From Thermoanaerobaculia bacterium (lineage in GTDB: Bacteria > Acidobacteriota > Thermoanaerobaculia > Multivoradales > Multivoraceae), in assembly GCA_963664405.1 (NCBI GenBank), contig OY761158.1, forward strand, positions 5,312,001 through 5,376,000: DNA of 64,000 nucleotides. The letters run 5' to 3'. Below are positions 1-64,000 of the stretch, piece by piece (positions within the stretch are counted from its first letter, which is position 1; each line of letters begins with the position of its first letter). The notes under the pieces were generated by a model, which was not told the DNA's origin, did no database searches, and was given only the letters and a program-made list of their open reading frames with translations. The position numbers and the translations under genes are program-made.

Positions 1-2
1 CC

Positions 3-47
3 GGGGTCGCAAGACTCCTCGAGCGTAGCCGAGCCCAGGGCGTTTGA
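3..47 (+). CDS. 3' end of an upstream gene (..GVARLLERSRAQGV*), possibly a CoxD/MoxR AAA+ ATPase
   Basis: Open frame from the window edge to TGA 45-47. Identity guessed only because CoxD usually precedes CoxE. Confidence 0.3.
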   Translation, partial: GVARLLERSRAQGV

Positions 48-92
48 TGCCGGAGGTCCAGGGCACCCCACCTCACCGCGTGCTCGTCGCAT

Positions 93-299
93 CCTACGGA
101 AGTGATCGGTATCACTTCCTCCGGATGCGGAACATGGCGCCGAGGACGGCGCATCCCGAACCCTACGGAAGTGATCGGTATCACTTCCTCCGGATGCGGA
201 ACATGGCGCCGAGGACGGCGCATCCCGAACCCTACGGAAGTGATCGGTATCACTTCCTCCGGATGCGGAACATGGCGCCGAGGACGGCGCATCCCGAAC
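93..299. repeat. 3 x 69-bp perfect tandem repeat of a REP-like two-hairpin unit
   Basis: Units start at 93, 162 and 231. Each contains GGAAGTGAT-CGGT-ATCACTTCC and TGGCGCCGAGGACGGCGCA. Confidence 0.95.
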
Positions 300-456
300 C
301 TCCGGCCATTCAGCTGCACCCCACTCACCGCCAACGTACCCCTCAGTACGCCTACGTCGCCGAGCTCCTGCGCTGCGGCGATCTGGGGCACCCTGAACGC
401 CCGGCACGAGCGATACTGTCTCGCGCTGAGATGCGAGCTATTGGAGGTCTCGAGTC

Positions 457-1647
457 TTGAGCCCGGATGCGGACTCCGGGCATCTGCTACGGAATATGGT
501 CTTGTTCGCTCGGTTGCTGCGGGCGGTAGGAGTTGGGGTGACGTCGGCGCAGGTGCAAGAGTGGGTGCGGGCATTGGCCCACATCGATCTGCGCCTTCGC
601 GGCGACTTTCGAAGCGCTGCACAGACTGTGTTGGTGACGCGCCAGGAGGATTTGGTGTGGTTCGGGACTGCTTTCGATCTCTTCTTTGTGGCCCGCGATC
701 CACGCGAGCTGGCGGAGATGGATCTTGGTCTCCTGGTCCAGCGAGTCACCCGGCGAGTGCGCCGACGGCTGGAGTCCGGCATCGGCGGCTCGGGCCGCTC
801 CGGAGAAGAGGGTGAGGAGCCGCGTACCCAGCGGGTTTACACCTGGAGCGACAACGAGGTCTTGCGGCGTAAGGATTTCGCGGACCTCGACGGGGCTGAG
901 CTGGACCAGGTCAAGGCGCTGATCCGAAAGATGAACTGGCGCCTCGATCTACGGCGCACTCGTCGACGGATACCGGCCCGCCATGGGGCGGCGGATCTTC
1001 GTCGCAGCCTGCGTCGCAGCCTCGGCAAGGGGGGAGAGATTCTGGAGCTCGCGCGCAGGGACCGTAAGGTGAAGACTCGGCCGCTCGCGGTGCTTTGCGA
1101 CATCAGCGGCTCGATGGAGCCCTACGCTCGTATTCTGCTCCAGTTCATGTACGCCGCGACTAGTGGCCTCGATAGAACTGAGGCTTTCGTGTTCGGCACC
1201 CGTCTCACTCGCATCACCGGCGAGCTGCGGCATCGGGACGTGGATGCGGCTCTGCGCGCCGTTCACCGGGAAGTCGAGGATTTCGGAGGCGGTACCCGAA
1301 TAGGTGAAGCGATCCGTAGCTTCAACTACCAATGGAGTCGCCGAGTACTGGGCCAGGGAGCTGCGGTCCTGATCATCAGCGACGGCTGGGATCGTGGCGA
1401 CCCGGAAGTGCTCGGGCGCGAGATGGGGCGGCTGCAGCGAAGCGCGCACCGAGTCATTTGGCTCAACCCCCTTCTCGGTTCACCCCGCTACGAGCCCCTG
1501 ACGCGTGGCATTCAGGCGGCGCTGCCCTATGTCGATGATTTTCTCCCAGTCCACAACTTGCAGAGTCTCGAGGAGCTTGGTCGACATCTGACGACACTCT
1601 CTCCGAGACCGGGGCGGCTCTTGAGCAAACACGTGTCCGCGGCTTAG
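457..1647 (+). CDS. coxE: VWA-domain CoxE-like protein
   Basis: MIDAS DISGSM, GGTRIG, IISDGWD and WLNPL motifs; xdhC and mocA nearby. Confidence 0.85.
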   Translation: MSPDADSGHLLRNMVLFARLLRAVGVGVTSAQVQEWVRALAHIDLRLRGDFRSAAQTVLVTRQEDLVWFGTAFDLFFVARDPRELAEMDLGLLVQRVTRRVRRRLESGIGGSGRSGEEGEEPRTQRVYTWSDNEVLRRKDFADLDGAELDQVKALIRKMNWRLDLRRTRRRIPARHGAADLRRSLRRSLGKGGEILELARRDRKVKTRPLAVLCDISGSMEPYARILLQFMYAATSGLDRTEAFVFGTRLTRITGELRHRDVDAALRAVHREVEDFGGGTRIGEAIRSFNYQWSRRVLGQGAAVLIISDGWDRGDPEVLGREMGRLQRSAHRVIWLNPLLGSPRYEPLTRGIQAALPYVDDFLPVHNLQSLEELGRHLTTLSPRPGRLLSKHVSAA

Positions 1648-1675
1648 GAGCGCGCGGCCGAAAGGACCGAAGACC

Positions 1676-2353
1676 ATGTCGGAATTTGTGAGCTACAGCC
1701 AGGAAGACGGCATTGCGACGTTGACCATGGACGACGGGAAGGCGAACGCCTTCGGCCCAGCGATGATCGCCGCCCTCGGAGAGGGTCTCGATCAGGCCGA
1801 GCGCGAAGCCAAGGTGGTGATCGTGACCGGCCGGCCCGGAGTCTTCTGCGCCGGCTTCGATCTCAACATCATTCGCGGCGACGACGAAGCGGCGAAGCAA
1901 GCCATGCGCTCGGCCGGCGAAGAGCTCGTACTGCGGATCTACTTACACCCGCAGCCGGTGATCTTGGCGAGCTCGGGGCATGCGCTGGCGGCGGGCGCGC
2001 TGTTGCTCTTGAGCGGCGATTATCGGCTCGGCGCCGAAGGTGATTTCAAGACCGGCCTCAACGAAGTAACCATCGGCCTTCCCCTACCGCCCTTCGGCCT
2101 CGAGCTCGCTCGCGACCGGCTGAGCAAGGCTGCTCTGACCCAGGCGACGCTGACTTCACGTATCTACGATCCTGAGGGTGCGGTGGAAGCCGGCTACCTC
2201 GATGCCACCGCAGCGCCGGATGCGCTGGCGGCGACGGCTGAGAATCTGGCGCGACAGATGCTGGCCCTCGACGGCGCGGCCTTCGCGGCCACCAAAGAGC
2301 GCCTGCGCCGCCAGACCTTGGATCGGATTCGAGAAGGCGTCGCGCGTCTATAG
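1676..2353 (+). CDS. Crotonase/enoyl-CoA hydratase family protein
   Basis: DDGKANA, FCAGFDL, GHALAAG and GLNEV motifs. Confidence 0.9.
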   Translation: MSEFVSYSQEDGIATLTMDDGKANAFGPAMIAALGEGLDQAEREAKVVIVTGRPGVFCAGFDLNIIRGDDEAAKQAMRSAGEELVLRIYLHPQPVILASSGHALAAGALLLLSGDYRLGAEGDFKTGLNEVTIGLPLPPFGLELARDRLSKAALTQATLTSRIYDPEGAVEAGYLDATAAPDALAATAENLARQMLALDGAAFAATKERLRRQTLDRIREGVARL

Positions 2354-2443
2354 GAGCTTGCGCGGCAGGAAACGAAACGGGGGACCAGGTGCCGCGGTTC
2401 TCGGCGACGACCCGCTCAGAGACCCGCAGAATCCGTCTGCGCC

Positions 2444-2927
2444 GTTCCCCGGAGCGAATAGGAAGTAACGCCCAAGTGCGCCGTCCTCGGCGCCAGACAG
2501 CAATGAGCCTCCGGAAGTGATACCAATCACTTCCGGAGGCGATCGGAAATGACGCGCTTGGCCTAAAGAAACTTTCAGAGTCGGTTTGAGGGGTTCCCCG
2601 GAGCGAATAGGAAGCAATGCCCGAGTGCGCCGTCCTCGGCGCCAAAGAGCAACTAGCTTTCGGAAATGACGCGCTTGGCCTAAAGAAACTTTCAGAGTCG
2701 GTTTGAGGGGTTCCCCGGAGCGAATAGGAAGCAATGCCCGAGTGCGCCGTCCTCGGCGCCAAAGAGCAACTAGTTTTCGGAAATGACGCGCTTGGCCTAA
2801 AGAAACTTTCAGGGTCGGTTTGAGGGGTTCCCCGGAGCGAATAGGAAGCAATGCCCGAGTGCGCCGTCCTCGGCGCCAAAGAGCAACTAGCTTTCGGAAA
2901 TGATACCCATCATTTTCGAAAGCTAGT
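2444..2927. repeat. REP/BIME-like cluster with 3 x 117-bp near-perfect tandem units between convergent genes
   Basis: Period 117 (2543, 2660, 2777, 2894). TGCGCCGTCCTCGGCGCCA at 2477, 2626, 2743 and 2860. Hairpins at 2507-2540 and 2886-2927. Confidence 0.95.
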
Positions 2928-4521
2928 AGGGATAGGGCATCTCGCCGACGGGGACCTCGATCAGGCTCGGCGCCTCGGTGGCGAGTGCCTCCACGAGCGC
3001 CTTCTCCAGCTCCTCGGCGGTGGTCACACGCGCGCCTCTAGCTCCGTACGCGTCGGCGAGTTTCATGAAGTCCGGGTTGCGCAACTTCGAGCCGTACACT
3101 CTGCCATCGAAGCGGTTGCTCTGGTCGCGCATGACGTTGCCGAAGGCACTGTCGTTGAAGACGATGACCACGGCGTTGATCTCATGCTGCACCGCGGTGG
3201 CAAGCTCTTGTGCGTTGTACATGAACCCGCCATCGCCGGAGATGGCGACTACGGCCGCATCGGGCCGCGCCACCTTGGCGCCGAGGGCGGTCGGGTAGGC
3301 ATAGCCCAGGTTGCCGAAATAGCCCGACGTCAAGAATGTGCCAGGCTCGTAGACCGGGAAGTAGGGGCGGCTGTAGTAGCCCACCTGGGTCATGCCGGGA
3401 ATGATCACGCCATCGTCCGGCACCGCGTTGCGAATTGCTTGTAGAAACCCGGCTAGTGGCTCCAGGTTGGCATGAGGGCTCTCGCGGCGCTCCCGTTTCA
3501 GGGCTCCGATCTCGTCGGTCCGGTCGGCTCTCGTCGCGCCGCCCGAAAGAGCGCCGTGGAGTGCTTCGAGAGTCGCCTTGGCATCACCCAGGAGCCCGAA
3601 AGTGTTGTCATAGTTGCGGCCGATCTCAGCCTCGTCCATGTCGATCTGCAGCACAGTCTGGCCGCTCAGCAGCCCCGGTACGACCAGGCGCGAGCCCACC
3701 GCTAGCACGACATCGCATTGCTCGACGAAACCGACGATCGGATCGTCGCGAAGACGCAGCGCCCCAAGGGCGAGAGCATGGCGATCGGAGATCGCTCCCT
3801 TGCCTTCAGAGGTGGTGAGGACCGGAGCCTGCAGAAGCTCGGCGAGCTGCTGAAGGGCCGCGGTGGATTTAGAGGAGATGGCGCCGCCACCGGCGAGGAT
3901 GATGGGGTTCTTGGCGTTGCCGAGAATCTCCGCTGCCTTTTCGACCTGCTCGGGGCTGGCCGGTGGCCGGATCGCTTCCGCAGGATCGAGCAGCTCGATG
4001 TCCGCTTCCTCGGCCAGAGCCTCGGGCGGGATCTCGATCTCGACCGGACGTGGCCGGCCGGTTCTGAGCTGCCTAAAAGCCTCCTGGACGTTGGCGGGGA
4101 CGTCCTTCGCCTCCAAAATGCGCGACGCCCACTTGGTGACCGGACGGATGGTGTCCATCTGATCGTTCACTTCGTGCAGCGCCCCCCGATCGACACCGAT
4201 GAGGTGGCGCTCGATTTGCCCGGAGACCACCAGGATGGGGGAAGAAGCCGAATAGGCAGTGCCGATTCCAGCCGAGGCGTTCTGTAGCCCGGGTCCCGGC
4301 ACCACCAGAGCGGTACCGATGCCGCCGCCGGCGCGCGCGTACCCGTCCGCCATGTAGGTCGTCGACTGTTCGTGGCGAGTGGTGATAAAGCGAATGTCGG
4401 ACTCGTGGTGAAGCCCGTCGAGGAGGTGATAAAGCTGCACGCCGGGCAGGCCAAAAATAACGCGTACACCTTCACGAACAAGGGACTTGGCTAGTGCCTG
4501 ACCACCGGTCATCATCGGCAT
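2923..4521 (-). CDS. ThDP-dependent enzyme, acetolactate synthase-like family
   Basis: FGLPG, RHEQ catalytic Glu, PGPG and GDGGF...FND ThDP-binding motif. Confidence 0.9.
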   Translation of the reverse strand: MPMMTGGQALAKSLVREGVRVIFGLPGVQLYHLLDGLHHESDIRFITTRHEQSTTYMADGYARAGGGIGTALVVPGPGLQNASAGIGTAYSASSPILVVSGQIERHLIGVDRGALHEVNDQMDTIRPVTKWASRILEAKDVPANVQEAFRQLRTGRPRPVEIEIPPEALAEEADIELLDPAEAIRPPASPEQVEKAAEILGNAKNPIILAGGGAISSKSTAALQQLAELLQAPVLTTSEGKGAISDRHALALGALRLRDDPIVGFVEQCDVVLAVGSRLVVPGLLSGQTVLQIDMDEAEIGRNYDNTFGLLGDAKATLEALHGALSGGATRADRTDEIGALKRERRESPHANLEPLAGFLQAIRNAVPDDGVIIPGMTQVGYYSRPYFPVYEPGTFLTSGYFGNLGYAYPTALGAKVARPDAAVVAISGDGGFMYNAQELATAVQHEINAVVIVFNDSAFGNVMRDQSNRFDGRVYGSKLRNPDFMKLADAYGARGARVTTAEELEKALVEALATEAPSLIEVPVGEMPYPY

Positions 4522-4823
4522 TCTCTACTACTCCTCATGTATTGACCTTTGAAAGTCGCGTCTCGCTTCTCCACGAGCGACTTCGCTCTTTCTTGGATGT
4601 CCTCGCTCCCCAACAGCGGCGTGAGCTCTAGATGCACGTGATCGACGTGCGGCTCCTTCTCCTCAGGCAGCGGACACTTTCACGCTGCGGAGGTGGCGGT
4701 CAAGAAAAAGGAATCCCGGCTCGGAGAAAATACGCCGGAGCCCGCCTCACGATAGGATCCCTCGATAACGTGGAAGGATGCTTTCGCGACCCTAGCGCCT
4801 CGTTTTTCCCATCAGGAGACCGA

Positions 4824-6482
4824 ATGAACGGATTTGACCTCATCGCCCGGTGCCTCAAAGCGGAAGGCGTCGAATGGATGGCCTGTTTCCCCAACAACCC
4901 ATTGATCGAGTCTTGCGCCAAGATCGACATCCGGCCCATCGTCTTCCGTCAGGAGCGTGGCGGCATCAACGCGATCGACGGTTATGCCCGGCAGACCGCC
5001 GGCAAGAAGATCGGTATCTTCGCCTCGCAATCCGGCCCCGGCGTGGAGAATTCTTTCGGCGGCATCGCGCAGGCCTGGGGCGAGGGCGTACCGATCATCT
5101 TTCTTCCCGGCGGCAGCGGTCTTCGCAGCTACGACGTCAAGCCGAATTTCTCGGCGATCAAGAATTACGGGGAAGTCACTAAGGCCGCTTTGTCGATCGA
5201 CCACCCGGGGCGAACCACGATGCAGATGCAGCGGGCCTTCCACGTCGTGCGCCAAGGTCGGCCGGGGCCGGTGCTGGTGGAGATGCACGGCGACGTTTTG
5301 CGCCACGAGGTGAAGGAGGGGGCCGAGGACGCCTATCGGGCGACCCGCTCGATCCCATACGCCCCCAGCCGAGGCGACGTCAAGGACGCGGTAAGGGCGC
5401 TCCTGTCCGCTTCAAATCCCGTGATCCTCGCCGGGCAGGGGGTGCTTTACGCCTCGGCAGCGGCCGAGCTCAAGGAGCTGGCTGAGCTATCGCAGATTCC
5501 GGTCATTACCACGATGCAGGGCAAGAGCGCTTTCCCAGACGATCACCCGCTCGCGCTCGGCTCGGCCAACCGAACAGCCCCAAAGGGCGTGTGGAAATGG
5601 CTGGGCGAGTCCGACACGGTCTTCGCCGTCGGCTCAGGGCTCACTCGCACCGTCTTCGGTATCGACGTGCCCGGCGGAAAGTTCCTCATTCATTCGACGA
5701 TCTCACCTGAAGACATCAACAAGGACTACACCGTCGATCTGGGCCTGGTGGGCGACGCGAAGCTCACTCTCGAGATGATGATCGAAGAGGTGAAGGCTGA
5801 GGTGGGAGAGAGCGGCCGACCGGTCAATCAGGCCACTGTCGACCTGATCGCCCACACCAAGGCCGCGTGGCTCGAGGAGTGGGCGCCGCTGTTGAATTCG
5901 GACGAGACGCCGATCAACCCCTATCGAGTGATCAACGAGATCAACAAGACGGTCGATCACGCCAACACCGTCATGACCCATGACGCGGGAAACCCTCGCG
6001 ACCAGATCATGCCCTTCTACAAAGCGACGGTCCCCTATGGGTACATTGGCTGGGGCAAGACCACCCATCTCGGCTACGGCATCCCGCTCGCGATGGGTGC
6101 AAAGATGGCCGATCCTTCGAAGATCTGCATGAATTTGATGGGCGACCTGGCCTTCGGTCACACCGGCATGGAGATCGAGACCGCGGTGCGCGAGGAGATC
6201 CCGATCACTACCGTCGTCATCAACAACAGAACCATGGGTGGCTACGATCACCACATGCCGGTGGCGATGGAAAAGTACGGTGCCGGGAATCAGGGTGGTG
6301 ATTATGCCGGGGTTGCCCGCGCTCTCGGCGCCGAGGCTATCGACGTCGACGAGGTGAACGGAATCGCGCCGGCCATCGAGACGGCGCAGAACCTCAACCG
6401 CGATGGCAAGGTCGTCGTGGTCGAAGTCGCTACCCGCCAGGACACCCGCTTTTCGCAATACACCGACTACTTCAAGAAGTAG
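4824..6482 (+). CDS. ThDP-requiring enzyme, acetolactate synthase-like family
   Basis: Start moved to ATG 4824 (GGAG at 4815). RQER, SGPG and variant GDLAF...INN motif. Confidence 0.88.
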   Translation: MNGFDLIARCLKAEGVEWMACFPNNPLIESCAKIDIRPIVFRQERGGINAIDGYARQTAGKKIGIFASQSGPGVENSFGGIAQAWGEGVPIIFLPGGSGLRSYDVKPNFSAIKNYGEVTKAALSIDHPGRTTMQMQRAFHVVRQGRPGPVLVEMHGDVLRHEVKEGAEDAYRATRSIPYAPSRGDVKDAVRALLSASNPVILAGQGVLYASAAAELKELAELSQIPVITTMQGKSAFPDDHPLALGSANRTAPKGVWKWLGESDTVFAVGSGLTRTVFGIDVPGGKFLIHSTISPEDINKDYTVDLGLVGDAKLTLEMMIEEVKAEVGESGRPVNQATVDLIAHTKAAWLEEWAPLLNSDETPINPYRVINEINKTVDHANTVMTHDAGNPRDQIMPFYKATVPYGYIGWGKTTHLGYGIPLAMGAKMADPSKICMNLMGDLAFGHTGMEIETAVREEIPITTVVINNRTMGGYDHHMPVAMEKYGAGNQGGDYAGVARALGAEAIDVDEVNGIAPAIETAQNLNRDGKVVVVEVATRQDTRFSQYTDYFKK

Positions 6483-6501
6483 TCGATCGAGGAGGAGTCA
6501 G

Positions 6502-6813
6502 ATGCGCGACATTCTCTCGGACATCGAGCGCTGGCAATCCGAAGGGGAGGGCGTAGCGATTGCGACTCTCATCAAGGCCACCGGGTCTTCTCCGCGACCG
6601 CTGGGCTCCAAGCTGGCGATCTCGTCCGGTGGCTCGATGGCGGGGTCGGTGAGTGGTGGCTGTGTCGAAGGAGCGGTGTTCGAGGAGGCCCAAGAGGTCC
6701 TCAGTGAAGGCACGCCGAAGCGCCTCTACTACGGCATTAGTGACGAGCAGGCATGGTCGGTCGGTCTCACCTGTGGCGGAGAGATCGAGGTTTTGGTGGA
6801 GAGGCTCGACTGA
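6502..6813 (+). CDS. XdhC/CoxI N-terminal domain protein (split XdhC, part 1)
   Basis: GGAGGAG RBS before ATG 6502; GSSPRPLG, GSVSGGCVE and GLTCGG motifs. Confidence 0.9.
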   Translation: MRDILSDIERWQSEGEGVAIATLIKATGSSPRPLGSKLAISSGGSMAGSVSGGCVEGAVFEEAQEVLSEGTPKRLYYGISDEQAWSVGLTCGGEIEVLVERLD

Positions 6814-6816
6814 GCG

Positions 6817-7548
6817 ATGGCCTCGATCTTTTCTGCCGTCCGTGACGGCATTCGCGAGGAGCGCCTGATCGGTCTTGCGACCGTGGTCAGCGGTGACGGC
6901 ATGGGGGCGAAGGCTGTCCTTGGCGCGGACGGTTCCGTCGAAGGCGATCTCGGCCTCTCGGGCGCCCTCGAGGAGAGGGTGCTGGCGCGATGCCGAAAGC
7001 TCCTCGAAGGTCAAGAGACCACCAGCTTTTCGGAGGAAAGCGACGCCACCGACGTCGAGATATTCTTCGAGTCTTTTGCACCGCCGCCCAAGCTGGTGAT
7101 CGTGGGAGCGGTGCACGTCGCGATTCCGCTGGTGAGCCTCACCAAGACGCTGGGCTTTTGCACGGTCGTTGTCGACGCCCGCTCGGTCTACGCGACCGAG
7201 CAGCGCTTTCCCCATTGTGATGAGCTGATTGTGCGTTGGCCCGCAGATGCTCTTGCCGAGATGCACCTGCACGAGGCGACCTACTGTGTCTTTCTCACCC
7301 ACGATCTCAAGCTGGACAACCCTGCGCTGGTGGTGGCGCTGCGCAGCGATGCCCGCTACATTGGCGCACTGGGGTCCAAGAAAACTCACGCCAAGAGAGT
7401 GGAGGCGCTACAAGAAGAGGGGTTGAGCGCTGAGGAGATCGCTCGCATTCATGCCCCGATCGGCATCAAGTTGGGTGGCAACCGGCCCGAAGAGATCGCG
7501 ATCTCCATTGCCGCCGAGATGGTCGCGGCTCGCTATGGTCGGGCCTGA
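6817..7548 (+). CDS. xdhC: XdhC Rossmann-domain protein (split XdhC, part 2)
   Basis: LVIVGAVH, LTHD, YIGALGS, HAPIG and PEEIAISI motifs. Confidence 0.9.
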   Translation: MASIFSAVRDGIREERLIGLATVVSGDGMGAKAVLGADGSVEGDLGLSGALEERVLARCRKLLEGQETTSFSEESDATDVEIFFESFAPPPKLVIVGAVHVAIPLVSLTKTLGFCTVVVDARSVYATEQRFPHCDELIVRWPADALAEMHLHEATYCVFLTHDLKLDNPALVVALRSDARYIGALGSKKTHAKRVEALQEEGLSAEEIARIHAPIGIKLGGNRPEEIAISIAAEMVAARYGRA

Positions 7549-8146
7549 CGGAAGTCGGCTACTCGTCTCCGTCGTCGTTCTCGCCGGGGGTAGCTCTTCT
7601 CGCTTTGCCGGGCGGCAGCCGAAGCAGCTGGTCCCTTTTGAGGGGGATCCCATGGTGCGGCGCACCACACAGGCGGCTCTGGAGTCGCTTGCCTCCGAGG
7701 TGATCGTCGTTACCGGCTTCCAGAGAAAGGCGGTGGAGGCGGCACTAGCTGGGCTCCAGTCGCGATCGGTGCACAATCCCTCGTATCGGGACGGGCTGAG
7801 CACGTCGGTCCGTGCCGGTCTCGGTGCGATCTCCGAGAGCTCCGCCGCAGCACTCTTTCTTCCCTGCGATCAGCCCTATATGGACAGTTCCACCCTCGAC
7901 ACTTTGATCCGTGAATACCGGGGCGGTGCTGGAAAGGTTCTGATCCCAGCCTTCCGCGGACGGCGCGGCGCGCCGGTCCTTTTCGATCGTTTGTATTTCG
8001 ACGAGCTCGGCGCTGTCCTCGGTGATGAAGGCGGCCGCCAGGTTTTGAAGAGGCACCCCGACGCGGTGGTCGAGGTCGAGCTGGACGAGGAGGCCCCGCT
8101 CAGCGACTTCGATACTCTCGAGGAGCTAGAGGCCTTGCTGCCGTAG
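7535..8146 (+). CDS. mocA: Molybdenum cofactor cytidylyltransferase (MocA-like)
   Basis: VLAGGSSSRF..K, CDQP, PVLF and GDEGGR motifs; xdhC context. Confidence 0.8.
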   Translation: MVGPDGSRLLVSVVVLAGGSSSRFAGRQPKQLVPFEGDPMVRRTTQAALESLASEVIVVTGFQRKAVEAALAGLQSRSVHNPSYRDGLSTSVRAGLGAISESSAAALFLPCDQPYMDSSTLDTLIREYRGGAGKVLIPAFRGRRGAPVLFDRLYFDELGAVLGDEGGRQVLKRHPDAVVEVELDEEAPLSDFDTLEELEALLP

Positions 8147-8156
8147 GTAAACTGCC

Positions 8157-9350
8157 GTGCGTCGTTCTCTGCTGCCGCTGCGTTATCGGGTCCAAAGCTA
8201 CGCCTGGGGGTCGCGGACCTTTCTCTCCAAGCTGACCGGGCGTGGGGGAGCCTCGGAGGGCCCTGAGGCGGAATTGTGGATGGGCGCCCACCCCTTGGGC
8301 GAGTCAAAGGTGCTGGTGGAGGAGGCCTGGGTGCCGATGGCCGCAGCGATCGCGAGCGATCCTGTCGGGCTCCTCGGTGCCGCCAACATGGAGCGCTACG
8401 GTGCCGTACTTCCTTATCTCTTCAAGGTCCTGGCGATTGCCGAGCCGCTTTCGTTGCAGGTGCACCCGAGTCGCGAGCAGGCAGCGGAGGGCTTTGCCGG
8501 CGAGGAATCGGCACGACTCGATCCGAGCGAGCGAAACTACAGGGACCCGCGTGGCAAGCCTGAACTGGTGGTCGCTCTCGAGCCGATGTGGGTTCTGCGC
8601 GGTTTGCTCGAGGCTGGCGAGATCCGGAAACGATTCTCGACCTTCGGTCTCGATTTTCTAGGTGAGGAGCTCAGCCTCCTCGACAGGAGCCCGGCGCCCG
8701 CTGTTTTGGGTGAGTTTGTCGGCGCGCTACTGCGGCTCGAGGGTGAAAAGAAGCGGAGGGCCCTGCAGCGACTTGGGGAGGCGGTCCAAGGGAGCGAGGC
8801 TGGGCGCGCCAGCCCAGACTACTGGGTGAAGCGCCTGCTGGATCTATATCCCGACGACCCCGGAGTGCTGGCTCCGCTCTTTCTTCAGCTTGTCGAGCTC
8901 GTACCCGGACAGGCGCTCTTTCAATCTCCTGGTGTGCTGCACACTTATCTGGAGGGTGCCGCGATAGAGGTGCTGGGAAACTCCGACAATGTTCTCCGCG
9001 CGGCTCTCACCACCAAGCGGGTCGATCTGCCGGAGCTACTGGCGGTAGCGGACACTCGGCCCGCCGATGTCGAGATCCTCGAAGCCGAGCAGACTGCTCC
9101 TGGAGTGAAGCGTTGGTCGTGTTCCGCCTCCGAGCTCGGCCTGGTCCGGCTCAGTGTCAGCGGCGCGGAGCTGAGCGGGAATACGCTACGTTTGTGTCTC
9201 TGTGTGGGGGGCGGTGGGCGACTCCGATCTTTGGAGAGTGGCGAAGAGGCGGATCTGTCTGTCGGCTCTGCGCTGGCGATCACCGCCGCAGCCGGTACTG
9301 TGCGGCTCGCCGGCGATGCAGTCGTCTTCTGTGCGACGCCGACCTGCTGA
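8157..9350 (+). CDS. manA: Mannose-6-phosphate isomerase, class I
   Basis: YAWG, ELWMGAHP, LSLQVHP, KPE, HTYLEG and NSDNVLRA motifs. Confidence 0.92.
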   Translation: MRRSLLPLRYRVQSYAWGSRTFLSKLTGRGGASEGPEAELWMGAHPLGESKVLVEEAWVPMAAAIASDPVGLLGAANMERYGAVLPYLFKVLAIAEPLSLQVHPSREQAAEGFAGEESARLDPSERNYRDPRGKPELVVALEPMWVLRGLLEAGEIRKRFSTFGLDFLGEELSLLDRSPAPAVLGEFVGALLRLEGEKKRRALQRLGEAVQGSEAGRASPDYWVKRLLDLYPDDPGVLAPLFLQLVELVPGQALFQSPGVLHTYLEGAAIEVLGNSDNVLRAALTTKRVDLPELLAVADTRPADVEILEAEQTAPGVKRWSCSASELGLVRLSVSGAELSGNTLRLCLCVGGGGRLRSLESGEEADLSVGSALAITAAAGTVRLAGDAVVFCATPTC

Positions 9351-9358
9351 GGACGACA

Positions 9359-9898
9359 CTAGCTATCTTTCTTGCTCTTGGATTTGGCACGCGATTGAAT
9401 GGCGATGCCTGCGATCAACGCCACCGTAAAGAGGCCGACGGCCTGCAGCGGTTCGAGCTCCCAATTGCCCACCAGAAGAGAGGCGCCGAGAATGGAAGAC
9501 AAGACCATCAGCGCTTCCTCGAGCAGGGCCATAGCGAGGGCTGCCGTGAGGGCTGCTCCCAGCAGGATCGCAAGCCAGTCACCGGCGCCGAAGTCGACCT
9601 GGTAGTACTGGATGGCCCAGGTCGTTACGTGGGCGCCGAACAGGAATCCAGCGATGCCGATAGCGACCTTTTGGAGGAAGATCGCCGCGACGGCGCCGGC
9701 GACTCCGACGGCGCCGGCGAGCAGCCAGAGAAGAGCGGGGGGAGATGTGTCGGCGGCGAGGCGAGAGACGAGGTTGAAGGCGAAGAGGAAGCCGAGAGTA
9801 CCCAGGAGAAGCCAGAACAGCCGGCGCCCGAAAAAAAGCAGGACGATGCCTAGCGCGAGCGGCAGCCAGTGGTCTATAGCCATGAAGGCTTCGGGCAT
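9359..9898 (-). CDS. Polytopic membrane protein (DUF4203/TMEM198-like)
   Basis: About 7 Gly-rich hydrophobic segments; LLFFGRRL and C-terminal GIAIQ motifs. Confidence 0.7.
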   Translation of the reverse strand: MPEAFMAIDHWLPLALGIVLLFFGRRLFWLLLGTLGFLFAFNLVSRLAADTSPPALLWLLAGAVGVAGAVAAIFLQKVAIGIAGFLFGAHVTTWAIQYYQVDFGAGDWLAILLGAALTAALAMALLEEALMVLSSILGASLLVGNWELEPLQAVGLFTVALIAGIAIQSRAKSKSKKDS

Positions 9899-10007
9899 TC
9901 TCTGTTCAGTCGAGGTTGGGTGCTGTCAAAGAAGAAAACCACTTCGCGCGATATACACTCGCTATCGTATCGGGTCGCAGGTACTCAATGTGTGGAACGA
10001 AGGCCGC

Positions 10008-10044
10008 TAAACATGATATTGTTTACCTTCTTGGTAACAAATAT
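10008..10044. promoter_or_regulatory. AT-rich palindromes (putative operator) upstream of the sulfite/nitrite reductase
   Basis: TAAACA-N6-TGTTTA at 10008-10025 and ATATTGTTTACC-N5-GGTAACAAATAT at 10016-10044. Confidence 0.45.
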
Positions 10045-10084
10045 ATGAATAGACAGTAAAGGCCCCGTAACAGAGGACACGAAC

Positions 10085-12328
10085 ATGGCCCCTCCCTCCT
10101 GGAAAGAAAGGCTTGCCGACCAGACCCCTGACGAACTGATCCAAGAGATCGACGTCTTTGAGACCCAGCTCGAGCTGAAGCGTCAGGGCAAGATCGACGA
10201 GAAGATTTTCGCTGAGACGCGTCTACGGAGAGGCGTGTACGGTCAGCGCTACGACAACGGGCAGCGACACGACGGTGTCGAGAGTCGGGTGCTCGAGTTC
10301 CCGAGTGGGGATCTCACCAAGGGTCCGACAACGATGTGGGATGCGCCGGGGATGCAGCGCATCAAGATCCCTTTCGGTGCGGTCACCGCCGACCAGCTCG
10401 ATGTGCTTGGGGATCTCGCGGAGGAGTACTCCGACGCCATTGTGCACGTCACCACGCGGCAGGACTTTCAACTCCACTTTATTCACATCGAAGACACACC
10501 CAACCTGATGCGGAGGCTGGGCGCGGTCGGCATCACAACCCGAGAGGCGTGCGGCAATTCGGTACGAAACGTCACCGCTTGCCCGCGCTCGGGAGTGTGC
10601 GCCGACGAGGCTTTCGATGTCAGTCCCTATGCGAGGGCGTTGGCCTATTTTCTGCTCGGCCACAAGGACGCGCAGGACTTCGGACGTAAGTTCAAGATCT
10701 CCTTCTCTGGCTGTGGAGGACGCGCCTGCGGGCTTGCTCACTTGCACGACATGGGGGTTGTCGCCCAGACCCGCGTGGTCGACGGTGAGGAGAAGCGGGG
10801 CTTCGAGCTCTACGTCGGTGGCGGCTTGGGTGCGGTGCCCTACCAGGCGAAGCTCTATGACGATTTTCTCGCGGCCGAAGAGCTCTTGCCGACGGCGCAA
10901 GCGATCTGTCGCGTCTTTTCGCGTCTGGGGGAGAAGCGGAACCGCGCTAGGGCGAGGCTCAAGTTTCTGGTCGCCAAGCTCGGCTTCGAAGAGTTCAGGC
11001 GTTTGGTCAACGAGGAGCTCGAGCAGATCCCCGAAGATGATCGCTGGACTGCTTTTCTCGACGATCTCGCAGTTACCGACGAGGAGCCCACACGCGAGCC
11101 GCGCGCACTCACCATGGATCCTCTGCCCGAGGGCTACGAGGACTGGCAACGGTCGAACGTCGAGGCCCAGGGACAGCCGGGTTACTTCATGGCCACGGTC
11201 TGCCTACCTTTGGGTGACCTCAGCGCCGACCAAACCCGCGCCGTTGCCGCGATCGCCCGCAAGTACAACGGTGGGCGGCTGCGCACCTCGGTCGAGCAGA
11301 ACCTGGTGCTGCGGTGGATCACCGAAGGCGATCTACCCGAGCTCTACGCGGAGCTCGCGGAAAGCGACCTTGCTCTGCCCGGAGCGTCGACCCTGATCGA
11401 CATCACAACCTGCCCCGGCACCGATACCTGCAAGCTCGGCATCTCGTCTTCCCGCGGGCTCGCCGCAGAGTTGCGCAAACGGATCGCCGCCCGCAGCTTC
11501 GAGATCGACGAGGCCGTCGAGGGTCTGAAGATCAAGGTCTCGGGCTGTTTCAACTCCTGCGGCCAACACCACATCGCTGATATCGGCTTTTATGGGGTCA
11601 GTCGCAAGGTGGGCAGTCACACCGTTCCCCATTTTCAGGTCGTTCTGGGAGGGCAGACGGCGGACAATGCCGCAGCTTACGGGTTGGCTACCATCGCGGT
11701 GCCTTCGAGGGTGATCCCGGAGGTCGTAGAAACTCTCACCGGCCTCTTCATTCGCGAGCGCGAGCCCGGCGAGAGCTTTCAGGCGTGTATTGATCGCGTC
11801 GGCAAGGCCAAGATCCGCGCTTTGCTCCAACCCCTCACCGAAGTGCCGAGCTACGAGCAGGACGCGAGCTACTACAGCGATTGGGGCGACCCCAGGGAGT
11901 ACAGCATTGGCGACATGGGGATCGGCGAGTGTGCCGGCGAGGTCGTGACATTGGTGGAGTTCGGCTTGTCCACCAGCGAGCGAATCGCATTCGAGGCCTT
12001 GGAGGATCTCGAAGAGGGCAAGACCTACATGGCTGCTTCCAAGGCCTTCCAGGCGATGCTGCAGGCGGCCAAGGCTGTTACGCAGACCCAAAACATCGAT
12101 GTGAGCGACGATGTCGACCAGATTATCGGCGAGTTCAAGACCCGCTTCTATGACACCGAGATCTTCCACGACCGCTTTGCCGGGCCGAAGTTCGCCAATT
12201 ATCTGTTTCGTGCGCATGAGGAGGGGCTCAAGAGTCCGAGCGCGGAGGAAGCCCACCAGCGCATCGAGGAAGCACAGCTCTTCATCGAAGCAGCTCACGC
12301 CTGCTATAACCGCATGGCTCCGGCCTAG
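10085..12328 (+). CDS. Ferredoxin-type nitrite/sulfite reductase (siroheme) with a C-terminal HEPN-like helical extension
   Basis: HVTTRQ, RKFKIS, CPGTDTC and SGCFNSCGQHHIADIG motifs; cobA downstream. Confidence 0.9.
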   Translation: MAPPSWKERLADQTPDELIQEIDVFETQLELKRQGKIDEKIFAETRLRRGVYGQRYDNGQRHDGVESRVLEFPSGDLTKGPTTMWDAPGMQRIKIPFGAVTADQLDVLGDLAEEYSDAIVHVTTRQDFQLHFIHIEDTPNLMRRLGAVGITTREACGNSVRNVTACPRSGVCADEAFDVSPYARALAYFLLGHKDAQDFGRKFKISFSGCGGRACGLAHLHDMGVVAQTRVVDGEEKRGFELYVGGGLGAVPYQAKLYDDFLAAEELLPTAQAICRVFSRLGEKRNRARARLKFLVAKLGFEEFRRLVNEELEQIPEDDRWTAFLDDLAVTDEEPTREPRALTMDPLPEGYEDWQRSNVEAQGQPGYFMATVCLPLGDLSADQTRAVAAIARKYNGGRLRTSVEQNLVLRWITEGDLPELYAELAESDLALPGASTLIDITTCPGTDTCKLGISSSRGLAAELRKRIAARSFEIDEAVEGLKIKVSGCFNSCGQHHIADIGFYGVSRKVGSHTVPHFQVVLGGQTADNAAAYGLATIAVPSRVIPEVVETLTGLFIREREPGESFQACIDRVGKAKIRALLQPLTEVPSYEQDASYYSDWGDPREYSIGDMGIGECAGEVVTLVEFGLSTSERIAFEALEDLEEGKTYMAASKAFQAMLQAAKAVTQTQNIDVSDDVDQIIGEFKTRFYDTEIFHDRFAGPKFANYLFRAHEEGLKSPSAEEAHQRIEEAQLFIEAAHACYNRMAPA

Positions 12329-12334
12329 GCATCA

Positions 12335-12967
12335 ATGACAATGATCGATACGGCCAAGATCGAGCTCAAGGTCTTCGCCGCCGGCAGCAACGGTGTTGCG
12401 AACGGCGGTGAGCTGGACATCGAAGGGTTAATTCCTGTGTTTCATCGCTGGGTTCGCGACCAGTGCCTCGAAGAGACGATGATCGATGTTGCGGATTACA
12501 CCCACGTACCGAATGGACCGGGTGTTTTGCTCGTCTGTCACGACGCGAATTACTCGTTGGATCAAGGCGGGGGAGAGACTGGGCTGCTGTACAGCCGGAG
12601 GCGCGAGACCCACCCCTCTCTTGGCAACATAGAGTCTCTGGACGACCGCCTCGCATCGGTGTTTCGACGCAGTCTCGAGGCGTGCGTGCTCCTCGAAGAG
12701 GAGCCGTCCCTGGCGGGAACAGTCCATTTTCCTGGCGATCGCTTTCTGCTTTGGGTCAACGACCGTCTTATCGGTCGCGACGGCGAGGAAGAGCTCGAGA
12801 GCGCGTCGAAGCGACTCTTGGCTCGGCTTGCTCCCGAGGCCGAGATCTCGCTCGGCTCCGCGACTTCCGAGGGCGGTCGCTTGGGGCATCACCTTCGTCT
12901 TGCCGGCTCGCCGGGGATCCGGTCGCTGCTTGCAGAGATAGGAGAACCCTCTGGAGAGAGTGAGTGA
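12335..12967 (+). CDS. Hypothetical protein in the reductase operon
   Basis: Tightly packed between the reductase and cobA; contains FHRW..IDVADYTHVP.GPGVLL. Confidence 0.75.
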   Translation: MTMIDTAKIELKVFAAGSNGVANGGELDIEGLIPVFHRWVRDQCLEETMIDVADYTHVPNGPGVLLVCHDANYSLDQGGGETGLLYSRRRETHPSLGNIESLDDRLASVFRRSLEACVLLEEEPSLAGTVHFPGDRFLLWVNDRLIGRDGEEELESASKRLLARLAPEAEISLGSATSEGGRLGHHLRLAGSPGIRSLLAEIGEPSGESE

Positions 12968-13758
12968 CGAGAGAGCTTGATCTGCGACCGGAAAAGGTTT
13001 GGATCGTGGGGGCGGGACCCGGCGATCCCGAGCTTCTCACTGTGCGAGCCGCAAGGCTGATCGCCGAGGCCGACGATCTCCTGGTTGACGCACTCGTTCC
13101 GCCGGCCGTCTATCAGGGCGTCAAGGCGCGAATTCTCTACGTCGGCAAGCGCTCGGGCCGCCCGCACCTCTCGCAGCGCGAGATCGAAGACATTTTGGTG
13201 CGATTGGCCCGCGAGGGCCGTCGGGTGGTGCGCCTCAAAGGAGGCGACCCTGCGGTCTTCGCCCGTCTCGGCGAAGAAGTGAGAGCGCTGGAAGAGGCCG
13301 GCGTTCCCTGGGAGGCCGTCCCCGGAGTCTCGAGTTTCCTCGCCGCTGCACAGGCCGTTGGCATCCCGCTCACCGATCGCGGTGAGGCGGACCGCTTTGT
13401 GGTGTTGACCGGCCACGGCGGTGAAGGCCGGAGCCTTCCCTCGCTCCCCGCCTTTGACGCCGCGACTACCGTCGTGCTGCTGATGGCGATCGGCAACTTA
13501 GGGGAGCTGGTGGCGGCAGCGCTCGATGCCGGCTACCCGGCCGAGCTGCCGGCGGTCGCGGTGAGCCAGGCAAGTCTACCTGGGGAGCGTCGAGTTGCGG
13601 CTCCTCTCGAAGCCCTGCCGCGAGCGGTGGCGTCGGCGCGGCTGGAGACCCCGGCGACTGTGCTGATCGGGCAGGTCGCGAAGCGCCTGACCCAGACCAA
13701 GCCGCATTCAGAGGTCGTGCCGTTTTCTGTCGAGCTTCGTAGCGCGACGCTGAGCTGA
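12964..13758 (+). CDS. cobA: Uroporphyrinogen-III C-methyltransferase
   Basis: VGAGPGDPELLT, VGKR, VVRLKGGDP and VPGVSS motifs. Confidence 0.93.
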   Translation: MTRELDLRPEKVWIVGAGPGDPELLTVRAARLIAEADDLLVDALVPPAVYQGVKARILYVGKRSGRPHLSQREIEDILVRLAREGRRVVRLKGGDPAVFARLGEEVRALEEAGVPWEAVPGVSSFLAAAQAVGIPLTDRGEADRFVVLTGHGGEGRSLPSLPAFDAATTVVLLMAIGNLGELVAAALDAGYPAELPAVAVSQASLPGERRVAAPLEALPRAVASARLETPATVLIGQVAKRLTQTKPHSEVVPFSVELRSATLS

Positions 13759-13772
13759 GCTGGACAGAGAGA

Positions 13773-14570
13773 CTACTCGGACCGCTCTTCAGCGGATGTA
13801 GCGAGGAGGGTCTGGATCGGCTTGGGGAGGTCGAAGGCCGAGTCATCGATGTCTTCGAATGCGACTTCCTCAAGGGTCATCACCTGCTGCGCGCCCATCA
13901 TCTCCTGGCGGGATTCCGTCGGGTACAGTCGCCCTCCCAGCTCTTGATAGCCGCCGATTCGGGATACGACGTGAACCTCACCCATGGGTGAGGGCTGGTT
14001 GCCGCTGACTGCGACGAGCAGGCCACTGTCGACCGAGAAGTAGTGGAAAGCCTCAATTCCTCCCGCGGTCGTGACTTTGAGCTTGTAGCAGGGCGCCTCA
14101 TCGAAGTCTTCCTGAGTGACGGGGCCGAGCTCGGCGTAGTTACGCTCGTAGTTGAGCTCGGCGTAGAAGTCTGACTGGACCACCACTGCTTCGAGCTCAG
14201 CGCCTTCGAGAACCATCGGACCGGTCATCGGGTTGTCGACCCAGGCGGTTTCTCCGTCGTACCCTTGGGTGATCGTGCCGAGGCTTTCGGAGACTACCTC
14301 GAGGTGGAAGGAGTTCGGCGCCGCTGCCTTCAGCTTCACGCTTCCTTCGACGCCGAGGCCCGGCATCTCGAGTTTTCCTGTCCAGGTGACGTGGCGCTGG
14401 GCCCGGATCGCTTCTACACCGCCGACTTCTTCGATGTAGCGGCTGAGGATCTCTTGCGGGGTCGGTAAAGGGTCGTCCTGGGCGCTCACCTGGGCAAGCG
14501 AGGGGATCAACAACAGGACGGGGAGAATGGCGATCTTGTGGGCTTGCAGCCGGTTTAGGGCAGGTCTCAT
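13773..14570 (-). CDS. Exported protein, LolA-like/DUF620-like beta-rich fold
   Basis: Signal peptide from ATG 14570; YIEEVGG, QGYDGETAW and YFSVDSGLL motifs. Confidence 0.6.
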   Translation of the reverse strand: MRPALNRLQAHKIAILPVLLLIPSLAQVSAQDDPLPTPQEILSRYIEEVGGVEAIRAQRHVTWTGKLEMPGLGVEGSVKLKAAAPNSFHLEVVSESLGTITQGYDGETAWVDNPMTGPMVLEGAELEAVVVQSDFYAELNYERNYAELGPVTQEDFDEAPCYKLKVTTAGGIEAFHYFSVDSGLLVAVSGNQPSPMGEVHVVSRIGGYQELGGRLYPTESRQEMMGAQQVMTLEEVAFEDIDDSAFDLPKPIQTLLATSAEERSE

Positions 14571-14572
14571 GA

Positions 14573-16018
14573 CTATCGAGCTCCTTCTTTGTGGGTGACT
14601 CTCGAGGCAGCGACGCTTTCGATCCAAGAGATCGCGTCGTCTCTGGCAGTGTCGCGGCCGCTGAGGAGATCCGCGCGGGTGATCCGAGATAGGACGTCGG
14701 GAACGATCGGACGCCCCTCCACGCGCTCGCCGCTCGGTCGGATGTAATCCATGGTCGCGTGCAGAAAAACATCGCCGTTGGGTAGAGAATCCATCATCGC
14801 CGGCAGCGCCGCACCGGCAGAGGGCCGCCCGAAGAGTCTGGCGCGATCGTGATCTCTGAGACCGGCGGCGAAGACCTCCGATGTGGAAGCACTTCCGCCG
14901 TCGATGAGGATGGCGAGCGGTCCGTCATACGGTTTGGTGGCTTCCCCTTCCGCGGTCACTCGGCGTGGGTTGACGACGAGCTCGAGGGCGTCGCGACGAC
15001 TCTTGATGGCGCCAAGGCTGAGCCTCTGGTCGACGAAGTAGCCCGCCACCGCCTGCGCGACTACCGAGACGCCGCCCGGATTGCCTCGCAAGTCGATGAT
15101 CACACCGTCTGCTGTCTTTACTTCACTCATGGCGTCGGCGACGGACTGAGCGATGGGGAGCAGCCAGATGTTGAACTTGATGAGGGCGACCCTGGCGCCT
15201 CCTGCGCTGGACGCCCACGAAAAGTCGAAGCGAGTCGGTGTTGGCGGCAGATTGCCGAATCCCGTGAGCTCGCCTTGGGGCGGGCGGCGCTCGAGCGACA
15301 ACCTTCGTCTCCTGCCCCGACCATTCTCGAAGGTGGCCTTGACGATGCTTCCGCTCGTTCCGGCCACCAAGACATCCAGCCAGCTCGCTGTCAGCTGGGC
15401 TCGCAGGCTACTGTCGCTGAATTGGTCGAAGCAGGGGAGATGGTGGCCGGGGTTGATCGAGCCAATGCGCAGCAGCTGCCAGCCAGTGTGCACGCTCTGC
15501 CCGTCGGCGGAGCTTCCCGGGTCGACAGCGGTGACCACGACCTGCCCTTCGATGAGCTCGAGGCTCATGCCGGAGTCGGCGGGCCCGGGCTGGGCGTGGA
15601 GAAGTTCCATGAGCTCCTGGTTGGATTCCGGGGTGCAGCCGTTCGGAAGACTCGACTTCGGAAGAAGAACGGGTACGCCCACGTCCGGCGAGGTGGCAGC
15701 GGCGATAAAGCCGAAATGGGACTGACCGAGTCTTCCGACCATTTCCTCGAGCACTTTCCGCAGCGCCGAGTCGTCTTGCGCGGCGCGGGCTCTTGGGCGC
15801 AGCTCTTCCTTTACCGCGTCCCAGTCGACGCCGTTGAAGTCAGGATCGAAGTGAGTCTCTTCCACCATTCTCCAGGCCGCGTCGAAAGTCGCGAGATTGG
15901 TTTCCTCTCGCGTCGAAGGCTGTTCACCTGCGGCAGGCCAGTAAGCAAGTAGAGCGCCGAGGGCGAATGCGCCGAGCGCGTTTCTCCTCGCCAGATGTTT
16001 GCCGCCGGCGCGCCTCAT
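14573..16018 (-). CDS. S41 family peptidase with PDZ-like insert
   Basis: FNGVDW, IIDLRGNPGG and SASTSEVFA motifs; signal peptide. Confidence 0.88.
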   Translation of the reverse strand: MRRAGGKHLARRNALGAFALGALLAYWPAAGEQPSTREETNLATFDAAWRMVEETHFDPDFNGVDWDAVKEELRPRARAAQDDSALRKVLEEMVGRLGQSHFGFIAAATSPDVGVPVLLPKSSLPNGCTPESNQELMELLHAQPGPADSGMSLELIEGQVVVTAVDPGSSADGQSVHTGWQLLRIGSINPGHHLPCFDQFSDSSLRAQLTASWLDVLVAGTSGSIVKATFENGRGRRRRLSLERRPPQGELTGFGNLPPTPTRFDFSWASSAGGARVALIKFNIWLLPIAQSVADAMSEVKTADGVIIDLRGNPGGVSVVAQAVAGYFVDQRLSLGAIKSRRDALELVVNPRRVTAEGEATKPYDGPLAILIDGGSASTSEVFAAGLRDHDRARLFGRPSAGAALPAMMDSLPNGDVFLHATMDYIRPSGERVEGRPIVPDVLSRITRADLLSGRDTARDDAISWIESVAASRVTHKEGAR

Positions 16019-16422
16019 CAGCCACCCTCACCGAAGACTTCTCGTACCTTTTCTTGCAGTCGCTCCTTGGCCCGGTCGACCTCGGCGAGCGCGTCCTGAA
16101 GCTTCTCCAGCTCCGATGCTCGCACTTTGAGGCCCTCGCGGATGAAGAGGGCTGCTGCTTCGGAACGGCTCTTGACCGCCTCGGTCTTAACCCATTCGTC
16201 GAGCTGTCGCAAGGTGTCGGCGTCGACGCGCACCATCAGCGGCTGATCCCGCTGCGCTTTGCTCATCTCGTCCACGCTGTCCTTGATGTCGGGAGTGACG
16301 CATACGACCTTCACCGCTCCGCCGATCCGGTCGCCTAGCTTCTCGATGTCAACGCCGGCCTCCGCGAGCTCGGTACGTACACGCTCCCAGATGGATCTCC
16401 AGTCTTCGCTGTCTACATTCAT
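16018..16422 (-). CDS. Ribbon-helix-helix (CopG-like) DNA-binding protein with coiled-coil tail
   Basis: LMVRVD..LDEW..SRSEAAALFIREG; GGAGG RBS. Confidence 0.7.
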   Translation of the reverse strand: MNVDSEDWRSIWERVRTELAEAGVDIEKLGDRIGGAVKVVCVTPDIKDSVDEMSKAQRDQPLMVRVDADTLRQLDEWVKTEAVKSRSEAAALFIREGLKVRASELEKLQDALAEVDRAKERLQEKVREVFGEGG

Positions 16423-16431
16423 TGCTAATCC

Positions 16432-16468
16432 TCCGTAATCTGTAATTCAATTACGAGGAATCCGTAAC
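16432..16468. promoter_or_regulatory. Clustered GTAAT/ATTAC boxes, putative RHH operator
   Basis: GTAAT at 16435 and 16442, ATTAC at 16450, GTAAC at 16464; TCCGTAA repeated at 16432 and 16461. Confidence 0.5.
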
Positions 16469-16496
16469 AATGTTTCGCTGGTAAAGGGGGCCGCGG

Positions 16497-16707
16497 TCAA
16501 TCCTTGGCACGAATCTGAAAGATCGCCTGGATCTCGACCGGGGATTCCGGCCGGGAGGGAGACCATGCCGACTGCGGCGCGGGCACCGAGTCCCAGCTCG
16601 TCGCCAAAAATCCACCATCAGATTGCTGAAGCCATTGATCACTTGGGGTTGCTCCACGAAATCGGGCGTACAGTTGACCATGCCGACGATCTGGACCACC
16701 GTAGCAG
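16497..16707 (-). pseudogene. 3' remnant of a Rid (RidA/YjgF/YER057c) family gene with two frameshifts
   Basis: Stitched translation VVQIVGMVNCTPDFVEQPQVINGFSNLMV/FGDELGLGARAAVGMVSLPAGIP/VEIQAIFQIRAKD*. Confidence 0.75.
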
Positions 16708-18483
16708 TCAGAGCGGCCAAACGAGCAGGATCATCGGCACCCCTAGGACTATGACGAGGATTTCGAGCGGTAGACCCATTCGCCAATAGTCGCCGAAGCG
16801 ATAACCGCCAGGGCCGAGGATGATGGTGTTGTTCTTGTGCCCGATCGGGGTGAGAAAGGCGCAGGAGGCGGCGACGGCGACCGCCATGAGAAAGGAGTCG
16901 GGATTCGCGCCGAGGCGGTTAGCGATGTCGACGGCGATCGGCGCCGCGATGAGAGCGGTCGCGACATTGTTGAGTACATCGGAGAGGGTCATCGTGACGA
17001 CCATCAGGATTGTAAGCACAGCTACTGTTGGAAGACCGCGAGTTGAGTCGACGATAACCTCCGCCATCAGAGCGGTGCCGCCGCTGGATTCGATCGCGGC
17101 GCTGATCGGGATCATGCATCCCAGTAGAACAATCACCGGCCACTCGATCGACTCGTAGAGCTGCGAGAGCGGGACGATCTCGAAGACGACGTAGACCACT
17201 ACCACGGCTCCGAGAGCGACCGCGAGGTCGATGAGCCCGAAGCTGGATAGGGCGACGGCGACGGCGAAGGCTCCAACGGCGAGCGCAGCCTTGTGGCGCT
17301 GAGTCACCTCGAAGCCGCGTTCTTCGAGCGTCAAGCAACCGAGCCAGCCGACGACGTCTGGGAGCTGTTCCTCCGGTCCGAGCAGAAGCAGCAGATCTCC
17401 GCCTTGGATCTTGGACCGCCTCACCCGTTCCCGGGTGAGCTTGCCGTTGCGCGAGATACCGATGAGACTGACCCCCTTCCGGTAGAGGAGGCGCAGTTCC
17501 ATGGCGGATCGTCCCTCGATGCGTGCCCCGGCCGGCACCACGACTTCGGCGAAACCGAGGGACTCGTCGGCGAGTCCTTGGTACTTTTCGGCACCGACGA
17601 ATTTCAACCCAGCGACCCCGATGAATTGATCCAGCGCTTCAGGGCCCCCTTCGAGGACCAGAAGGTCGCCTTGGCGGATTTCGCTGTACCTCGCCCTGCC
17701 GGGGAGTCGCTCGCCACGACGGATGAGGCCGAGAATGGAGACTTCGTTTTCCTCCGCGAGGGCGTCGAGATCGCGCACGCGCCGTCCGATCAGCGGAGAC
17801 TTCTCGGTAACTTCTGGGTTTGCTACGTAGGGTATGAGCTCTCGGAGCTCTGAAGCGGTGTCCAAATTCGCCCGGTCGCGAGGAATCAGGCGCCAGCCAA
17901 CCAGAGCCACGTAGGCGACCCCAACTGCGGCGACAACCGCCCCGACCGGAGCGAAGTCGAACATGCGGTAGGGCTCGCCAAGTGCGTCGGCCCGAAAGGT
18001 CGCGATGACGATGTTGGGAGGGGTTCCGATCAGGGTCACCATCCCTCCCAGAATGGAAGCGAAAGAGATCGGCATCAGCGTGAGCGCGGGGCTGCGTTTC
18101 GCGCGCCGCGCCGCTTGGATGTCGAGAGGCATGAGCAGTACCAGGGCGGCCACGTTGTTCATCAAGGTCGACAGTACGGCCGCGACGCTTGCCATGATGC
18201 CGATGTGGCTCTGCAGCCCACGCGAGGCGTCGATGACGTGTCGCGCGAGTAGCTCGATGGCACCGGAGCGTGACAGTCCGCGGCTCACGATCAGAACTAG
18301 AGCGATGATGACGACAGCTGGGTGGCCGAAGCCGGAGAACGCTCCCTTATAGGGAACGACCCCGATCACCACGCCCACAACCAGGGCAGCGAAAGCCACG
18401 AGGTCATAACGGAACCGTCCCCAGATGAACAACGCGAGGACGGTGCCGGTCAGTACGAAGAGAATAGTCTGGTCGGTCGTCAC
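16708..18483 (-). CDS. SLC13/DASS family permease with two TrkA-C domains
   Basis: MNNVA, LIGTPPN, LNNVA and FLTPIGHKNN..GGYRFGDY motifs. Confidence 0.92.
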   Translation of the reverse strand: MTTDQTILFVLTGTVLALFIWGRFRYDLVAFAALVVGVVIGVVPYKGAFSGFGHPAVVIIALVLIVSRGLSRSGAIELLARHVIDASRGLQSHIGIMASVAAVLSTLMNNVAALVLLMPLDIQAARRAKRSPALTLMPISFASILGGMVTLIGTPPNIVIATFRADALGEPYRMFDFAPVGAVVAAVGVAYVALVGWRLIPRDRANLDTASELRELIPYVANPEVTEKSPLIGRRVRDLDALAEENEVSILGLIRRGERLPGRARYSEIRQGDLLVLEGGPEALDQFIGVAGLKFVGAEKYQGLADESLGFAEVVVPAGARIEGRSAMELRLLYRKGVSLIGISRNGKLTRERVRRSKIQGGDLLLLLGPEEQLPDVVGWLGCLTLEERGFEVTQRHKAALAVGAFAVAVALSSFGLIDLAVALGAVVVVYVVFEIVPLSQLYESIEWPVIVLLGCMIPISAAIESSGGTALMAEVIVDSTRGLPTVAVLTILMVVTMTLSDVLNNVATALIAAPIAVDIANRLGANPDSFLMAVAVAASCAFLTPIGHKNNTIILGPGGYRFGDYWRMGLPLEILVIVLGVPMILLVWPL

Positions 18484-18837
18484 GGGCTGAGACTATCTCT
18501 GGCAGGGGGGCCAGGGCTACGATTCGATGGGGAAAGAGACTCAGCGATGGATCCTAGGAGCGTGTCCAAGAATTCGGACAGGCGAGTAGTTCTTAGGGGG
18601 GGATGGGCCGGAGAACGGGCCGCAGGCCCGTTTTCCGGGGCTAGGCTAGACCGGCAGCCTGATCGAAGGAGGTGCGGCGCCGGCTTGAATCCGCTAGATT
18701 AGGCGTCCCCGAGGTGGAGGTGGAATCTTAGCCCCGGCGGGGTGGAGGAATGGTATGTTCGAGAGTTTCCGAGGCACTTACCTAACGAACCCCATGGAGT
18801 CGACCCGGAAGCTGGCGCTTCGGTCGTATCGGAGCGA

Positions 18838-19635
18838 ATGAAGCTCGAGGGCAAAGTCGTCGTCGTCACCGGCGGCGCCAATGGCATCGGCCGCGCCTTC
18901 TGTGAGCGCTTCGTCGCCGAGAGACCCGCCGCAATCGTCGTAGCCGATCTCGAGGGTGATCGAGCGCAAGAGGTGGCCGATCGCGTTGGCGGCGTTGCCC
19001 ATACGGTCGACGTCGGCAAGGAGGCCGACATCGTCGCCCTGGTGGATCGCACGATCGAGAGTTATGGCCGCATCGATGTCTTCTGCTCGAACGCGGGAAT
19101 CGGTGGAGGCGCCGGAGGCGTGGACCTCTCCAACGAGACCTGGGAAAGGGTCTTCGGGGTCAACTTTCACGCCCATCTCTACGCTGCCCGTGCTGTGCTG
19201 CCGGCGATGCTCGAGCGGGGCGAGGGTTATCTGGTCAACACCATCTCCGCTGCCGGCCTCTTGACCTCACTCGGATCGGCTCCCTACGCAGTCACTAAGC
19301 ATGCGGCCCTCGCCTTCGCCGAGTGGCTCCGGATCACGCACGGCGAGCGGGGCATCCGGGTCTCTTGTCTATGCCCGCAGGGCGTCCGCACCCGGATGCT
19401 CTTGGGCGATGATCTCGACAACAAAGAGCACTTCCTCGCTGCCGGTTCGGTCTCGCCGGACGAGGTCGCCGACTGTGTTGTCGAGGCGATCGATGACGAA
19501 CGCTTCCTCATCCTCCCTCACCCCGAGGTCGCCGAGTACTTTCGGCGCAAGGGCACGGACTACGATCGCTGGCTACGAGGCATGCAGCGTTTGCAGGCAC
19601 GAGTGAGTGAGGGGTATCAGCTGGAGAAACGCTGA
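18838..19635 (+). CDS. Short-chain dehydrogenase/reductase
   Basis: TGGANGIG, SNAGI and YAVTK motifs; GGAG RBS before ATG 18838. Confidence 0.93.
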   Translation: MKLEGKVVVVTGGANGIGRAFCERFVAERPAAIVVADLEGDRAQEVADRVGGVAHTVDVGKEADIVALVDRTIESYGRIDVFCSNAGIGGGAGGVDLSNETWERVFGVNFHAHLYAARAVLPAMLERGEGYLVNTISAAGLLTSLGSAPYAVTKHAALAFAEWLRITHGERGIRVSCLCPQGVRTRMLLGDDLDNKEHFLAAGSVSPDEVADCVVEAIDDERFLILPHPEVAEYFRRKGTDYDRWLRGMQRLQARVSEGYQLEKR

Positions 19636-19859
19636 TCTCGCCCCTTCGCACCTTCTTCCAGCTCGCTTTCGAGCGCCCCTCTGTCGTCGGTGGCCTCAAG
19701 GTGTCCGCGGTCGTCGGTACGATTCTCAACGTCATCAATCAAGGCGACCTTCTTCTCGCTCTTCGCTTCGAAGAGGTGGTTTGGTGGAGGGTGGGATTGA
19801 CCTTCGTGGTGCCTTTCTGCGTTTCGATCTACGCGGCGGCTCGAATCCGCATGATCTGA
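19632..19859 (+). CDS. Small membrane protein, NrtS-like (75 aa, CTG start; absent from the ORF track)
   Basis: (M)ISPLRTFFQLAFERPSVVGGLKVSAVVGTILNVINQGDLLLALRFEEVVWWRVGLTFVVPFCVSIYAAARIRMI*. GGAG lies 5 nt upstream; CTGA overlap with the SDR stop. Confidence 0.75.
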   Translation: MISPLRTFFQLAFERPSVVGGLKVSAVVGTILNVINQGDLLLALRFEEVVWWRVGLTFVVPFCVSIYAAARIRMI

Positions 19860-19884
19860 GAGCTGGAGAAACGATCTCCGACGA

Positions 19885-20364
19885 TCATGTCGCTTGTGTC
19901 GCCCCGCGGAGTCGGAGCCAGAGCCAAGCACTCACGCCGCCGATGAAGGGCGAGCTCGCCAAACCGGGGAAGTACCCACCCGCGGCGACGGCGAGGAGCG
20001 GATGCGCGATGCCGTTGAGCATACCGGCGATGGCGAGGAACCAGGCCGCGAAGAAAGCAGCCGGCCGCGCCGAGCGCAGCCCCGGAACCGAGGCGGCCCA
20101 GATCCCGATCCAAGTCAGGTTGAAGAGGACGAAGAAGGAGAACGGCATACTTGGCAGGCCGAACAGTGCAGGGAAGCGCTCGTGGAATCCGGTCGCGGTC
20201 TCTTCGGCGAAGTGAATACCTTGGACGCTGATCGCCAGAGCGAGCGCACGGGCGGCGTCGCGTCGCTCCGCTTCCTTCTTGGGAGGCGACTCCCGGCTCA
20301 TCGCAAGGAACAGGGCGGCGAGCGCTGCCAGACCCAGCACCAACGCGCTGACGAGCATGCTCAA
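19885..20364 (-). CDS. HXXEE-motif membrane protein
   Basis: IHFAEE, N..AH and YFPGL motifs within hydrophobic helices. Confidence 0.75.
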   Translation of the reverse strand: MSMLVSALVLGLAALAALFLAMSRESPPKKEAERRDAARALALAISVQGIHFAEETATGFHERFPALFGLPSMPFSFFVLFNLTWIGIWAASVPGLRSARPAAFFAAWFLAIAGMLNGIAHPLLAVAAGGYFPGLASSPFIGGVSAWLWLRLRGATQAT

Positions 20365-20405
20365 CGGAGCTTGACGATCTGGTTAGGGCGCAAGCCAGTG
20401 GCCTC

Positions 20406-23090
20406 CTACGAGCCGGCTTGCCGGGGAACCATCTCCATCACCTTGGCCCTCCAATTCTGGATATAGACCACGCGCTGACTTTCGGCCCTGGGTGCGCGGA
20501 GCATCAAGAATCGGCCGTCCGGGTGGGTGGGGTTGTAATTCGGAAACCCGGTGAAGGGATGGCGCATGTAGACGTCTTCGAACAGAGCCTCGGCCCGGCC
20601 GGGGAAGATGCTCCCGTCGACAAGCTCGATTGGAATGGCCATCACGTGAGTCGGGCCGCGATAGAAGAGCTCGCTCCCATCGTAAGAGAAGAACGGCTCC
20701 TGGCCGCCGTCGGGGGTGAGCTGCCGAGGCTCACCGGGGCCTGGGAAGGGTCGAATCCAGACGTTCGACTGCCCCAAGGACGATCGCGTGGCGTAGGTGA
20801 TCCAACTCCCGCGGGGATGGAAGCGGGCACAGTGGACGATCTCAGCTTCCACGAGCGTCTTCGACTCTCCTCGCTCTCGGTCGTAGACCCAGAGACCTGG
20901 TTGAAGGAGGTTCGTGCCAAGAACGTGTCGGCCGTCCGGAGAGAAACCGAGCCAAACCTGGGCGTGCTCTGAGGGCACCAGTCGTACTGCCGGCGCGGTG
21001 CGATCCGCGGGTTGGATGTAGATCTGGTTGAGACCCTCGAGGCGGTTCGATTGGAAGACAATCTCTCTGCCATCGGGCGGCACCCACTCGATCACAGAGT
21101 TGTTCGCCCCCTCCTGTTGCGGCAGGCTCCAAGAGCCGGTTTCGAGATCGAGGATCCACTGCTCCTGGTTGTTCGGCGGCGGCCCGACCGATACCGCAAG
21201 CTGTCGCTGGTCGAGAGAGAGGGAGGGTACAGTGAAAGCTCTCAGATCCGGGCTGACCGCTTCGACATCCCGTCCGTCCCGGCTCACCCAGACCAGCTGC
21301 GCGTCGTTGCTCTCGTGGCCGAAAACGTAAATCAGGTCGCCCGAGAGGGAGAGCGCGAAGTTGCCGACGTCGGCTCCGGATGCGGGGAGCCTTGCCACTC
21401 CGGTCTCGATTTGAACAACCGGCCCGCGAAGCTCTCCGGCCGTCGGCTCAAAGGCCGCCGCCCACAGGCTCCTATCCCGGTAGAAGACCAGATAGCCTGG
21501 ATCGAGGTAGCGCGGCCCCTGTCCGGCGACGACAACCCGCTCCTCCCCAGTCTCGACGTTGACCGCGAGCACGTCCATCCAGAAGCCGTCTCGCTGCTCT
21601 TTGGGCGCCTGGGTCAGTACGATGATCTCACCCGGCAACATAGCCCAGGCCGAGCCATGACCGAGCCGTTCCGGCTCTCCTCCTTCTGCTGGAACACGCC
21701 AGAGCTGGGCCGCTTCCTTGCTCTGGTGCATGCCCGGAAGGGGTGGAGAGTAGTAGAGAAAGCCGTCACGGCCCCAGAGTGACCCTTCTCCAATGGCCTC
21801 TATCCGTGTGACCGGGCTGCCTCCGGTTAGGGGAAGGAAGCGCAGGGTAGATTCTTCGTCGACGAAGGCAAGCTGCTGACCATCGGGAGAGAAGTTGGCC
21901 CACAGGGCTCCTTCGCTGCCAGGGATGGGGGTCGTCTCGAGGGAGTCGAGAGTTCGACGATTGAGGCCGGTGGACGTACCCTCGCCAGGTCCGAAGACGA
22001 GGGTCTTTCCGTTTGGAGAGAGCGAGAATCCGTGATTGGGTATCGGCACGTTGAGCTCGGTAACGGTCCAGGATTCTTTTGTGGCGACAGGGGTAACAGC
22101 CGCGTCTCTCCGGCCGCCGATGACCAGACCCGTCCCGAGAGCAATCAGTATCGCCAGCCCAGCCGCACCGAGAACGACGGCGGACGGCGCCTTCCTTACT
22201 GTGGTCCGCGGACGATCCGTCTCCTGGCCTCCAGGCTCCCCCGCGAGTGACTCGAGCTCGATGGCGACATCCCTGGCAGACTGCCAGCGCCGATCCGGGT
22301 CCTTGGCAAGACAACGGCTCACGACCCAGTCGAGGCGGGGCTGTGCGACCGGCAGAGCTTCGTTCAGTGGGCGAGGCTCCGAAGCCATGATGGCGGTGAT
22401 CAGACTCGCCTGGCTCTCTCCCCGAAACGGCCGCTCGCCGGTGACCATCTCGTAGATCACACAGCCTAGGGCCCAGATGTCGGTGCGACCGTCGGCTTCT
22501 TTGCCCTCCAGCTGCTCGGGGGCCATATAGAGAGGAGTGCCTATGATCGAGTCTTGGCCGGTGATCGGCTTGAGCAGGGTGGGGGAACGGGTGTCGGCGG
22601 GCAGCGGCTGCGCATCGATGCTCTTCGCCAGCCCGAAGTCGAGCACCTTCACTCCGGTCTTGGTGAGCATCACATTGCCGGGCTTCAGGTCTCGATGCAC
22701 CACGCCAGCCCGATGAGCAGTATCGATGGCCTCGCCGATCTGAGCGCCGATCGCCAGCACCTGGTCTATGGGTAGAGCTCCCCGCTCGATGCGCTTCTCC
22801 AGGGTCTCGCCTTCGAGGAGCTCCATGACCAGAAAGTCGACCTCCAGCTCGGAGCCGACGTCGAAGAGAGTGCAGATGTTGGGGTGCTGGAGCTGGGAGA
22901 TGGTCTTGGCTTCGCGCTCCAGACGCTGACGGAGCTCGCTGTCTTGACTGAGGCGTTCGGGAAGGACCTTGATGGCGACTTCTCGACCTAGTCGCGTATC
23001 CTTGGCGCGATAGACCTCGCCCATCCCCCCGGCGCCGAGGCTCGAGAGCACCTCGTAGTTGCCGAGACGTGTGCCTGTGTCCAGCGCCAT
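20406..23090 (-). CDS. Ser/Thr protein kinase with TM helix and TolB-like beta-propeller
   Basis: GAGGMGEV, VAIK, HRDLKPGN, DFG and APE motifs; SPDG repeats. Confidence 0.95.
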   Translation of the reverse strand: MALDTGTRLGNYEVLSSLGAGGMGEVYRAKDTRLGREVAIKVLPERLSQDSELRQRLEREAKTISQLQHPNICTLFDVGSELEVDFLVMELLEGETLEKRIERGALPIDQVLAIGAQIGEAIDTAHRAGVVHRDLKPGNVMLTKTGVKVLDFGLAKSIDAQPLPADTRSPTLLKPITGQDSIIGTPLYMAPEQLEGKEADGRTDIWALGCVIYEMVTGERPFRGESQASLITAIMASEPRPLNEALPVAQPRLDWVVSRCLAKDPDRRWQSARDVAIELESLAGEPGGQETDRPRTTVRKAPSAVVLGAAGLAILIALGTGLVIGGRRDAAVTPVATKESWTVTELNVPIPNHGFSLSPNGKTLVFGPGEGTSTGLNRRTLDSLETTPIPGSEGALWANFSPDGQQLAFVDEESTLRFLPLTGGSPVTRIEAIGEGSLWGRDGFLYYSPPLPGMHQSKEAAQLWRVPAEGGEPERLGHGSAWAMLPGEIIVLTQAPKEQRDGFWMDVLAVNVETGEERVVVAGQGPRYLDPGYLVFYRDRSLWAAAFEPTAGELRGPVVQIETGVARLPASGADVGNFALSLSGDLIYVFGHESNDAQLVWVSRDGRDVEAVSPDLRAFTVPSLSLDQRQLAVSVGPPPNNQEQWILDLETGSWSLPQQEGANNSVIEWVPPDGREIVFQSNRLEGLNQIYIQPADRTAPAVRLVPSEHAQVWLGFSPDGRHVLGTNLLQPGLWVYDRERGESKTLVEAEIVHCARFHPRGSWITYATRSSLGQSNVWIRPFPGPGEPRQLTPDGGQEPFFSYDGSELFYRGPTHVMAIPIELVDGSIFPGRAEALFEDVYMRHPFTGFPNYNPTHPDGRFLMLRAPRAESQRVVYIQNWRAKVMEMVPRQAGS

Positions 23091-23104
23091 TGAAGCGTCT
23101 GCTC

Positions 23105-24511
23105 CTAAGTAACTTCCTCTGTCTGTAGCGAGCCGCGATCGAGCGGCAGAAGGGAGAAGCCGAGACGTTTAGCGTTGCGTTTGAGGTTCTTGAGGACACG
23201 TTTTCGATACTCGGTCTCGTAGTAGTCCTGTGACTTCGCAGCGTACTCGGTTCCGTATCGGAGCATCGAGTAGATGATGCGTGCGAGCTTGTGAGCGGTT
23301 GCGGTGATGGCCTCCGGTCTTCCGATCTGACCCTTCTTGCGACGGAGAAAGGCGCCGAGAGAGCTGTGCGAGTTATGCAGGCCATTCGCGGCGAATCGCA
23401 GGGCGGAGGCAGCCCGATTCGCCGAGGCTTTCGAGCGACTACTCAGCTGCTTGCCGCCGGTGATCTTGCTCCCGGGACAGAGCCCGAGCCACGACGCGAA
23501 ATGCTTCGAGTTGGGCCATCGAGTCATGTCGAGTCCGATCTCACCGATGACTTTCAGTGCCGTGTGCGCCTGAATTCCCTCGATCGCTGTGAGGTCGACC
23601 CCTGTCATGCGGAACAGATGAGAGCGCGCATCGAAGCCCAACCCGGTCCGGGTCTGCTTCTCCTTGGCCTTCTTCGGTGGGGTTTGTCCGCCCGATTGGT
23701 CTTCGAAACCTTCGAGGTAGGTCTCGATCTTCTGGTCGCACTCGCCGACTTTCTGGTGGTAGATATCGAAAAGCTCCACCGCCTGCCGGAGCTCGAAGAG
23801 ATGTTCTTCACGCCAATGACCTTCCAGCGCCTTGGCGATCGTCGCCTCGCTGTTCTTGCATCGACCATCTCGCATCTGGGCCAATCGTTTTGGATCCTGC
23901 TCACCCTCGAGAATCGCTCGGATGATCCGCATCCCGGTCGCCCCCGTGATGTCGCTGACCACATGCTGGAGTTTGATGTTCATCTGGGTCATCGCCTTTT
24001 GCATGTGTTGAATATGCTGGCCTGCGTACGAGACCAGCATCGCGCGCTGTCGCAGGTAGCTGCGCAGAACACAGATTTGATCGTCCGGCCGAAACGCTCC
24101 CCCCAACAGCCCAAAGGTGTGCAGCTGCTGAAGCCATTGGCAATCCAGCACGTCGCTCTTGCGACCAGGAACCTGGCGAAGACGATGAGGGTCGACCAAC
24201 TTCACCTCGAAACCCCGCTCCTCGAGCACCTCCATCAATGGAATCCAGTACACACCCGTCGACTCCATCACCACCGTGTCGATCCCACACGCCAGAAGAT
24301 GCTCGGCCAGCGAGTACAGATCCGCCGTGAACGCTCCGAACTTCCGAACCGGCTGCGAATCCCGGTCTTCGGGCACCGCCACCCAATGCTCCGTCGCTCC
24401 GATATCGATCCCGGCAGCATTCAGGTTGACCTGCTCAAGGCTTGCCGGCAGCTGGGATCGACGGCGCTTCGAATCACCCGCCGACCGACGACGCTCTTTC
24501 TTCCGAGACAT
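23105..24511 (-). CDS. IS110 family transposase/recombinase (DEDD)
   Basis: GIDIG, MESTGVYW, KSDVLD, FASWLGLCP and AITATAHKLA motifs; GGAGGA RBS before ATG 24511. Confidence 0.96.
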   Translation of the reverse strand: MSRKKERRRSAGDSKRRRSQLPASLEQVNLNAAGIDIGATEHWVAVPEDRDSQPVRKFGAFTADLYSLAEHLLACGIDTVVMESTGVYWIPLMEVLEERGFEVKLVDPHRLRQVPGRKSDVLDCQWLQQLHTFGLLGGAFRPDDQICVLRSYLRQRAMLVSYAGQHIQHMQKAMTQMNIKLQHVVSDITGATGMRIIRAILEGEQDPKRLAQMRDGRCKNSEATIAKALEGHWREEHLFELRQAVELFDIYHQKVGECDQKIETYLEGFEDQSGGQTPPKKAKEKQTRTGLGFDARSHLFRMTGVDLTAIEGIQAHTALKVIGEIGLDMTRWPNSKHFASWLGLCPGSKITGGKQLSSRSKASANRAASALRFAANGLHNSHSSLGAFLRRKKGQIGRPEAITATAHKLARIIYSMLRYGTEYAAKSQDYYETEYRKRVLKNLKRNAKRLGFSLLPLDRGSLQTEEVT

Positions 24512-24559
24512 ACATCCTCCTCTTGTGCGCAAACCGCACAGGAGTGGGAGCCGCACACT

Positions 24560-24720
24560 CTGGCACTCTCCTAAACGGGATCACGATCTCTCGTGTCGCC
24601 ACTGTCTTCTACGCAACGCTCCCAGGACCACGCTAGCTAACGGGCACGAAGCACCAATGCTCTTCCGGCCTTCTTCTCCCCGTGCGGTGCCAACAGAGTA
24701 TCCTGACTGCGCACCGTTAC
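24560..24720 (-). ncRNA. Putative IS110 bridge-type RNA (5' stem-loop plus two internal loops)
   Basis: Minus strand: CGGTGC..GCACCG stem; loop 1 TGG-TGCTTCGTG-CCCG-TTAGCTAGCGT; loop 2 TGG-..CACGA-GAGA-TCGTG..-CCCG-TTTAGGAG. Ends are approximate. Confidence 0.6.
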
Positions 24721-25223
24721 TTCCCGTCTCCAAGTCGTCCCGACGTACCTACGCTAGCTACTGAACATCCGAGGTTTTTTGAACAGGCGGGGCAGGGGCG
24801 CCCGCCGCCGAGGAGCACGATTGCGAGGAAGATGAGCAGGTAGAGGAAAGCCATTTCGGGGCTGCCGATCTTGTCCAGCGCCTCACTGGGTGTGCTCGAC
24901 AGACCGATGAAGGAGAGTACGTGATCGATCAAGTGCTTCTTGACAAAGGCGGCGACAAACATGGTGACGGCGCAGAGGGCGGCGACGATCCGCGGCCAGA
25001 CGCCCAGGGCGAGGAGGATGCCGCCGACAAACTCGGACAAGGCGGCGGCCCAGCTGAACAAGCCTGGCATCGGAAACCCCAGGTCTCCAATGCCATCGAC
25101 AAAGCGCTGTCCTTCACCGCTGGTCAGCATCACGATCTTGTCGAGGCCATGACCGAAGGCGATGCCGAAGCCCGAGAGTCGGAGAATAAGGAGGGCGATA
25201 TTTCGTGTCAGCTCGCCGTTCAT
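24717..25223 (-). CDS. DoxX family membrane protein; atypical C-terminus running into the IS
   Basis: RL..G..HG..K, EFVGG..LG motifs. The usual G.G.(Y)SLD tail is missing and the stop lies inside the IS left end. Confidence 0.85.
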   Translation of the reverse strand: MNGELTRNIALLILRLSGFGIAFGHGLDKIVMLTSGEGQRFVDGIGDLGFPMPGLFSWAAALSEFVGGILLALGVWPRIVAALCAVTMFVAAFVKKHLIDHVLSFIGLSSTPSEALDKIGSPEMAFLYLLIFLAIVLLGGGRPCPACSKNLGCSVASVGTSGRLGDGK

Positions 25224-26779
25224 GCTTCGATCCTCCGCTTACTGGCTTCTATCTCTACTAGAGGTTGCGCCAAATCCAGCCACTGACTGAGGGCAGGTCG
25301 AGTCGCGCGGGGGTCGAGGAGATCGTGAACTGAAAACGACTCCGCCCGCGGGAAGGGGCTTCGCCCTTTGGCCATGTTCTCTTCGAGCTCGCGGCGCTTC
25401 GCCTCCGGGTCTGGAGCCGCGGCGATCTCCCGACGGAAAGCGACTGCGACGCCTCCTTCGATCGGCAACGCTCCGCTCTCGGCAGAGGGCCATGCGAAGA
25501 CGTGCCCCTGGTTCCCGAAGTGCGCGGCGGCGGCCACTCCGTAGGCTTTGCGGATGTGCACACTCGCCCATGGCACGGTGGACTCGACGGTCGCAACGAT
25601 GGCTTCAACGCCGTAGCGAATGGTGCCGGCCGCTTCCGACGCCGAACCGATCATGAAGCCGGGCTCGTCGACGAAGCTCAGGATCGGCAGGTGAAAAGTC
25701 TGGCAGAGGTTGATGAAGCGGCGCACCTTCTGGCAGCCTTCCGCGCCCATCGCTCCGCCCAGAAACTTTGGGTCGTTGGCGAATATGCCGACTGTGTAGC
25801 CGTTGAGGCGCGCGAGACCGGTGATCTGCGAGCGTCCATACATCGGACTGATCTCGAAGAAGGAGTCGAGGTCGACAACCAAGGAGAGCAGTCGTCGCAT
25901 GTCGTAGAGACGCCGCCGGTCGCGAGGAACGATGCCGAGGAGCTCCTCCTCGCGGCGATCCGCTCCGTCGCCGCTCTTGGGCGTGGATCTCGGGGGTAGC
26001 TCTCCGGCTCGAGTGGGGAGGTAGGAGAGAAAACGACGTGTGACTTCGAAGACGTCGTCTTCATCTTCGGCGAGGTAGTCGACGACTCCGCTGCGGGTGT
26101 GGACCTCCGGACCGCCGAGCTCTTCTTTGGTTTTCTTCTCTCCGAGGGCGCGCTCGACCAGAGCCGGCCCGCCAATGAGCACCTGGGAGGTCTTGCGAGT
26201 CATGATCGCTAAATGAGAGGCGGCCAGTCGTGCCGCCGGTAGGCCGGCGACCGCCCCCATCGCCGCGGACACAACCGGTGCCGTGCGCAGGGTCCGAGCC
26301 ATCGAGGAAAATCGTGATGTCGTAAACACGGGCGAGCCGCTCATCTGCTGCCCGGAGCCTTTCGCGGCCCCGCGAACGCTTCCCCCGCCTCCTTCGAGAA
26401 ATCGAACCAGTGGGAGTCGGAAGCGCAGAGCGATGTCCTCGGCGTACACGCTCTTGCGCAGCCCTGCAGGATTCGGCGATCCACCACGTTGCGTGTAGTC
26501 CTCGCCTCCCATGACGCAGGGGCGGCCTTCGACTTTGCCGACGCCGATGATGTAGTTCGCCGGGCTGAACGAGGTCAACTTGCCGTTCTCGTCAAGCTCT
26601 CCGAAGCCGGCTTGCGGCCCTTCTTCCTGAAAAGTACCGGGATCCGCCAGACGCTCGACCCGCTCCCGGACGGTAAGCCGGCCGAGCGAATGTTGCCGCT
26701 CGACCGCCTCGGCGCCGCCAAGCTCTTGTGCCAGCTCCTTGCGCCGAGCGATCTCATCAACCTCAGGCTGCCATGTCAT
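25220..26779 (-). CDS. Acyl-CoA carboxylase carboxyltransferase subunit
   Basis: GRLTVRER, EELGG, ITGLARLNG, DEPGF and RKAYG motifs. Confidence 0.92.
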   Translation of the reverse strand: MTWQPEVDEIARRKELAQELGGAEAVERQHSLGRLTVRERVERLADPGTFQEEGPQAGFGELDENGKLTSFSPANYIIGVGKVEGRPCVMGGEDYTQRGGSPNPAGLRKSVYAEDIALRFRLPLVRFLEGGGGSVRGAAKGSGQQMSGSPVFTTSRFSSMARTLRTAPVVSAAMGAVAGLPAARLAASHLAIMTRKTSQVLIGGPALVERALGEKKTKEELGGPEVHTRSGVVDYLAEDEDDVFEVTRRFLSYLPTRAGELPPRSTPKSGDGADRREEELLGIVPRDRRRLYDMRRLLSLVVDLDSFFEISPMYGRSQITGLARLNGYTVGIFANDPKFLGGAMGAEGCQKVRRFINLCQTFHLPILSFVDEPGFMIGSASEAAGTIRYGVEAIVATVESTVPWASVHIRKAYGVAAAAHFGNQGHVFAWPSAESGALPIEGGVAVAFRREIAAAPDPEAKRRELEENMAKGRSPFPRAESFSVHDLLDPRATRPALSQWLDLAQPLVEIEASKRRIEA

Positions 26780-26883
26780 CGAAGTGGAATGATAACCGCC
26801 CGCCGCCCGCCGGGAAAGGTATATCCCCACTTGCGCCGGTTCACTTCGCCGGCCCCTGCGGAGCGATGTATCATGCCACTTCC

Positions 26884-28122
26884 ATGCAGATCTTTGCTTT
26901 CCAGGGTTTCCGATTCAGTCGCAAGGCGGGCAACGCTGGTCGGCTCGCGGCTCCTCCATTCGACCAGATCGACGATGGCCTGCGAGACGAGCTGCACGCG
27001 ATCTCCCCCAATCAGTTCTCTTGGTTCACGCGCTCACTTGCCAAGGGCGGGGAAGATCCCTATCAGACGGCTGCCTTCACTCATGCGAAGTGGATCGAGG
27101 ATGGGGTCGTGGCTCGCGATCGTGAGCCGGCCCTCTACCCTTATGTCATCGAAAGTGAGAGCGAGGGCCGGCAGTTGGCCTTGTGCTGCTGCATCGACGT
27201 CGGAAGCCCCGAGCGAAGTGTACTTCGACCCCACGAACAAACGGTCGAAAAACCTCTAGCTGACCGTCTTGCACTATTGCGTTGCACTCATATCGACCCC
27301 GAGCCGGTGATGCTCCTCGCCGATGACGATGGCGCTCTCGACGCCATCCTCGAAGAGGATCTGGCGGGTCTGGAGCCACTTGTCAGCCATCTAGACAAAG
27401 ATGGTTATCGGCATAGCGTCTTCCGGATTAGCTCTCCCGAAAAAATCGAGCATTACAAGGTGGCGCTGGCGGGGCGGAGTGCGACGATCGCGGACGGCCA
27501 CCATCGTTGTAAGACGGCACAGCTCTTCGCTCGTGAGGTCGGGGCGCGAGAGGGCACGGCCGCTGCAACCAAGATGGCGGTGCTCTTCAGTCTGCGGTCG
27601 AGATCACTGCTCATCAATCCGGTACATCGGGGAGTTCGGGTAGCTGTCTCATCCATGGCTTTGGCGGGCAATGCAGTGAAGCGCCGCCCCTTCTCTCACG
27701 GGGGTGGGGAGTATCTTGCCGCAGAGGTCGCCGCAGGCTTGCAGCCGAGCCTCGGTGTTTGGTGTCGAGGCTCGGCTCCGGAGATCTGGGAGCTCGACGC
27801 GGCAGCGGCCCCCGCCGGCGCGCCTCAGCTCGCCGCCGACCTCTCGGTCGTTCTACTGCACTATCTCCTTCTCCCTTCGGCGGGTGTCGATCTTGATGCG
27901 GCGATCGACGGGAGCATCCTCTACCGAGCCGATCCGGAGGATCTGTTCGCCATGGTGGACCGGGGAGACGTCGAGGCGGGCTTCTGGTTGCCCCCCATGG
28001 ATGCCGAGGCCTTCGCTCGCGCGGTCAGCGCCGGCGACCTTCTGCCGCCCAAGTCCACGCGCTTCCTCCCCAAACTCATCTCCGGCCTGGTCTGGTCTGG
28101 GCATGACGGCGAGCTACTATGA
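26884..28122 (+). CDS. DUF1015 family protein
   Basis: APPFD, PHEQT, IADGHHR and PPKSTRFLPK motifs. Confidence 0.85.
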   Translation: MQIFAFQGFRFSRKAGNAGRLAAPPFDQIDDGLRDELHAISPNQFSWFTRSLAKGGEDPYQTAAFTHAKWIEDGVVARDREPALYPYVIESESEGRQLALCCCIDVGSPERSVLRPHEQTVEKPLADRLALLRCTHIDPEPVMLLADDDGALDAILEEDLAGLEPLVSHLDKDGYRHSVFRISSPEKIEHYKVALAGRSATIADGHHRCKTAQLFAREVGAREGTAAATKMAVLFSLRSRSLLINPVHRGVRVAVSSMALAGNAVKRRPFSHGGGEYLAAEVAAGLQPSLGVWCRGSAPEIWELDAAAAPAGAPQLAADLSVVLLHYLLLPSAGVDLDAAIDGSILYRADPEDLFAMVDRGDVEAGFWLPPMDAEAFARAVSAGDLLPPKSTRFLPKLISGLVWSGHDGELL

Positions 28123-28125
28123 GCT

Positions 28126-28491
28126 ATGCCTACGACCTCCGATGAGGACGGCACGCCGGTAGTCCATTTCGACGTCAGACTCGAGATCTCTCCTTTTCTC
28201 GTCTTTCGCCGCTTGCGCGATGGAAAGCCGTTGGCTTTGGTCGATGTCCGAGCCGACCCGCAGGGTCATACCCTCGCAGGCGCCGAGCGATGGAGCTCCG
28301 ATTGGCAACCGCCGGCCGACCGACAGGTCGTCCTCTTCGACGAGGACGGCTCGCTAGCCATCCCCCTTGCAGAGCGCTTCCAAGAGCAAGGTCACGCCCA
28401 CGTCAAGGCCCTCTTCGGCGGTCTCGAGCTATGGAAGTTCTCTCTCGATCCCAAAGTCGTCGGCGCGGAGACCTTCTTGGTAGAGATCTAG
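28126..28491 (+). CDS. Rhodanese-like domain protein
   Basis: LVDVR and LFGGLELW motifs; no active-site Cys. Confidence 0.75.
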   Translation: MPTTSDEDGTPVVHFDVRLEISPFLVFRRLRDGKPLALVDVRADPQGHTLAGAERWSSDWQPPADRQVVLFDEDGSLAIPLAERFQEQGHAHVKALFGGLELWKFSLDPKVVGAETFLVEI

Positions 28492-29186
28492 GTTGCGGTC
28501 GAAGTCGTCGCCACCGCCTGTTCACCCTTCATCACCCAGCCGTCTTGGAGGTGGATGACTCGGTTGCCGTAAGAGGCGTTGCGCTCGGAGTGGGTGACCT
28601 GGACGATCGTCGTTCCCTGCTCGTTGAGGCTCTTGAAGAGCTCCATGATCTCTTGGGCCTGGCCGGAGTGGAGGTTGCCTGTTGGCTCGTCGGCGAGGAT
28701 CACTCGGGGAGTGGTGATGATTGCTCGAGCTACGCCTACCAGCTGTTGCTGGCCCCCGGATAATTGGTTGGGGAAGAGGTCTTTCTTGCCGACGATCTGA
28801 AATCGGTCGAGGGTGTCGGCGACAAGGCTCTGGCGCTCGTGGCGCTTGAAGCCGCGATAGGTCAAAGGCACCTCTAGGTTCTCGTAGACGGTCATCTGGT
28901 CGAGGAGGTGGTAGCTCTGGAAGACGAAGCCGAGGCTGCGCTTGTGCAGCGCGTTGCGGTGCTTCGCTTTGAGCTTGTGGACCGGTTCGTCGTCGAACCA
29001 ATACTCACCCTCCCAGGCGCTGTCGAGCATGCCGAGAATGTGGAGGAGGGTCGATTTCCCCGCCCCCGAGGGCCCCATGATGGTTACGAAGTCGCCCTCG
29101 GCAATCTGCAGGTCGATTTGGCGGAGTACGTAGCTTCGACCGTGACCCGATTCGTAGTACTTCTCGAGGTTCTGCAGCCGGATCAT
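28488..29186 (-). CDS. ABC transporter ATP-binding protein (MacB/LolD-like)
   Basis: GPSGAGKS, LSGGQQQ and [10 protein letters not shown] motifs. Confidence 0.95.
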   Translation of the reverse strand: MIRLQNLEKYYESGHGRSYVLRQIDLQIAEGDFVTIMGPSGAGKSTLLHILGMLDSAWEGEYWFDDEPVHKLKAKHRNALHKRSLGFVFQSYHLLDQMTVYENLEVPLTYRGFKRHERQSLVADTLDRFQIVGKKDLFPNQLSGGQQQLVGVARAIITTPRVILADEPTGNLHSGQAQEIMELFKSLNEQGTTIVQVTHSERNASYGNRVIHLQDGWVMKGEQAVATTSTAT

Positions 29187-29908
29187 CAGTTGATGTCGTT
29201 CTCGGTCGCGTTCTCGACTTTAGTTGCGTCTTCGACGATGCGACCGTCGAAGAGTCGAATCGTGCGCTCCGCATAGCTAGCATATCGCGGGTCGTGGGTA
29301 ACCATGCAGATCGTGGCGCCACCCGCATGAAGCTCCTTCATCAGACCCATCACCGCTTCGCCGTTGGTGGAATCGAGATTTCCTGTCGGCTCGTCGGCAA
29401 GCAAGATCGAGGGGTCGCCGACCACCGCGCGAGCGACAGCAACGCGCTGCTGCTGGCCTCCCGATAGTTGGGCCGGGTAGTGCTTCATTCGATGCGACAT
29501 TCCCACTCGCTCTAGTGCTTCCTGAACGCGGGTCTTGCGCTCAGCCGACGGTGTTCCTCGGTAGGTGAGCGGGAGCTCCACGTTCTCGTAGACGGTGAGA
29601 TCACCGATGAGATTGAAGGCCTGAAAGATGAAGCCGACCTCCCTGTTTCGGATTCGCGCTCGCTGCGACATGCTGAGGTCGGCCACCGCCTGACCGTTGA
29701 GCGTGTACTCTCCTTCGCTGGGTGAGTCGAGGAGGCCGAGGATCGAAAGCAGGGTCGATTTTCCGCACCCCGAAGGACCGGCGATGGAGAGGTATTCGCC
29801 CCGGTTGATCTCCAGATGAACTCCCGACAGAGCGTGGGTCTCGACCTCTTCGGTGTAGAAGACCTTGTTGACCGACTGCAGATGGATCAGACCTTCCGAA
29901 TTACTCAT
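29186..29908 (-). CDS. ABC transporter ATP-binding protein (MacB/LolD-like)
   Basis: [16 protein letters not shown] and [10 protein letters not shown] motifs. Confidence 0.95.
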
Positions 29909-29968
29909 GGTTTTGGGACTACCTCAGTTCTCGCTGGTTCTCGGTTGCTCTTTATCTGGGTCGGCGGC

Positions 29969-31222
29969 TCAGTCGAGGCGGATGCGGTCGTAGTCCTCGT
30001 ATTGGGAGATATCGGAAAGGATCACTTCATCCCCGGCTTCGAGCCCGCGCAGGATCTCGATGGTATTCACCGAGCTCTTACCCAGCTCGACTGGCACTCG
30101 TAGAGCGATGTCGCTGTTTGCCTCGAGGCGGAAGAGGGTGATCCTGGAGTTGGACTGCCCGTACGCGGGGCGTCCTACGTAGAGTACGTCCTCGAGCCGC
30201 TCGATCTCGATGGTTCCGTCCACGCTCAGATCAGGCCTGGCACCCCTCGGAAGCTCCCCGACCAGCGCCACGTCGACGGTAACGGTACCTTCCCGCACTG
30301 ACGGGTCGATCCGAGAAACGATGCCCTCGATGAGACCGTTTCGAGTGTCGATGCTCGCTAGCTGGCCGACGGCGATGTCTTTGGCCTGGGTCTCGGCAAT
30401 CCTCAGCTCGGTCTTCAGCTTCTCGGGCTGAACGACGATGGCGAGTGTTGTGCCTGAGGGCACGTTCTCACCAATCTCCACCGGAACCTCTTGGAGCACG
30501 CCGCGTAGGCCCGGCCGTACCTGTAAGGCGTCTAGCTGCTGGCGCCGCAGCCTATGGAGCGCTCGTTTCTGTTCCAGGCGGGCCTCCTGGGAGGCGATCT
30601 GAGCTTGCGCCGACTTGACGGCGATCTCCAGGCGTTGCTTTTCGATCGAGTTACGATTCGCTAGCTCATCGGCCTTCAGGTTCGAGAGCTTCAAGGTGAT
30701 CTCAGGTATCAGACCATCCTTGCGCAGCTGTGTGTCGGCCTCCGCTTGAAGCACCGCCTGGCGGTACTCGGACTCTAACTGAGCAGCGGTAGCCCGATTG
30801 TTGAGAAGCTCGCTGTCGAGGCGAATCTCGAGATCGGCCGACTCCGCCTCCGCGGCTCGCAGCGCGAGCCCGGCATCTTCGGTCGACTGTGCCAGCTCGG
30901 GGTTGCTGAGGTGGAGAATTACGCTGTCTGGCTCGACGTTGGCTCCGGGCAAGAGCAGCTTTCGGTCGACGGTGCCCGGAGTGGACAGAGCGATGCGTCG
31001 GATCTCCTCGGGCACGAGAGTGCCTGGGCCGCGCACCCGTCTAAGCATCTCACCGCGTTTGACGGTGTCGAGCCAAACCGTCGCTCGGTCCACCCTGGGA
31101 GCGGCCGGCTCCAGCCGATAGAGGGCCATGGTGACGAGGCTGAGAACGGCAATGCCAAGGACGCCGTAGACGATCCGCTTTCGGCGTTTGGCTTCAGCTA
31201 CACCCTCTCGTTTGACGTCCAT
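29969..31222 (-). CDS. HlyD/MacA-type periplasmic adaptor
   Basis: N-terminal TM helix, lipoyl-like halves flanking a coiled coil, GL..GD.VI tail. Confidence 0.9.
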   Translation of the reverse strand: MDVKREGVAEAKRRKRIVYGVLGIAVLSLVTMALYRLEPAAPRVDRATVWLDTVKRGEMLRRVRGPGTLVPEEIRRIALSTPGTVDRKLLLPGANVEPDSVILHLSNPELAQSTEDAGLALRAAEAESADLEIRLDSELLNNRATAAQLESEYRQAVLQAEADTQLRKDGLIPEITLKLSNLKADELANRNSIEKQRLEIAVKSAQAQIASQEARLEQKRALHRLRRQQLDALQVRPGLRGVLQEVPVEIGENVPSGTTLAIVVQPEKLKTELRIAETQAKDIAVGQLASIDTRNGLIEGIVSRIDPSVREGTVTVDVALVGELPRGARPDLSVDGTIEIERLEDVLYVGRPAYGQSNSRITLFRLEANSDIALRVPVELGKSSVNTIEILRGLEAGDEVILSDISQYEDYDRIRLD

Positions 31223-31363
31223 CGCTGATCAAGCATATCTCGGCGGCGCCGGCCTGGCCGCCACCACCGTTGTCCTAGTCATCACTCCGTACGATCTTGA
31301 GGTACGTCGTTTAGGGCCGGAAGGTTTTCTGAACCCCCGGGTCGTCCCTAGCTGATCCCGCGT

Positions 31364-31771
31364 CTAGAGGGTGACCACTTGGCCGGCGCGCTCGATCATC
31401 CGAGAGAATGACTGCCAGCCGAGGATGGCGTCGACCCTGGCTTGAACCGTAGCGTTGTCGAGCCCGAGGATGCGTACCGAGGCGCTGCAGGCGTATACGC
31501 GGAGCGTCTGCTCGCTGCGGCCGGTCTCGAGCATCGAGCTCAGCGGCGGAAGGCCCAGCTCGACCAGCCGATCCTTGACGATCGGCGGCTCCGGGTTCAT
31601 CAGATCCCACTCTTCGTCGACCCACGCCGCGAGCGCGGAGAAGAAAAGAGCGATGTCTACGGTTTTTCCCGCGGCGACTTCACTCGCTGCCAACGAAGAG
31701 ATCTGAAATCGCCTCTCCCAGGAGCCGGCGTGCGCAAGAATCAGTAGGTTGCCGTTGCTAGAGGCGCTCAG
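31364..31771 (-). CDS. DsrE/DsrF-like protein (probable CTG start)
   Basis: LLILAH..AAG..VDIALFF..RVYACSAS..DAILGW pattern. CTG 31771 overlaps the korB stop (CTGA). Confidence 0.65.
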   Translation of the reverse strand: MSASSNGNLLILAHAGSWERRFQISSLAASEVAAGKTVDIALFFSALAAWVDEEWDLMNPEPPIVKDRLVELGLPPLSSMLETGRSEQTLRVYACSASVRILGLDNATVQARVDAILGWQSFSRMIERAGQVVTL

Positions 31772-32802
31772 ATGACGGCGCCGTTCTCGTCTACCTGCCA
31801 GGTGTCGCCCGAGTGGATCAGGTCCTCGAGGTGTCCGGGGCCCTGACGCTCTTCCTGTTCGTGGATCTGAGCGACGACGCCACTTTCGTAGGACGGTTTC
31901 TCGACCCGTCGGAAGACGCCGAGAGGCGTCGGACGATCGGGCCCTTCCAAGTGAGCCATGACGAAGGCCAGCGCGGGGTTGTCGCGGTCCTGGTCCCACA
32001 CCAAACAGTCTTCAGGACCGAGGTCGCCGCCCAGCTCGATGACCTCGAGGTCCATCCCCCGCAGCCGCAGCCCCTTGTCTTTGTTCTTGCCGAACAGCAG
32101 GGGCTTACCGTGCTCGAGGTAAACCGCGTTCTCGTGGCGGCCCTCCTTGGAGCTGACCGAGGCGAAGGCGTTGTCGTTGAAGATGTTGCAGTTCTGGAGA
32201 ATCTCGACGAACGCCGTCCCCTCGTGACTAGCGGCTTGGCGCAGGATCTCTTTGAGGTGGGCCTGAAAAATGTCGACGCTCCGGGCGACGAAGGTGGCGC
32301 CGGCGCCGAGAACCAGCCCGAGTGGGTTGAAGGGGTAGTCGACACTGCCCATCGGCGATGAGCTGGTGCGCTTGCCGGTCTCGCTGGTGGGAGAGTACTG
32401 CCCCTTGGTGAGACCGTAGATGCGGTTGTTGAACATGAGCACCTTGACTCCGACGTTGCGACGAACCAGATGAATGAGGTGGTTACCGCCGATCGACATC
32501 GAGTCGCCGTCGCCGGTTACCACCCAGACCTGGAGGTCCGGACGGGTCATCTTGAGACCGGTCGCGAAGCCCGGCGCCCGCCCGTGAATGGTGTGGAAGC
32601 CGTAGGTATTCATGTAATAGGGGAAACGGCTCGAGCAGCCGATACCCGAGATGATGACGAACTTCTCCTTCGGAATGCCCAGCTCAGGGAGCACCGTCTG
32701 GACGGCGGAGAGAATTGCGTAGTCTCCACAGCCGGGGCACCATCTGACTTCCTGGTCCGATTGGAAGTCCTTCTTAGTGAGCACAGGGGCTTCAGTTGGC
32801 AT
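31768..32802 (-). CDS. korB: 2-oxoacid:ferredoxin oxidoreductase beta subunit
   Basis: WCPGCG, SGIGCSS, HGRA, GDGD and [11 protein letters not shown] motifs. Confidence 0.95.
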
Positions 32803-34678
32803 TCGTTGTCGACTCCATGATGTCGTTGATCCGCTTGAGAATCTCGTGGCGGAAGAAGGGTTTACCTTGGATCTTGTTCAAGGCGATCGCATCCTTGAGA
32901 TAGGCGGCTCGGATGAGCATGGCGAGCTGTCCCAGATTCATCTCGGGTATCAATACCCTCTCGAAACGATCGAGGACGTCGCCGAGATTCTTGGGGAAGG
33001 GGTTGAGGTGACGGAGGTGGGCGCGACTGACGGAGAGGCCCGCCTTACGGGCTTCGTTGACGGCGCCTGTTATCGCGCCGAGAGTACTGCCCCAACCGAG
33101 GACGAGAAGGTCGCCGCCTTCTTCGTCACCGAAGACTTCGAGGTCAGGGATGTCGTTGGCTACCCGAGCCACTTTGTCTGCCCGCAGCCTGACCATGTGC
33201 TCGTGATTGGTCGGATCGTAGGAGACGACGCCGCTGATGTCTTCTTTCTCGAGACCGCCGATGCGATGTTCGAGCCCGGGTGTGCCAGGAATCGCCCACG
33301 GCCGCGCCAGCGTTTCGCTGTCGCGGGCATAGGGAGTGAAGCCCTCGGGATCGGTGCGGAAGTCGACGCGTAGATCAGGAAGGTCTTCGACTCGCGGAAG
33401 TCGCCAAGGCTCAGAACCGCTAGCAATGTAGCCGTCCGACAGAAGCATCACCGGCACCATGTACTTGAGTGAGATGCGCGCCGCTTCGAGGGCGGTATGG
33501 AAACAGTCGGCCGGTGACGAGGCCGCGACGACCGGCAGCGGTGACTCGCCGTTGCGGCCGAAGAGCGCCTGTAGGAGGTCCGCCTGTTCTGTCTTGGTGG
33601 GCAGGCCGGTCGAAGGCCCGCCGCGCTGAATGCTGCAGATGATCAACGGTAGCTCGACCGAGATGGCCAGTCCGATTGCCTCTGCCTTGAGAGCGATCCC
33701 CGGTCCGCTCGAGGCGGTTACGCCCAGCGCTCCGCCGAAGGAGGCTCCGATCGCAGCGCATACCGCAGCGATCTCGTCTTCGGCTTGAAGGGCCGTGACT
33801 CCGAACTGTTTGTAAGTCGCGAGCTCGTGGAGGACGTCGCTGGCCGGAGTGATCGGGTAGGCGCCGATAAAGAGTGGCAGACCGCTTCGCCGGCTCGCCG
33901 CCACCAGCCCCAGCGAGAGTGCCGAGTTGCCGTGGATGTTGCGGTAGATCCCGGCCTCGAGCGCCGCCGGAAGAACTTCGTAGCGTTCCTGGAAGATCTG
34001 AGTGATATCGCAGAAATTCCAGCCTGCCTTGAGCGCCTTCTTGTTCGCTTCGGCGATCTCGGGGCGTTTTGCGAATTTCTCTTCGAGCCACTTGACAGTG
34101 GCTTCCATCGGGCGGCTATAGAGCCAATAGACCATGCCTAGCGCGAACAGATTTTTTGAGCGATCCTGGGTCTTCTTGTCTAGACCCATACCGTCGAGAG
34201 CGCGACGAGTCATCGTCGTGATCGCGGCCTCGTAGACTCGGTAGCCGTCAAGACTCTTGTTCTCGAGCGGGTTTTCGGTGTAGCTCGCCTTCTTGAAGTT
34301 GCGCTCGTTGAACTCATCGGTGTTGACGATGACAATCCCGTGACTCTTGAGGTCACCGAGGTTTGTCTTCAACGCCGCGGGATTCATGGCGATCAGCGCA
34401 TCCGGGGCATCGCCGGGGGTGTGGATCTCGTGGTCGGCGATTCTCACCTGGAAGGCAGACACCCCTGGGAGGGTACCGGCCGGAGCACGAATCTCGGCCG
34501 GGAAGTCCGGGAGTGTGGAGAGGTCGTTCCCCAACAGGGCCGATGTGTTGGTGAACTGCGTGCCAGTAAGCTGCATTCCGTCGCCGGAGTCGCCGGCAAA
34601 ACGGATAACGACCTCTGACAGGGTCTGCTCTTCCGGCTGACGCTTGGTTTTCTCTTCACTAGTGGCTGGCGCAGTCAT
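32792..34678 (-). CDS. korA: 2-oxoacid:ferredoxin oxidoreductase alpha subunit
   Basis: GDSGDG, YPITP, QAEDEIA, SSGPG, RGGPSTG and EMNLGQ motifs. Confidence 0.95.
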
Positions 34679-34955
34679 ATCCTTTGTCTCTACATGAAAA
34701 AACCTAGCTGAGTAGCTAGGTTCCGCTGGGTGCATCTTAGATCGGTTGGTCGGAGCTACTTGGACTCCATGGCCGGGAAGTGCCCTTCCTCAACGCGGAG
34801 CGAAGTTTAGCAGTTTCGTTTGGGCGACGCTACGAAAGCTAGATGAAAAGAGGATTGCTACACTGGCTCCCTCCGCTGGGAGCCTGCGCGAGAGGGTCAT
34901 GTCGAACGAAAGGACTCAACCGCCTGTACGCTTCTTCGTACTTGTTTAGGGAGAA

Positions 34956-36986
34956 GTGATGATCGACCGCTTAAGCTCGACTGCGGCCTCTGCCGCTGGC
35001 CGCCCGCCTGAGCCCCCACCCGGAGGCCCACGTGGCAGTCGACGATGGGTGAAGGTCCTCCCCTTTCTGGCGGTTGCGGCTGTTGTGGTCGGCGTCGGCT
35101 GCTTGGCCCTGGCGGCCGGGCTCGGTTTGGATGGCACCTTGGTGCTTTCGGCGTTGTTCGCCCTCGGCTCTTTGGCGCTCTGGGGGAGCTACCGCCTGCT
35201 CCGTGTCGTGCTCTGGAGCGTCGGCCGCAGACTCGCTTTCACCTATCTCCTCATTGGCGTCTTGCCGATTCCGATGGCAGTAGTTCTCGTAGGGGTGGGG
35301 CTCTATTTGTCGGGAGGATTCTTCTTGGGCCATCTCTTTCGCGATGCCAATGCGGTGGTCTATGAGCAAGTTCGAACTGCCGCGGAGACCCGGCTCGAGC
35401 AGCCGCGCTCGGTCTCGATGGCTCCTTCTGCCGGACTGGAGGTCGCCGTTGCGTATTACCTGGAGGGTCGCCGAGTGGGGGGAGATGCGAGGGCGCCTAT
35501 TCAGTGGCCGAGCTGGCTGGAGAGAGAGGTGCTGCAGAGTGAGGAGGGCATCGATCGGAGGGACCGGACACCGCCCCTTGTCGCGCTGCCCGACGGCGAT
35601 CTGACAGTGGCGACCGCGAAGTCAAGAGGATCTGTCGGGGTCGTCGCCTTCTTCGACGGTCATCTGGAGACTCGCCTGCGGGAGCTGAGCCAGGTGTGGA
35701 TCGACTTCGGTGCCGAGCAGGAGGAGCAGGCGAAAAACAGCATGGATGTCAACATTCTGGGCGAGCGCTTCGTTCTTCAGCCGCTCTCGCGCCAGCGCGC
35801 CGAGGACGATCGCCGCCAGTTCCTCAGCCGCGGTGGCGCCGAGCCGGCGTTCTGGGTTTACGGTTTCGATGTCGCGGGAGAGAGCCTCTCCCTGGCGACC
35901 GGAGAGCTCGAGAGCGCGAACCTCCCGGTCTCACTGGTAGGCACACCCCGTCTTGTTCTCGGCCAACTTTTCTCGAGCTCGAGGGAGGTCGACACTCTCG
36001 CGTGGGTCACTTTCGTCATCCCGGCCTTCTTGCTCTTTGACATCTTCGTCGTGGCCTGGGTGATGGCCGTTTTCATGGTCTTTGGGCTCAGCCGTGCGGT
36101 CAACCGTCTGAGCGCCGCCACCAACGCGCTGCAGCTCGGAGATTTCAGCGTGCGGATTCCAGTGCGCCGGCGTGATCAGATCGGTTCGCTTCACGCCTCC
36201 TTCAATGAGATGGCGGCCAGCCTGGAAGATCTGATTGCCACCAAGACTCAGAAGGAGTCGCTGGAAAAAGAGCTCGAGATCGCTCGTGAGCTTCAAGAGA
36301 GCCTGATGCCGAACGAGATCGTTCAGGGAAAAGACGTGGAGTTCGCCACCCATTTCGAGCCGAGTGCTGCGATCGGCGGTGACTACTTCGACATCTTGCG
36401 CCTCGACCAGCGGCGGATGGCCGTGGTCATTGCCGATGTGTCGGGACATGGTCTTTCGGCCGGATTGCGCATGGCAATGGTCAAGGCAGCTCTGGGTATC
36501 CTGGTGGAAGAAGAGCGGGAGCCACAGATCATTCTCGAGAGACTGGACCGAGTCGTGCGCTCGAGCAAGAAAGGCCCAAGCTTCGTGACCGCGACCTTAG
36601 CGTTGCTTGATCTGGTGGATGGCCGGATCGAGTTGGTCAACGCCGGCCACCCTCCCACCTACATCCTTCGCGACGGTGAGGTGAATGAAGTGATGCTTCC
36701 CGGGGCGCCCCTCGGGGCGTTGGGTGACGACTACGGCCGGGCCACGATTGAGCTTCAGCCGGGCGATTCAGTCGTATGGCTCTCCGACGGCTTCATCGAA
36801 GCGGCGAATCCAAGCGGCGAGCTCTTCGGCTACGAGCGCACAGTCGAGTGCCTGAGAGGAAACGGCCGCAACGCTACGATGGTCCGCGACCGTCTCCTAG
36901 ATGAGGTATCTCTCTACACCGAAGGCTGCCCTCCCGAGGACGACCGAACCCTGGTGGTCATGAGCTTCCGACCAAGAGAGCCGTAG
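34956..36986 (+). CDS. Membrane HAMP-domain PP2C/SpoIIE (RsbU-like) phosphatase
   Basis: GGDYFD, IADVSGHG, NAGHPP, SDG and DDRT motifs; HAMP domain. Confidence 0.92.
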   Translation: MMIDRLSSTAASAAGRPPEPPPGGPRGSRRWVKVLPFLAVAAVVVGVGCLALAAGLGLDGTLVLSALFALGSLALWGSYRLLRVVLWSVGRRLAFTYLLIGVLPIPMAVVLVGVGLYLSGGFFLGHLFRDANAVVYEQVRTAAETRLEQPRSVSMAPSAGLEVAVAYYLEGRRVGGDARAPIQWPSWLEREVLQSEEGIDRRDRTPPLVALPDGDLTVATAKSRGSVGVVAFFDGHLETRLRELSQVWIDFGAEQEEQAKNSMDVNILGERFVLQPLSRQRAEDDRRQFLSRGGAEPAFWVYGFDVAGESLSLATGELESANLPVSLVGTPRLVLGQLFSSSREVDTLAWVTFVIPAFLLFDIFVVAWVMAVFMVFGLSRAVNRLSAATNALQLGDFSVRIPVRRRDQIGSLHASFNEMAASLEDLIATKTQKESLEKELEIARELQESLMPNEIVQGKDVEFATHFEPSAAIGGDYFDILRLDQRRMAVVIADVSGHGLSAGLRMAMVKAALGILVEEEREPQIILERLDRVVRSSKKGPSFVTATLALLDLVDGRIELVNAGHPPTYILRDGEVNEVMLPGAPLGALGDDYGRATIELQPGDSVVWLSDGFIEAANPSGELFGYERTVECLRGNGRNATMVRDRLLDEVSLYTEGCPPEDDRTLVVMSFRPREP

Positions 36987-37000
36987 CGAGTGAGACTGAC

Positions 37001-37675
37001 TCAGACGTCGCCTTCTATGCCCAGCTCGCCATAGATGCGGCGGAGGTACTCACGAGTCTCTCGGTACGGCGGAACCCCCTGGTAGCGTTGCACCGTTCCT
37101 TCTCCGCTGTTGTAGGCCGCAAGCACGCTCGGCAGATCGTTGTCGAAGTGATCCGCCAGCCAGCGAATGTAGCGTGCGCCGGCTTCTAGATTGTGGCTGG
37201 GATCGGAGATCTGCAACGGGTCCAGGCCAAAACGCTCGGCAGTCGCAGGCATCAACTGCAGCAGCCCTCGAGCCCCCCTCGGTGAGACGGCTTCAGGATC
37301 GAACCCCGATTCCCATCGCACCATCGCGGTCACCAGCCTGGGGTTCAGATTCTGGCTGCGCGCGACGTTATGGATCAGGTTGCCGAAGGGGGCTTGCGGA
37401 ATCGGATGAATTTCGTCGAAGCCGATCTCGAACCCCCTGTGCTCCGGCAAGGCTTCCGACTCCGGCACGATCTCGTCGTCGAGGATACGCTCCACTCGCG
37501 AGAGTGGGAGACTGATTCGGCCGCCTGAATCCAGCTCCAGGTGAATCGTCCGTTCCCCTAGAAGGTAGCTCTGAACCTTCATCACGTCTCCTCCGCCCAG
37601 GATCACCAGCTCCGCATGGAGGGCGAGAGTGCAGAAGGCGCAGGCCCACAGGGCCAGGGAGAAGAAGGCTTTCAT
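37001..37675 (-). CDS. Lytic transglycosylase (SLT domain)
   Basis: ESGF, GARGLLQLMP, AAYNSG and PPYRET motifs; signal peptide. Confidence 0.92.
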   Translation of the reverse strand: MKAFFSLALWACAFCTLALHAELVILGGGDVMKVQSYLLGERTIHLELDSGGRISLPLSRVERILDDEIVPESEALPEHRGFEIGFDEIHPIPQAPFGNLIHNVARSQNLNPRLVTAMVRWESGFDPEAVSPRGARGLLQLMPATAERFGLDPLQISDPSHNLEAGARYIRWLADHFDNDLPSVLAAYNSGEGTVQRYQGVPPYRETREYLRRIYGELGIEGDV

Positions 37676-37886
37676 TAGAACAGAGGGTCTTGGTTGCACG
37701 GTGTCTCGGAGTTTCTTGTCTACGAGTAGACTCAGATCCTACCGGATGGCTCGAGAAAGTAGATTGGAAAGGGGGAGAGGGCGACAAGGGCTCGCAGCGC
37801 CTTCGCTCTGCGGGGACATAAGCAAGGGCGGTGCCTGGCGCCGTTTTCCGCCTGTTCCGGGTCTCAGCCCGCTGTCTAACAGACTG

Positions 37887-37892
37887 ATTATA
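37887..37892 (-). promoter_or_regulatory. Consensus sigma70 -10 box (TATAAT) upstream of the SLT gene
   Basis: Perfect TATAAT in an AT-rich patch of a GC-rich genome; no clear -35. Confidence 0.45.
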
Positions 37893-38019
37893 GAACATTT
37901 AGGGTACAGGAGGAATTTGAGCGAGTTTTCCGTGAGTCTCGCGAGGCGGCCGAAGAAGGGGGCTGGTCTCGTCGGCCGCGCCGATTGGACGCGTTCACCG
38001 GTGCCGGATTGGCGCTTTT

Positions 38020-38940
38020 TCAGGAGCGCGGGTGGTATTGGTCGTAGAGGCTCTTGAGGCGTTCTTCGTGGATATGGGTGTAGATCTGGGTCGTCGAGAT
38101 GTCGGCGTGGCCCAGCATCGCTTGGACACTGCGAAGGTCGGCGCCGTGAGCAAGGAGGTGGGTCGCGAAACTGTGTCGTAGGACGTGGGGGGAGACCTCG
38201 TCGAGGCCCGCGCTCTTCGCCTGCGCTTTCAGGATCTTCCAGAAGCCCTGGCGGGTGAGGCCGCTGCCCCTTGCGTTGACGAATACGAAGTCGTGCCGGG
38301 TGTGAACCAAGGTGGGCCGTGCCTCGGCCAGATAGAGCAGGGTCCATCGCTCAGCTTCTTCGCCAACCGGCACCACGCGCTCGCGACTACCCTTGCCGAA
38401 AGCGACCAGGAAGCCGTCGTCGAGGCGAAGCTGAGGGATGGTGAGGCCAACCAGCTCCGCGACTCGCAGGCCGGTTGCGTACATCAGCTCGATCATGCTC
38501 TTGTCGCGAAGGCCGAGAGCCTTGGACAGATCGGGGCTCGCCAGTAGTCGCTGTACTTCTTCCTCGCTGAGCACACGAGGAAGTCGGTGGGTCTTACGCG
38601 GGAAGAGAATGTTGAGGGTCGGGTCATCGGTTCGCTCGCCGTCGGAGATGAGGTATTGGTAGAAACGGCGAATCGACGAGAGTGCGCGGCCGATGCTCCG
38701 CGCTGCGAGACCGCTACGTCGAAGGCTCTGGAGATGGGCGCTAAGGGCCTTGGCATCGGCCGTGAGTGGGTCGCCTTTCTTCGTCTCCTCGAGAAAAGCT
38801 CCGAAACGCCCGAGGTCACGCCGGTAGGCAGCGACTGTATGCGGCGATAGGCCTCTCTCGATCGCGAGAGACTCGAGGTAGCGGTCGAGAGCTCGGCGCC
38901 AGGCGGCGTGCCTGGAAACAGGGGGAGGGTCTTTGGTCAT
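38020..38940 (-). CDS. xerD: Tyrosine recombinase XerD
   Basis: TGLRVAE, GKG, TRQGFW, PHVLRHSFATHLL and LGHADISTTQIYTH motifs; housekeeping context. Confidence 0.92.
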   Translation of the reverse strand: MTKDPPPVSRHAAWRRALDRYLESLAIERGLSPHTVAAYRRDLGRFGAFLEETKKGDPLTADAKALSAHLQSLRRSGLAARSIGRALSSIRRFYQYLISDGERTDDPTLNILFPRKTHRLPRVLSEEEVQRLLASPDLSKALGLRDKSMIELMYATGLRVAELVGLTIPQLRLDDGFLVAFGKGSRERVVPVGEEAERWTLLYLAEARPTLVHTRHDFVFVNARGSGLTRQGFWKILKAQAKSAGLDEVSPHVLRHSFATHLLAHGADLRSVQAMLGHADISTTQIYTHIHEERLKSLYDQYHPRS

Positions 38941-39665
38941 CCGGGGACCGGGGCTCCCTGGCCGATCGCCAAGCCCTTGGTTGGCGCAAGATCGAAGACC
39001 ATCGGCATTTCAGGGCAGACCCAGGCGGAGTGTAGCTGCGGCCAGCTGTCGAGCCCGAGCTGCTTTTCGAGGAGCAGGGTAGTCCTTACTGTGGCCTGAA
39101 CCGGGCAGATCTCGGCCCTGGGCTGCTCTGTTTCGATACGTTTGAGCTTGCCGCCTTTGAGGATATAGCCCCGGTTGCGAAGACGAATGTATTCGACAGT
39201 TCTCGCCCAGGATGCGAAGTGCGGCCCAGGGCCGGCCGCCTGAGCTCCGGCGGTTGCGGTCACTCTCAGCTCGGAACCGGCTCTTACCGACCACCGCCAC
39301 CACGGCACTTCCTGTGCGGCCGAGTCGAAACGAAAGCGCGCTGCTCGCACCGGCTGCCCCAACAGGCGCGCCCCGAACGCCACCCAGGCGGGCGCCAGCA
39401 TGCTGAGAAATAGAACCGAAGGCTCGTTGTCCTGATCGAGAACGTAGACCCGCAGATTGAGCTGCGGAAAGCTCGCTCGGAGCCGCGGAAAGGACGGGGA
39501 GTGGACTGCCTGATGATTGAAGAGGAGGGCGGATACGAAGACATAGTCTTCGTGCTCATCGGTATGAGTCTGGTAGCGAAGTGTTTGGGGGGCCGGGGAG
39601 AGGCATTGGACCGGAAGGGCCCAGTTGAGGTAGAGGCACTCCCGAAGCCGAGACCGGAGCTTCAT
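38937..39665 (-). CDS. DUF2071 (YqjF-like) protein
   Basis: YLNW and FPQLNLRVYV motifs. Confidence 0.6.
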   Translation of the reverse strand: MKLRSRLRECLYLNWALPVQCLSPAPQTLRYQTHTDEHEDYVFVSALLFNHQAVHSPSFPRLRASFPQLNLRVYVLDQDNEPSVLFLSMLAPAWVAFGARLLGQPVRAARFRFDSAAQEVPWWRWSVRAGSELRVTATAGAQAAGPGPHFASWARTVEYIRLRNRGYILKGGKLKRIETEQPRAEICPVQATVRTTLLLEKQLGLDSWPQLHSAWVCPEMPMVFDLAPTKGLAIGQGAPVPG

Positions 39666-39689
39666 CGGAGGCTGAGCGCGGCGGCGGGA

Positions 39690-40190
39690 TCACTCATCGG
39701 AGCTCCGGGTATCGAGGCGGGCTTGCAGCTTTTTCCAGATGATGTCCGGTAGTAAGGAGGAAAGATCGCCACCCAGGCCGCAGACCTCTTTGATCAACCG
39801 ACTGGAGACATAGGTGAGGTCAGCCTTCGGCATCATGAAAACGGTCTCGACTTTGGGGTTGAGCTTGCGGTTCATGAGCGCCATCTGAAACTCGACCTCG
39901 AAGTCGCTGACAGCGCGAAGGCCTCGGACGACGGCTTTGGCGCCTACCTCGTCCATGAAGTCGACCAGCAGCCCAGAGAAGCTGTCTACTTGGCAATCCT
40001 CGTGCTCACAAAGTAGCTCCCGGATCATCTCGACTCGCTCGGCGACGGTGAACAGAGACTTTTTCCCCTCGTTCTCCAGGACAGCTACGTGTAGCTCGTC
40101 GAAGAGAGGCCGTGACCTCTGGATGAGATCCAGGTGTCCGTGGTGGATCGGGTCGAACGACCCTGGGTAGACAGCGATTCTCTTTTTCAT
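39690..40190 (-). CDS. coaD: Phosphopantetheine adenylyltransferase
   Basis: YPGSFDPIHHGH, RGLRAVSDFE and SSRLIKE motifs. Confidence 0.97.
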   Translation of the reverse strand: MKKRIAVYPGSFDPIHHGHLDLIQRSRPLFDELHVAVLENEGKKSLFTVAERVEMIRELLCEHEDCQVDSFSGLLVDFMDEVGAKAVVRGLRAVSDFEVEFQMALMNRKLNPKVETVFMMPKADLTYVSSRLIKEVCGLGGDLSSLLPDIIWKKLQARLDTRSSDE

Positions 40191-42370
40191 GGCAGATGCT
40201 CACTGAGATCGTAGGTGACAATGTTGAAGGAGGAGTCAGTCAGTCGCACCAGCAAAAGGCTCGTGTCTTGGTCGACATCGATCAGCAGGGCTTCGTTGTG
40301 GGCGTCGAGTAGATCGTCTGCGACCGTGGCCTCTTCCCAGGGACCCGCATTGACGCTCACCACGGTCTCGCGCAGGATGCTGTGGACGTCTTCAACCGCG
40401 ACCCGGAGCCGCCCGGGTCCGGCGGCGCCGACCGAGCCGAGAGCAGGAGGGCTGTGATCGATGATCACCAATTCGCTCACTTTCGATGTATCCAGCTGAT
40501 TGCGCTCGAGATTACTGGGTGCGTCGCTAGCCGTGATCCGAAAGCGATACTCACCATCCGGAAGAACCGTGGAATCGAAGCTGTAGTGGTCCTCTTCGAG
40601 ATCGTCAGCCATGGTCAACCAACCGTCGGCATCGTCTTCGCGCCGAAACGAGAGCGCATAGGTGAGCTGGTCTTTGTTGGGGTCTGAGGCTTTCCAGCGC
40701 AGGGTTCGGTAACCGCGCTTCCACAGCGCCTTGAGGCTTCGCCCTTCTCGCGCCGGTCCGGCTCCAAGGGCGCTGAAGATGCCGTCTCGGTTGGGGTGGG
40801 CGGGCTCGAAGATCTGGCTGCTCGGATTGAAGTTGTTCGGGACCAGGATCTGGCCCGGGCCCAGCGTCTCGAGTTGCTCGATTCGTGGCTTTTGGTTTGA
40901 TTGCAGGTAAGAGATCTCTACACCGTGTATCTCGGGTGTTCGATCCTCGCTGCCGAGGAGCTCGACGCGCCACTGCAAGTATCGGCTCGGCTCGAGGTCG
41001 CGGAGCGAGATCTCTTTGCCTTCAGTGGGGTCGGTCCAGTCTGTCCATGTGTTGTCGGGAGTCGCGCTCAGGCCGCCACGAAAAGAGAATCGTGCCCGGG
41101 TGCCGTCAGGTGTCTTACCGCGCCAGCGGAGTGTGCCGAACGTCGAAGTCTGGAGGGCGTCCGCCACCGCGCTGGTCAGAGCTCCTTTGGTTTCCGTCCC
41201 GCTCTCGAAACGATAGAGCGCGGCGGCATTGGTGGTGGCGAACGCGGGTCCCGCCGACCCGGGCACAAGGTCGATGATCTGGCTCTCGTCGAGATCCTTC
41301 TCCAGCACCATCAGCTCGTTTTGGTAACTGTAGAGCTTGCCGTCGAGGCCGGTACCGACCCAGAGCCGCTCGTCTTCCCACAGGAGTCCGAATATTGTCT
41401 CCTCCTTGAACTTCCACACCGACACTACTCCGGTGTCAGGGCTCCAGTGAAAGAGCTCGCTGCGAGCGCCGCTGAAGCTTGGAGGGCGGCTTCCCACCGC
41501 GGGAGCCTTGGACGACGCCTCGACCTCGACTTCGCTTCCGTTCTTGTCGCTCTCTTCCTTGTCTTCTCCTCCGTTCCCGCTCTTCTGCTGAGCCTTGCCG
41601 CTGGGGTTGAGGTCGACGAAGCTGGCTTCCGACGCCAACGCCGCAAACCATGCTCCGCCCTTGGGGTCGCTCGCGAATGCGACGATCTCGGGAGCCGCGG
41701 CATCGTAGAGGGTTCGGGCCCTCCCGTCTTCAGCGATGTGTAGGACCAGGCCCTCGCCGGCGGTACCCACCAAGGCGCCACCCTCCTCGAGCCTTGTCAT
41801 CGATCGCAGATGGATGTCATTACTGTCGTAGAGGAGCTCGCCGGTACCGTCGGGGCTCACTCGAAAGAGCTTGCCTTCGGTGCCGGTGGCCACCAGCAGG
41901 CCGTCGTTGCCATCGCCTACGAGATCCCATATGTAAGTCTGCTCCGGGCTGAAGATTTTCTCCGTTTCTCCACCAGAATGTCGATAGACGCTGCCCTGAG
42001 GAGAGCTGCCGGCGTAGATTGTGCCCTCGGAGTCGGCCCAGATGGCGAAGATCTCGGGCTCATCCGCTTCGAAGAGTAGCTCGACCTCGCCGTCACGGTG
42101 GATCTTGAGCACTTTGCCCGCGTTCCCTGTGCCGACCACCCAGCCGTCAGGGAGCTCGCTCGCGGCCAGCAGGAAGGGCTCCTCGATGGTTGCCACTCGT
42201 GCGGTCCGGTCGGCCAGTCGAAGCACCCCGAGCGGGTCCACCGAGAGCGATTCGAGCTCACCTTCGAGAAATGCAGATTGGCTCTGGGTCAGGAAGATCT
42301 TCACCTCCGTGGCTCGTAGCCCAGGGGCCAGAGAGAGAGCGGCAACGATGAGACAACCCACTGATTTCAT
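40187..42370 (-). CDS. Exported beta-propeller/FN3-like protein, partner of the S55 peptidase
   Basis: Signal peptide, repeated V(G/A)TG..G blades, DGEYRFRITASD. Confidence 0.7.
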   Translation of the reverse strand: MKSVGCLIVAALSLAPGLRATEVKIFLTQSQSAFLEGELESLSVDPLGVLRLADRTARVATIEEPFLLAASELPDGWVVGTGNAGKVLKIHRDGEVELLFEADEPEIFAIWADSEGTIYAGSSPQGSVYRHSGGETEKIFSPEQTYIWDLVGDGNDGLLVATGTEGKLFRVSPDGTGELLYDSNDIHLRSMTRLEEGGALVGTAGEGLVLHIAEDGRARTLYDAAAPEIVAFASDPKGGAWFAALASEASFVDLNPSGKAQQKSGNGGEDKEESDKNGSEVEVEASSKAPAVGSRPPSFSGARSELFHWSPDTGVVSVWKFKEETIFGLLWEDERLWVGTGLDGKLYSYQNELMVLEKDLDESQIIDLVPGSAGPAFATTNAAALYRFESGTETKGALTSAVADALQTSTFGTLRWRGKTPDGTRARFSFRGGLSATPDNTWTDWTDPTEGKEISLRDLEPSRYLQWRVELLGSEDRTPEIHGVEISYLQSNQKPRIEQLETLGPGQILVPNNFNPSSQIFEPAHPNRDGIFSALGAGPAREGRSLKALWKRGYRTLRWKASDPNKDQLTYALSFRREDDADGWLTMADDLEEDHYSFDSTVLPDGEYRFRITASDAPSNLERNQLDTSKVSELVIIDHSPPALGSVGAAGPGRLRVAVEDVHSILRETVVSVNAGPWEEATVADDLLDAHNEALLIDVDQDTSLLLVRLTDSSFNIVTYDLSEHLP

Positions 42371-42380
42371 GGCTTGGCTC

Positions 42381-44135
42381 TCAGCTGCGAGGCGGGAGGA
42401 TCTTCAGATCGATCCTCACTGCCCCTTCGAGGGGATCGTCGAGCACTTCTACGGTCTCGTTTCGAACCGCCAGGTTGACCCCTTTCGCCACGAGCGGACC
42501 CGAGGCTGCCCACATCGATCGGATCGAAGCCGGTAGCTGCGGAAGCGTCCGTCCATTGACAACCAGACCCTTGCCGCGGACGACTCCCAGGACGACGAGA
42601 TCCCTAGGCCCATGTTGACTTTGAAGAACGTCGAAGGACTCGGAGAAATCGCGGGGGACGGTTGGCTCCATGCGGAGTCGAGCGGCATCGATAGAGGCGC
42701 CGTCGCCGACAAATAGGTAGTAGGGGCCCTTTGCTAGGTCCCCCGGGACGGTGACCTCGAGATCCTTGCGGAAAGTCTCGCCTCGGAAGCGCCGTAGGTC
42801 GAGGTGTACGGTGAGAGACTCGCCCGGATGGACCTCGCTCCTCGACGCGTGGGCGCCGACGAGGGTGACGGTTTGCGGCTCGGGGGATTGCGTCAGCTCG
42901 ATGTCGAGGCCCTCGACTGTCACCGACTCGGTATTGTTGTTCATGACGAAAGACATCAATGAAAGCACGTAGATTGCCGAGTTGAGAGGGGCGTTGTTGC
43001 CCGTGAAATGCTGCTCGACATCCAGCTCTTCGTAGCCGGCCAGCTTGAGTCGTGCGCGTAGTAGCAGGTCCTGGTTCCCTGCCTGATGGCGGGCGACATC
43101 CATCGCCTCCAGTACAGAGACGGCACTCAGGGTCGGCGTGTTTATCGGAATGTCAGCTACTTCGACCTCATAACTACGCTCGGGTGTCCCGAGCACTCGA
43201 ATACTCAGCGGAATCGTGTGCGCTCGGCTGCCCATCCTTCCGAGCATTCCCACCAGTCGGTCTTCCTCGAATGCCCCAACCACCGGCCCCACATTGGCGA
43301 GCTTGAAGGAGGAGGATCGGCTGGAAATCACGCTAACGACCTCGGCTGTAGCCATCGGTACTCGGATCGGTCCAAGTCCCATATAAGAGTGGCCGAAGGC
43401 GAGAATCTCGTCTCCGCGTCGTTCGGTGACCGTACCGGTGAAGGTCATCTGGAGATCGCCGCCGACGAGAAGCCCTGCCACAGCGCTGCCGGCGGCGAGC
43501 TCGGTGTCGAGATCGGGGCTCGATCCCGCTGGAGCGACAGGGCCGAGTGCCTTCTCCAGCAGGCTCCTGGTGGATTCGCCGAATCCCACCGTGCCCCATT
43601 GAAGGGAGGAGTTAGCTCCGTTGACGAGGCGAGGCGCCAGCTGAGCGATTCTCTCTTGGAGTACCAGGGTGGAGAACTCGCCGCTCATCAGTTGCTCTAG
43701 CTCGACCGAGCTTGGAGGGGGTATCGCCGGGACTCGCGGCAGAGAGCCCATTTCGCGCATTGCCCCGATCGGCGTGATGCCCGCGATGGCCTCCTTGCTG
43801 AAGGTCCACGAGAAGGCGACGGCTCCGGCGAGCTGATCGCCCAGGTAGATCGGACTGCCACTCATTCCAGCGATGACGCCACTATCTTCGAGGCCCTTGC
43901 CGTGAAGGCGGGCGAGAATGAAACTGGTCCCCGGGTGGAGGTTTCGCATCAGACCGAGAACTTCGACATCGAAGCGCTCGGGAGCGGTCCCGGAGAAGAC
44001 CGACAAGCCATAGCCCTTGTCCCCTCGCTGGACGTCGTCGACTGCGATCGTGTCGATCGTGGTCTGGCCTGGTGCCATGTTTGCCGCGCCCAGGCTGATG
44101 GCCAGCAGAAGCGGCAGCAACGAAGATCGTCTCAT
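42381..44135 (-). CDS. SpoIVB-like peptidase S55 domain protein
   Basis: IAGMSGSP, GITPI, GTVT and AFGH motifs; signal peptide from ATG 44135. Confidence 0.85.
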   Translation of the reverse strand: MRRSSLLPLLLAISLGAANMAPGQTTIDTIAVDDVQRGDKGYGLSVFSGTAPERFDVEVLGLMRNLHPGTSFILARLHGKGLEDSGVIAGMSGSPIYLGDQLAGAVAFSWTFSKEAIAGITPIGAMREMGSLPRVPAIPPPSSVELEQLMSGEFSTLVLQERIAQLAPRLVNGANSSLQWGTVGFGESTRSLLEKALGPVAPAGSSPDLDTELAAGSAVAGLLVGGDLQMTFTGTVTERRGDEILAFGHSYMGLGPIRVPMATAEVVSVISSRSSSFKLANVGPVVGAFEEDRLVGMLGRMGSRAHTIPLSIRVLGTPERSYEVEVADIPINTPTLSAVSVLEAMDVARHQAGNQDLLLRARLKLAGYEELDVEQHFTGNNAPLNSAIYVLSLMSFVMNNNTESVTVEGLDIELTQSPEPQTVTLVGAHASRSEVHPGESLTVHLDLRRFRGETFRKDLEVTVPGDLAKGPYYLFVGDGASIDAARLRMEPTVPRDFSESFDVLQSQHGPRDLVVLGVVRGKGLVVNGRTLPQLPASIRSMWAASGPLVAKGVNLAVRNETVEVLDDPLEGAVRIDLKILPPRS

Positions 44136-44173
44136 TACTTGCGGGCAGCTCTTGGAGGTGGAATAGGTGGGTT

Positions 44174-44806
44174 TCACGAGTCGGATCCTGTGTTTTGCTC
44201 CAGGAGCTCGCGAGAATATCGGCCCGGGCGCAGGATCGAAAACCCCGCTCCGGACCATCGTACCAGGGTCGATGGCGGCCCTCCCGGCGTTACGCCGTCG
44301 TCGATGAGCCAGGCGTCGCTGCCGGCAATGAGCGCGGCGGCTTGTTCCGGGGTTGTGATCGCCGGCTCTCCGCTCTCATTGGCGCTGGTTGCGGTGAGCG
44401 CAGTCCCCAGCTCCGAGAGTAGCTCGCGCAGCCCTCGATGAGCGGGGATTCTCAGGGCCAGGGTTGAGCTTCCGGCACTAGCTGGAATGGGAGCGTCGAT
44501 CGAGACCACCAGTGATAGTGCCGCCGGCCAGCGCTCTGCCACCGCCTCCAAACCCGGTGAATCGAGCTGAACGCCAAGGGCCTGGGCCTGCTGGAGATCC
44601 GCGACCACCACCGGGAGAGGCTTGTCGGCCGGCCGCCCCTTGACTCGAAAGATCGCCTCGACGCCGCGCAAGCTCAGAGGGTCGGCCGCCAGGCCGTAGC
44701 TCGACTCGGTTGGAATGGCCAATAGACCGCCGCGTTTCAGAGTCTCGCGCAGGACGCTCGAGTCCTGTCCCCATGTCCAGATGCGGGCTTGGTGGCTGGC
44801 TGCCAT
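44174..44806 (-). CDS. tsaC: L-threonylcarbamoyladenylate synthase (YrdC/TsaC)
   Basis: PTESSYGL, KGRPADKPL, TSAN and PST motifs. Confidence 0.9.
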   Translation of the reverse strand: MAASHQARIWTWGQDSSVLRETLKRGGLLAIPTESSYGLAADPLSLRGVEAIFRVKGRPADKPLPVVVADLQQAQALGVQLDSPGLEAVAERWPAALSLVVSIDAPIPASAGSSTLALRIPAHRGLRELLSELGTALTATSANESGEPAITTPEQAAALIAGSDAWLIDDGVTPGGPPSTLVRWSGAGFSILRPGRYSRELLEQNTGSDS

Positions 44807-44824
44807 AGGCGCAGGAGATCGGGT

Positions 44825-46540
44825 TCAGCCCGCCGCTGCCTCGGCGAGCATTTCCTGAGCGTGCGACAGTGAAGCCACCCCAGCTTCCTCACCGCCAAGC
44901 ATTCGCGCGATCTCTTCGACCCGTGCCTCAGCTTGGAGAGGCTCGACGCGGACGAAGGTGCGCCCCTGGCTCACTTCCTTTTCGACCCGGAAGTGGTGTT
45001 CTCCCTGACTTGCCACTTGAGGCAGGTGGGTGACACTGAGCACCTGCGCCGCTTCGCCGAGCTTTCTTAGTTTGCGACCGAGGATCACAGCTTCTACGCC
45101 GCCCACCCCCGCGTCGACTTCGTCGAAGACCAGGGTCGGCTGACCCTCCGCCGCGGAGTGTCCGAGCAGTTGCAGCGCCAGGTAGACCCGAGAGAGCTCG
45201 CCTCCCGAGGCGACTCGCGAAAGCGGTCGAAGGTCTTCGCCTGGATTGGGAGAGAAGAGGTAGCTCACTTCGTCGACACCGTAGCTCCAAAAGTCGACGG
45301 CCTGACCGCCGACGATGAGAAGACTGTCCTCGCGCGAGCGACGCTCGATCGCCACTTCGAGGCGGGCGTCGGGGAGTGCGAGTTGAACGAGCTCGTCCTG
45401 TACTTGCGCAACCAGATCCGACGCCCACAATTGGCGCATTGCGGACAGCTCGCAGGCCGCCTGTCGGTAGCTCTCCAGAGCCGCTTCGACTCGCTCGCGG
45501 AGCTCTTCCTCGTTCTCCGATCCGCGATTCAGCTGTTCCAGCTCTTCTCGCATCCGGGCTGCCTTGGCGATGACCTCGGCGCTGTTGGCGCCGTACTTTC
45601 GGAGCAGGCGCTCGATCGAGGCCAGCCGGTCTTCGATGCCGGCAAGTCGAGTCGGATCCGCCTCGACGCGGTCCATGCGTGCTCTGCCGCTGCGAGCTAC
45701 TTCTTCGGCGCGAATGCGAAGCTCCTCGATCTCGGCTCGCCAACCCTTGCTCTCGGGCTCCCATTCGACGATCTCGGCGAGTGACGGCTCGAGTGCCGCG
45801 AGATGCTCCGTTACCGAGCCCTCGGCGTCGACCAGCCGGGAGACGAGCTGAGCGAGTGCGGCTGAGATCTGCTCGCTGTTGCGCAGGACATCGCGTTCCT
45901 GCCGCAGCCTCACCTCTTCACCCGCTTCGAGGTTTGCGGTCTCGATCTCACCGAGCTGGTAGGTGAGGAGGTCGACCCGCTCATGGCGGAGTCGCTCGTC
46001 GCCGCTCGAGTGCTCGAGCCTCTCGGTGGCGATGCGCACCTCCTCGAAGAGCTCGGCGACACTCGCCAGCAGCTGTGCCCCTTCCTCGCCACCCTGGCGG
46101 TCGAGCCATGAGCGTTGGAGTGCGGTTTGGAATAGACCGATCTCGTCTCGCTGGCCGTGGATCCGAAGGAGGTGGGGGGCGATGACCTTGAGGAGTCGCA
46201 GAGTGATCGGATGGTCGTTTACAAAGACCCGATTGCGCCCGCCGCGGCTGACCTCTCGACGAATGACCAGCTCGTCGGCATCGGACGCGACAGCGGCCTC
46301 TTCGATCACGGTGATGCACTCGGGAGGGACATGCTCGAATGTGCCGGTGACCGTGAGGACGTCGGCGCCGGTGCGGATGAGATCCGGCTTGGCCCTGTCG
46401 CCGGCGAGGAGAGAAAGAGAGTCGACCACGATCGACTTGCCGGCGCCGGTCTCGCCGGTGAGGACGTTGAGCCCTTCCTCGAGCTCGACCGTGGCTTCCG
46501 CGAAAACCGCCAAGTTACGGATGAAGAGATGAGAGAGCAT
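44825..46540 (-). CDS. recN: DNA repair protein RecN
   Basis: LTGETGAGKS, ASGGELSR, FDEVDAG and VTHLPQVA motifs. Confidence 0.96.
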   Translation of the reverse strand: MLSHLFIRNLAVFAEATVELEEGLNVLTGETGAGKSIVVDSLSLLAGDRAKPDLIRTGADVLTVTGTFEHVPPECITVIEEAAVASDADELVIRREVSRGGRNRVFVNDHPITLRLLKVIAPHLLRIHGQRDEIGLFQTALQRSWLDRQGGEEGAQLLASVAELFEEVRIATERLEHSSGDERLRHERVDLLTYQLGEIETANLEAGEEVRLRQERDVLRNSEQISAALAQLVSRLVDAEGSVTEHLAALEPSLAEIVEWEPESKGWRAEIEELRIRAEEVARSGRARMDRVEADPTRLAGIEDRLASIERLLRKYGANSAEVIAKAARMREELEQLNRGSENEEELRERVEAALESYRQAACELSAMRQLWASDLVAQVQDELVQLALPDARLEVAIERRSREDSLLIVGGQAVDFWSYGVDEVSYLFSPNPGEDLRPLSRVASGGELSRVYLALQLLGHSAAEGQPTLVFDEVDAGVGGVEAVILGRKLRKLGEAAQVLSVTHLPQVASQGEHHFRVEKEVSQGRTFVRVEPLQAEARVEEIARMLGGEEAGVASLSHAQEMLAEAAAG

Positions 46541-46569
46541 GGTCGGCGGCCGGCCTTTATGCGGAGACC

Positions 46570-46956
46570 CTACGAATGGTTCCAGGTAGTGGAGACGTAA
46601 TCTTCGTCTTCGAGCGCGCGGCGCTCGGAGCTGAGGAAGTCGTAGTAGCCACAGCGTACCGTGCCTGGGAACTCGCGGCAGATCTTGGGACGAGCGTGGT
46701 AAATCGTGCATTGGCGAGTCTCGCCATCGAGAAATTGGCAGGCTGTTCCGAAGTGCTCGTCCGGCTTATGCTTGAGCACCCGCTCGCCCTTCTCTTCGCC
46801 TTTCTTGGTGAAGCGCTTGCGGGCGGTCTCTTCATCGACGCCGAAATGTGCTGCGAGTCGACGCACGTCCTTCTTCTTGACTTCGATTCTGGCGTAGGTG
46901 CAGCAATACGCCGGGCAGCGGTCGCAGTTGTAGAAGGTGGGTAGCTGTTGGCTCAC
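46570..46956 (-). CDS. YkgJ family CxxCxxCC cysteine-cluster protein
   Basis: CDRCPAYCC..CQFL..CTIYHARP..CREFP. Confidence 0.88.
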   Translation of the reverse strand: MSQQLPTFYNCDRCPAYCCTYARIEVKKKDVRRLAAHFGVDEETARKRFTKKGEEKGERVLKHKPDEHFGTACQFLDGETRQCTIYHARPKICREFPGTVRCGYYDFLSSERRALEDEDYVSTTWNHS

Positions 46957-47035
46957 GATCTCGATCTCCCTCAGGACTGAGGATACGCCTTCACGACTGA
47001 GGGTACGCCATACAGAACCTCTATTGGAAGCCCGC

Positions 47036-47926
47036 TCAGCCTCGACCGAAGAGAGCGCGCGCTACATGCATGGCGATGCGGGGGTTTTCGCGGAGCCGCC
47101 GCAGCGAGTAGTTGTACCAATCGGGACCGTAAGGGACATAGACACGGAGTCGGTTGCCCTCCGCTACCAGGTCGCTGCGCAACCTCGGGGTCACTCCGAG
47201 CAACATCTGAAGCTCGTAGTCATCCACTTCGAGGCCCTGCTGTCTTACTCGGTCGAGCGATCGCCGGACCAAAGGTTCGTCGTGGGTGGCGATACCCACG
47301 TAGGCTCCCGCTTTCAAGAGCTTGTCGAGAGTAAGAAGGAAACCGGTGCGGATGTCTTCGAGGCCGACGAAGGAGATCTCCGGCGGCTCGACATAAATGC
47401 CTTTGCAGAGGCGTACGTTCGCCTTGTCCGGAAGCTTGGCAACATCGTCAGGTGTGCGGCGAAGGTAGGCCTGAAGCACGACTCCGACATTTTCGTAGTC
47501 GCGGCGGAGATCGCGATAGAGCTCGAGAGTGGCGTCGGTTGAGGCGTGGTCTTCCATGTCGATACGGACGAAACCGCCGACGTCGTGCGCCGCTCGCACC
47601 AGCGTCGCTAGATTCTCGCGGCAGACCGCCGGATCGAAAAGGAGCCCGAGATGGGTCGGTTTTACCGAAATAGAGGGCTCGATACCGTGATCGGCGAGAG
47701 TGTGCTGCAGCGCCTTATATTCGTCGACCGCGGCGCTCGCTTCCTCGACATTTGCGACGTGCTCCCCGAGAAGAGCGACGGTCGCAGAGCAGCTCGCCGC
47801 CCTCAGCGCTTCGACCGTCAGCAGCGCCTCGTCCCGAGTGACTCCCGCGACGTAGCGCTTTGCCACGCGGTGAACGATAGGTCTGGGGACGAGCGGCAGG
47901 CTAGAGGCAAGGAGCCGGCTGAACAC
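47036..47926 (-). CDS. Monofunctional proline dehydrogenase
   Basis: RIDME, LQAYL, RLCKGIY, ATHD, QMLLG and RVYVPYG..RRLREN motifs. Confidence 0.93.
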   Translation of the reverse strand: MFSRLLASSLPLVPRPIVHRVAKRYVAGVTRDEALLTVEALRAASCSATVALLGEHVANVEEASAAVDEYKALQHTLADHGIEPSISVKPTHLGLLFDPAVCRENLATLVRAAHDVGGFVRIDMEDHASTDATLELYRDLRRDYENVGVVLQAYLRRTPDDVAKLPDKANVRLCKGIYVEPPEISFVGLEDIRTGFLLTLDKLLKAGAYVGIATHDEPLVRRSLDRVRQQGLEVDDYELQMLLGVTPRLRSDLVAEGNRLRVYVPYGPDWYNYSLRRLRENPRIAMHVARALFGRG

Positions 47927-47932
47927 GAGAGC

Positions 47933-48844
47933 TCACCCCGCAGGCGCGAGATTCGCGACGTGTTCGTGGGCGTGATAGCTCGAGCGCACCAGAGGCCCCG
48001 ATTCGCAGTGTGCGAAGCCGAGGTCGAGTGCCATCTCGCGCAGTTCGGAAAATTCGTCGGGGTGGACCCAACGGTGAACTGGGAGGTGCTTGCGAGTGGG
48101 CCGGAGGTACTGACCGAGGGTTAGAATTTGAGCCCCGGCGTCGGCGATATCCTTGATCGTCTGGTCGAGCTCGACGCGCTCCTCTCCAATGCCGAGCATG
48201 AGCCCGGTCTTCACGCGCCCCTCGTACTCGACTCTCCGCTGCCGTGCTGATGCCTCGCGGAGAAGGCCGAGGCTTTGTGCGTAGTCGCTCCCTGGACGGG
48301 CTGCTCGATAGAGGCTCGGAACAGTCTCCATGTTGTGGGAGAAGACTTCGGGAGAAGCTTCGAGAACGGTATCGAGGGAGCTCGCGCTGCCTCGGAAGTC
48401 GGGGGTAAGCACTTCGACCGCGGTCTTGGGATTGAGCTTGCGGATGGCCCGGATGACGTCGGCGAAGTGGCCGGCGCCGCCGTCGTCGAGGTCGTCACGA
48501 TCGACGGAAGTGATGACTACGTGCTGGAGGTCCATGGCAAGAACGGCCGCGGCGACATGCGCGGGCTCACTGGCGTCGACTCCGGGTGCCGGCTTTCCTG
48601 TATGGACGGCGCAGAAGCCGCAGTTACGGGTGCAGGTGTCGCCGAGGATCATGAAAGTGGCGGTGCCATGCTGCCCCCAACACTCATAGATATTGGGGCA
48701 GCGCGCCTCTTCGCAGACCGTGTTGAGGTTTAGGTCCGCGACCAGCCGACGAACCTCTTGGAACCGCGGTGGTGTAGTGAGGCGGACGCGGAGCCAGCTC
48801 GGCTTGCGCTCCGTAGTGGAGCTCAGTTGGACCAGGGACACCAC
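47933..48844 (-). CDS. lipA: Lipoyl synthase
   Basis: CEEARCPNIYEC, CTRNCGFC, TSVDRDD and RSSY motifs. Confidence 0.97.
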   Translation of the reverse strand: MVSLVQLSSTTERKPSWLRVRLTTPPRFQEVRRLVADLNLNTVCEEARCPNIYECWGQHGTATFMILGDTCTRNCGFCAVHTGKPAPGVDASEPAHVAAAVLAMDLQHVVITSVDRDDLDDGGAGHFADVIRAIRKLNPKTAVEVLTPDFRGSASSLDTVLEASPEVFSHNMETVPSLYRAARPGSDYAQSLGLLREASARQRRVEYEGRVKTGLMLGIGEERVELDQTIKDIADAGAQILTLGQYLRPTRKHLPVHRWVHPDEFSELREMALDLGFAHCESGPLVRSSYHAHEHVANLAPAG

Positions 48845-48914
48845 GCCTTCATCTTATATCCCCCATCTGAATGGCCGCCGCAAACGTCGTCCAGGGCGGA
48901 GACTCGCTTCCCCT

Positions 48915-49185
48915 ATCAGCAATAGGAAGCAACGCCCAAGTGCGCCGTCCTCGGCGCCAAAAGGCAACGAGCCATAGGAAGTGATAGCAATCACTTCCGA
49001 AGGCGAGCGCGGTGACGCGGCCCGAAGCGAATAGGAAGCAAGGCCAGAGTGCGGCGCCCTCGTCTGAGTCTTCGTTCTGAGCCGTTTTCCGGAGCGAGTA
49101 GGAAGCGAGGCCCAAGTGCGCCGTCCTCGGCGCCAGACAGCAACCTAGCCGCAGGAAATGATAGCGATCATTTCCGTAGGCTAGG
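48915..49185. repeat. Third REP/BIME-like cluster of the same family
   Basis: TGCGCCGTCCTCGGCGCCA at 48941 and 49117; GGAARTGAT-N4-ATCAYTTCC at 48977 and 49154. Confidence 0.9.
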
Positions 49186-51055
49186 GTGTGTACCAGATGG
49201 GTGAGGACCAGGCGCGATCCTGAATCGTCGAATGCATGTCAGGTCGCGGCTCGACCCCTGCGCGGATCGCGTCCCAGGTCGACCAACGGCAGATCGGATT
49301 CTCCAGCACGCGGGTGTAGTAGAAGGCATGCTGGTCGGGCTCGAAGTCGGGATCGCTCCACACGGTCGCAAGCTCGCTCGCGCCCTTTCCGGGCGTCGGC
49401 GCGCAGGTCGCAAGGTCGACGCGCGCGCCATTGTCCGGGCAGCGATGGGTGCTTGGATCGACAGTACCGCCGTCCGAGCAGGCGATGTCGTACACCTGCT
49501 CGGAGGTCTCGCCGTCGTCGACCCAGCCTTTGATGATCTGCAGACGCTGCAGAGATCCACTATCTGGGTCGCGCATCGCCCAGACGAAGAAGCTCGGCGC
49601 GCTGTCGCCATTCGGAGCTAGGTCTGAGCCCATCGGCACGCCGGTGGCGTAGGCCCTCTCGATGTTGTCGGGAGCGGTCACCAAAGACTCGTCGAGGCCG
49701 TAGCCTCCGAAAAAGCGCACTTTGATGTGCGGGCCGCTGGTGCTGAAGGTCTCCTTGCGGCGGAAGGCGTCGAAGATCGATTCACGTGTATTCGATTCCG
49801 CCCAGACGCCGGCGAGGCCTGAGGCACCCCAGTACTTCGATGAGCCGTTGGCGTAGGGCTCACCGTCTGGCCCCGGCTCGTCTAATGGCACCGAGCCGCG
49901 CTGTTGGGGCTGGATGTCGTTGACTCCGGTCTTGCTCCAGTAGTTGTCCTCCTCGAAGGAGCCGGCGGCATTGTGAGTGTCGGAAGAGCCGATGACGCCG
50001 AAGCGGTAGGGATTGAAGCCGCCGGCTTCCTCCATCACCAGACCGCGGAGATAGGCGTCGCGCACATAGCTCCCTGGCGGCTCGCTCAAGAGAGTGCTCG
50101 CAATCCGTAGCGGCATGATCTCGAAGTCGGCCCATTCGTCGTTGGGGGAGAGCATCGGGTGGGTGTCGGAGGTGCCCTTGACCTGGGTGTTCTCGACCAC
50201 CGGCTCGTTGCGCATACGAAGATCGGCGTACTCCGCGTCGATCGCTTCGCCCGCCTGATTCGTCTTCTCGAACATCCAGCCCCCCGAGCCGTTCATGTTG
50301 TGGGGTATCGCGATCGCGTCCATACCGTTGGCTCGATTTCCGTCCATCCAAGCCCACAGGTCTTCCGGGTTGAGGGAATCGAGGCGGCTGAAGGGCAGGT
50401 CCGGGTGCTCGCTACCGCGGAAGATCACGTTGCGGTGCAGGTTCTGCGATTCCGGCCCCGAGCTCGTGTACTCGTAGCCGATGAAGGTGGTGAATGTTCC
50501 TGGGTCGTTGTGGCGCTCCGCGGCGGCGATGATCTCTTCCCACGCATCGCGCCTCACCTCCAGGTCGTTGAGGTCGTCGTCTACCTCCTCGCCACGTGCG
50601 TGCTTGCGCACATTCACCAGGACGTCGGTAAACGCCGTCGAGCCTGGAACGCCCGAGCCTCGCACCGTCTCGGCCAAGCGATGGTTGCCGTACTTCGATG
50701 TTTCGTCCCAGAGCTCGCGCATCATGCCGAGGTAAAAGGCGTGATCGGCGACGGCCTGGAAGTCGAGCGGTTTCTTCATCTGCATCATGAAGCCGGAGGC
50801 ATGCTCGATGGCGCCGCCCTTGGCGAAGACGTAGGCTTCGTCAGGCGTGCGGCGAGTGCCGAAGAGGAAGGCGTCGAAGGAGAGATTGGTATGGACGTGG
50901 AAGTCGCCGAAATAGGCGTTCTTGTTCGGATTGGATTCGATCGCCGAGCTCGGCGGCGAGGCTTGGGCCTCTTCGGCCGGCGTATCGGTTCCGCCTCCTC
51001 CGCAGGCGATCAGAGTCCCGACACCGAGCACCGCCAGTACACGTAAGTAGCCCAT
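49181..51055 (-). CDS. DUF3604 (PHP-like metallohydrolase) lipoprotein
   Basis: Lipobox LIAC, GDFHVHT, NLHRNV, IPHN, DTHN and RAWSSPIWY motifs. Confidence 0.9.
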   Translation of the reverse strand: MGYLRVLAVLGVGTLIACGGGGTDTPAEEAQASPPSSAIESNPNKNAYFGDFHVHTNLSFDAFLFGTRRTPDEAYVFAKGGAIEHASGFMMQMKKPLDFQAVADHAFYLGMMRELWDETSKYGNHRLAETVRGSGVPGSTAFTDVLVNVRKHARGEEVDDDLNDLEVRRDAWEEIIAAAERHNDPGTFTTFIGYEYTSSGPESQNLHRNVIFRGSEHPDLPFSRLDSLNPEDLWAWMDGNRANGMDAIAIPHNMNGSGGWMFEKTNQAGEAIDAEYADLRMRNEPVVENTQVKGTSDTHPMLSPNDEWADFEIMPLRIASTLLSEPPGSYVRDAYLRGLVMEEAGGFNPYRFGVIGSSDTHNAAGSFEEDNYWSKTGVNDIQPQQRGSVPLDEPGPDGEPYANGSSKYWGASGLAGVWAESNTRESIFDAFRRKETFSTSGPHIKVRFFGGYGLDESLVTAPDNIERAYATGVPMGSDLAPNGDSAPSFFVWAMRDPDSGSLQRLQIIKGWVDDGETSEQVYDIACSDGGTVDPSTHRCPDNGARVDLATCAPTPGKGASELATVWSDPDFEPDQHAFYYTRVLENPICRWSTWDAIRAGVEPRPDMHSTIQDRAWSSPIWYTP

Positions 51056-51301
51056 TCAACTTCCCCTTTGCTGTGACTTGGTTGGAGCGCGATCTTATAC
51101 GGTTCGCTCTCCGCCGGTGCTAGGCAGCGGGTTCGACGGCTTCCGCGACGAATTTCGCCAGGATTGACGACAACGATTCGCAGAAAGTTCTCTTCTCGGT
51201 CAATACACGCGGCCGTCGCGACAGCTTTCTGTTGCACCTCGAAGGAGCGGATGCAGGCACCAGCGACGGGAACGCGTCGCCGGGCGACGGCTGCTAGCCC
51301 T

Positions 51302-53563
51302 TCAGCCTCGACTGCGAGCGAGCAGCAGCAGCGACCCGCCCGCGAGAAGAGCGACTAGGAACAGAAGGCCGAGGCGTGAGAGTGCTGGAATCTCCGGCAC
51401 ACCCCCGCCAGCCGGACCGGTGATCGCGATCTCGCTGAAGGAATCGAGCATCAACATCCAGTTGTTGGCCGCAGGGTCGCAACAGTAGGTGGTGCAGGTG
51501 GGCGTCTGGAACGCCGGATTACCACATGCACCCGCGATCTGCACACCGTCCTTCCAGACGTAGAGATCGGCCTCCGCCAGCGGCGGGCCGATACCGTCGA
51601 CGAAGCCGTCGTTCGGGCTGGAGTCGGGCCAGGTCATTGTCACTTTCACCGGAGAATTCGTACCCGGCGGTCCCAGTGTGGTCTCGGTCACGACAGTGCT
51701 TCCACCCAGACCGAAGCTGCCACCACCCTCGGTGATCGAAATGCTCGTGTCGCTTGGCACTGCGCCGGCGGGCACATCGATCGTCACCGAGCCGTCGTTG
51801 GTCGTCACGGTACCGCCGCTCGGCGGGATGTTGCTCGACGCGGAAGCGTTGGGGTCGCAAGTATCGGTGGCGTCGCTGGGACAGATGTCGCAGACGTCGC
51901 CGCCGTTCTGACTGTCGGAATTGGCCTGGTCCGGATTCTTGTCTGCCGGGCAGTTATCGGTGCCGTCGGGGACACCGTCACTGTCGCCGTCGGGCGCAGT
52001 GGTGGCGGTCGGTGTCGGCGAGGGAGTCGCGGTGTTGGTCGGGGTGCTGGTCGACGTCGGTGTCTCGGTGGCTGTGGGAGTGTTTGTCGGCGTGTTCGTG
52101 ATGGTCGGTGTTGGAGTCGTAGTCGGGGTGCGGGTCGACGTCGGCGTCTCGGTGGCGGTGGGAGTGTTTGTCGGCGTGTTTGTGATGGTCGGTGTTGGAG
52201 TCGTAGTCGGAGTGTTTGTCGACGTCGGTGTCGCGGTGGCGGTGGGAGGCGTGGCGGTCGGGCCGCCAGCGGCGACGACGGTGGCCAGATAGATGCCCTG
52301 GGAGTCGTCGGTGAATACGAGATGTATCGCTACTTTGTCGCCGCTCATGGAGCCGGACCCCTTGATCAAAGCATTGCGGACGGTCTTGCTATCCACCGTG
52401 TCGTCGGGACCCACCAGCTTGACCAGTTGGTCGGTGGTCGTATCGAAGTAGTACACGGTCCGCCCGAAACCCGAATCCAAGGCGTCGAAGACGCCCTTGC
52501 TTTGACTGATGGCTGCAGCCTGGAATGGGCTGGTGCTGAAAACCGCGACGAATTTGCCTGCGGTTCCTGGAATGGTGGTGTTCAGATCGGCGATCACCTC
52601 CAGCGCCCCGGCGGTGCCAGTGTCGGCGATGACACCGGCGTCGAGGACTGTCGAAACCGGCTTGTGCTGGTGCAGGACCACGAAGTTGGCCCCGTCGTAG
52701 TCGAGGTTCTGGAAGTTGGAGAACTTGTTGGCACTGCCTGGAATTGTCGTCAGCGTACCGACCAGGGCGCTCAGGGTGCCGCCCCCGCCTGGGTACTTGT
52801 AGACGCCTTCCTGCGAGGGCCCTTTGCCGAGGAAGACCGCGGTTCCGTCGCTGGCCAGGCGGTATGCACCGAAGTTTTGACCGCCAGTAGCTTCGTGGTT
52901 GAACGCCCCTGAGCCACCGAGGCCGACAGGCACTGTGGTCGTCTTGTCGGCGACGCGGTGCAGGCCGCCGATGGTCGAATAGAGACCCTCCTGGATCTGG
53001 GCCGGTGTGGTCATAGCCGGCGTATTGCCACCGCGGAAGAAAACGTCGCCGCCGCTGAGCGAACCTGCAATAAAATTGTTGAAGAAGCCCGAGCCGTTGG
53101 GGATGGCGGTGGTGGGGCCCACCACCGGGTTTAGGGTCGCTGTCTGGAGGACGATCCAGTCGCGCCCGCCGGTCCCAACGAGGTCTATCACTTCTAGGGC
53201 GACCGCGGCACCGCTGATCTCAGGGAACTGTGCGACGAAAATGGTCCCCACACCGGTTAGCACGTCGCCATTCTTGGCAATCGTCGTGAGGGTGCCGCCG
53301 ATTCTCGCGAAGACGCCGAAGTCGGAGCCGTTATTACCCATGAACGTCACGTTCGTTCCGCTGACGGACGCGAAGCTAAGACCGCTGAAGGCGGTCGCGG
53401 TACCAGGAAGGATCGTGGAGAAGTCGACTACTTTCTCGAAAGTGAAGGTCTGAGCGCCGGCGAGCGTGGCGGTTACGAAAAGGGCCAATGCCGTCGCGAC
53501 GGCTCCCCTCTGCCCCGGTCGGCGCACCAAGCGCGGTGGCCCCCCGTCCTTGTACTTCGTCAT
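51302..53563 (-). CDS. Secreted surface protein: repeat domain, Thr/Pro linker, TSP3-like Ca-binding repeats, IPTL-CTERM anchor
   Basis: Signal peptide; DSDGVPD..DNCP..NPDQ; C-terminal EIPALS + TM helix + basic tail. Confidence 0.85.
52050..52231. repeat. 84-bp coding tandem repeat (Thr/Pro linker)
   Basis: GTCGACGTCGG recurs at 52050, 52134 and 52218. Confidence 0.85.
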
Positions 53564-53766
53564 GAACCGACAACCTCCTAGTGGGTCATTCCGCGCGGTC
53601 TATAGAACTCCTCATCTATTCGGACGACAAAGGCCGGCGGTAGGGATCACGAAAACGACAGATCAATCCCCTTCCATTCGGAAGCACTGCTAGACTCGGA
53701 CACGCAAGTTCTGGATGTCTTCGAGTCCATTCGGACTCCGAGAAGTGAAGGGGAGGGTTCGCTCCA

Positions 53767-54345
53767 CTGTCGAGCGGGGACATTACCGCCATCCTGATCG
53801 AGCTCGGGCGCGACGAGAAGGCGGTCGATCGCCTGCTCCCCTTGGTGTACGACGAGCTTCAGGCTGTGGCGCGGCACCAGCGTTTCCGCTGGAATGACCC
53901 GCGGTCGCCGGGCACGTCGAGCTTGGTTCACGAGGCCTACCTCAAGCTGGTCGACCAGACCCGCGTCGACTGGCAGAACCGCGCGCAATTCTTTTACCTC
54001 GCATCCCGCGCGATGCGCAGCGTGCTCGTAGACAACGCGCGCTGGCACTCTCGGGAAAAGCGAGGTGGTGGCGCGCAGCCAATCTCGACAGAAGATGTGA
54101 ACATCGTCTCAGAGGCGCGGTCGGAAGAGCTCCTTGCTCTCGACGAAGCCCTCTCGGCGCTGAAAGGCGAGGACGACCGTCTCTCCCGCATCGTCGAATG
54201 TCGGGTCTTCGGCGGTCTGACGGTTGACGAGACTGCGGAGGCGCTTCAGGTGTCGACCGCGACGATCAAGCGCGGCTGGAAGTTGGCTCGTGCCTGGCTC
54301 TACCGACGACTCAGCGACACCAGCGCTCTCGGCGCGGGGAGCTGA
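53767..54345 (+). CDS. ECF sigma factor of the kinase-associated type (TIGR02999/ECF43-like), probable CTG start
   Basis: GDIT..LLPLVYDEL, LVHEAYLKL, MRSVLVD and W..ARAWL motifs; GGGGAGGG ends 9 nt before CTG 53767. Confidence 0.88.
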   Translation: MSSGDITAILIELGRDEKAVDRLLPLVYDELQAVARHQRFRWNDPRSPGTSSLVHEAYLKLVDQTRVDWQNRAQFFYLASRAMRSVLVDNARWHSREKRGGGAQPISTEDVNIVSEARSEELLALDEALSALKGEDDRLSRIVECRVFGGLTVDETAEALQVSTATIKRGWKLARAWLYRRLSDTSALGAGS

Positions 54346-54347
54346 GT

Positions 54348-57094
54348 TTGCTCGAAGGAGGACTGGCCGACGTAGAGCGGCTCTACGACGTCGCAACCAA
54401 AGCCCCGCTGGAGGATCGAGCTGCAGTGATCGAGGCGTCTTCCTACGATCCGGCGGTGAAGGAGGAGGTGTTGGGGCTGCTCGCCGCCCAAGAGCTGGCA
54501 GAGTCGTATTTTGACGGTCTGGTCGAAGAAGTCGCCGAAGGCGCACGCCAGGAGCTTCAGACCGCCTCGCGAGAGCAGCGCCGCATTGGCCCGTATCGGA
54601 CCTTGCGCATTCTTGGCCGGGGCGGAATGGGTGTCGTACTACTGGCCGAGCGCGACGACGGTCACTTCGAGCAGCAGGTCGCTCTCAAGCTCGTCCGTAG
54701 CGGGATGGCCGACGATGCGGCGATCCGCCGCTTTCTCGCCGAGCGGCAGATCCTCGCCCGTCTGCAACACCCCGGAATCGCCAGGCTCCTAGACGGTGGA
54801 ATCTCGGACGATGGGCTTCCCTACTTCGTTATGGAGTACGTCGAGGGTACGCCGATTCACGAGTATTGCGACGACCGAAGACTGCCCATCGAGGAGCGCC
54901 TCCGACTTCTGTGCTCGGTCGGCGAAGCCGTTCAATTCGCCCACCGCAACCTGGTCGTTCATCGCGACCTCAAGCCCGGCAACATCCTCGTGACCCAGGA
55001 CGGGGAGTGCAGATTGCTCGACTTCGGAATCGCCAAGCTGCTCGATCACGAGGGCGACGGCACGAGTACGATGACCACGAGTCGAGCCTTGACGCCCCTT
55101 TACGCTGCGCCGGAGCAGATACGGGCCGAAGCCGCCACGACGGCGACCGACATCTACAGTCTCGGTGTCGTTCTCTACGAGCTCATAACCGGCGTTCGAC
55201 CATGGGAGGCAGAGGGTCGATCCTCGGCTGAGCTCGAGAACGAGATATTGACCAGAGAACCGGCGAGCCTGAGATCCCGGGTGGGGCCGGAAGCGGCTGA
55301 GCGCCGCTCTTCCAGTCTCCGGCGTCTGCGCAGACGCCTGGGGGGTGATCTCGAGACGATCTGCAGGAAGGCCATTCACAAGGAGCCCGAACGGCGCTAC
55401 AAGTCGATGGAGCAGTTCGTCGCTGACATCGATCGGCTGCTTCGCGGTCGGCCGGTCGTTGCCAGGCGCGACACGGTTGGCTATCGCAGCCTGAGCTTTG
55501 TTCGCAGACACCCGATCTCAGTAGCGGCAGGTGTGGGTGTTCTCGCACTGAGCCTGGCTTTCAGCGCCGTGATGACCCTCCAATCCGCGCGCCTCGCGAG
55601 GGAGCGTGACAAGGCTCAGCAGGTTTCCGACCTGATGGTCGATCTCTTTCAAGTCTCCGATCCTGCGAACTCGAGAGGAGAGAGCCTCAGTGCTCGGGAG
55701 GTGCTCGAGCGAGGTGTCGAGCAGCTCGAGGGCCGGCTCGAGAGTCAACCGGAGGTCAGAGCTTCGCTCCTCGACGTAACCGGCCGCGTCTACCAGGCAC
55801 TTGGGCTCTACGAAGACGCGGCTCCGCTGCTCGAAGAGTCTCTCGCGCTAAGGGAATCGGGGGCCGGCAGCCCGTTTGAGATCGCTGAGAGTCTGTCCCA
55901 TCGTGGCGAGCTACTGCGCTTGCAGGGCGCGCTCGATGAGGCGGAAGAGATGCTGCACAGGTCTCTAGAAAGCTACAGCGCACTAGGCGAGGAGGGGACC
56001 CCCAGCTATACCCGTGTGCTCGATCGGCTCGGCGTGACGCTGCTTGCGCAGGGCAAGCTCGATGAGGCCGAGCCTTACTTTCGTGAGGCCTTGGCGTCCA
56101 ATCTAGAAGTGTACGGACCCGAGAGCGTCGAGGGTGCGGAGAACTTGCAGAACCTTGGCGCGCTCAGCTACAGCCGCGGCGACTTCGCGCTGGCCGAGGA
56201 GCACTTCAGTGACGCTCTTCTGATGCGCCGAAGTCTCCTCGGAGAGGACCATCCCCAGGTGGCCGCGACCCGCAACAACCTCGGCGCTGCGTTGGCCGGC
56301 GCCGGTAATCTCGCCGCTGCCGAGGAGACCTACAGAGAAGCCCTGTCGCTGCAGAGGCGTCTTTTGGGCAACGAGCATCCGCGCGTGCTTCAGAGCCTCA
56401 ACAATCTGGCGATGATCCTCTTCAGCTCGGGTCGCCCCGCCGCCGCCGAGCCGCTCCACCGAGAGGCGTTGGCGATCCGGCGCAGGATTCTCGAGCCGAG
56501 CCATCCCGAGTTGGCCCAGAGTCTCAGCAATCTCGGGCTCGTCCTCCAGTCTCTAGGCGAGCTGGAGGAGTCCGAGCAGCTACTCAGAGAATCGCTGGAG
56601 GTCCGTCGCGTTGCTCTGGGGTCCTCGCATCCGTTGATCGCGCACAGTCTCAACAATCTCGGGCTCTTGCTACTGGCCAAGGGCCGTTCCGAAGAGTCCG
56701 AGGGGCTGTTTCGGAGGGCTCTCGCGATCGTAGAGCCCGCCCTGGGGAAGCATCTCGATGTTGCCATTTCGCTCAACAACCTGGGTACGAGCCTCGAACA
56801 GCTAGGCCGTGATGACGAGGCCGAAGCGAGCTACCGGCGTGCGCTTGATATCCGGCGTGAGGTCTTGCCGCCCAACCACCCTCTCTCGCCTTCAACCTGC
56901 TCAGTCTCGGGCGGCTCTTGTCAGCCAGGGGTCGCGCGGAGGAGGCAGAGCCCTTGTTACGGGAGGCGCTCACGATCCGGCAGGAGAGAGGGGGCGCGGC
57001 GACCGGCGCCATCGCCGAAGCTCGCGTGGAGCTCGCTGCCTGCCTGGCTGCTCTGGGCAGGCACGACGAAGCTAGGGCTCTTTCTGCCGAGTAA
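54348..57094 (+). CDS. Ser/Thr kinase with TM helix and TPR repeats; frameshift near 56885
   Basis: GRGGMG, HRDLKPGN and DFG motifs; SLNNL TPR repeats. The TPR pattern resumes in another frame and ends at TAA 57092-57094. Confidence 0.88.
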
Positions 57095-57106
57095 GGGAAC
57101 GTCCCC

Positions 57107-58651
57107 TTACAGCTCCGGCGGCGGGAAGGAGCGCATCGGACCGCTGTAACGCTCGTAGCTTTCCCAAATCTCAGCTCCGCCGGTCATTCGCGGATCTCCG
57201 GTCGACCGTAGAGTCTCATTCAGCTCTTTCGCAAGGCGTTCCTTGATATCCGTGAAGGCCGGGTCGTCGACCAGGTTCACGAGATTCCCCGGATCGCGGC
57301 GTACGTCGAACAATTCTTCTTCGGGGCGAAGGTCGACCGCAAGATGAAAGAACTCTGCTACCGCCGGATCGCCCGGTCCTTCGATGAGCACACTCTTGCT
57401 TGGCGCGGCGTCGATATCGTAGTAGCCGAACTCGTCTCCCTCGAAGCCGGTGGGGTGTCCGGCCGGCCAGCGATCGGGCTCGAAGTTGCGGATGTAGAGG
57501 AAGTCGCGGGTTCTCATCGCCCGAATCGGATAGGTCCAATTGTCATAGCGCGCGGACGAGTGGCGCTCACGCGCGGCGAAGACTCTGTCGCGGGTGGCAT
57601 CGACCAGCCCGTCCGCCGAGCTGAGTAGGATATCGAGGAGGCTTCGGCCGACCATTGCTGTTGGCGTTTCGATCCCAGCCACTTCGAGCAGAGTGGGAGC
57701 CAGGTCGACAAAGCCGACCAGGTCGTCGACGACGCGATCGCCTGGGACCCGTGCAGGCCATGCCACGGCCAGCGGGACATGAATTCCGTACTCGTAGCCG
57801 TTGGCCTTGGCGCGAGGAAAGGGCATGCCGTTGTCCGAGGTCACCAGCACTAGGGTGTTGTGGAGGAGGTCTCGCTCGCCGAGTAGGTCGAGCATGCGCT
57901 TCAGTTGAGTGTCGAACCACTCGATCTCGACGTAGTAGTCGAGGATGTCGCTCCTGATCTGGTCGTTGTCGGGTAGGAAAGGCGGCACCTGGGCGTCTGA
58001 GAGCTCCTTGCCCACTTTCAGACCCACTCCGTTCTCATAGATGCGGTGAGGTTCATGCCCTCCATACCAGAAGGCGAAGGGACCACTCTCCGGCACCGAG
58101 TCGAGGAAATCCTCGAAGTTGGCGGCGTAGTCCTGTAGGCCGATGCTGTCGTGGGGCGTTTCGAGCTCTCGCTCGTTGAATTCCGGGCCGGCGGGGTTGC
58201 GAGCTCGCCCGCTGATCTCCCAGTTGCCCGGGCCCCAGCCCTTGCCGGTGAAGCCGACTGCGTAGCCGGCCTGCTCGAGCAGGTCGGGGTAGGTGAGTAG
58301 CTGTTTGGGGAACGAGCTGGCGTGGGTTCCGGCCTCTTCGTTCTGCCAGGGGTGTCGCCCAGTCAGCAACGCCGCGCGAGAGGGACTGCAACCCGGCGAC
58401 GCGGCGAATGCGTTGTTGAAGAGAACGCCCTGGCGAGCGATGCGGTCGAACGTCGGAGTGTCTACGCCTCGGTCACCATAGGCTCCGGCGTGAATCCAGG
58501 ACTGGTCATCGGAGATCGCCAGGAGAATGTTCGGCCGCGAGGCTCGAGCGGGAGGCCCCGGCTCTGGATTGGGACCCGGCGTGCAGCCCATCACTTGGAG
58601 CAGTAGCAGGGCGAGACAACCGCACTTCGCCGCACAAATGTCCCGTGGCAC
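57107..58651 (-). CDS. Sulfatase (Cys/FGly type; N-sulfoglucosamine sulfohydrolase-like)
   Basis: PNILLAISDD, CSPSRAALLTG and TSDNGM motifs; start uncertain. Confidence 0.9.
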   Translation of the reverse strand: MPRDICAAKCGCLALLLLQVMGCTPGPNPEPGPPARASRPNILLAISDDQSWIHAGAYGDRGVDTPTFDRIARQGVLFNNAFAASPGCSPSRAALLTGRHPWQNEEAGTHASSFPKQLLTYPDLLEQAGYAVGFTGKGWGPGNWEISGRARNPAGPEFNERELETPHDSIGLQDYAANFEDFLDSVPESGPFAFWYGGHEPHRIYENGVGLKVGKELSDAQVPPFLPDNDQIRSDILDYYVEIEWFDTQLKRMLDLLGERDLLHNTLVLVTSDNGMPFPRAKANGYEYGIHVPLAVAWPARVPGDRVVDDLVGFVDLAPTLLEVAGIETPTAMVGRSLLDILLSSADGLVDATRDRVFAARERHSSARYDNWTYPIRAMRTRDFLYIRNFEPDRWPAGHPTGFEGDEFGYYDIDAAPSKSVLIEGPGDPAVAEFFHLAVDLRPEEELFDVRRDPGNLVNLVDDPAFTDIKERLAKELNETLRSTGDPRMTGGAEIWESYERYSGPMRSFPPPEL

Positions 58652-58767
58652 GGATCTCTTTCCGATAGTCTCCGCTCTCAATTCCCCACCCTGCGGTATG
58701 GTGCCACACTCGTTGAGAGGTGGCAGCATCGTTTCTAGGGCTCGGCGCGGAACAAGGAGAGGCATTC

Positions 58768-60195
58768 ATGGCTCGAAAGAGAGAAGCGTTTGATCGAGCT
58801 CTGGGACGTCGATGCTTGGGTGGTCTGCTGCTGGCGTTGGTTGTGGCGGCTTCACCGGGTTTTGCTCAGCCGGAAGCCGAGGCTGGAGTGACCCTTGGAG
58901 CGGCGATCACAACCGCTCTCGAGGTCTTCTCCGAGGTCGAGGCTTCGCGCGCGGATGTCTCGGCTGCCGAAGAGGAAGTGGGAGTCGCCAAGAAGGCTTA
59001 CCTACCGAGTGGCGAGATCTACGCTCAGTGGAATCGAGCGAGCCGCAACAATGTGTACGGGCTCTTACTTCCTGGTGGAATGCACCCTTCGATCTCCGGC
59101 CCGGTGATCGAGGAGACTACGTCCAGGAGTGCCTGGGGCAGTCTGGCCTCTGTAGTACTGCGCTGGGATGTCTACGATTTCGGCGCCAGAGCAGCTGATG
59201 TCGATGAGGCCGAGGCCCTCCATGGGCGCGCAGAAGCAGGACTACGCGCTACCGAGCTCGACGTCGCTCTCGGTGTAGTCGACGACTTCGTCGCTGTTGT
59301 TGGCGCGGAGTCGGCGTTCGCCGCGGCCGCCGCGACGCTCGAGAGAATGAAGGTCTTCGAGACCGGCATCTCGGTGTTGGTTGAAAACGAGTTGCGAGCG
59401 GGCGCCGATCTCTCTTTCGCCCGCGCGGAGCTGGCTCGAGCCCGCATCGAGACGATTCGGGCCGAACAGGTTAGGGACGAGGCTCGGATGAGCCTCAGCG
59501 AGTGGCTGGGTCGCGCCGGTGATCGAGTTGAGATCGACGCCAGCCACCTGATGGACACGGCTCCCGAGAGCCCGCGCTCGACGACCCTCGGCGAAGAGCC
59601 CGGCGAGCACCCGCTGCTTCTTTTCCGGGAGGCTGATGTCGAGGCTGCGAAGGCGCGGCGAGAGTCTGCCAGTCGCCAGTATCGCCCAAGTCTCGAGCTG
59701 CTGGCCGCCTTCTACAGCCGCGGCACCAGCGCGATGCTCGACGGCGGCTTCGAGGGCGGCTCTGCCGGGCTGTGGCCCGACACCTCGAACTGGGCGGCCG
59801 GCCTGGCGATCAGCTTCCCGGTCTTCGATTTCGCCGAGACGAAGCAGCAGACCCGCGTCGAGGAGCATCGAGAGCGAGCGGCGCTTGCCCGCTACCAGAC
59901 GGTGTCAGATCATCTGAAAGCTGAGCAGGCGCGGGCGCGGATCCGACTCGAGAGCGCGCGCAAGATCGCCGAGAACGTCCCGGCCGAGCTCGCCGCCGCG
60001 CGGTCGCTACAGACTCAGTCGCGCGCCCGTTACGACGCCGGGCTCGCCGATGTGATCGTGGTGGTCGAGGCCGAACGACAGCTACGGCGGGCAGAGACCA
60101 GTAACGCCCTCGCTCACCTCGAAGTCTGGCGGGCGGCCTTCGCTCTCGCCGCTACTCAGGGCGATCTCGCCCCGCTGCTTGCGCAGCTCCGCTAG
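58768..60195 (+). CDS. TolC-family outer membrane efflux protein
   Basis: Signal peptide, two OEP halves (YLP/YRP..YDFG/FDF), RYDAGL. Confidence 0.88.
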   Translation: MARKREAFDRALGRRCLGGLLLALVVAASPGFAQPEAEAGVTLGAAITTALEVFSEVEASRADVSAAEEEVGVAKKAYLPSGEIYAQWNRASRNNVYGLLLPGGMHPSISGPVIEETTSRSAWGSLASVVLRWDVYDFGARAADVDEAEALHGRAEAGLRATELDVALGVVDDFVAVVGAESAFAAAAATLERMKVFETGISVLVENELRAGADLSFARAELARARIETIRAEQVRDEARMSLSEWLGRAGDRVEIDASHLMDTAPESPRSTTLGEEPGEHPLLLFREADVEAAKARRESASRQYRPSLELLAAFYSRGTSAMLDGGFEGGSAGLWPDTSNWAAGLAISFPVFDFAETKQQTRVEEHRERAALARYQTVSDHLKAEQARARIRLESARKIAENVPAELAAARSLQTQSRARYDAGLADVIVVVEAERQLRRAETSNALAHLEVWRAAFALAATQGDLAPLLAQLR

Positions 60196-60223
60196 TGCCT
60201 TATCGCCAAAAAGGAAGCTGACC

Positions 60224-63200
60224 ATGTGGTTGATCCATATCGCGATGAGGCGACCGATCTCGGTGCTGATGATCATCGTCGGAGTGGCCCTCACGTCCAT
60301 CTTGGCGCTGCAGCGAATGCGCGCCGACATCTTCCCGGCGCTGGGAACGCCGGTCATCTATGTCGCTCAGCCCTACGGCGGTATGGATCCGGCGCAGATG
60401 GAGGGCTACCTGGTCAATTATTACGAGTACCACTTTCTCTACGTGCGCGGGATCGACTACGTGGAGTCGCGTTCGATTCAGGGCGCGGCGCTGATGCAGC
60501 TCCACTTCCACGAGGGCACCGACATGGCCCAAGCGATGGCGGAGACGGTGGCGCAGGTGAACCGCTCGCGATCGTTCATGCCTCCCGGCACGGTTCCGCC
60601 TTTTGTCATGCGTTTCGACGCGGGCAGTGTCCCAGTCGGATATCTGGTCTTCAGCAGTGAGACCCGAGGCGTCGACGAGATCTCCGATCTGGCTCTCTTC
60701 CGAGTGCGCCCGATGTTCGCCGCCGTACCTGGTGTCTCCGCGCCGCCCCCTTTTGGTGGAACGGCGAGAAGCCTGGTCGTACACGTTGACCCCGATCGGC
60801 TGCGCGCCTATGGGATGTCGCCCGATGAGGTCGTCGAGGCCATTTCGCGCTCCAACACCATCCTTCCCTCGGGCAGCGTGCGCATCGGCGACGTCAACTA
60901 CATGACCCCGGTCAATTCCACGGTAGAACAGGCCGAGGATCTCAATGATGTGCCGATCCGCTCGGGAGCCGGCGCTACCGTCTATCTTCGCGATGTTGGC
61001 TATGCCGAGGACGCGGCCGATATTCTGACCAGCTACGCCCTGGTCAACGGGCGTCGCGCGGTCTACATCGCCGTGACCAAGCGAGCCGATGCTTCGACGC
61101 TCGAGGTCGTACGCCGAGTGCGAGAGGCCCTACCCTCCTTTCGTGCCCAGATTCCCGAAGACATCGATGTTGCCTTCGAGTTCGATCAATCTTTCTACGT
61201 CTCCGACGCCCTGGCTTCACTGCGTTTCGAAGGGGCTCTCGGTGCTTTGCTCACGGGCGGCATGATCCTGCTGATTCTCGGCAGCCTGCGCAGCGCTTTC
61301 GTCATCGTGACAACCATCCCACTCGCGCTACTCTCGGCGATCGTTGCGCTGTGGGCTTCGGGTCAGACGATCAATCTGATGACGCTAGGCGGCCTCACCC
61401 TCGCCATCGGCATCTTGGTGGACGAGTCGGTGATTGCCATCGAGAACATTCACCGACACCTCGCCGAGGGCAAGAGGGGGGCACGTGCCGTTATCGAGGC
61501 GAGCCGAGAGGTGATGGTGCCGCGGCTCTTGATCATGCTGGCGATCCTCGCGGTCCTCGCTCCTTCCTTCTTCATGGAAGGCGTGGCTCGCGCCATGTTC
61601 GTACCGCTGGCGCTCTCAGTTGGTTTCGCCATGATCTCGTCCTTCTTTCTCGCCAGCACCTACGTCCCGATCATGGAGGCATGGCTGCAGCGGAAGGGCT
61701 CTAGCCCCGAGACCGGCGCCAGAGACCGATTCACCGAGCGGATGCGGGAGCGCTATTCAGGCTGGTCCAAGCGTGCCCTGTCGCGGAGACGATCGGTCGT
61801 CTTCGGCTACCTTGCCGTGTGCGCGCTCGCCCTCGTCGCCCTGGCATCGACGTTGGGAAGCGACATCTTTCCGACTGTCGATACCGGCCTGCTGCAGATG
61901 CGATTGCGGGCGCCCGCCGGCACCCGCGTGGAGCGCACCGAGCTCCTGGTCCGCAACGTGCTCGGCGTTATCGAAGAAGAGGTCGGTGCCGAGAACCTCA
62001 CGACATCGCTGGCCTTTGTCGGCGTCCAACCCTCATCCTACCCGGTGAATCTCATCTTTCTCTGGACCGGCGGTCCGCACGAGGCCGTCCTCCTGGTGCG
62101 GGTGGACGAGGACAGCGCGGTGTCCACCGGCGAGCTTCAAGAACGACTTCGGGAGCGCCTGCCCCAGGTGATGCCCGGCGCCAGCGTGACTTTCGAAGCT
62201 GCCGACCTGGTGAGTCAGGTGATGAGCTTCGGCTCTCCGACCCCGATCGAGATCGCGGTGACCGGGGCTTCGCTCGACGCCAACCGCGAGTACGCCGAAA
62301 CGATCCAAAAGACGCTCGCAAACGAAGGGGAGCTGAGGGACGTGCAGCTCGGAGAGCTGCTCGAGTATCCGACTCTGAATATCACCATCGATCGCGACCG
62401 AGCCGCGCAGCTCGATGTCAGCGTCGCGGACGTCGGCCGGGCTCTCGCCCCTGTTACCTGGTCGAGCCGTTTCACGACTCCGATCTACTGGGCCGATCCG
62501 CGCAGCGGGATCTCGTATCAGGTTCAGGTCGAGGTGCCCCAGGCACAGATCGACTCGGTCGACGACGTCGCATCGATACCGGTGCAGCATGGGGGGAGGG
62601 CTGTGCCGACGCTGTTGAGGGATGTGGCCGATCTCAGTATCGGCGAGTCGTTCGGCGAGTATCACCGCCGCAACATGCAGCGCATGATCACGGTCACGGC
62701 GAACATTCACGACACCGACCTGGGAAGCGCGCGCGCCACGGTGGAGAAGGCGCTGGCTGGCCTTCCCGAACCGCCGCGGGGGGTCAGCGTCGGCATCCGC
62801 GGTCAGCTCACCCCATTGGCCCAGATGATCTCGAATCTGCAGCTCGGCGTAGTTCTGTCGATCGTTGCCGTCTTCCTTCTGCTCGTCGCCTATTTTCAAT
62901 CGGGTAGGGTTGCTCTTTCTGTGATCATGGCACTCCCCGCCGTCCTGGTGGGCGTCGGTGTGGCGCTGCTCCTGACGGTCTCGACTCTCAACATCCAATC
63001 GTTCATGGGTGCGATGATGGCGGTCGGAATCTCGGTCGCCAACGCGATCTTGCTCTGCACCTTTGCCGCGCGCTCTCGCGAAGAAGGCATGGAGGCAGAG
63101 GCTGCAGCACTGGCGGGGGCAGGGTCGCGACTGCGCCCCATCGTGATGACCACATTGGTGATGGTCAGTGGCATGGTGCCGATGGCTCTCGGTGCGCCTC

Positions 63201-63379
63201 AGACGGCTCCCCTGGCCATTGCTGTCATCGGTGGGCTGCTCGCTTCACTCCCCAGCACTCTCTTCGTTGTGCCGTCGGCCTTCGCTCTCTTTACCAAGGG
63301 TGGGAGTGCGACATCGTCTTCGATCGATCCTGATGACCCGCGAAGCCCTTATTTTGATGCCGCCACTTCTCGAGGATGA
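60224..63379 (+). CDS. RND efflux permease (AcrB/CusA family)
   Basis: GILVDES..ENI, ANAIL and RLRPIVMT motifs. Confidence 0.94.
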   Translation: MWLIHIAMRRPISVLMIIVGVALTSILALQRMRADIFPALGTPVIYVAQPYGGMDPAQMEGYLVNYYEYHFLYVRGIDYVESRSIQGAALMQLHFHEGTDMAQAMAETVAQVNRSRSFMPPGTVPPFVMRFDAGSVPVGYLVFSSETRGVDEISDLALFRVRPMFAAVPGVSAPPPFGGTARSLVVHVDPDRLRAYGMSPDEVVEAISRSNTILPSGSVRIGDVNYMTPVNSTVEQAEDLNDVPIRSGAGATVYLRDVGYAEDAADILTSYALVNGRRAVYIAVTKRADASTLEVVRRVREALPSFRAQIPEDIDVAFEFDQSFYVSDALASLRFEGALGALLTGGMILLILGSLRSAFVIVTTIPLALLSAIVALWASGQTINLMTLGGLTLAIGILVDESVIAIENIHRHLAEGKRGARAVIEASREVMVPRLLIMLAILAVLAPSFFMEGVARAMFVPLALSVGFAMISSFFLASTYVPIMEAWLQRKGSSPETGARDRFTERMRERYSGWSKRALSRRRSVVFGYLAVCALALVALASTLGSDIFPTVDTGLLQMRLRAPAGTRVERTELLVRNVLGVIEEEVGAENLTTSLAFVGVQPSSYPVNLIFLWTGGPHEAVLLVRVDEDSAVSTGELQERLRERLPQVMPGASVTFEAADLVSQVMSFGSPTPIEIAVTGASLDANREYAETIQKTLANEGELRDVQLGELLEYPTLNITIDRDRAAQLDVSVADVGRALAPVTWSSRFTTPIYWADPRSGISYQVQVEVPQAQIDSVDDVASIPVQHGGRAVPTLLRDVADLSIGESFGEYHRRNMQRMITVTANIHDTDLGSARATVEKALAGLPEPPRGVSVGIRGQLTPLAQMISNLQLGVVLSIVAVFLLLVAYFQSGRVALSVIMALPAVLVGVGVALLLTVSTLNIQSFMGAMMAVGISVANAILLCTFAARSREEGMEAEAAALAGAGSRLRPIVMTTLVMVSGMVPMALGAPQTAPLAIAVIGGLLASLPSTLFVVPSAFALFTKGGSATSSSIDPDDPRSPYFDAATSRG

Positions 63380-64000
63380 GCTCCATGATGAAACGAAACC
63401 GCGCTAGCGCAGCCATCTTTCTTGTCTCGATGATCCCGCCTGTGGCGACGATCCCGCTGAGGGCTCAGCAGAGTGTGGGCGTCGACTTCGCCGAGGTCAC
63501 TCGGGCGGCGGTCGAGCAGACCGTCGTCTTACCGGGTGAGCTTCGCGCGCTCCAAGAGGTCGAGCTCCGCGCCAAGGTGGAGGGCTTCGTCGAGAGAATC
63601 CCGGTGGACCGCGGCACAAGGGTGGCGCGGGGAGAGACGATCGCGCGAATCCGCGCCCCTGAGTTGGACGCTCAGAAGGCGCAGGCGCAGGCTCAACTGG
63701 CGACGTCGGAGGCCGAGCTGGCAGAGGCCGAGGCGCGTCTGGCCGCGTCTCTGAGTAACTACGAGCGTCTCTCCAAGGCAGCTGAGACCCCGGACGTCGT
63801 CGCCGGGAACGACCTGATTCGGGCTGAGAACGCCGCCGCCGGCGACCGAGCCCATGTCAACGCACTGACCCAGAGCGTGGCGGCGGCGCAGTCCGCACTC
63901 GACGCGGTCCGAGAGATGACTTCGTATTTGATTGTCGGCGCGCCTTTCGAAGGCATCGTCACGGAGCGCTACGTGCACGTCGGCGCGCTGGTCGGACCCA
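63376..64000 (+). CDS. RND periplasmic adaptor subunit (truncated by the window edge)
   Basis: ATGA overlap with the permease stop; LPGEL..AKVEGFV..VDRG..APEL..APFEGIVTER. Confidence 0.88.
   Translation, partial: MSSMMKRNRASAAIFLVSMIPPVATIPLRAQQSVGVDFAEVTRAAVEQTVVLPGELRALQEVELRAKVEGFVERIPVDRGTRVARGETIARIRAPELDAQKAQAQAQLATSEAELAEAEARLAASLSNYERLSKAAETPDVVAGNDLIRAENAAAGDRAHVNALTQSVAAAQSALDAVREMTSYLIVGAPFEGIVTERYVHVGALVGP

Follow-up and report, generated by a model that had tools for sequence, protein, structure and literature searches.

An IS110-family insertion sequence from a Thermoanaerobaculia bacterium with a predicted leader-encoded bridge RNA of the usual target-first loop order

In a 64,000-nucleotide stretch of DNA from a Thermoanaerobaculia bacterium (contig OY761158.1; hereafter the window, whose numbering is used throughout), positions 23102-24755 of the minus strand very probably constitute an intact IS110-family insertion sequence with a leader that encodes a bridge RNA built to the usual plan. 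The element belongs to a known system and is not a new architecture, and its loops stand in the usual order, with the loop for the target first and the loop for the element's own ends second. The body of the element spans 23104-24753 on the minus strand (1650 bp, or 1654 bp when counted from the left AG through the right AG) and lies at an insertion site, TAGCT-AG, that has a DoxX-like gene on one side and a Ser/Thr kinase gene on the other. The genome holds three copies that are 100% identical, and the block common to all of them is exactly 23102-24760. TAGCT-AG precedes 3/3 copies and AG is found at both junctions; as in IS110 elements generally, terminal inverted repeats are absent and only the core is duplicated. 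The right flanks of the three copies read CAGAC, TCTCG, and ATCGC, and 100 further TAGCTAG sites in the genome carry no insertion, a number that we counted against this reading. An uninterrupted version of the window's insertion site was not found among the 40 relatives checked, none of which was of the same genus, and the N-terminus of the kinase matched only paralogues.

The transposase gene occupies 23105-24511 on the minus strand and comprises 468 codons plus a stop codon, a TAG that lies inside the donor site and ends 1 nt short of the right core, while the 250-nt leader lies upstream of the gene. Its assignment to the IS110 family, made in a first-pass annotation of this DNA, was upheld by Pfam, in which DEDD_Tnp_IS110 (PF01548, E = 1.1e-16) is followed by Transposase_20 (PF02371, E = 1.2e-11), and by the NCBIfam model NF033542 (260.6 bits versus a cut-off of 140). 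The IS621 transposase chain 8wt6_A is a distant match (E = 5.2e-5), the two proteins having 328 residues in IS621 and 468 here. D36, E83, D120, and D123, the candidate catalytic D-E-D-D residues, are invariant in a five-sequence alignment of relatives; the position of the serine nucleophile falls in a gap of the alignment with IS621, and at the K-I-[S/T]-G-G position family members have either S or T. Transposases of this clade have approximately 430-470 residues, and their hosts include Dehalococcoidia, cyanobacteria, proteobacteria, and plasmids of Klebsiella, Citrobacter, and Enterobacter.

The first-pass annotation had taken 23102-24760 as the element, with a TAG core at both ends. These coordinates describe the block shared by the three copies exactly, but they do not hold as element boundaries: the intact ends of a second repeat that the element has invaded, here called repeat X, together with approximately 40 homologous elements, place the crossover at an AG dinucleotide, 5 nt inward of the earlier left boundary and 2 nt inward of the earlier right one. 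The shared block is thus not the element, and the predicted recombination core is AG (24754-24755 and 23102-23103) and not TAG. Repeat X is a DDE-transposase element, and two of the three copies are inserted in its terminal CTAGCTAG, the third copy lying outside such a repeat. Where repeat X is intact, its ends are ...GAGAAC-TAGCTAG and ...GCGAT-CTAGCTAG, and removal of the element together with one AG restores the 13-nt end GCGATCTAGCTAG as it stands in two intact copies of X; with the earlier boundaries applied, the intact end is not restored. The left copy of the core (24754-24755, minus strand; CT on the plus strand) is the point from which homologous left ends align, and the right copy (23102-23103, minus strand) is supported by the three copies, the ends of repeat X, and the homologues. 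AG is also invariant at the end of both guides in the family alignment (A122 G123 and A187 G188). The five bases TAGCT at 24756-24760 (minus strand) would accordingly be a left flank derived from the target, within the block of the three copies and outside the element, and it is this flank that the guide of loop 1 matches. In homologues, the 5 nt preceding the left AG vary along with the loop-1 guide, whereas the element's own first bases stay similar. One homologue, L090, whose boundary was itself set by its guide match, is located precisely at the right-end core of a second family member, which places the bases that loop 1 matches outside the element. Placing the core at the first, second, or third TAG of the left end was tested against the genome in each case and rejected. 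A mis-set boundary is a typical error for IS110 elements, because the target bases and the core, being common to all copies, look like part of the element.

The first-pass annotation had also described a leader of approximately 250 nt with two structured loops matching the element's own junctions, and this was borne out by the family structure and by the guide comparisons described below, as was the presence of every sequence string it had read, at its position on the minus strand. The leader, which is conserved across many phyla (76 loci), contains two parallel modules, each with the form UGGUG-hairpin-CCCG followed by 6 variable nt and AG. The family structure, built on 41 sequences, comprises 30 pairs in which 91.4% of cells are paired, versus 74.1% when shuffled and 36-46% when slid, and changes on both sides are seen in 24/30 pairs. 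The GGUGC-UUC-GUGCC and CACGA-GAGA-UCGUG inner hairpins, each closed by UGG...CCCG, are present as reported earlier, and no other helices of the family are better conserved, with pairing in 99.5% and 94.9% of cells across the 41 sequences. Upstream of them, the 5' stem-loop CGUC-GG-GACG (24736-24745, minus strand) corresponds to family helix 1, in which 3/3 pairs change on both sides; helix 1 of the window's own sequence sits one column off in the family alignment.

Loop 1, which is predicted to bind the target, spans 24626-24670 (minus strand, as are all parts of both loops). Its outer stem pairs 24666-24670 with 24626-24630 and encloses a 5' strand (24657-24665) bearing the short guide AAGAG followed by C, a stem-loop (24641-24656), the long guide UAGCU-AG (24633-24639, with 24640 usually mismatched), and the handshake bases CG (24631-24632). 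Loop 2, the predicted donor-binding loop, spans 24545-24624 and comprises an outer stem (24618-24624 with 24545-24551) in which all 7 pairs change on both sides, a 5' strand (24602-24617), a stem-loop (24576-24601), and the guide UUAGG-AG (24568-24574, with 24575 mismatched). The RNA is predicted to be read from the transposase strand, as had been favoured before, because the conserved G-U pairs would be mismatches on the other strand; these U-G or G-U pairs vary little or not at all, being kept in 41/41, 41/41, and 39/41 sequences. Folds of the single sequence were uninformative (z = -1.15 for sense and -2.32 for antisense), and family covariation settled the strand instead. An Rfam scan of 22500-25500 with E values up to 1 matched no family.

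Comparison of the guides with the flanks of homologous elements, a check that the first-pass annotation had proposed, revealed that the loop segments follow the flanks. An element's own loop-1 guide, taken as a 7-mer, was found at its own left junction in 41/60 loci versus 13/4084 for foreign guides, and the own loop-2 7-mer was found at the own right end in 49/61 loci versus 25/3890 for foreign guides. Distinct guides among 70 loci number 54 for loop 1 versus 22 for loop 2. The two handshake bases match in 37/41 and 40/41 loci, and the 40/41 obtained at the variable position compares with an average of 13.7 and no more than 22 in shuffles, the shuffle controls in this work taking no account of relatedness among loci. 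The own-versus-foreign, cross, and loop-1 handshake tests alone are free of boundaries set by guides. With homologue boundaries set by guide matches, the loop-1 5' guide pairs with the right flank at 30/48, 28/48, and 24/48 loci for its three positions, values reached by 0, 0, and 3 of 2000 shuffles, and its conserved C stands opposite the core G across the family. An earlier statement that 5'-side guides could not be found therefore does not apply to the family, which has this short guide in loop 1, although the 5' guide of the present element, AAGAG-C, fits none of its three right flanks. Within the window, TAGCTAGCGT occurs only at 24630-24639 and 24751-24760, with no occurrence expected from 100 shuffles. 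TTAGGAG (CTCCTAA on the plus strand) lies at 23102-23108 and 24568-24574, and its 3 matches in the window are within chance (3.6 expected), so that this match is meaningful only because of the family test of own against foreign guides.

With the boundaries corrected, loop 1 becomes the target loop and loop 2 the donor loop. We infer that recombination takes place at AG (CT on the other strand), between a circle ...TTAGG-AG-CGTAGG... and a target ...TAGCT-AG-..., and the circle junction would be expected to read ...GTTACTTAGG-AG-CGTAGGTACG...; the junction predicted previously, ACTTAG-CTAGCGT, is not expected, since the core is AG and not TAG. The 3' strand of the target loop, UAGCU-AG, would represent the left flank plus the core and, having the same sequence as these, would base-pair with the other strand of the DNA. 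CG, which follows, is identical to the first two bases of the element and would occupy the handshake position, pairing with donor DNA after strand exchange, while the short C-ending guide on the 5' strand would pair, family-wide, with the right flank over approximately its first three bases. UUAGG-AG, on the 3' strand of the donor loop, would represent the element's right end plus the core. Production of the RNA, its binding by the transposase, and the chemistry of the reaction are likewise postulated.

Other readings of these repeats were weighed against this one. A core of TAG or TA within TAGC-TAG-GAG would make the target TAGCTAGGAG, with three conserved right-target bases, GAG. It fits the occurrence of TAGCTAGGAG at 3 places in the genome, 2 of them at intact X ends, and the same GGAG that follows all three copies, but we regard it as very unlikely: such a core restores X copy a as GCGAT-CTC-CTAGCTA, unlike the GCGAT-CTAGCTAG of copies c and d, the right ends of homologues stop at AG, and the base after the AG of the loop-2 guide is independent of the right flank across the family (13/47 and 15/47, equal to chance), the donor loop thus giving no handshake signal. 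The likelihood is fainter still for the arrangement put forward in the first-pass annotation, in which the element runs from TAGCTAGCGT to ACT around a TAG core, loop 1 is a donor loop recognizing ACTTAG-CTAGCGT, loop 2 recognizes the target or right junction, and the order is opposite to that of IS621; we consider it barely credible. TAG does stand at both ends of the shared block, and the 10-11-nt match of loop 1 does cross the left boundary of that block into the element. Yet the loop-1 guide consists of 5 nt of flanking target plus AG, and only the next two bases, CG, match the element's end, at the handshake position. With the boundaries of this arrangement, moreover, the two invaded X ends would have read GAGAAC-TAG-GAG and GCGAT-CTCCTA, versus the intact GAGAAC-TAGCTA(G) and GCGAT-CTAGCTAG, and in homologues it is the 5 nt before the left AG that vary with the loop-1 guide, the element's first bases remaining similar. 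The cross tests also speak against it, the own loop-1 guide being found at the right end in 2/61 loci and the own loop-2 guide at the left end in 0/60, and signal is confined to two of the three bases after AG, the third (U) being invariant, part of the outer stem, and matched at chance level (12/41).

It could also be supposed that the repeats act as DNA, either as transposase-binding sites or as leftovers of nested insertions, with no guide RNA involved, and one pair of repeats, AAGTAAC (motif M) and GTTACTT, does read equally well as a DNA inverted repeat. We think this highly improbable for the system as a whole, as the guides lie in single-stranded parts of a structure with the compensatory changes described above, the invariant G-U pairs exist only in a sense-strand RNA, and guides and flanks change together over 54 different targets. 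In addition, the protein belongs to a family (NF033542) whose use of such RNAs has been demonstrated experimentally (PMC11208160, PMC11187229). The bridge-RNA reading, with the target loop first and AG as the core, is the one that we retain.

Motif M (24716-24722, minus strand) is either the left-hand copy in a 7-bp subterminal inverted repeat or an additional guide, and lies approximately 37 nt inside the element. Its partner lies in the right end (23104-23113, minus strand), in which GTTACTT at 23107-23113 is the right copy of the repeat and TTAGG at 23104-23108, the left-donor segment, is what the loop-2 guide matches. With homologue boundaries again set by guide matches, the two are fully complementary in 23/31 rows, and at the two positions of greatest variability every row pairs (31/31 and 31/31), a result that 0/2000 shuffles reach. 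A guide for the left end (the right donor) gave no signal when the 16 nt preceding stem-loop 2 were scanned in registers from -4 to +4, a scan that also used guide-set boundaries, and in a search of the whole leader for 6-mers complementary to AG and the element's first 10 bases, own matches did not exceed foreign ones in any bin; these searches could miss guides that are shorter than 6 nt or discontiguous. One possibility, which we put forward tentatively and consider doubtful, is that the clade recognizes the donor on its right-end side only, through the loop-2 guide (-5 to +1) and M (-10 to -4) acting on opposite strands with a 2-nt overlap, and has no RNA guide for the left end. If so, M would be a third guide outside both loops, and the family would be a hybrid, with the RNA position of the IS110 group and the strand order and subterminal repeat of the IS1111 group.

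A scan of the integrated copy (23000-24900) for promoters (sigma-70-like) and terminators returned none of either. Among the contigs of four sequencing runs (X1, X3, X4, and X7), the element stands alone as a 1659-bp piece, 23102-24760, in X3 and X4, and no contig in the four runs skips the element or joins across it, the joints listed being short-sided and matching other organisms or paralogues. The separate 1659-bp pieces have no bearing either way on expression or excision.

As far as the portions of the published accounts consulted go, the element resembles IS621 and ISEc21 in that the RNA comes from a long non-coding left end upstream of a transposase with DEDD and Tnp domains (PMC11208160, PMC11208158). 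Like IS621, it has a 5' hairpin followed by the target loop and then the donor loop, each loop consists of a stem, guide, stem-loop, guide, and stem, the core is present in both target guides, and the core is CT/AG. The handshake position of the target loop is known (PMC11208158), and here, as in IS621, the two bases immediately 3' of the target guide that ends in AG form a handshake matching donor DNA. In IS621, the matches to the left flank and the right end lie on the 5' strands of the loops (PMC11208160), whereas here each loop bears its long matching guide on the 3' strand, as the first-pass annotation had observed, so that the side is reversed. Read on the strand carrying CT, the order is nevertheless that of IS621: stem, short C-ending guide, stem-loop, long AG-ending guide, handshake, stem. 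The orientation of the 14-bp recombination site with respect to the transposase gene is opposite to that in IS621. Also unlike in IS621, the AG-ending guides are long (5+2 nt) and the C-ending target guide is short (approximately 3+1 nt), a second donor guide and a donor-loop handshake were not detected in our searches, and the subterminal repeat measures 7 bp versus 2-3 bp.

Two of the three copies are also reminiscent of IS110-family elements that, according to the title of a paper, land in the terminal repeat of another transposon, although the host transposon and target sequence differ here and the third copy is not in such a repeat. A 2026 genomic-language-model survey reports 86 bridge-RNA covariance models, with many variants that depart structurally from IS621 but still covary with target and donor (bioRxiv 10.64898/2026.10.21.760802), and the present clade may well be among them; the passages of main text consulted on bridge RNAs, IS110, and seekRNAs yielded no description of its layout. 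The clade is well sampled (76 loci aligned) and its guide plan is clearly readable: the target and donor guides are both contiguous and 5+2 nt long, the former accompanied by a 2-nt handshake, and to these are added a short second target guide and a covarying 7-bp subterminal repeat. Such a guide map is a prerequisite for reprogramming an orthologue, and its value to the field is modest but concrete; it also raises the testable question of how the left-end side of the donor is recognized in this clade.

The closest parallel to the strand order is found in the IS1111 seekRNAs of ISEc11, ISPa11, and ISKpn4 (Siddiquee et al. 2024), in which the segment complementary to the top strand lies 5' of that complementary to the bottom strand (PMC11187229); the same holds here, with the transposase-sense strand as the top strand. 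A candidate subterminal inverted repeat is present here, 7 bp long and with its left copy approximately 37 nt inside the element, the repeats of IS1111 elements measuring 7-17 bp. Unlike in IS1111 elements, in which the RNA usually lies downstream of the transposase gene, it lies upstream here, although a few IS1111 members have an upstream non-coding region (PMC11187229). What had been proposed as a distinct architecture is instead the IS621 plan, with a reversed order that has already been published for IS1111-type seekRNAs (PMC11187229).

The 468-residue product of the transposase gene (window 23105-24511, minus strand) has both domains that Pfam assigns to IS110 transposases (DEDD_Tnp_IS110 and Transposase_20) and scores 260.6 bits against the NCBIfam model "IS110 family RNA-guided transposase" (cut-off 140). 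Its sole solved relative by sequence is the distant IS621 transposase (E = 5.2e-5), and comparison with IS621 or with closer relatives did not locate the position of the serine nucleophile. On sequence grounds, the element is a genuine IS110-family member with a predicted standard two-loop bridge RNA. Three copies, 100% identical, are present in the genome (6.78 Mb, one contig), sharing a block that corresponds to window 23102-24760 (1659 bp), and the three flanks immediately beyond this block have nothing in common.

The target bases and core of an IS110 element are common to all of its copies and for that reason have the appearance of belonging to it. Two of the three copies sit at ends of another repeat, X (1.72 kb, four copies, with a DDE_Tnp_1 and DUF772 transposase), found in the genome of the window, G000, at C1:2985138-2986857 (L128:239-1958) and, likewise outside the window, at C1:406509-408231, 2971457-2973173 and 5435863-5437596. 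The X transposase has 453 residues and the imperfect terminal inverted repeats of X begin with CTAGCTAG; of the eight X ends, two harbour the IS110-family element and one, in copy b, is degenerate. Where X is uninterrupted, its ends have the sequences ...GAGAAC-TAGCTAG and ...GCGAT-CTAGCTAG. The first invaded end reads ...GAGAAC-TAGCTAG followed by the element, and the second ...GCGAT-CT followed by the reversed element, with AGCTAG on its far side. Deletion of the element together with one AG (CT) regains the intact 13-nt end in both cases, indicating that TAGCT (24756-24760, minus strand) is target DNA and that the core is AG (24754-24755 and 23102-23103, minus strand). The boundaries of the first-pass annotation, which placed a TAG core at the very ends, fail to regain the intact X end, and variant TAGC-TAG-GAG boundaries were rejected on the same ground. 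The element proper is read as CGTAGG... to ...ACTTAGG. Among related genomes, none of which is of the same genus, no uninterrupted version of the insertion site in the window was found.

Scanning a single genome for each species yielded 80 homologous loci, whose transposases show 48-66% identity; they come from Dehalococcoidia, cyanobacteria, several classes of proteobacteria, Planctomycetota and others, and 52%-identical relatives also occur on Klebsiella, Citrobacter and Enterobacter plasmids. The gene could be anchored in 76 of the 80 loci, and alignment of the 400 nt upstream revealed a leader kept across all 76 as two parallel modules, each composed of (C)A-N-UGGUG, a hairpin, CCCG, six variable bases and AG, with C-N-UGGUY after the first and A-N-UG after the second. 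The left ends of the homologous elements align from AG onward. One relative on plasmid NZ_CP047272.1 (L127:2200-3850; 52% identical) has the same two-module leader, but its loop segments, UAAAAAAA and UUCAGGAA, finish in AA, not AG; it follows an A-run (...ATATTAAAAAA) within a frame resembling IS3-type orfA, which suggests a different core and a target within another insertion sequence.

The structure of the leader was analyzed in 41 aligned sequences using RNAalifold and duplex searches. RNAalifold returned four helices: a hairpin at the 5' end, the outer stem of loop 1, which is 5 bp long (GACCG with UGGUC), stem-loop 1 (UGG-UGC with GCCCG) and stem-loop 2. The duplex searches added a stem closing loop 2, which beats its own shuffles in 38 of the 41 sequences and displays clear compensatory variety (GGGAGC/GCUCCC, CUGGGU/ACCCAG, CCGAUUAU/AUAAUCGG and others). 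Over the 30 pairs counted, 91.4% of cells are paired, versus 74.1% in shuffles and 36-46% when partners are slid by 1-3 columns, with both-sided changes in 24 of the 30; in these and the other shuffle controls the loci are mutually related, so independence is overstated. Three pairs are U-G or G-U in 41/41, 41/41 and 39/41 sequences, so that the RNA strand is the transposase strand, as the first-pass annotation had proposed. Each loop thus consists of outer stem, 5' strand, stem-loop, 3' strand and outer stem; after the 5' hairpin, one loop follows the other, which is the plan described for IS621 (PMC11208158).

The guides of loop 1 (24626-24670) and loop 2 (24545-24624, both minus strand) were assessed independently of boundary calls by searching for exact matches to bases 2-8 of each locus's own segment. 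The region searched was fixed, lying 100-140 nt upstream for loop 1 and around the stop codon for loop 2, and the guides of all other loci served as control. Guides could be extracted from 70 loci, and loci whose window ran off the locus were excluded from the respective count. The own loop-1 guide was present at the left junction in 41/60 loci (foreign guides, 13/4084) and at the right end in 2/61, while the own loop-2 guide was present at the right end in 49/61 (foreign guides, 25/3890) and at the left end in 0/60. As expected for target versus donor guides, loop 1 is the more varied, with 54 distinct 7-mers among the 70 loci versus 22 for loop 2. The proposed order, with the donor loop first, is thus reversed by these counts, while the proposed placement of the guides is borne out: the matches to left flank and right end lie on the 3' strands. 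The strings quoted in support of that proposal are located where they were placed; the 10-mer TAGCTAGCGT, linking loop 1 to the left boundary, occurs in the window only at its two quoted places, with none expected by chance, whereas the 7-mer linking loop 2 to the right junction is present but alone is no better than chance.

At the left junction, the loop-1 guide matches the 5 nt ahead of AG. The Dehalococcoidia homologue L090 has landed precisely on the right-end core of an element of the type found at L051 and L055 in Dehalococcoidia genomes, and its 5 nt, being the right end of that second family member, therefore lie outside the element; the loop-1 guide of L090 equals the loop-2 guide of the L051-type element, so family members target each other's ends. 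The two bases past the loop-1 AG (CG, 24631-24632) equal the element's first two bases in 37/41 and 40/41 loci, the latter count being for the variable second base (shuffle mean 13.7, maximum 22). The third is an invariant outer-stem U that matches in 12/41, the chance level. The 10-nt match thus comprises five target, two core and two handshake bases and one coincidence. In IS621 (PMC11208158) the handshake occupies the same place, directly 3' of the AG-ending target guide, where it pairs with the donor DNA once strands have been exchanged.

The 5' strand of loop 1 has a conserved C, and the three bases directly preceding it pair with the right flank at positions +1 to +3 in 30/48, 28/48 and 24/48 distinct pairs (shuffle means ~12; 0, 0 and 3 of 2000 shuffles reach these values), and the match extends to 5-7 nt in some loci. 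For this analysis, the placement of L090, and the loop-2 register scan and motif M analysis below, homologue boundaries were set by guide matches, the right boundary here coming from the loop-2 match, which is independent of the loop-1 5' strand. Of the three right flanks of the window's element, none fits its own 5' guide (AAGAG-C), and all three insertions therefore match the 7-nt guide only; a further 100 TAGCTAG sites in the genome are unoccupied.

In loop 2, no handshake signal was detected. Complementarity to AG and the bases that open the element was found neither on the 5' strand of this loop, at any register, nor, in the homologue comparison, anywhere else in the leader. Motif M (AAGTAAC, 24716-24722, minus strand, alignment columns 44-50) is complementary to right-end positions -10 to -4 (GTTACTT, 23107-23113) and covaries with them: all seven positions are complementary in 23/31 usable rows, and those positions that vary are paired in 31/31, 31/31 and 23/31, values reached by 0 of 2000 shuffles. 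The mismatches observed are not of the G-U type, and M may be either a subterminal inverted repeat acting at the DNA level or a further RNA guide. Recognition of the donor's left-end side and the role of M are the points of interest in this clade.

The element is probably active. A scan of the integrated copy yielded no promoter-like site, and neither a circle junction nor an empty site was present in the contigs of four public sequencing runs (X1, X3, X4 and X7). In X3, X4 and X7 the element unitig (window 23102-24760) has 4-10 times the depth of flanking contigs (27.4 versus 5-7 in X3, 25.5 versus 2-5 in X4), exceeding the expectation from three copies, for which extra copies, circles or assembly effects are possible explanations; the X7 piece extends 24 letters past 24760. 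Contigs of all four runs also carry four extra bases (CGTA) behind 24797, in the 3' part of a DoxX-like ORF (24717-25223, minus strand) that as called enters the insertion sequence by 39 nt, and these bases would shift its frame. On the other side lies a Ser/Thr kinase gene (20406-23090, minus strand), whose first ~90 nt (window 23000-23090) match at least nine genome paralogues at 74-84% identity, several of them clustered (e.g. G000:C1:21-32 kb, 753-770 kb and 4.99-5.00 Mb). Through the element's right end (23102-23106), an AGGAG comes to lie 11 nt ahead of the ATG at 23090 with which the kinase gene starts, and the insertion may thereby supply or replace the ribosome-binding site of this gene.

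In IS621 (PMC11208160 and PMC11208158), the core is CT; the 5' strand of each loop corresponds, on the transposase-sense strand, to left target plus core or right end plus core, and the 3' strand is the complement of core plus right target or of core plus left end. In the window element, by contrast, these matches are found on the 3' strands, and AG is the core on the transposase strand; seen from the opposite DNA strand, it fits the IS621 scheme, with C at the end of the 5' guide, AG at the end of the 3' guide and then the handshake. Most simply, we infer, the RNA-DNA complex would be the same as that of IS621, with the 14-bp site turned round relative to the gene. Siddiquee et al. (PMC11187229) reported that IS1111-type and IS110-type seekRNAs have their top- and bottom-strand matches in opposite orders, and that a few IS1111 members have an upstream non-coding region; a 2026 survey gives 86 covariance models of bridge-RNA variants, many departing from IS621 (bioRxiv 10.64898/2026.10.21.760802). 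Rather than the distinct architecture that the first-pass annotation had envisaged, the reversed guide side is a real but known kind of variation, and the loop order of the element is canonical.
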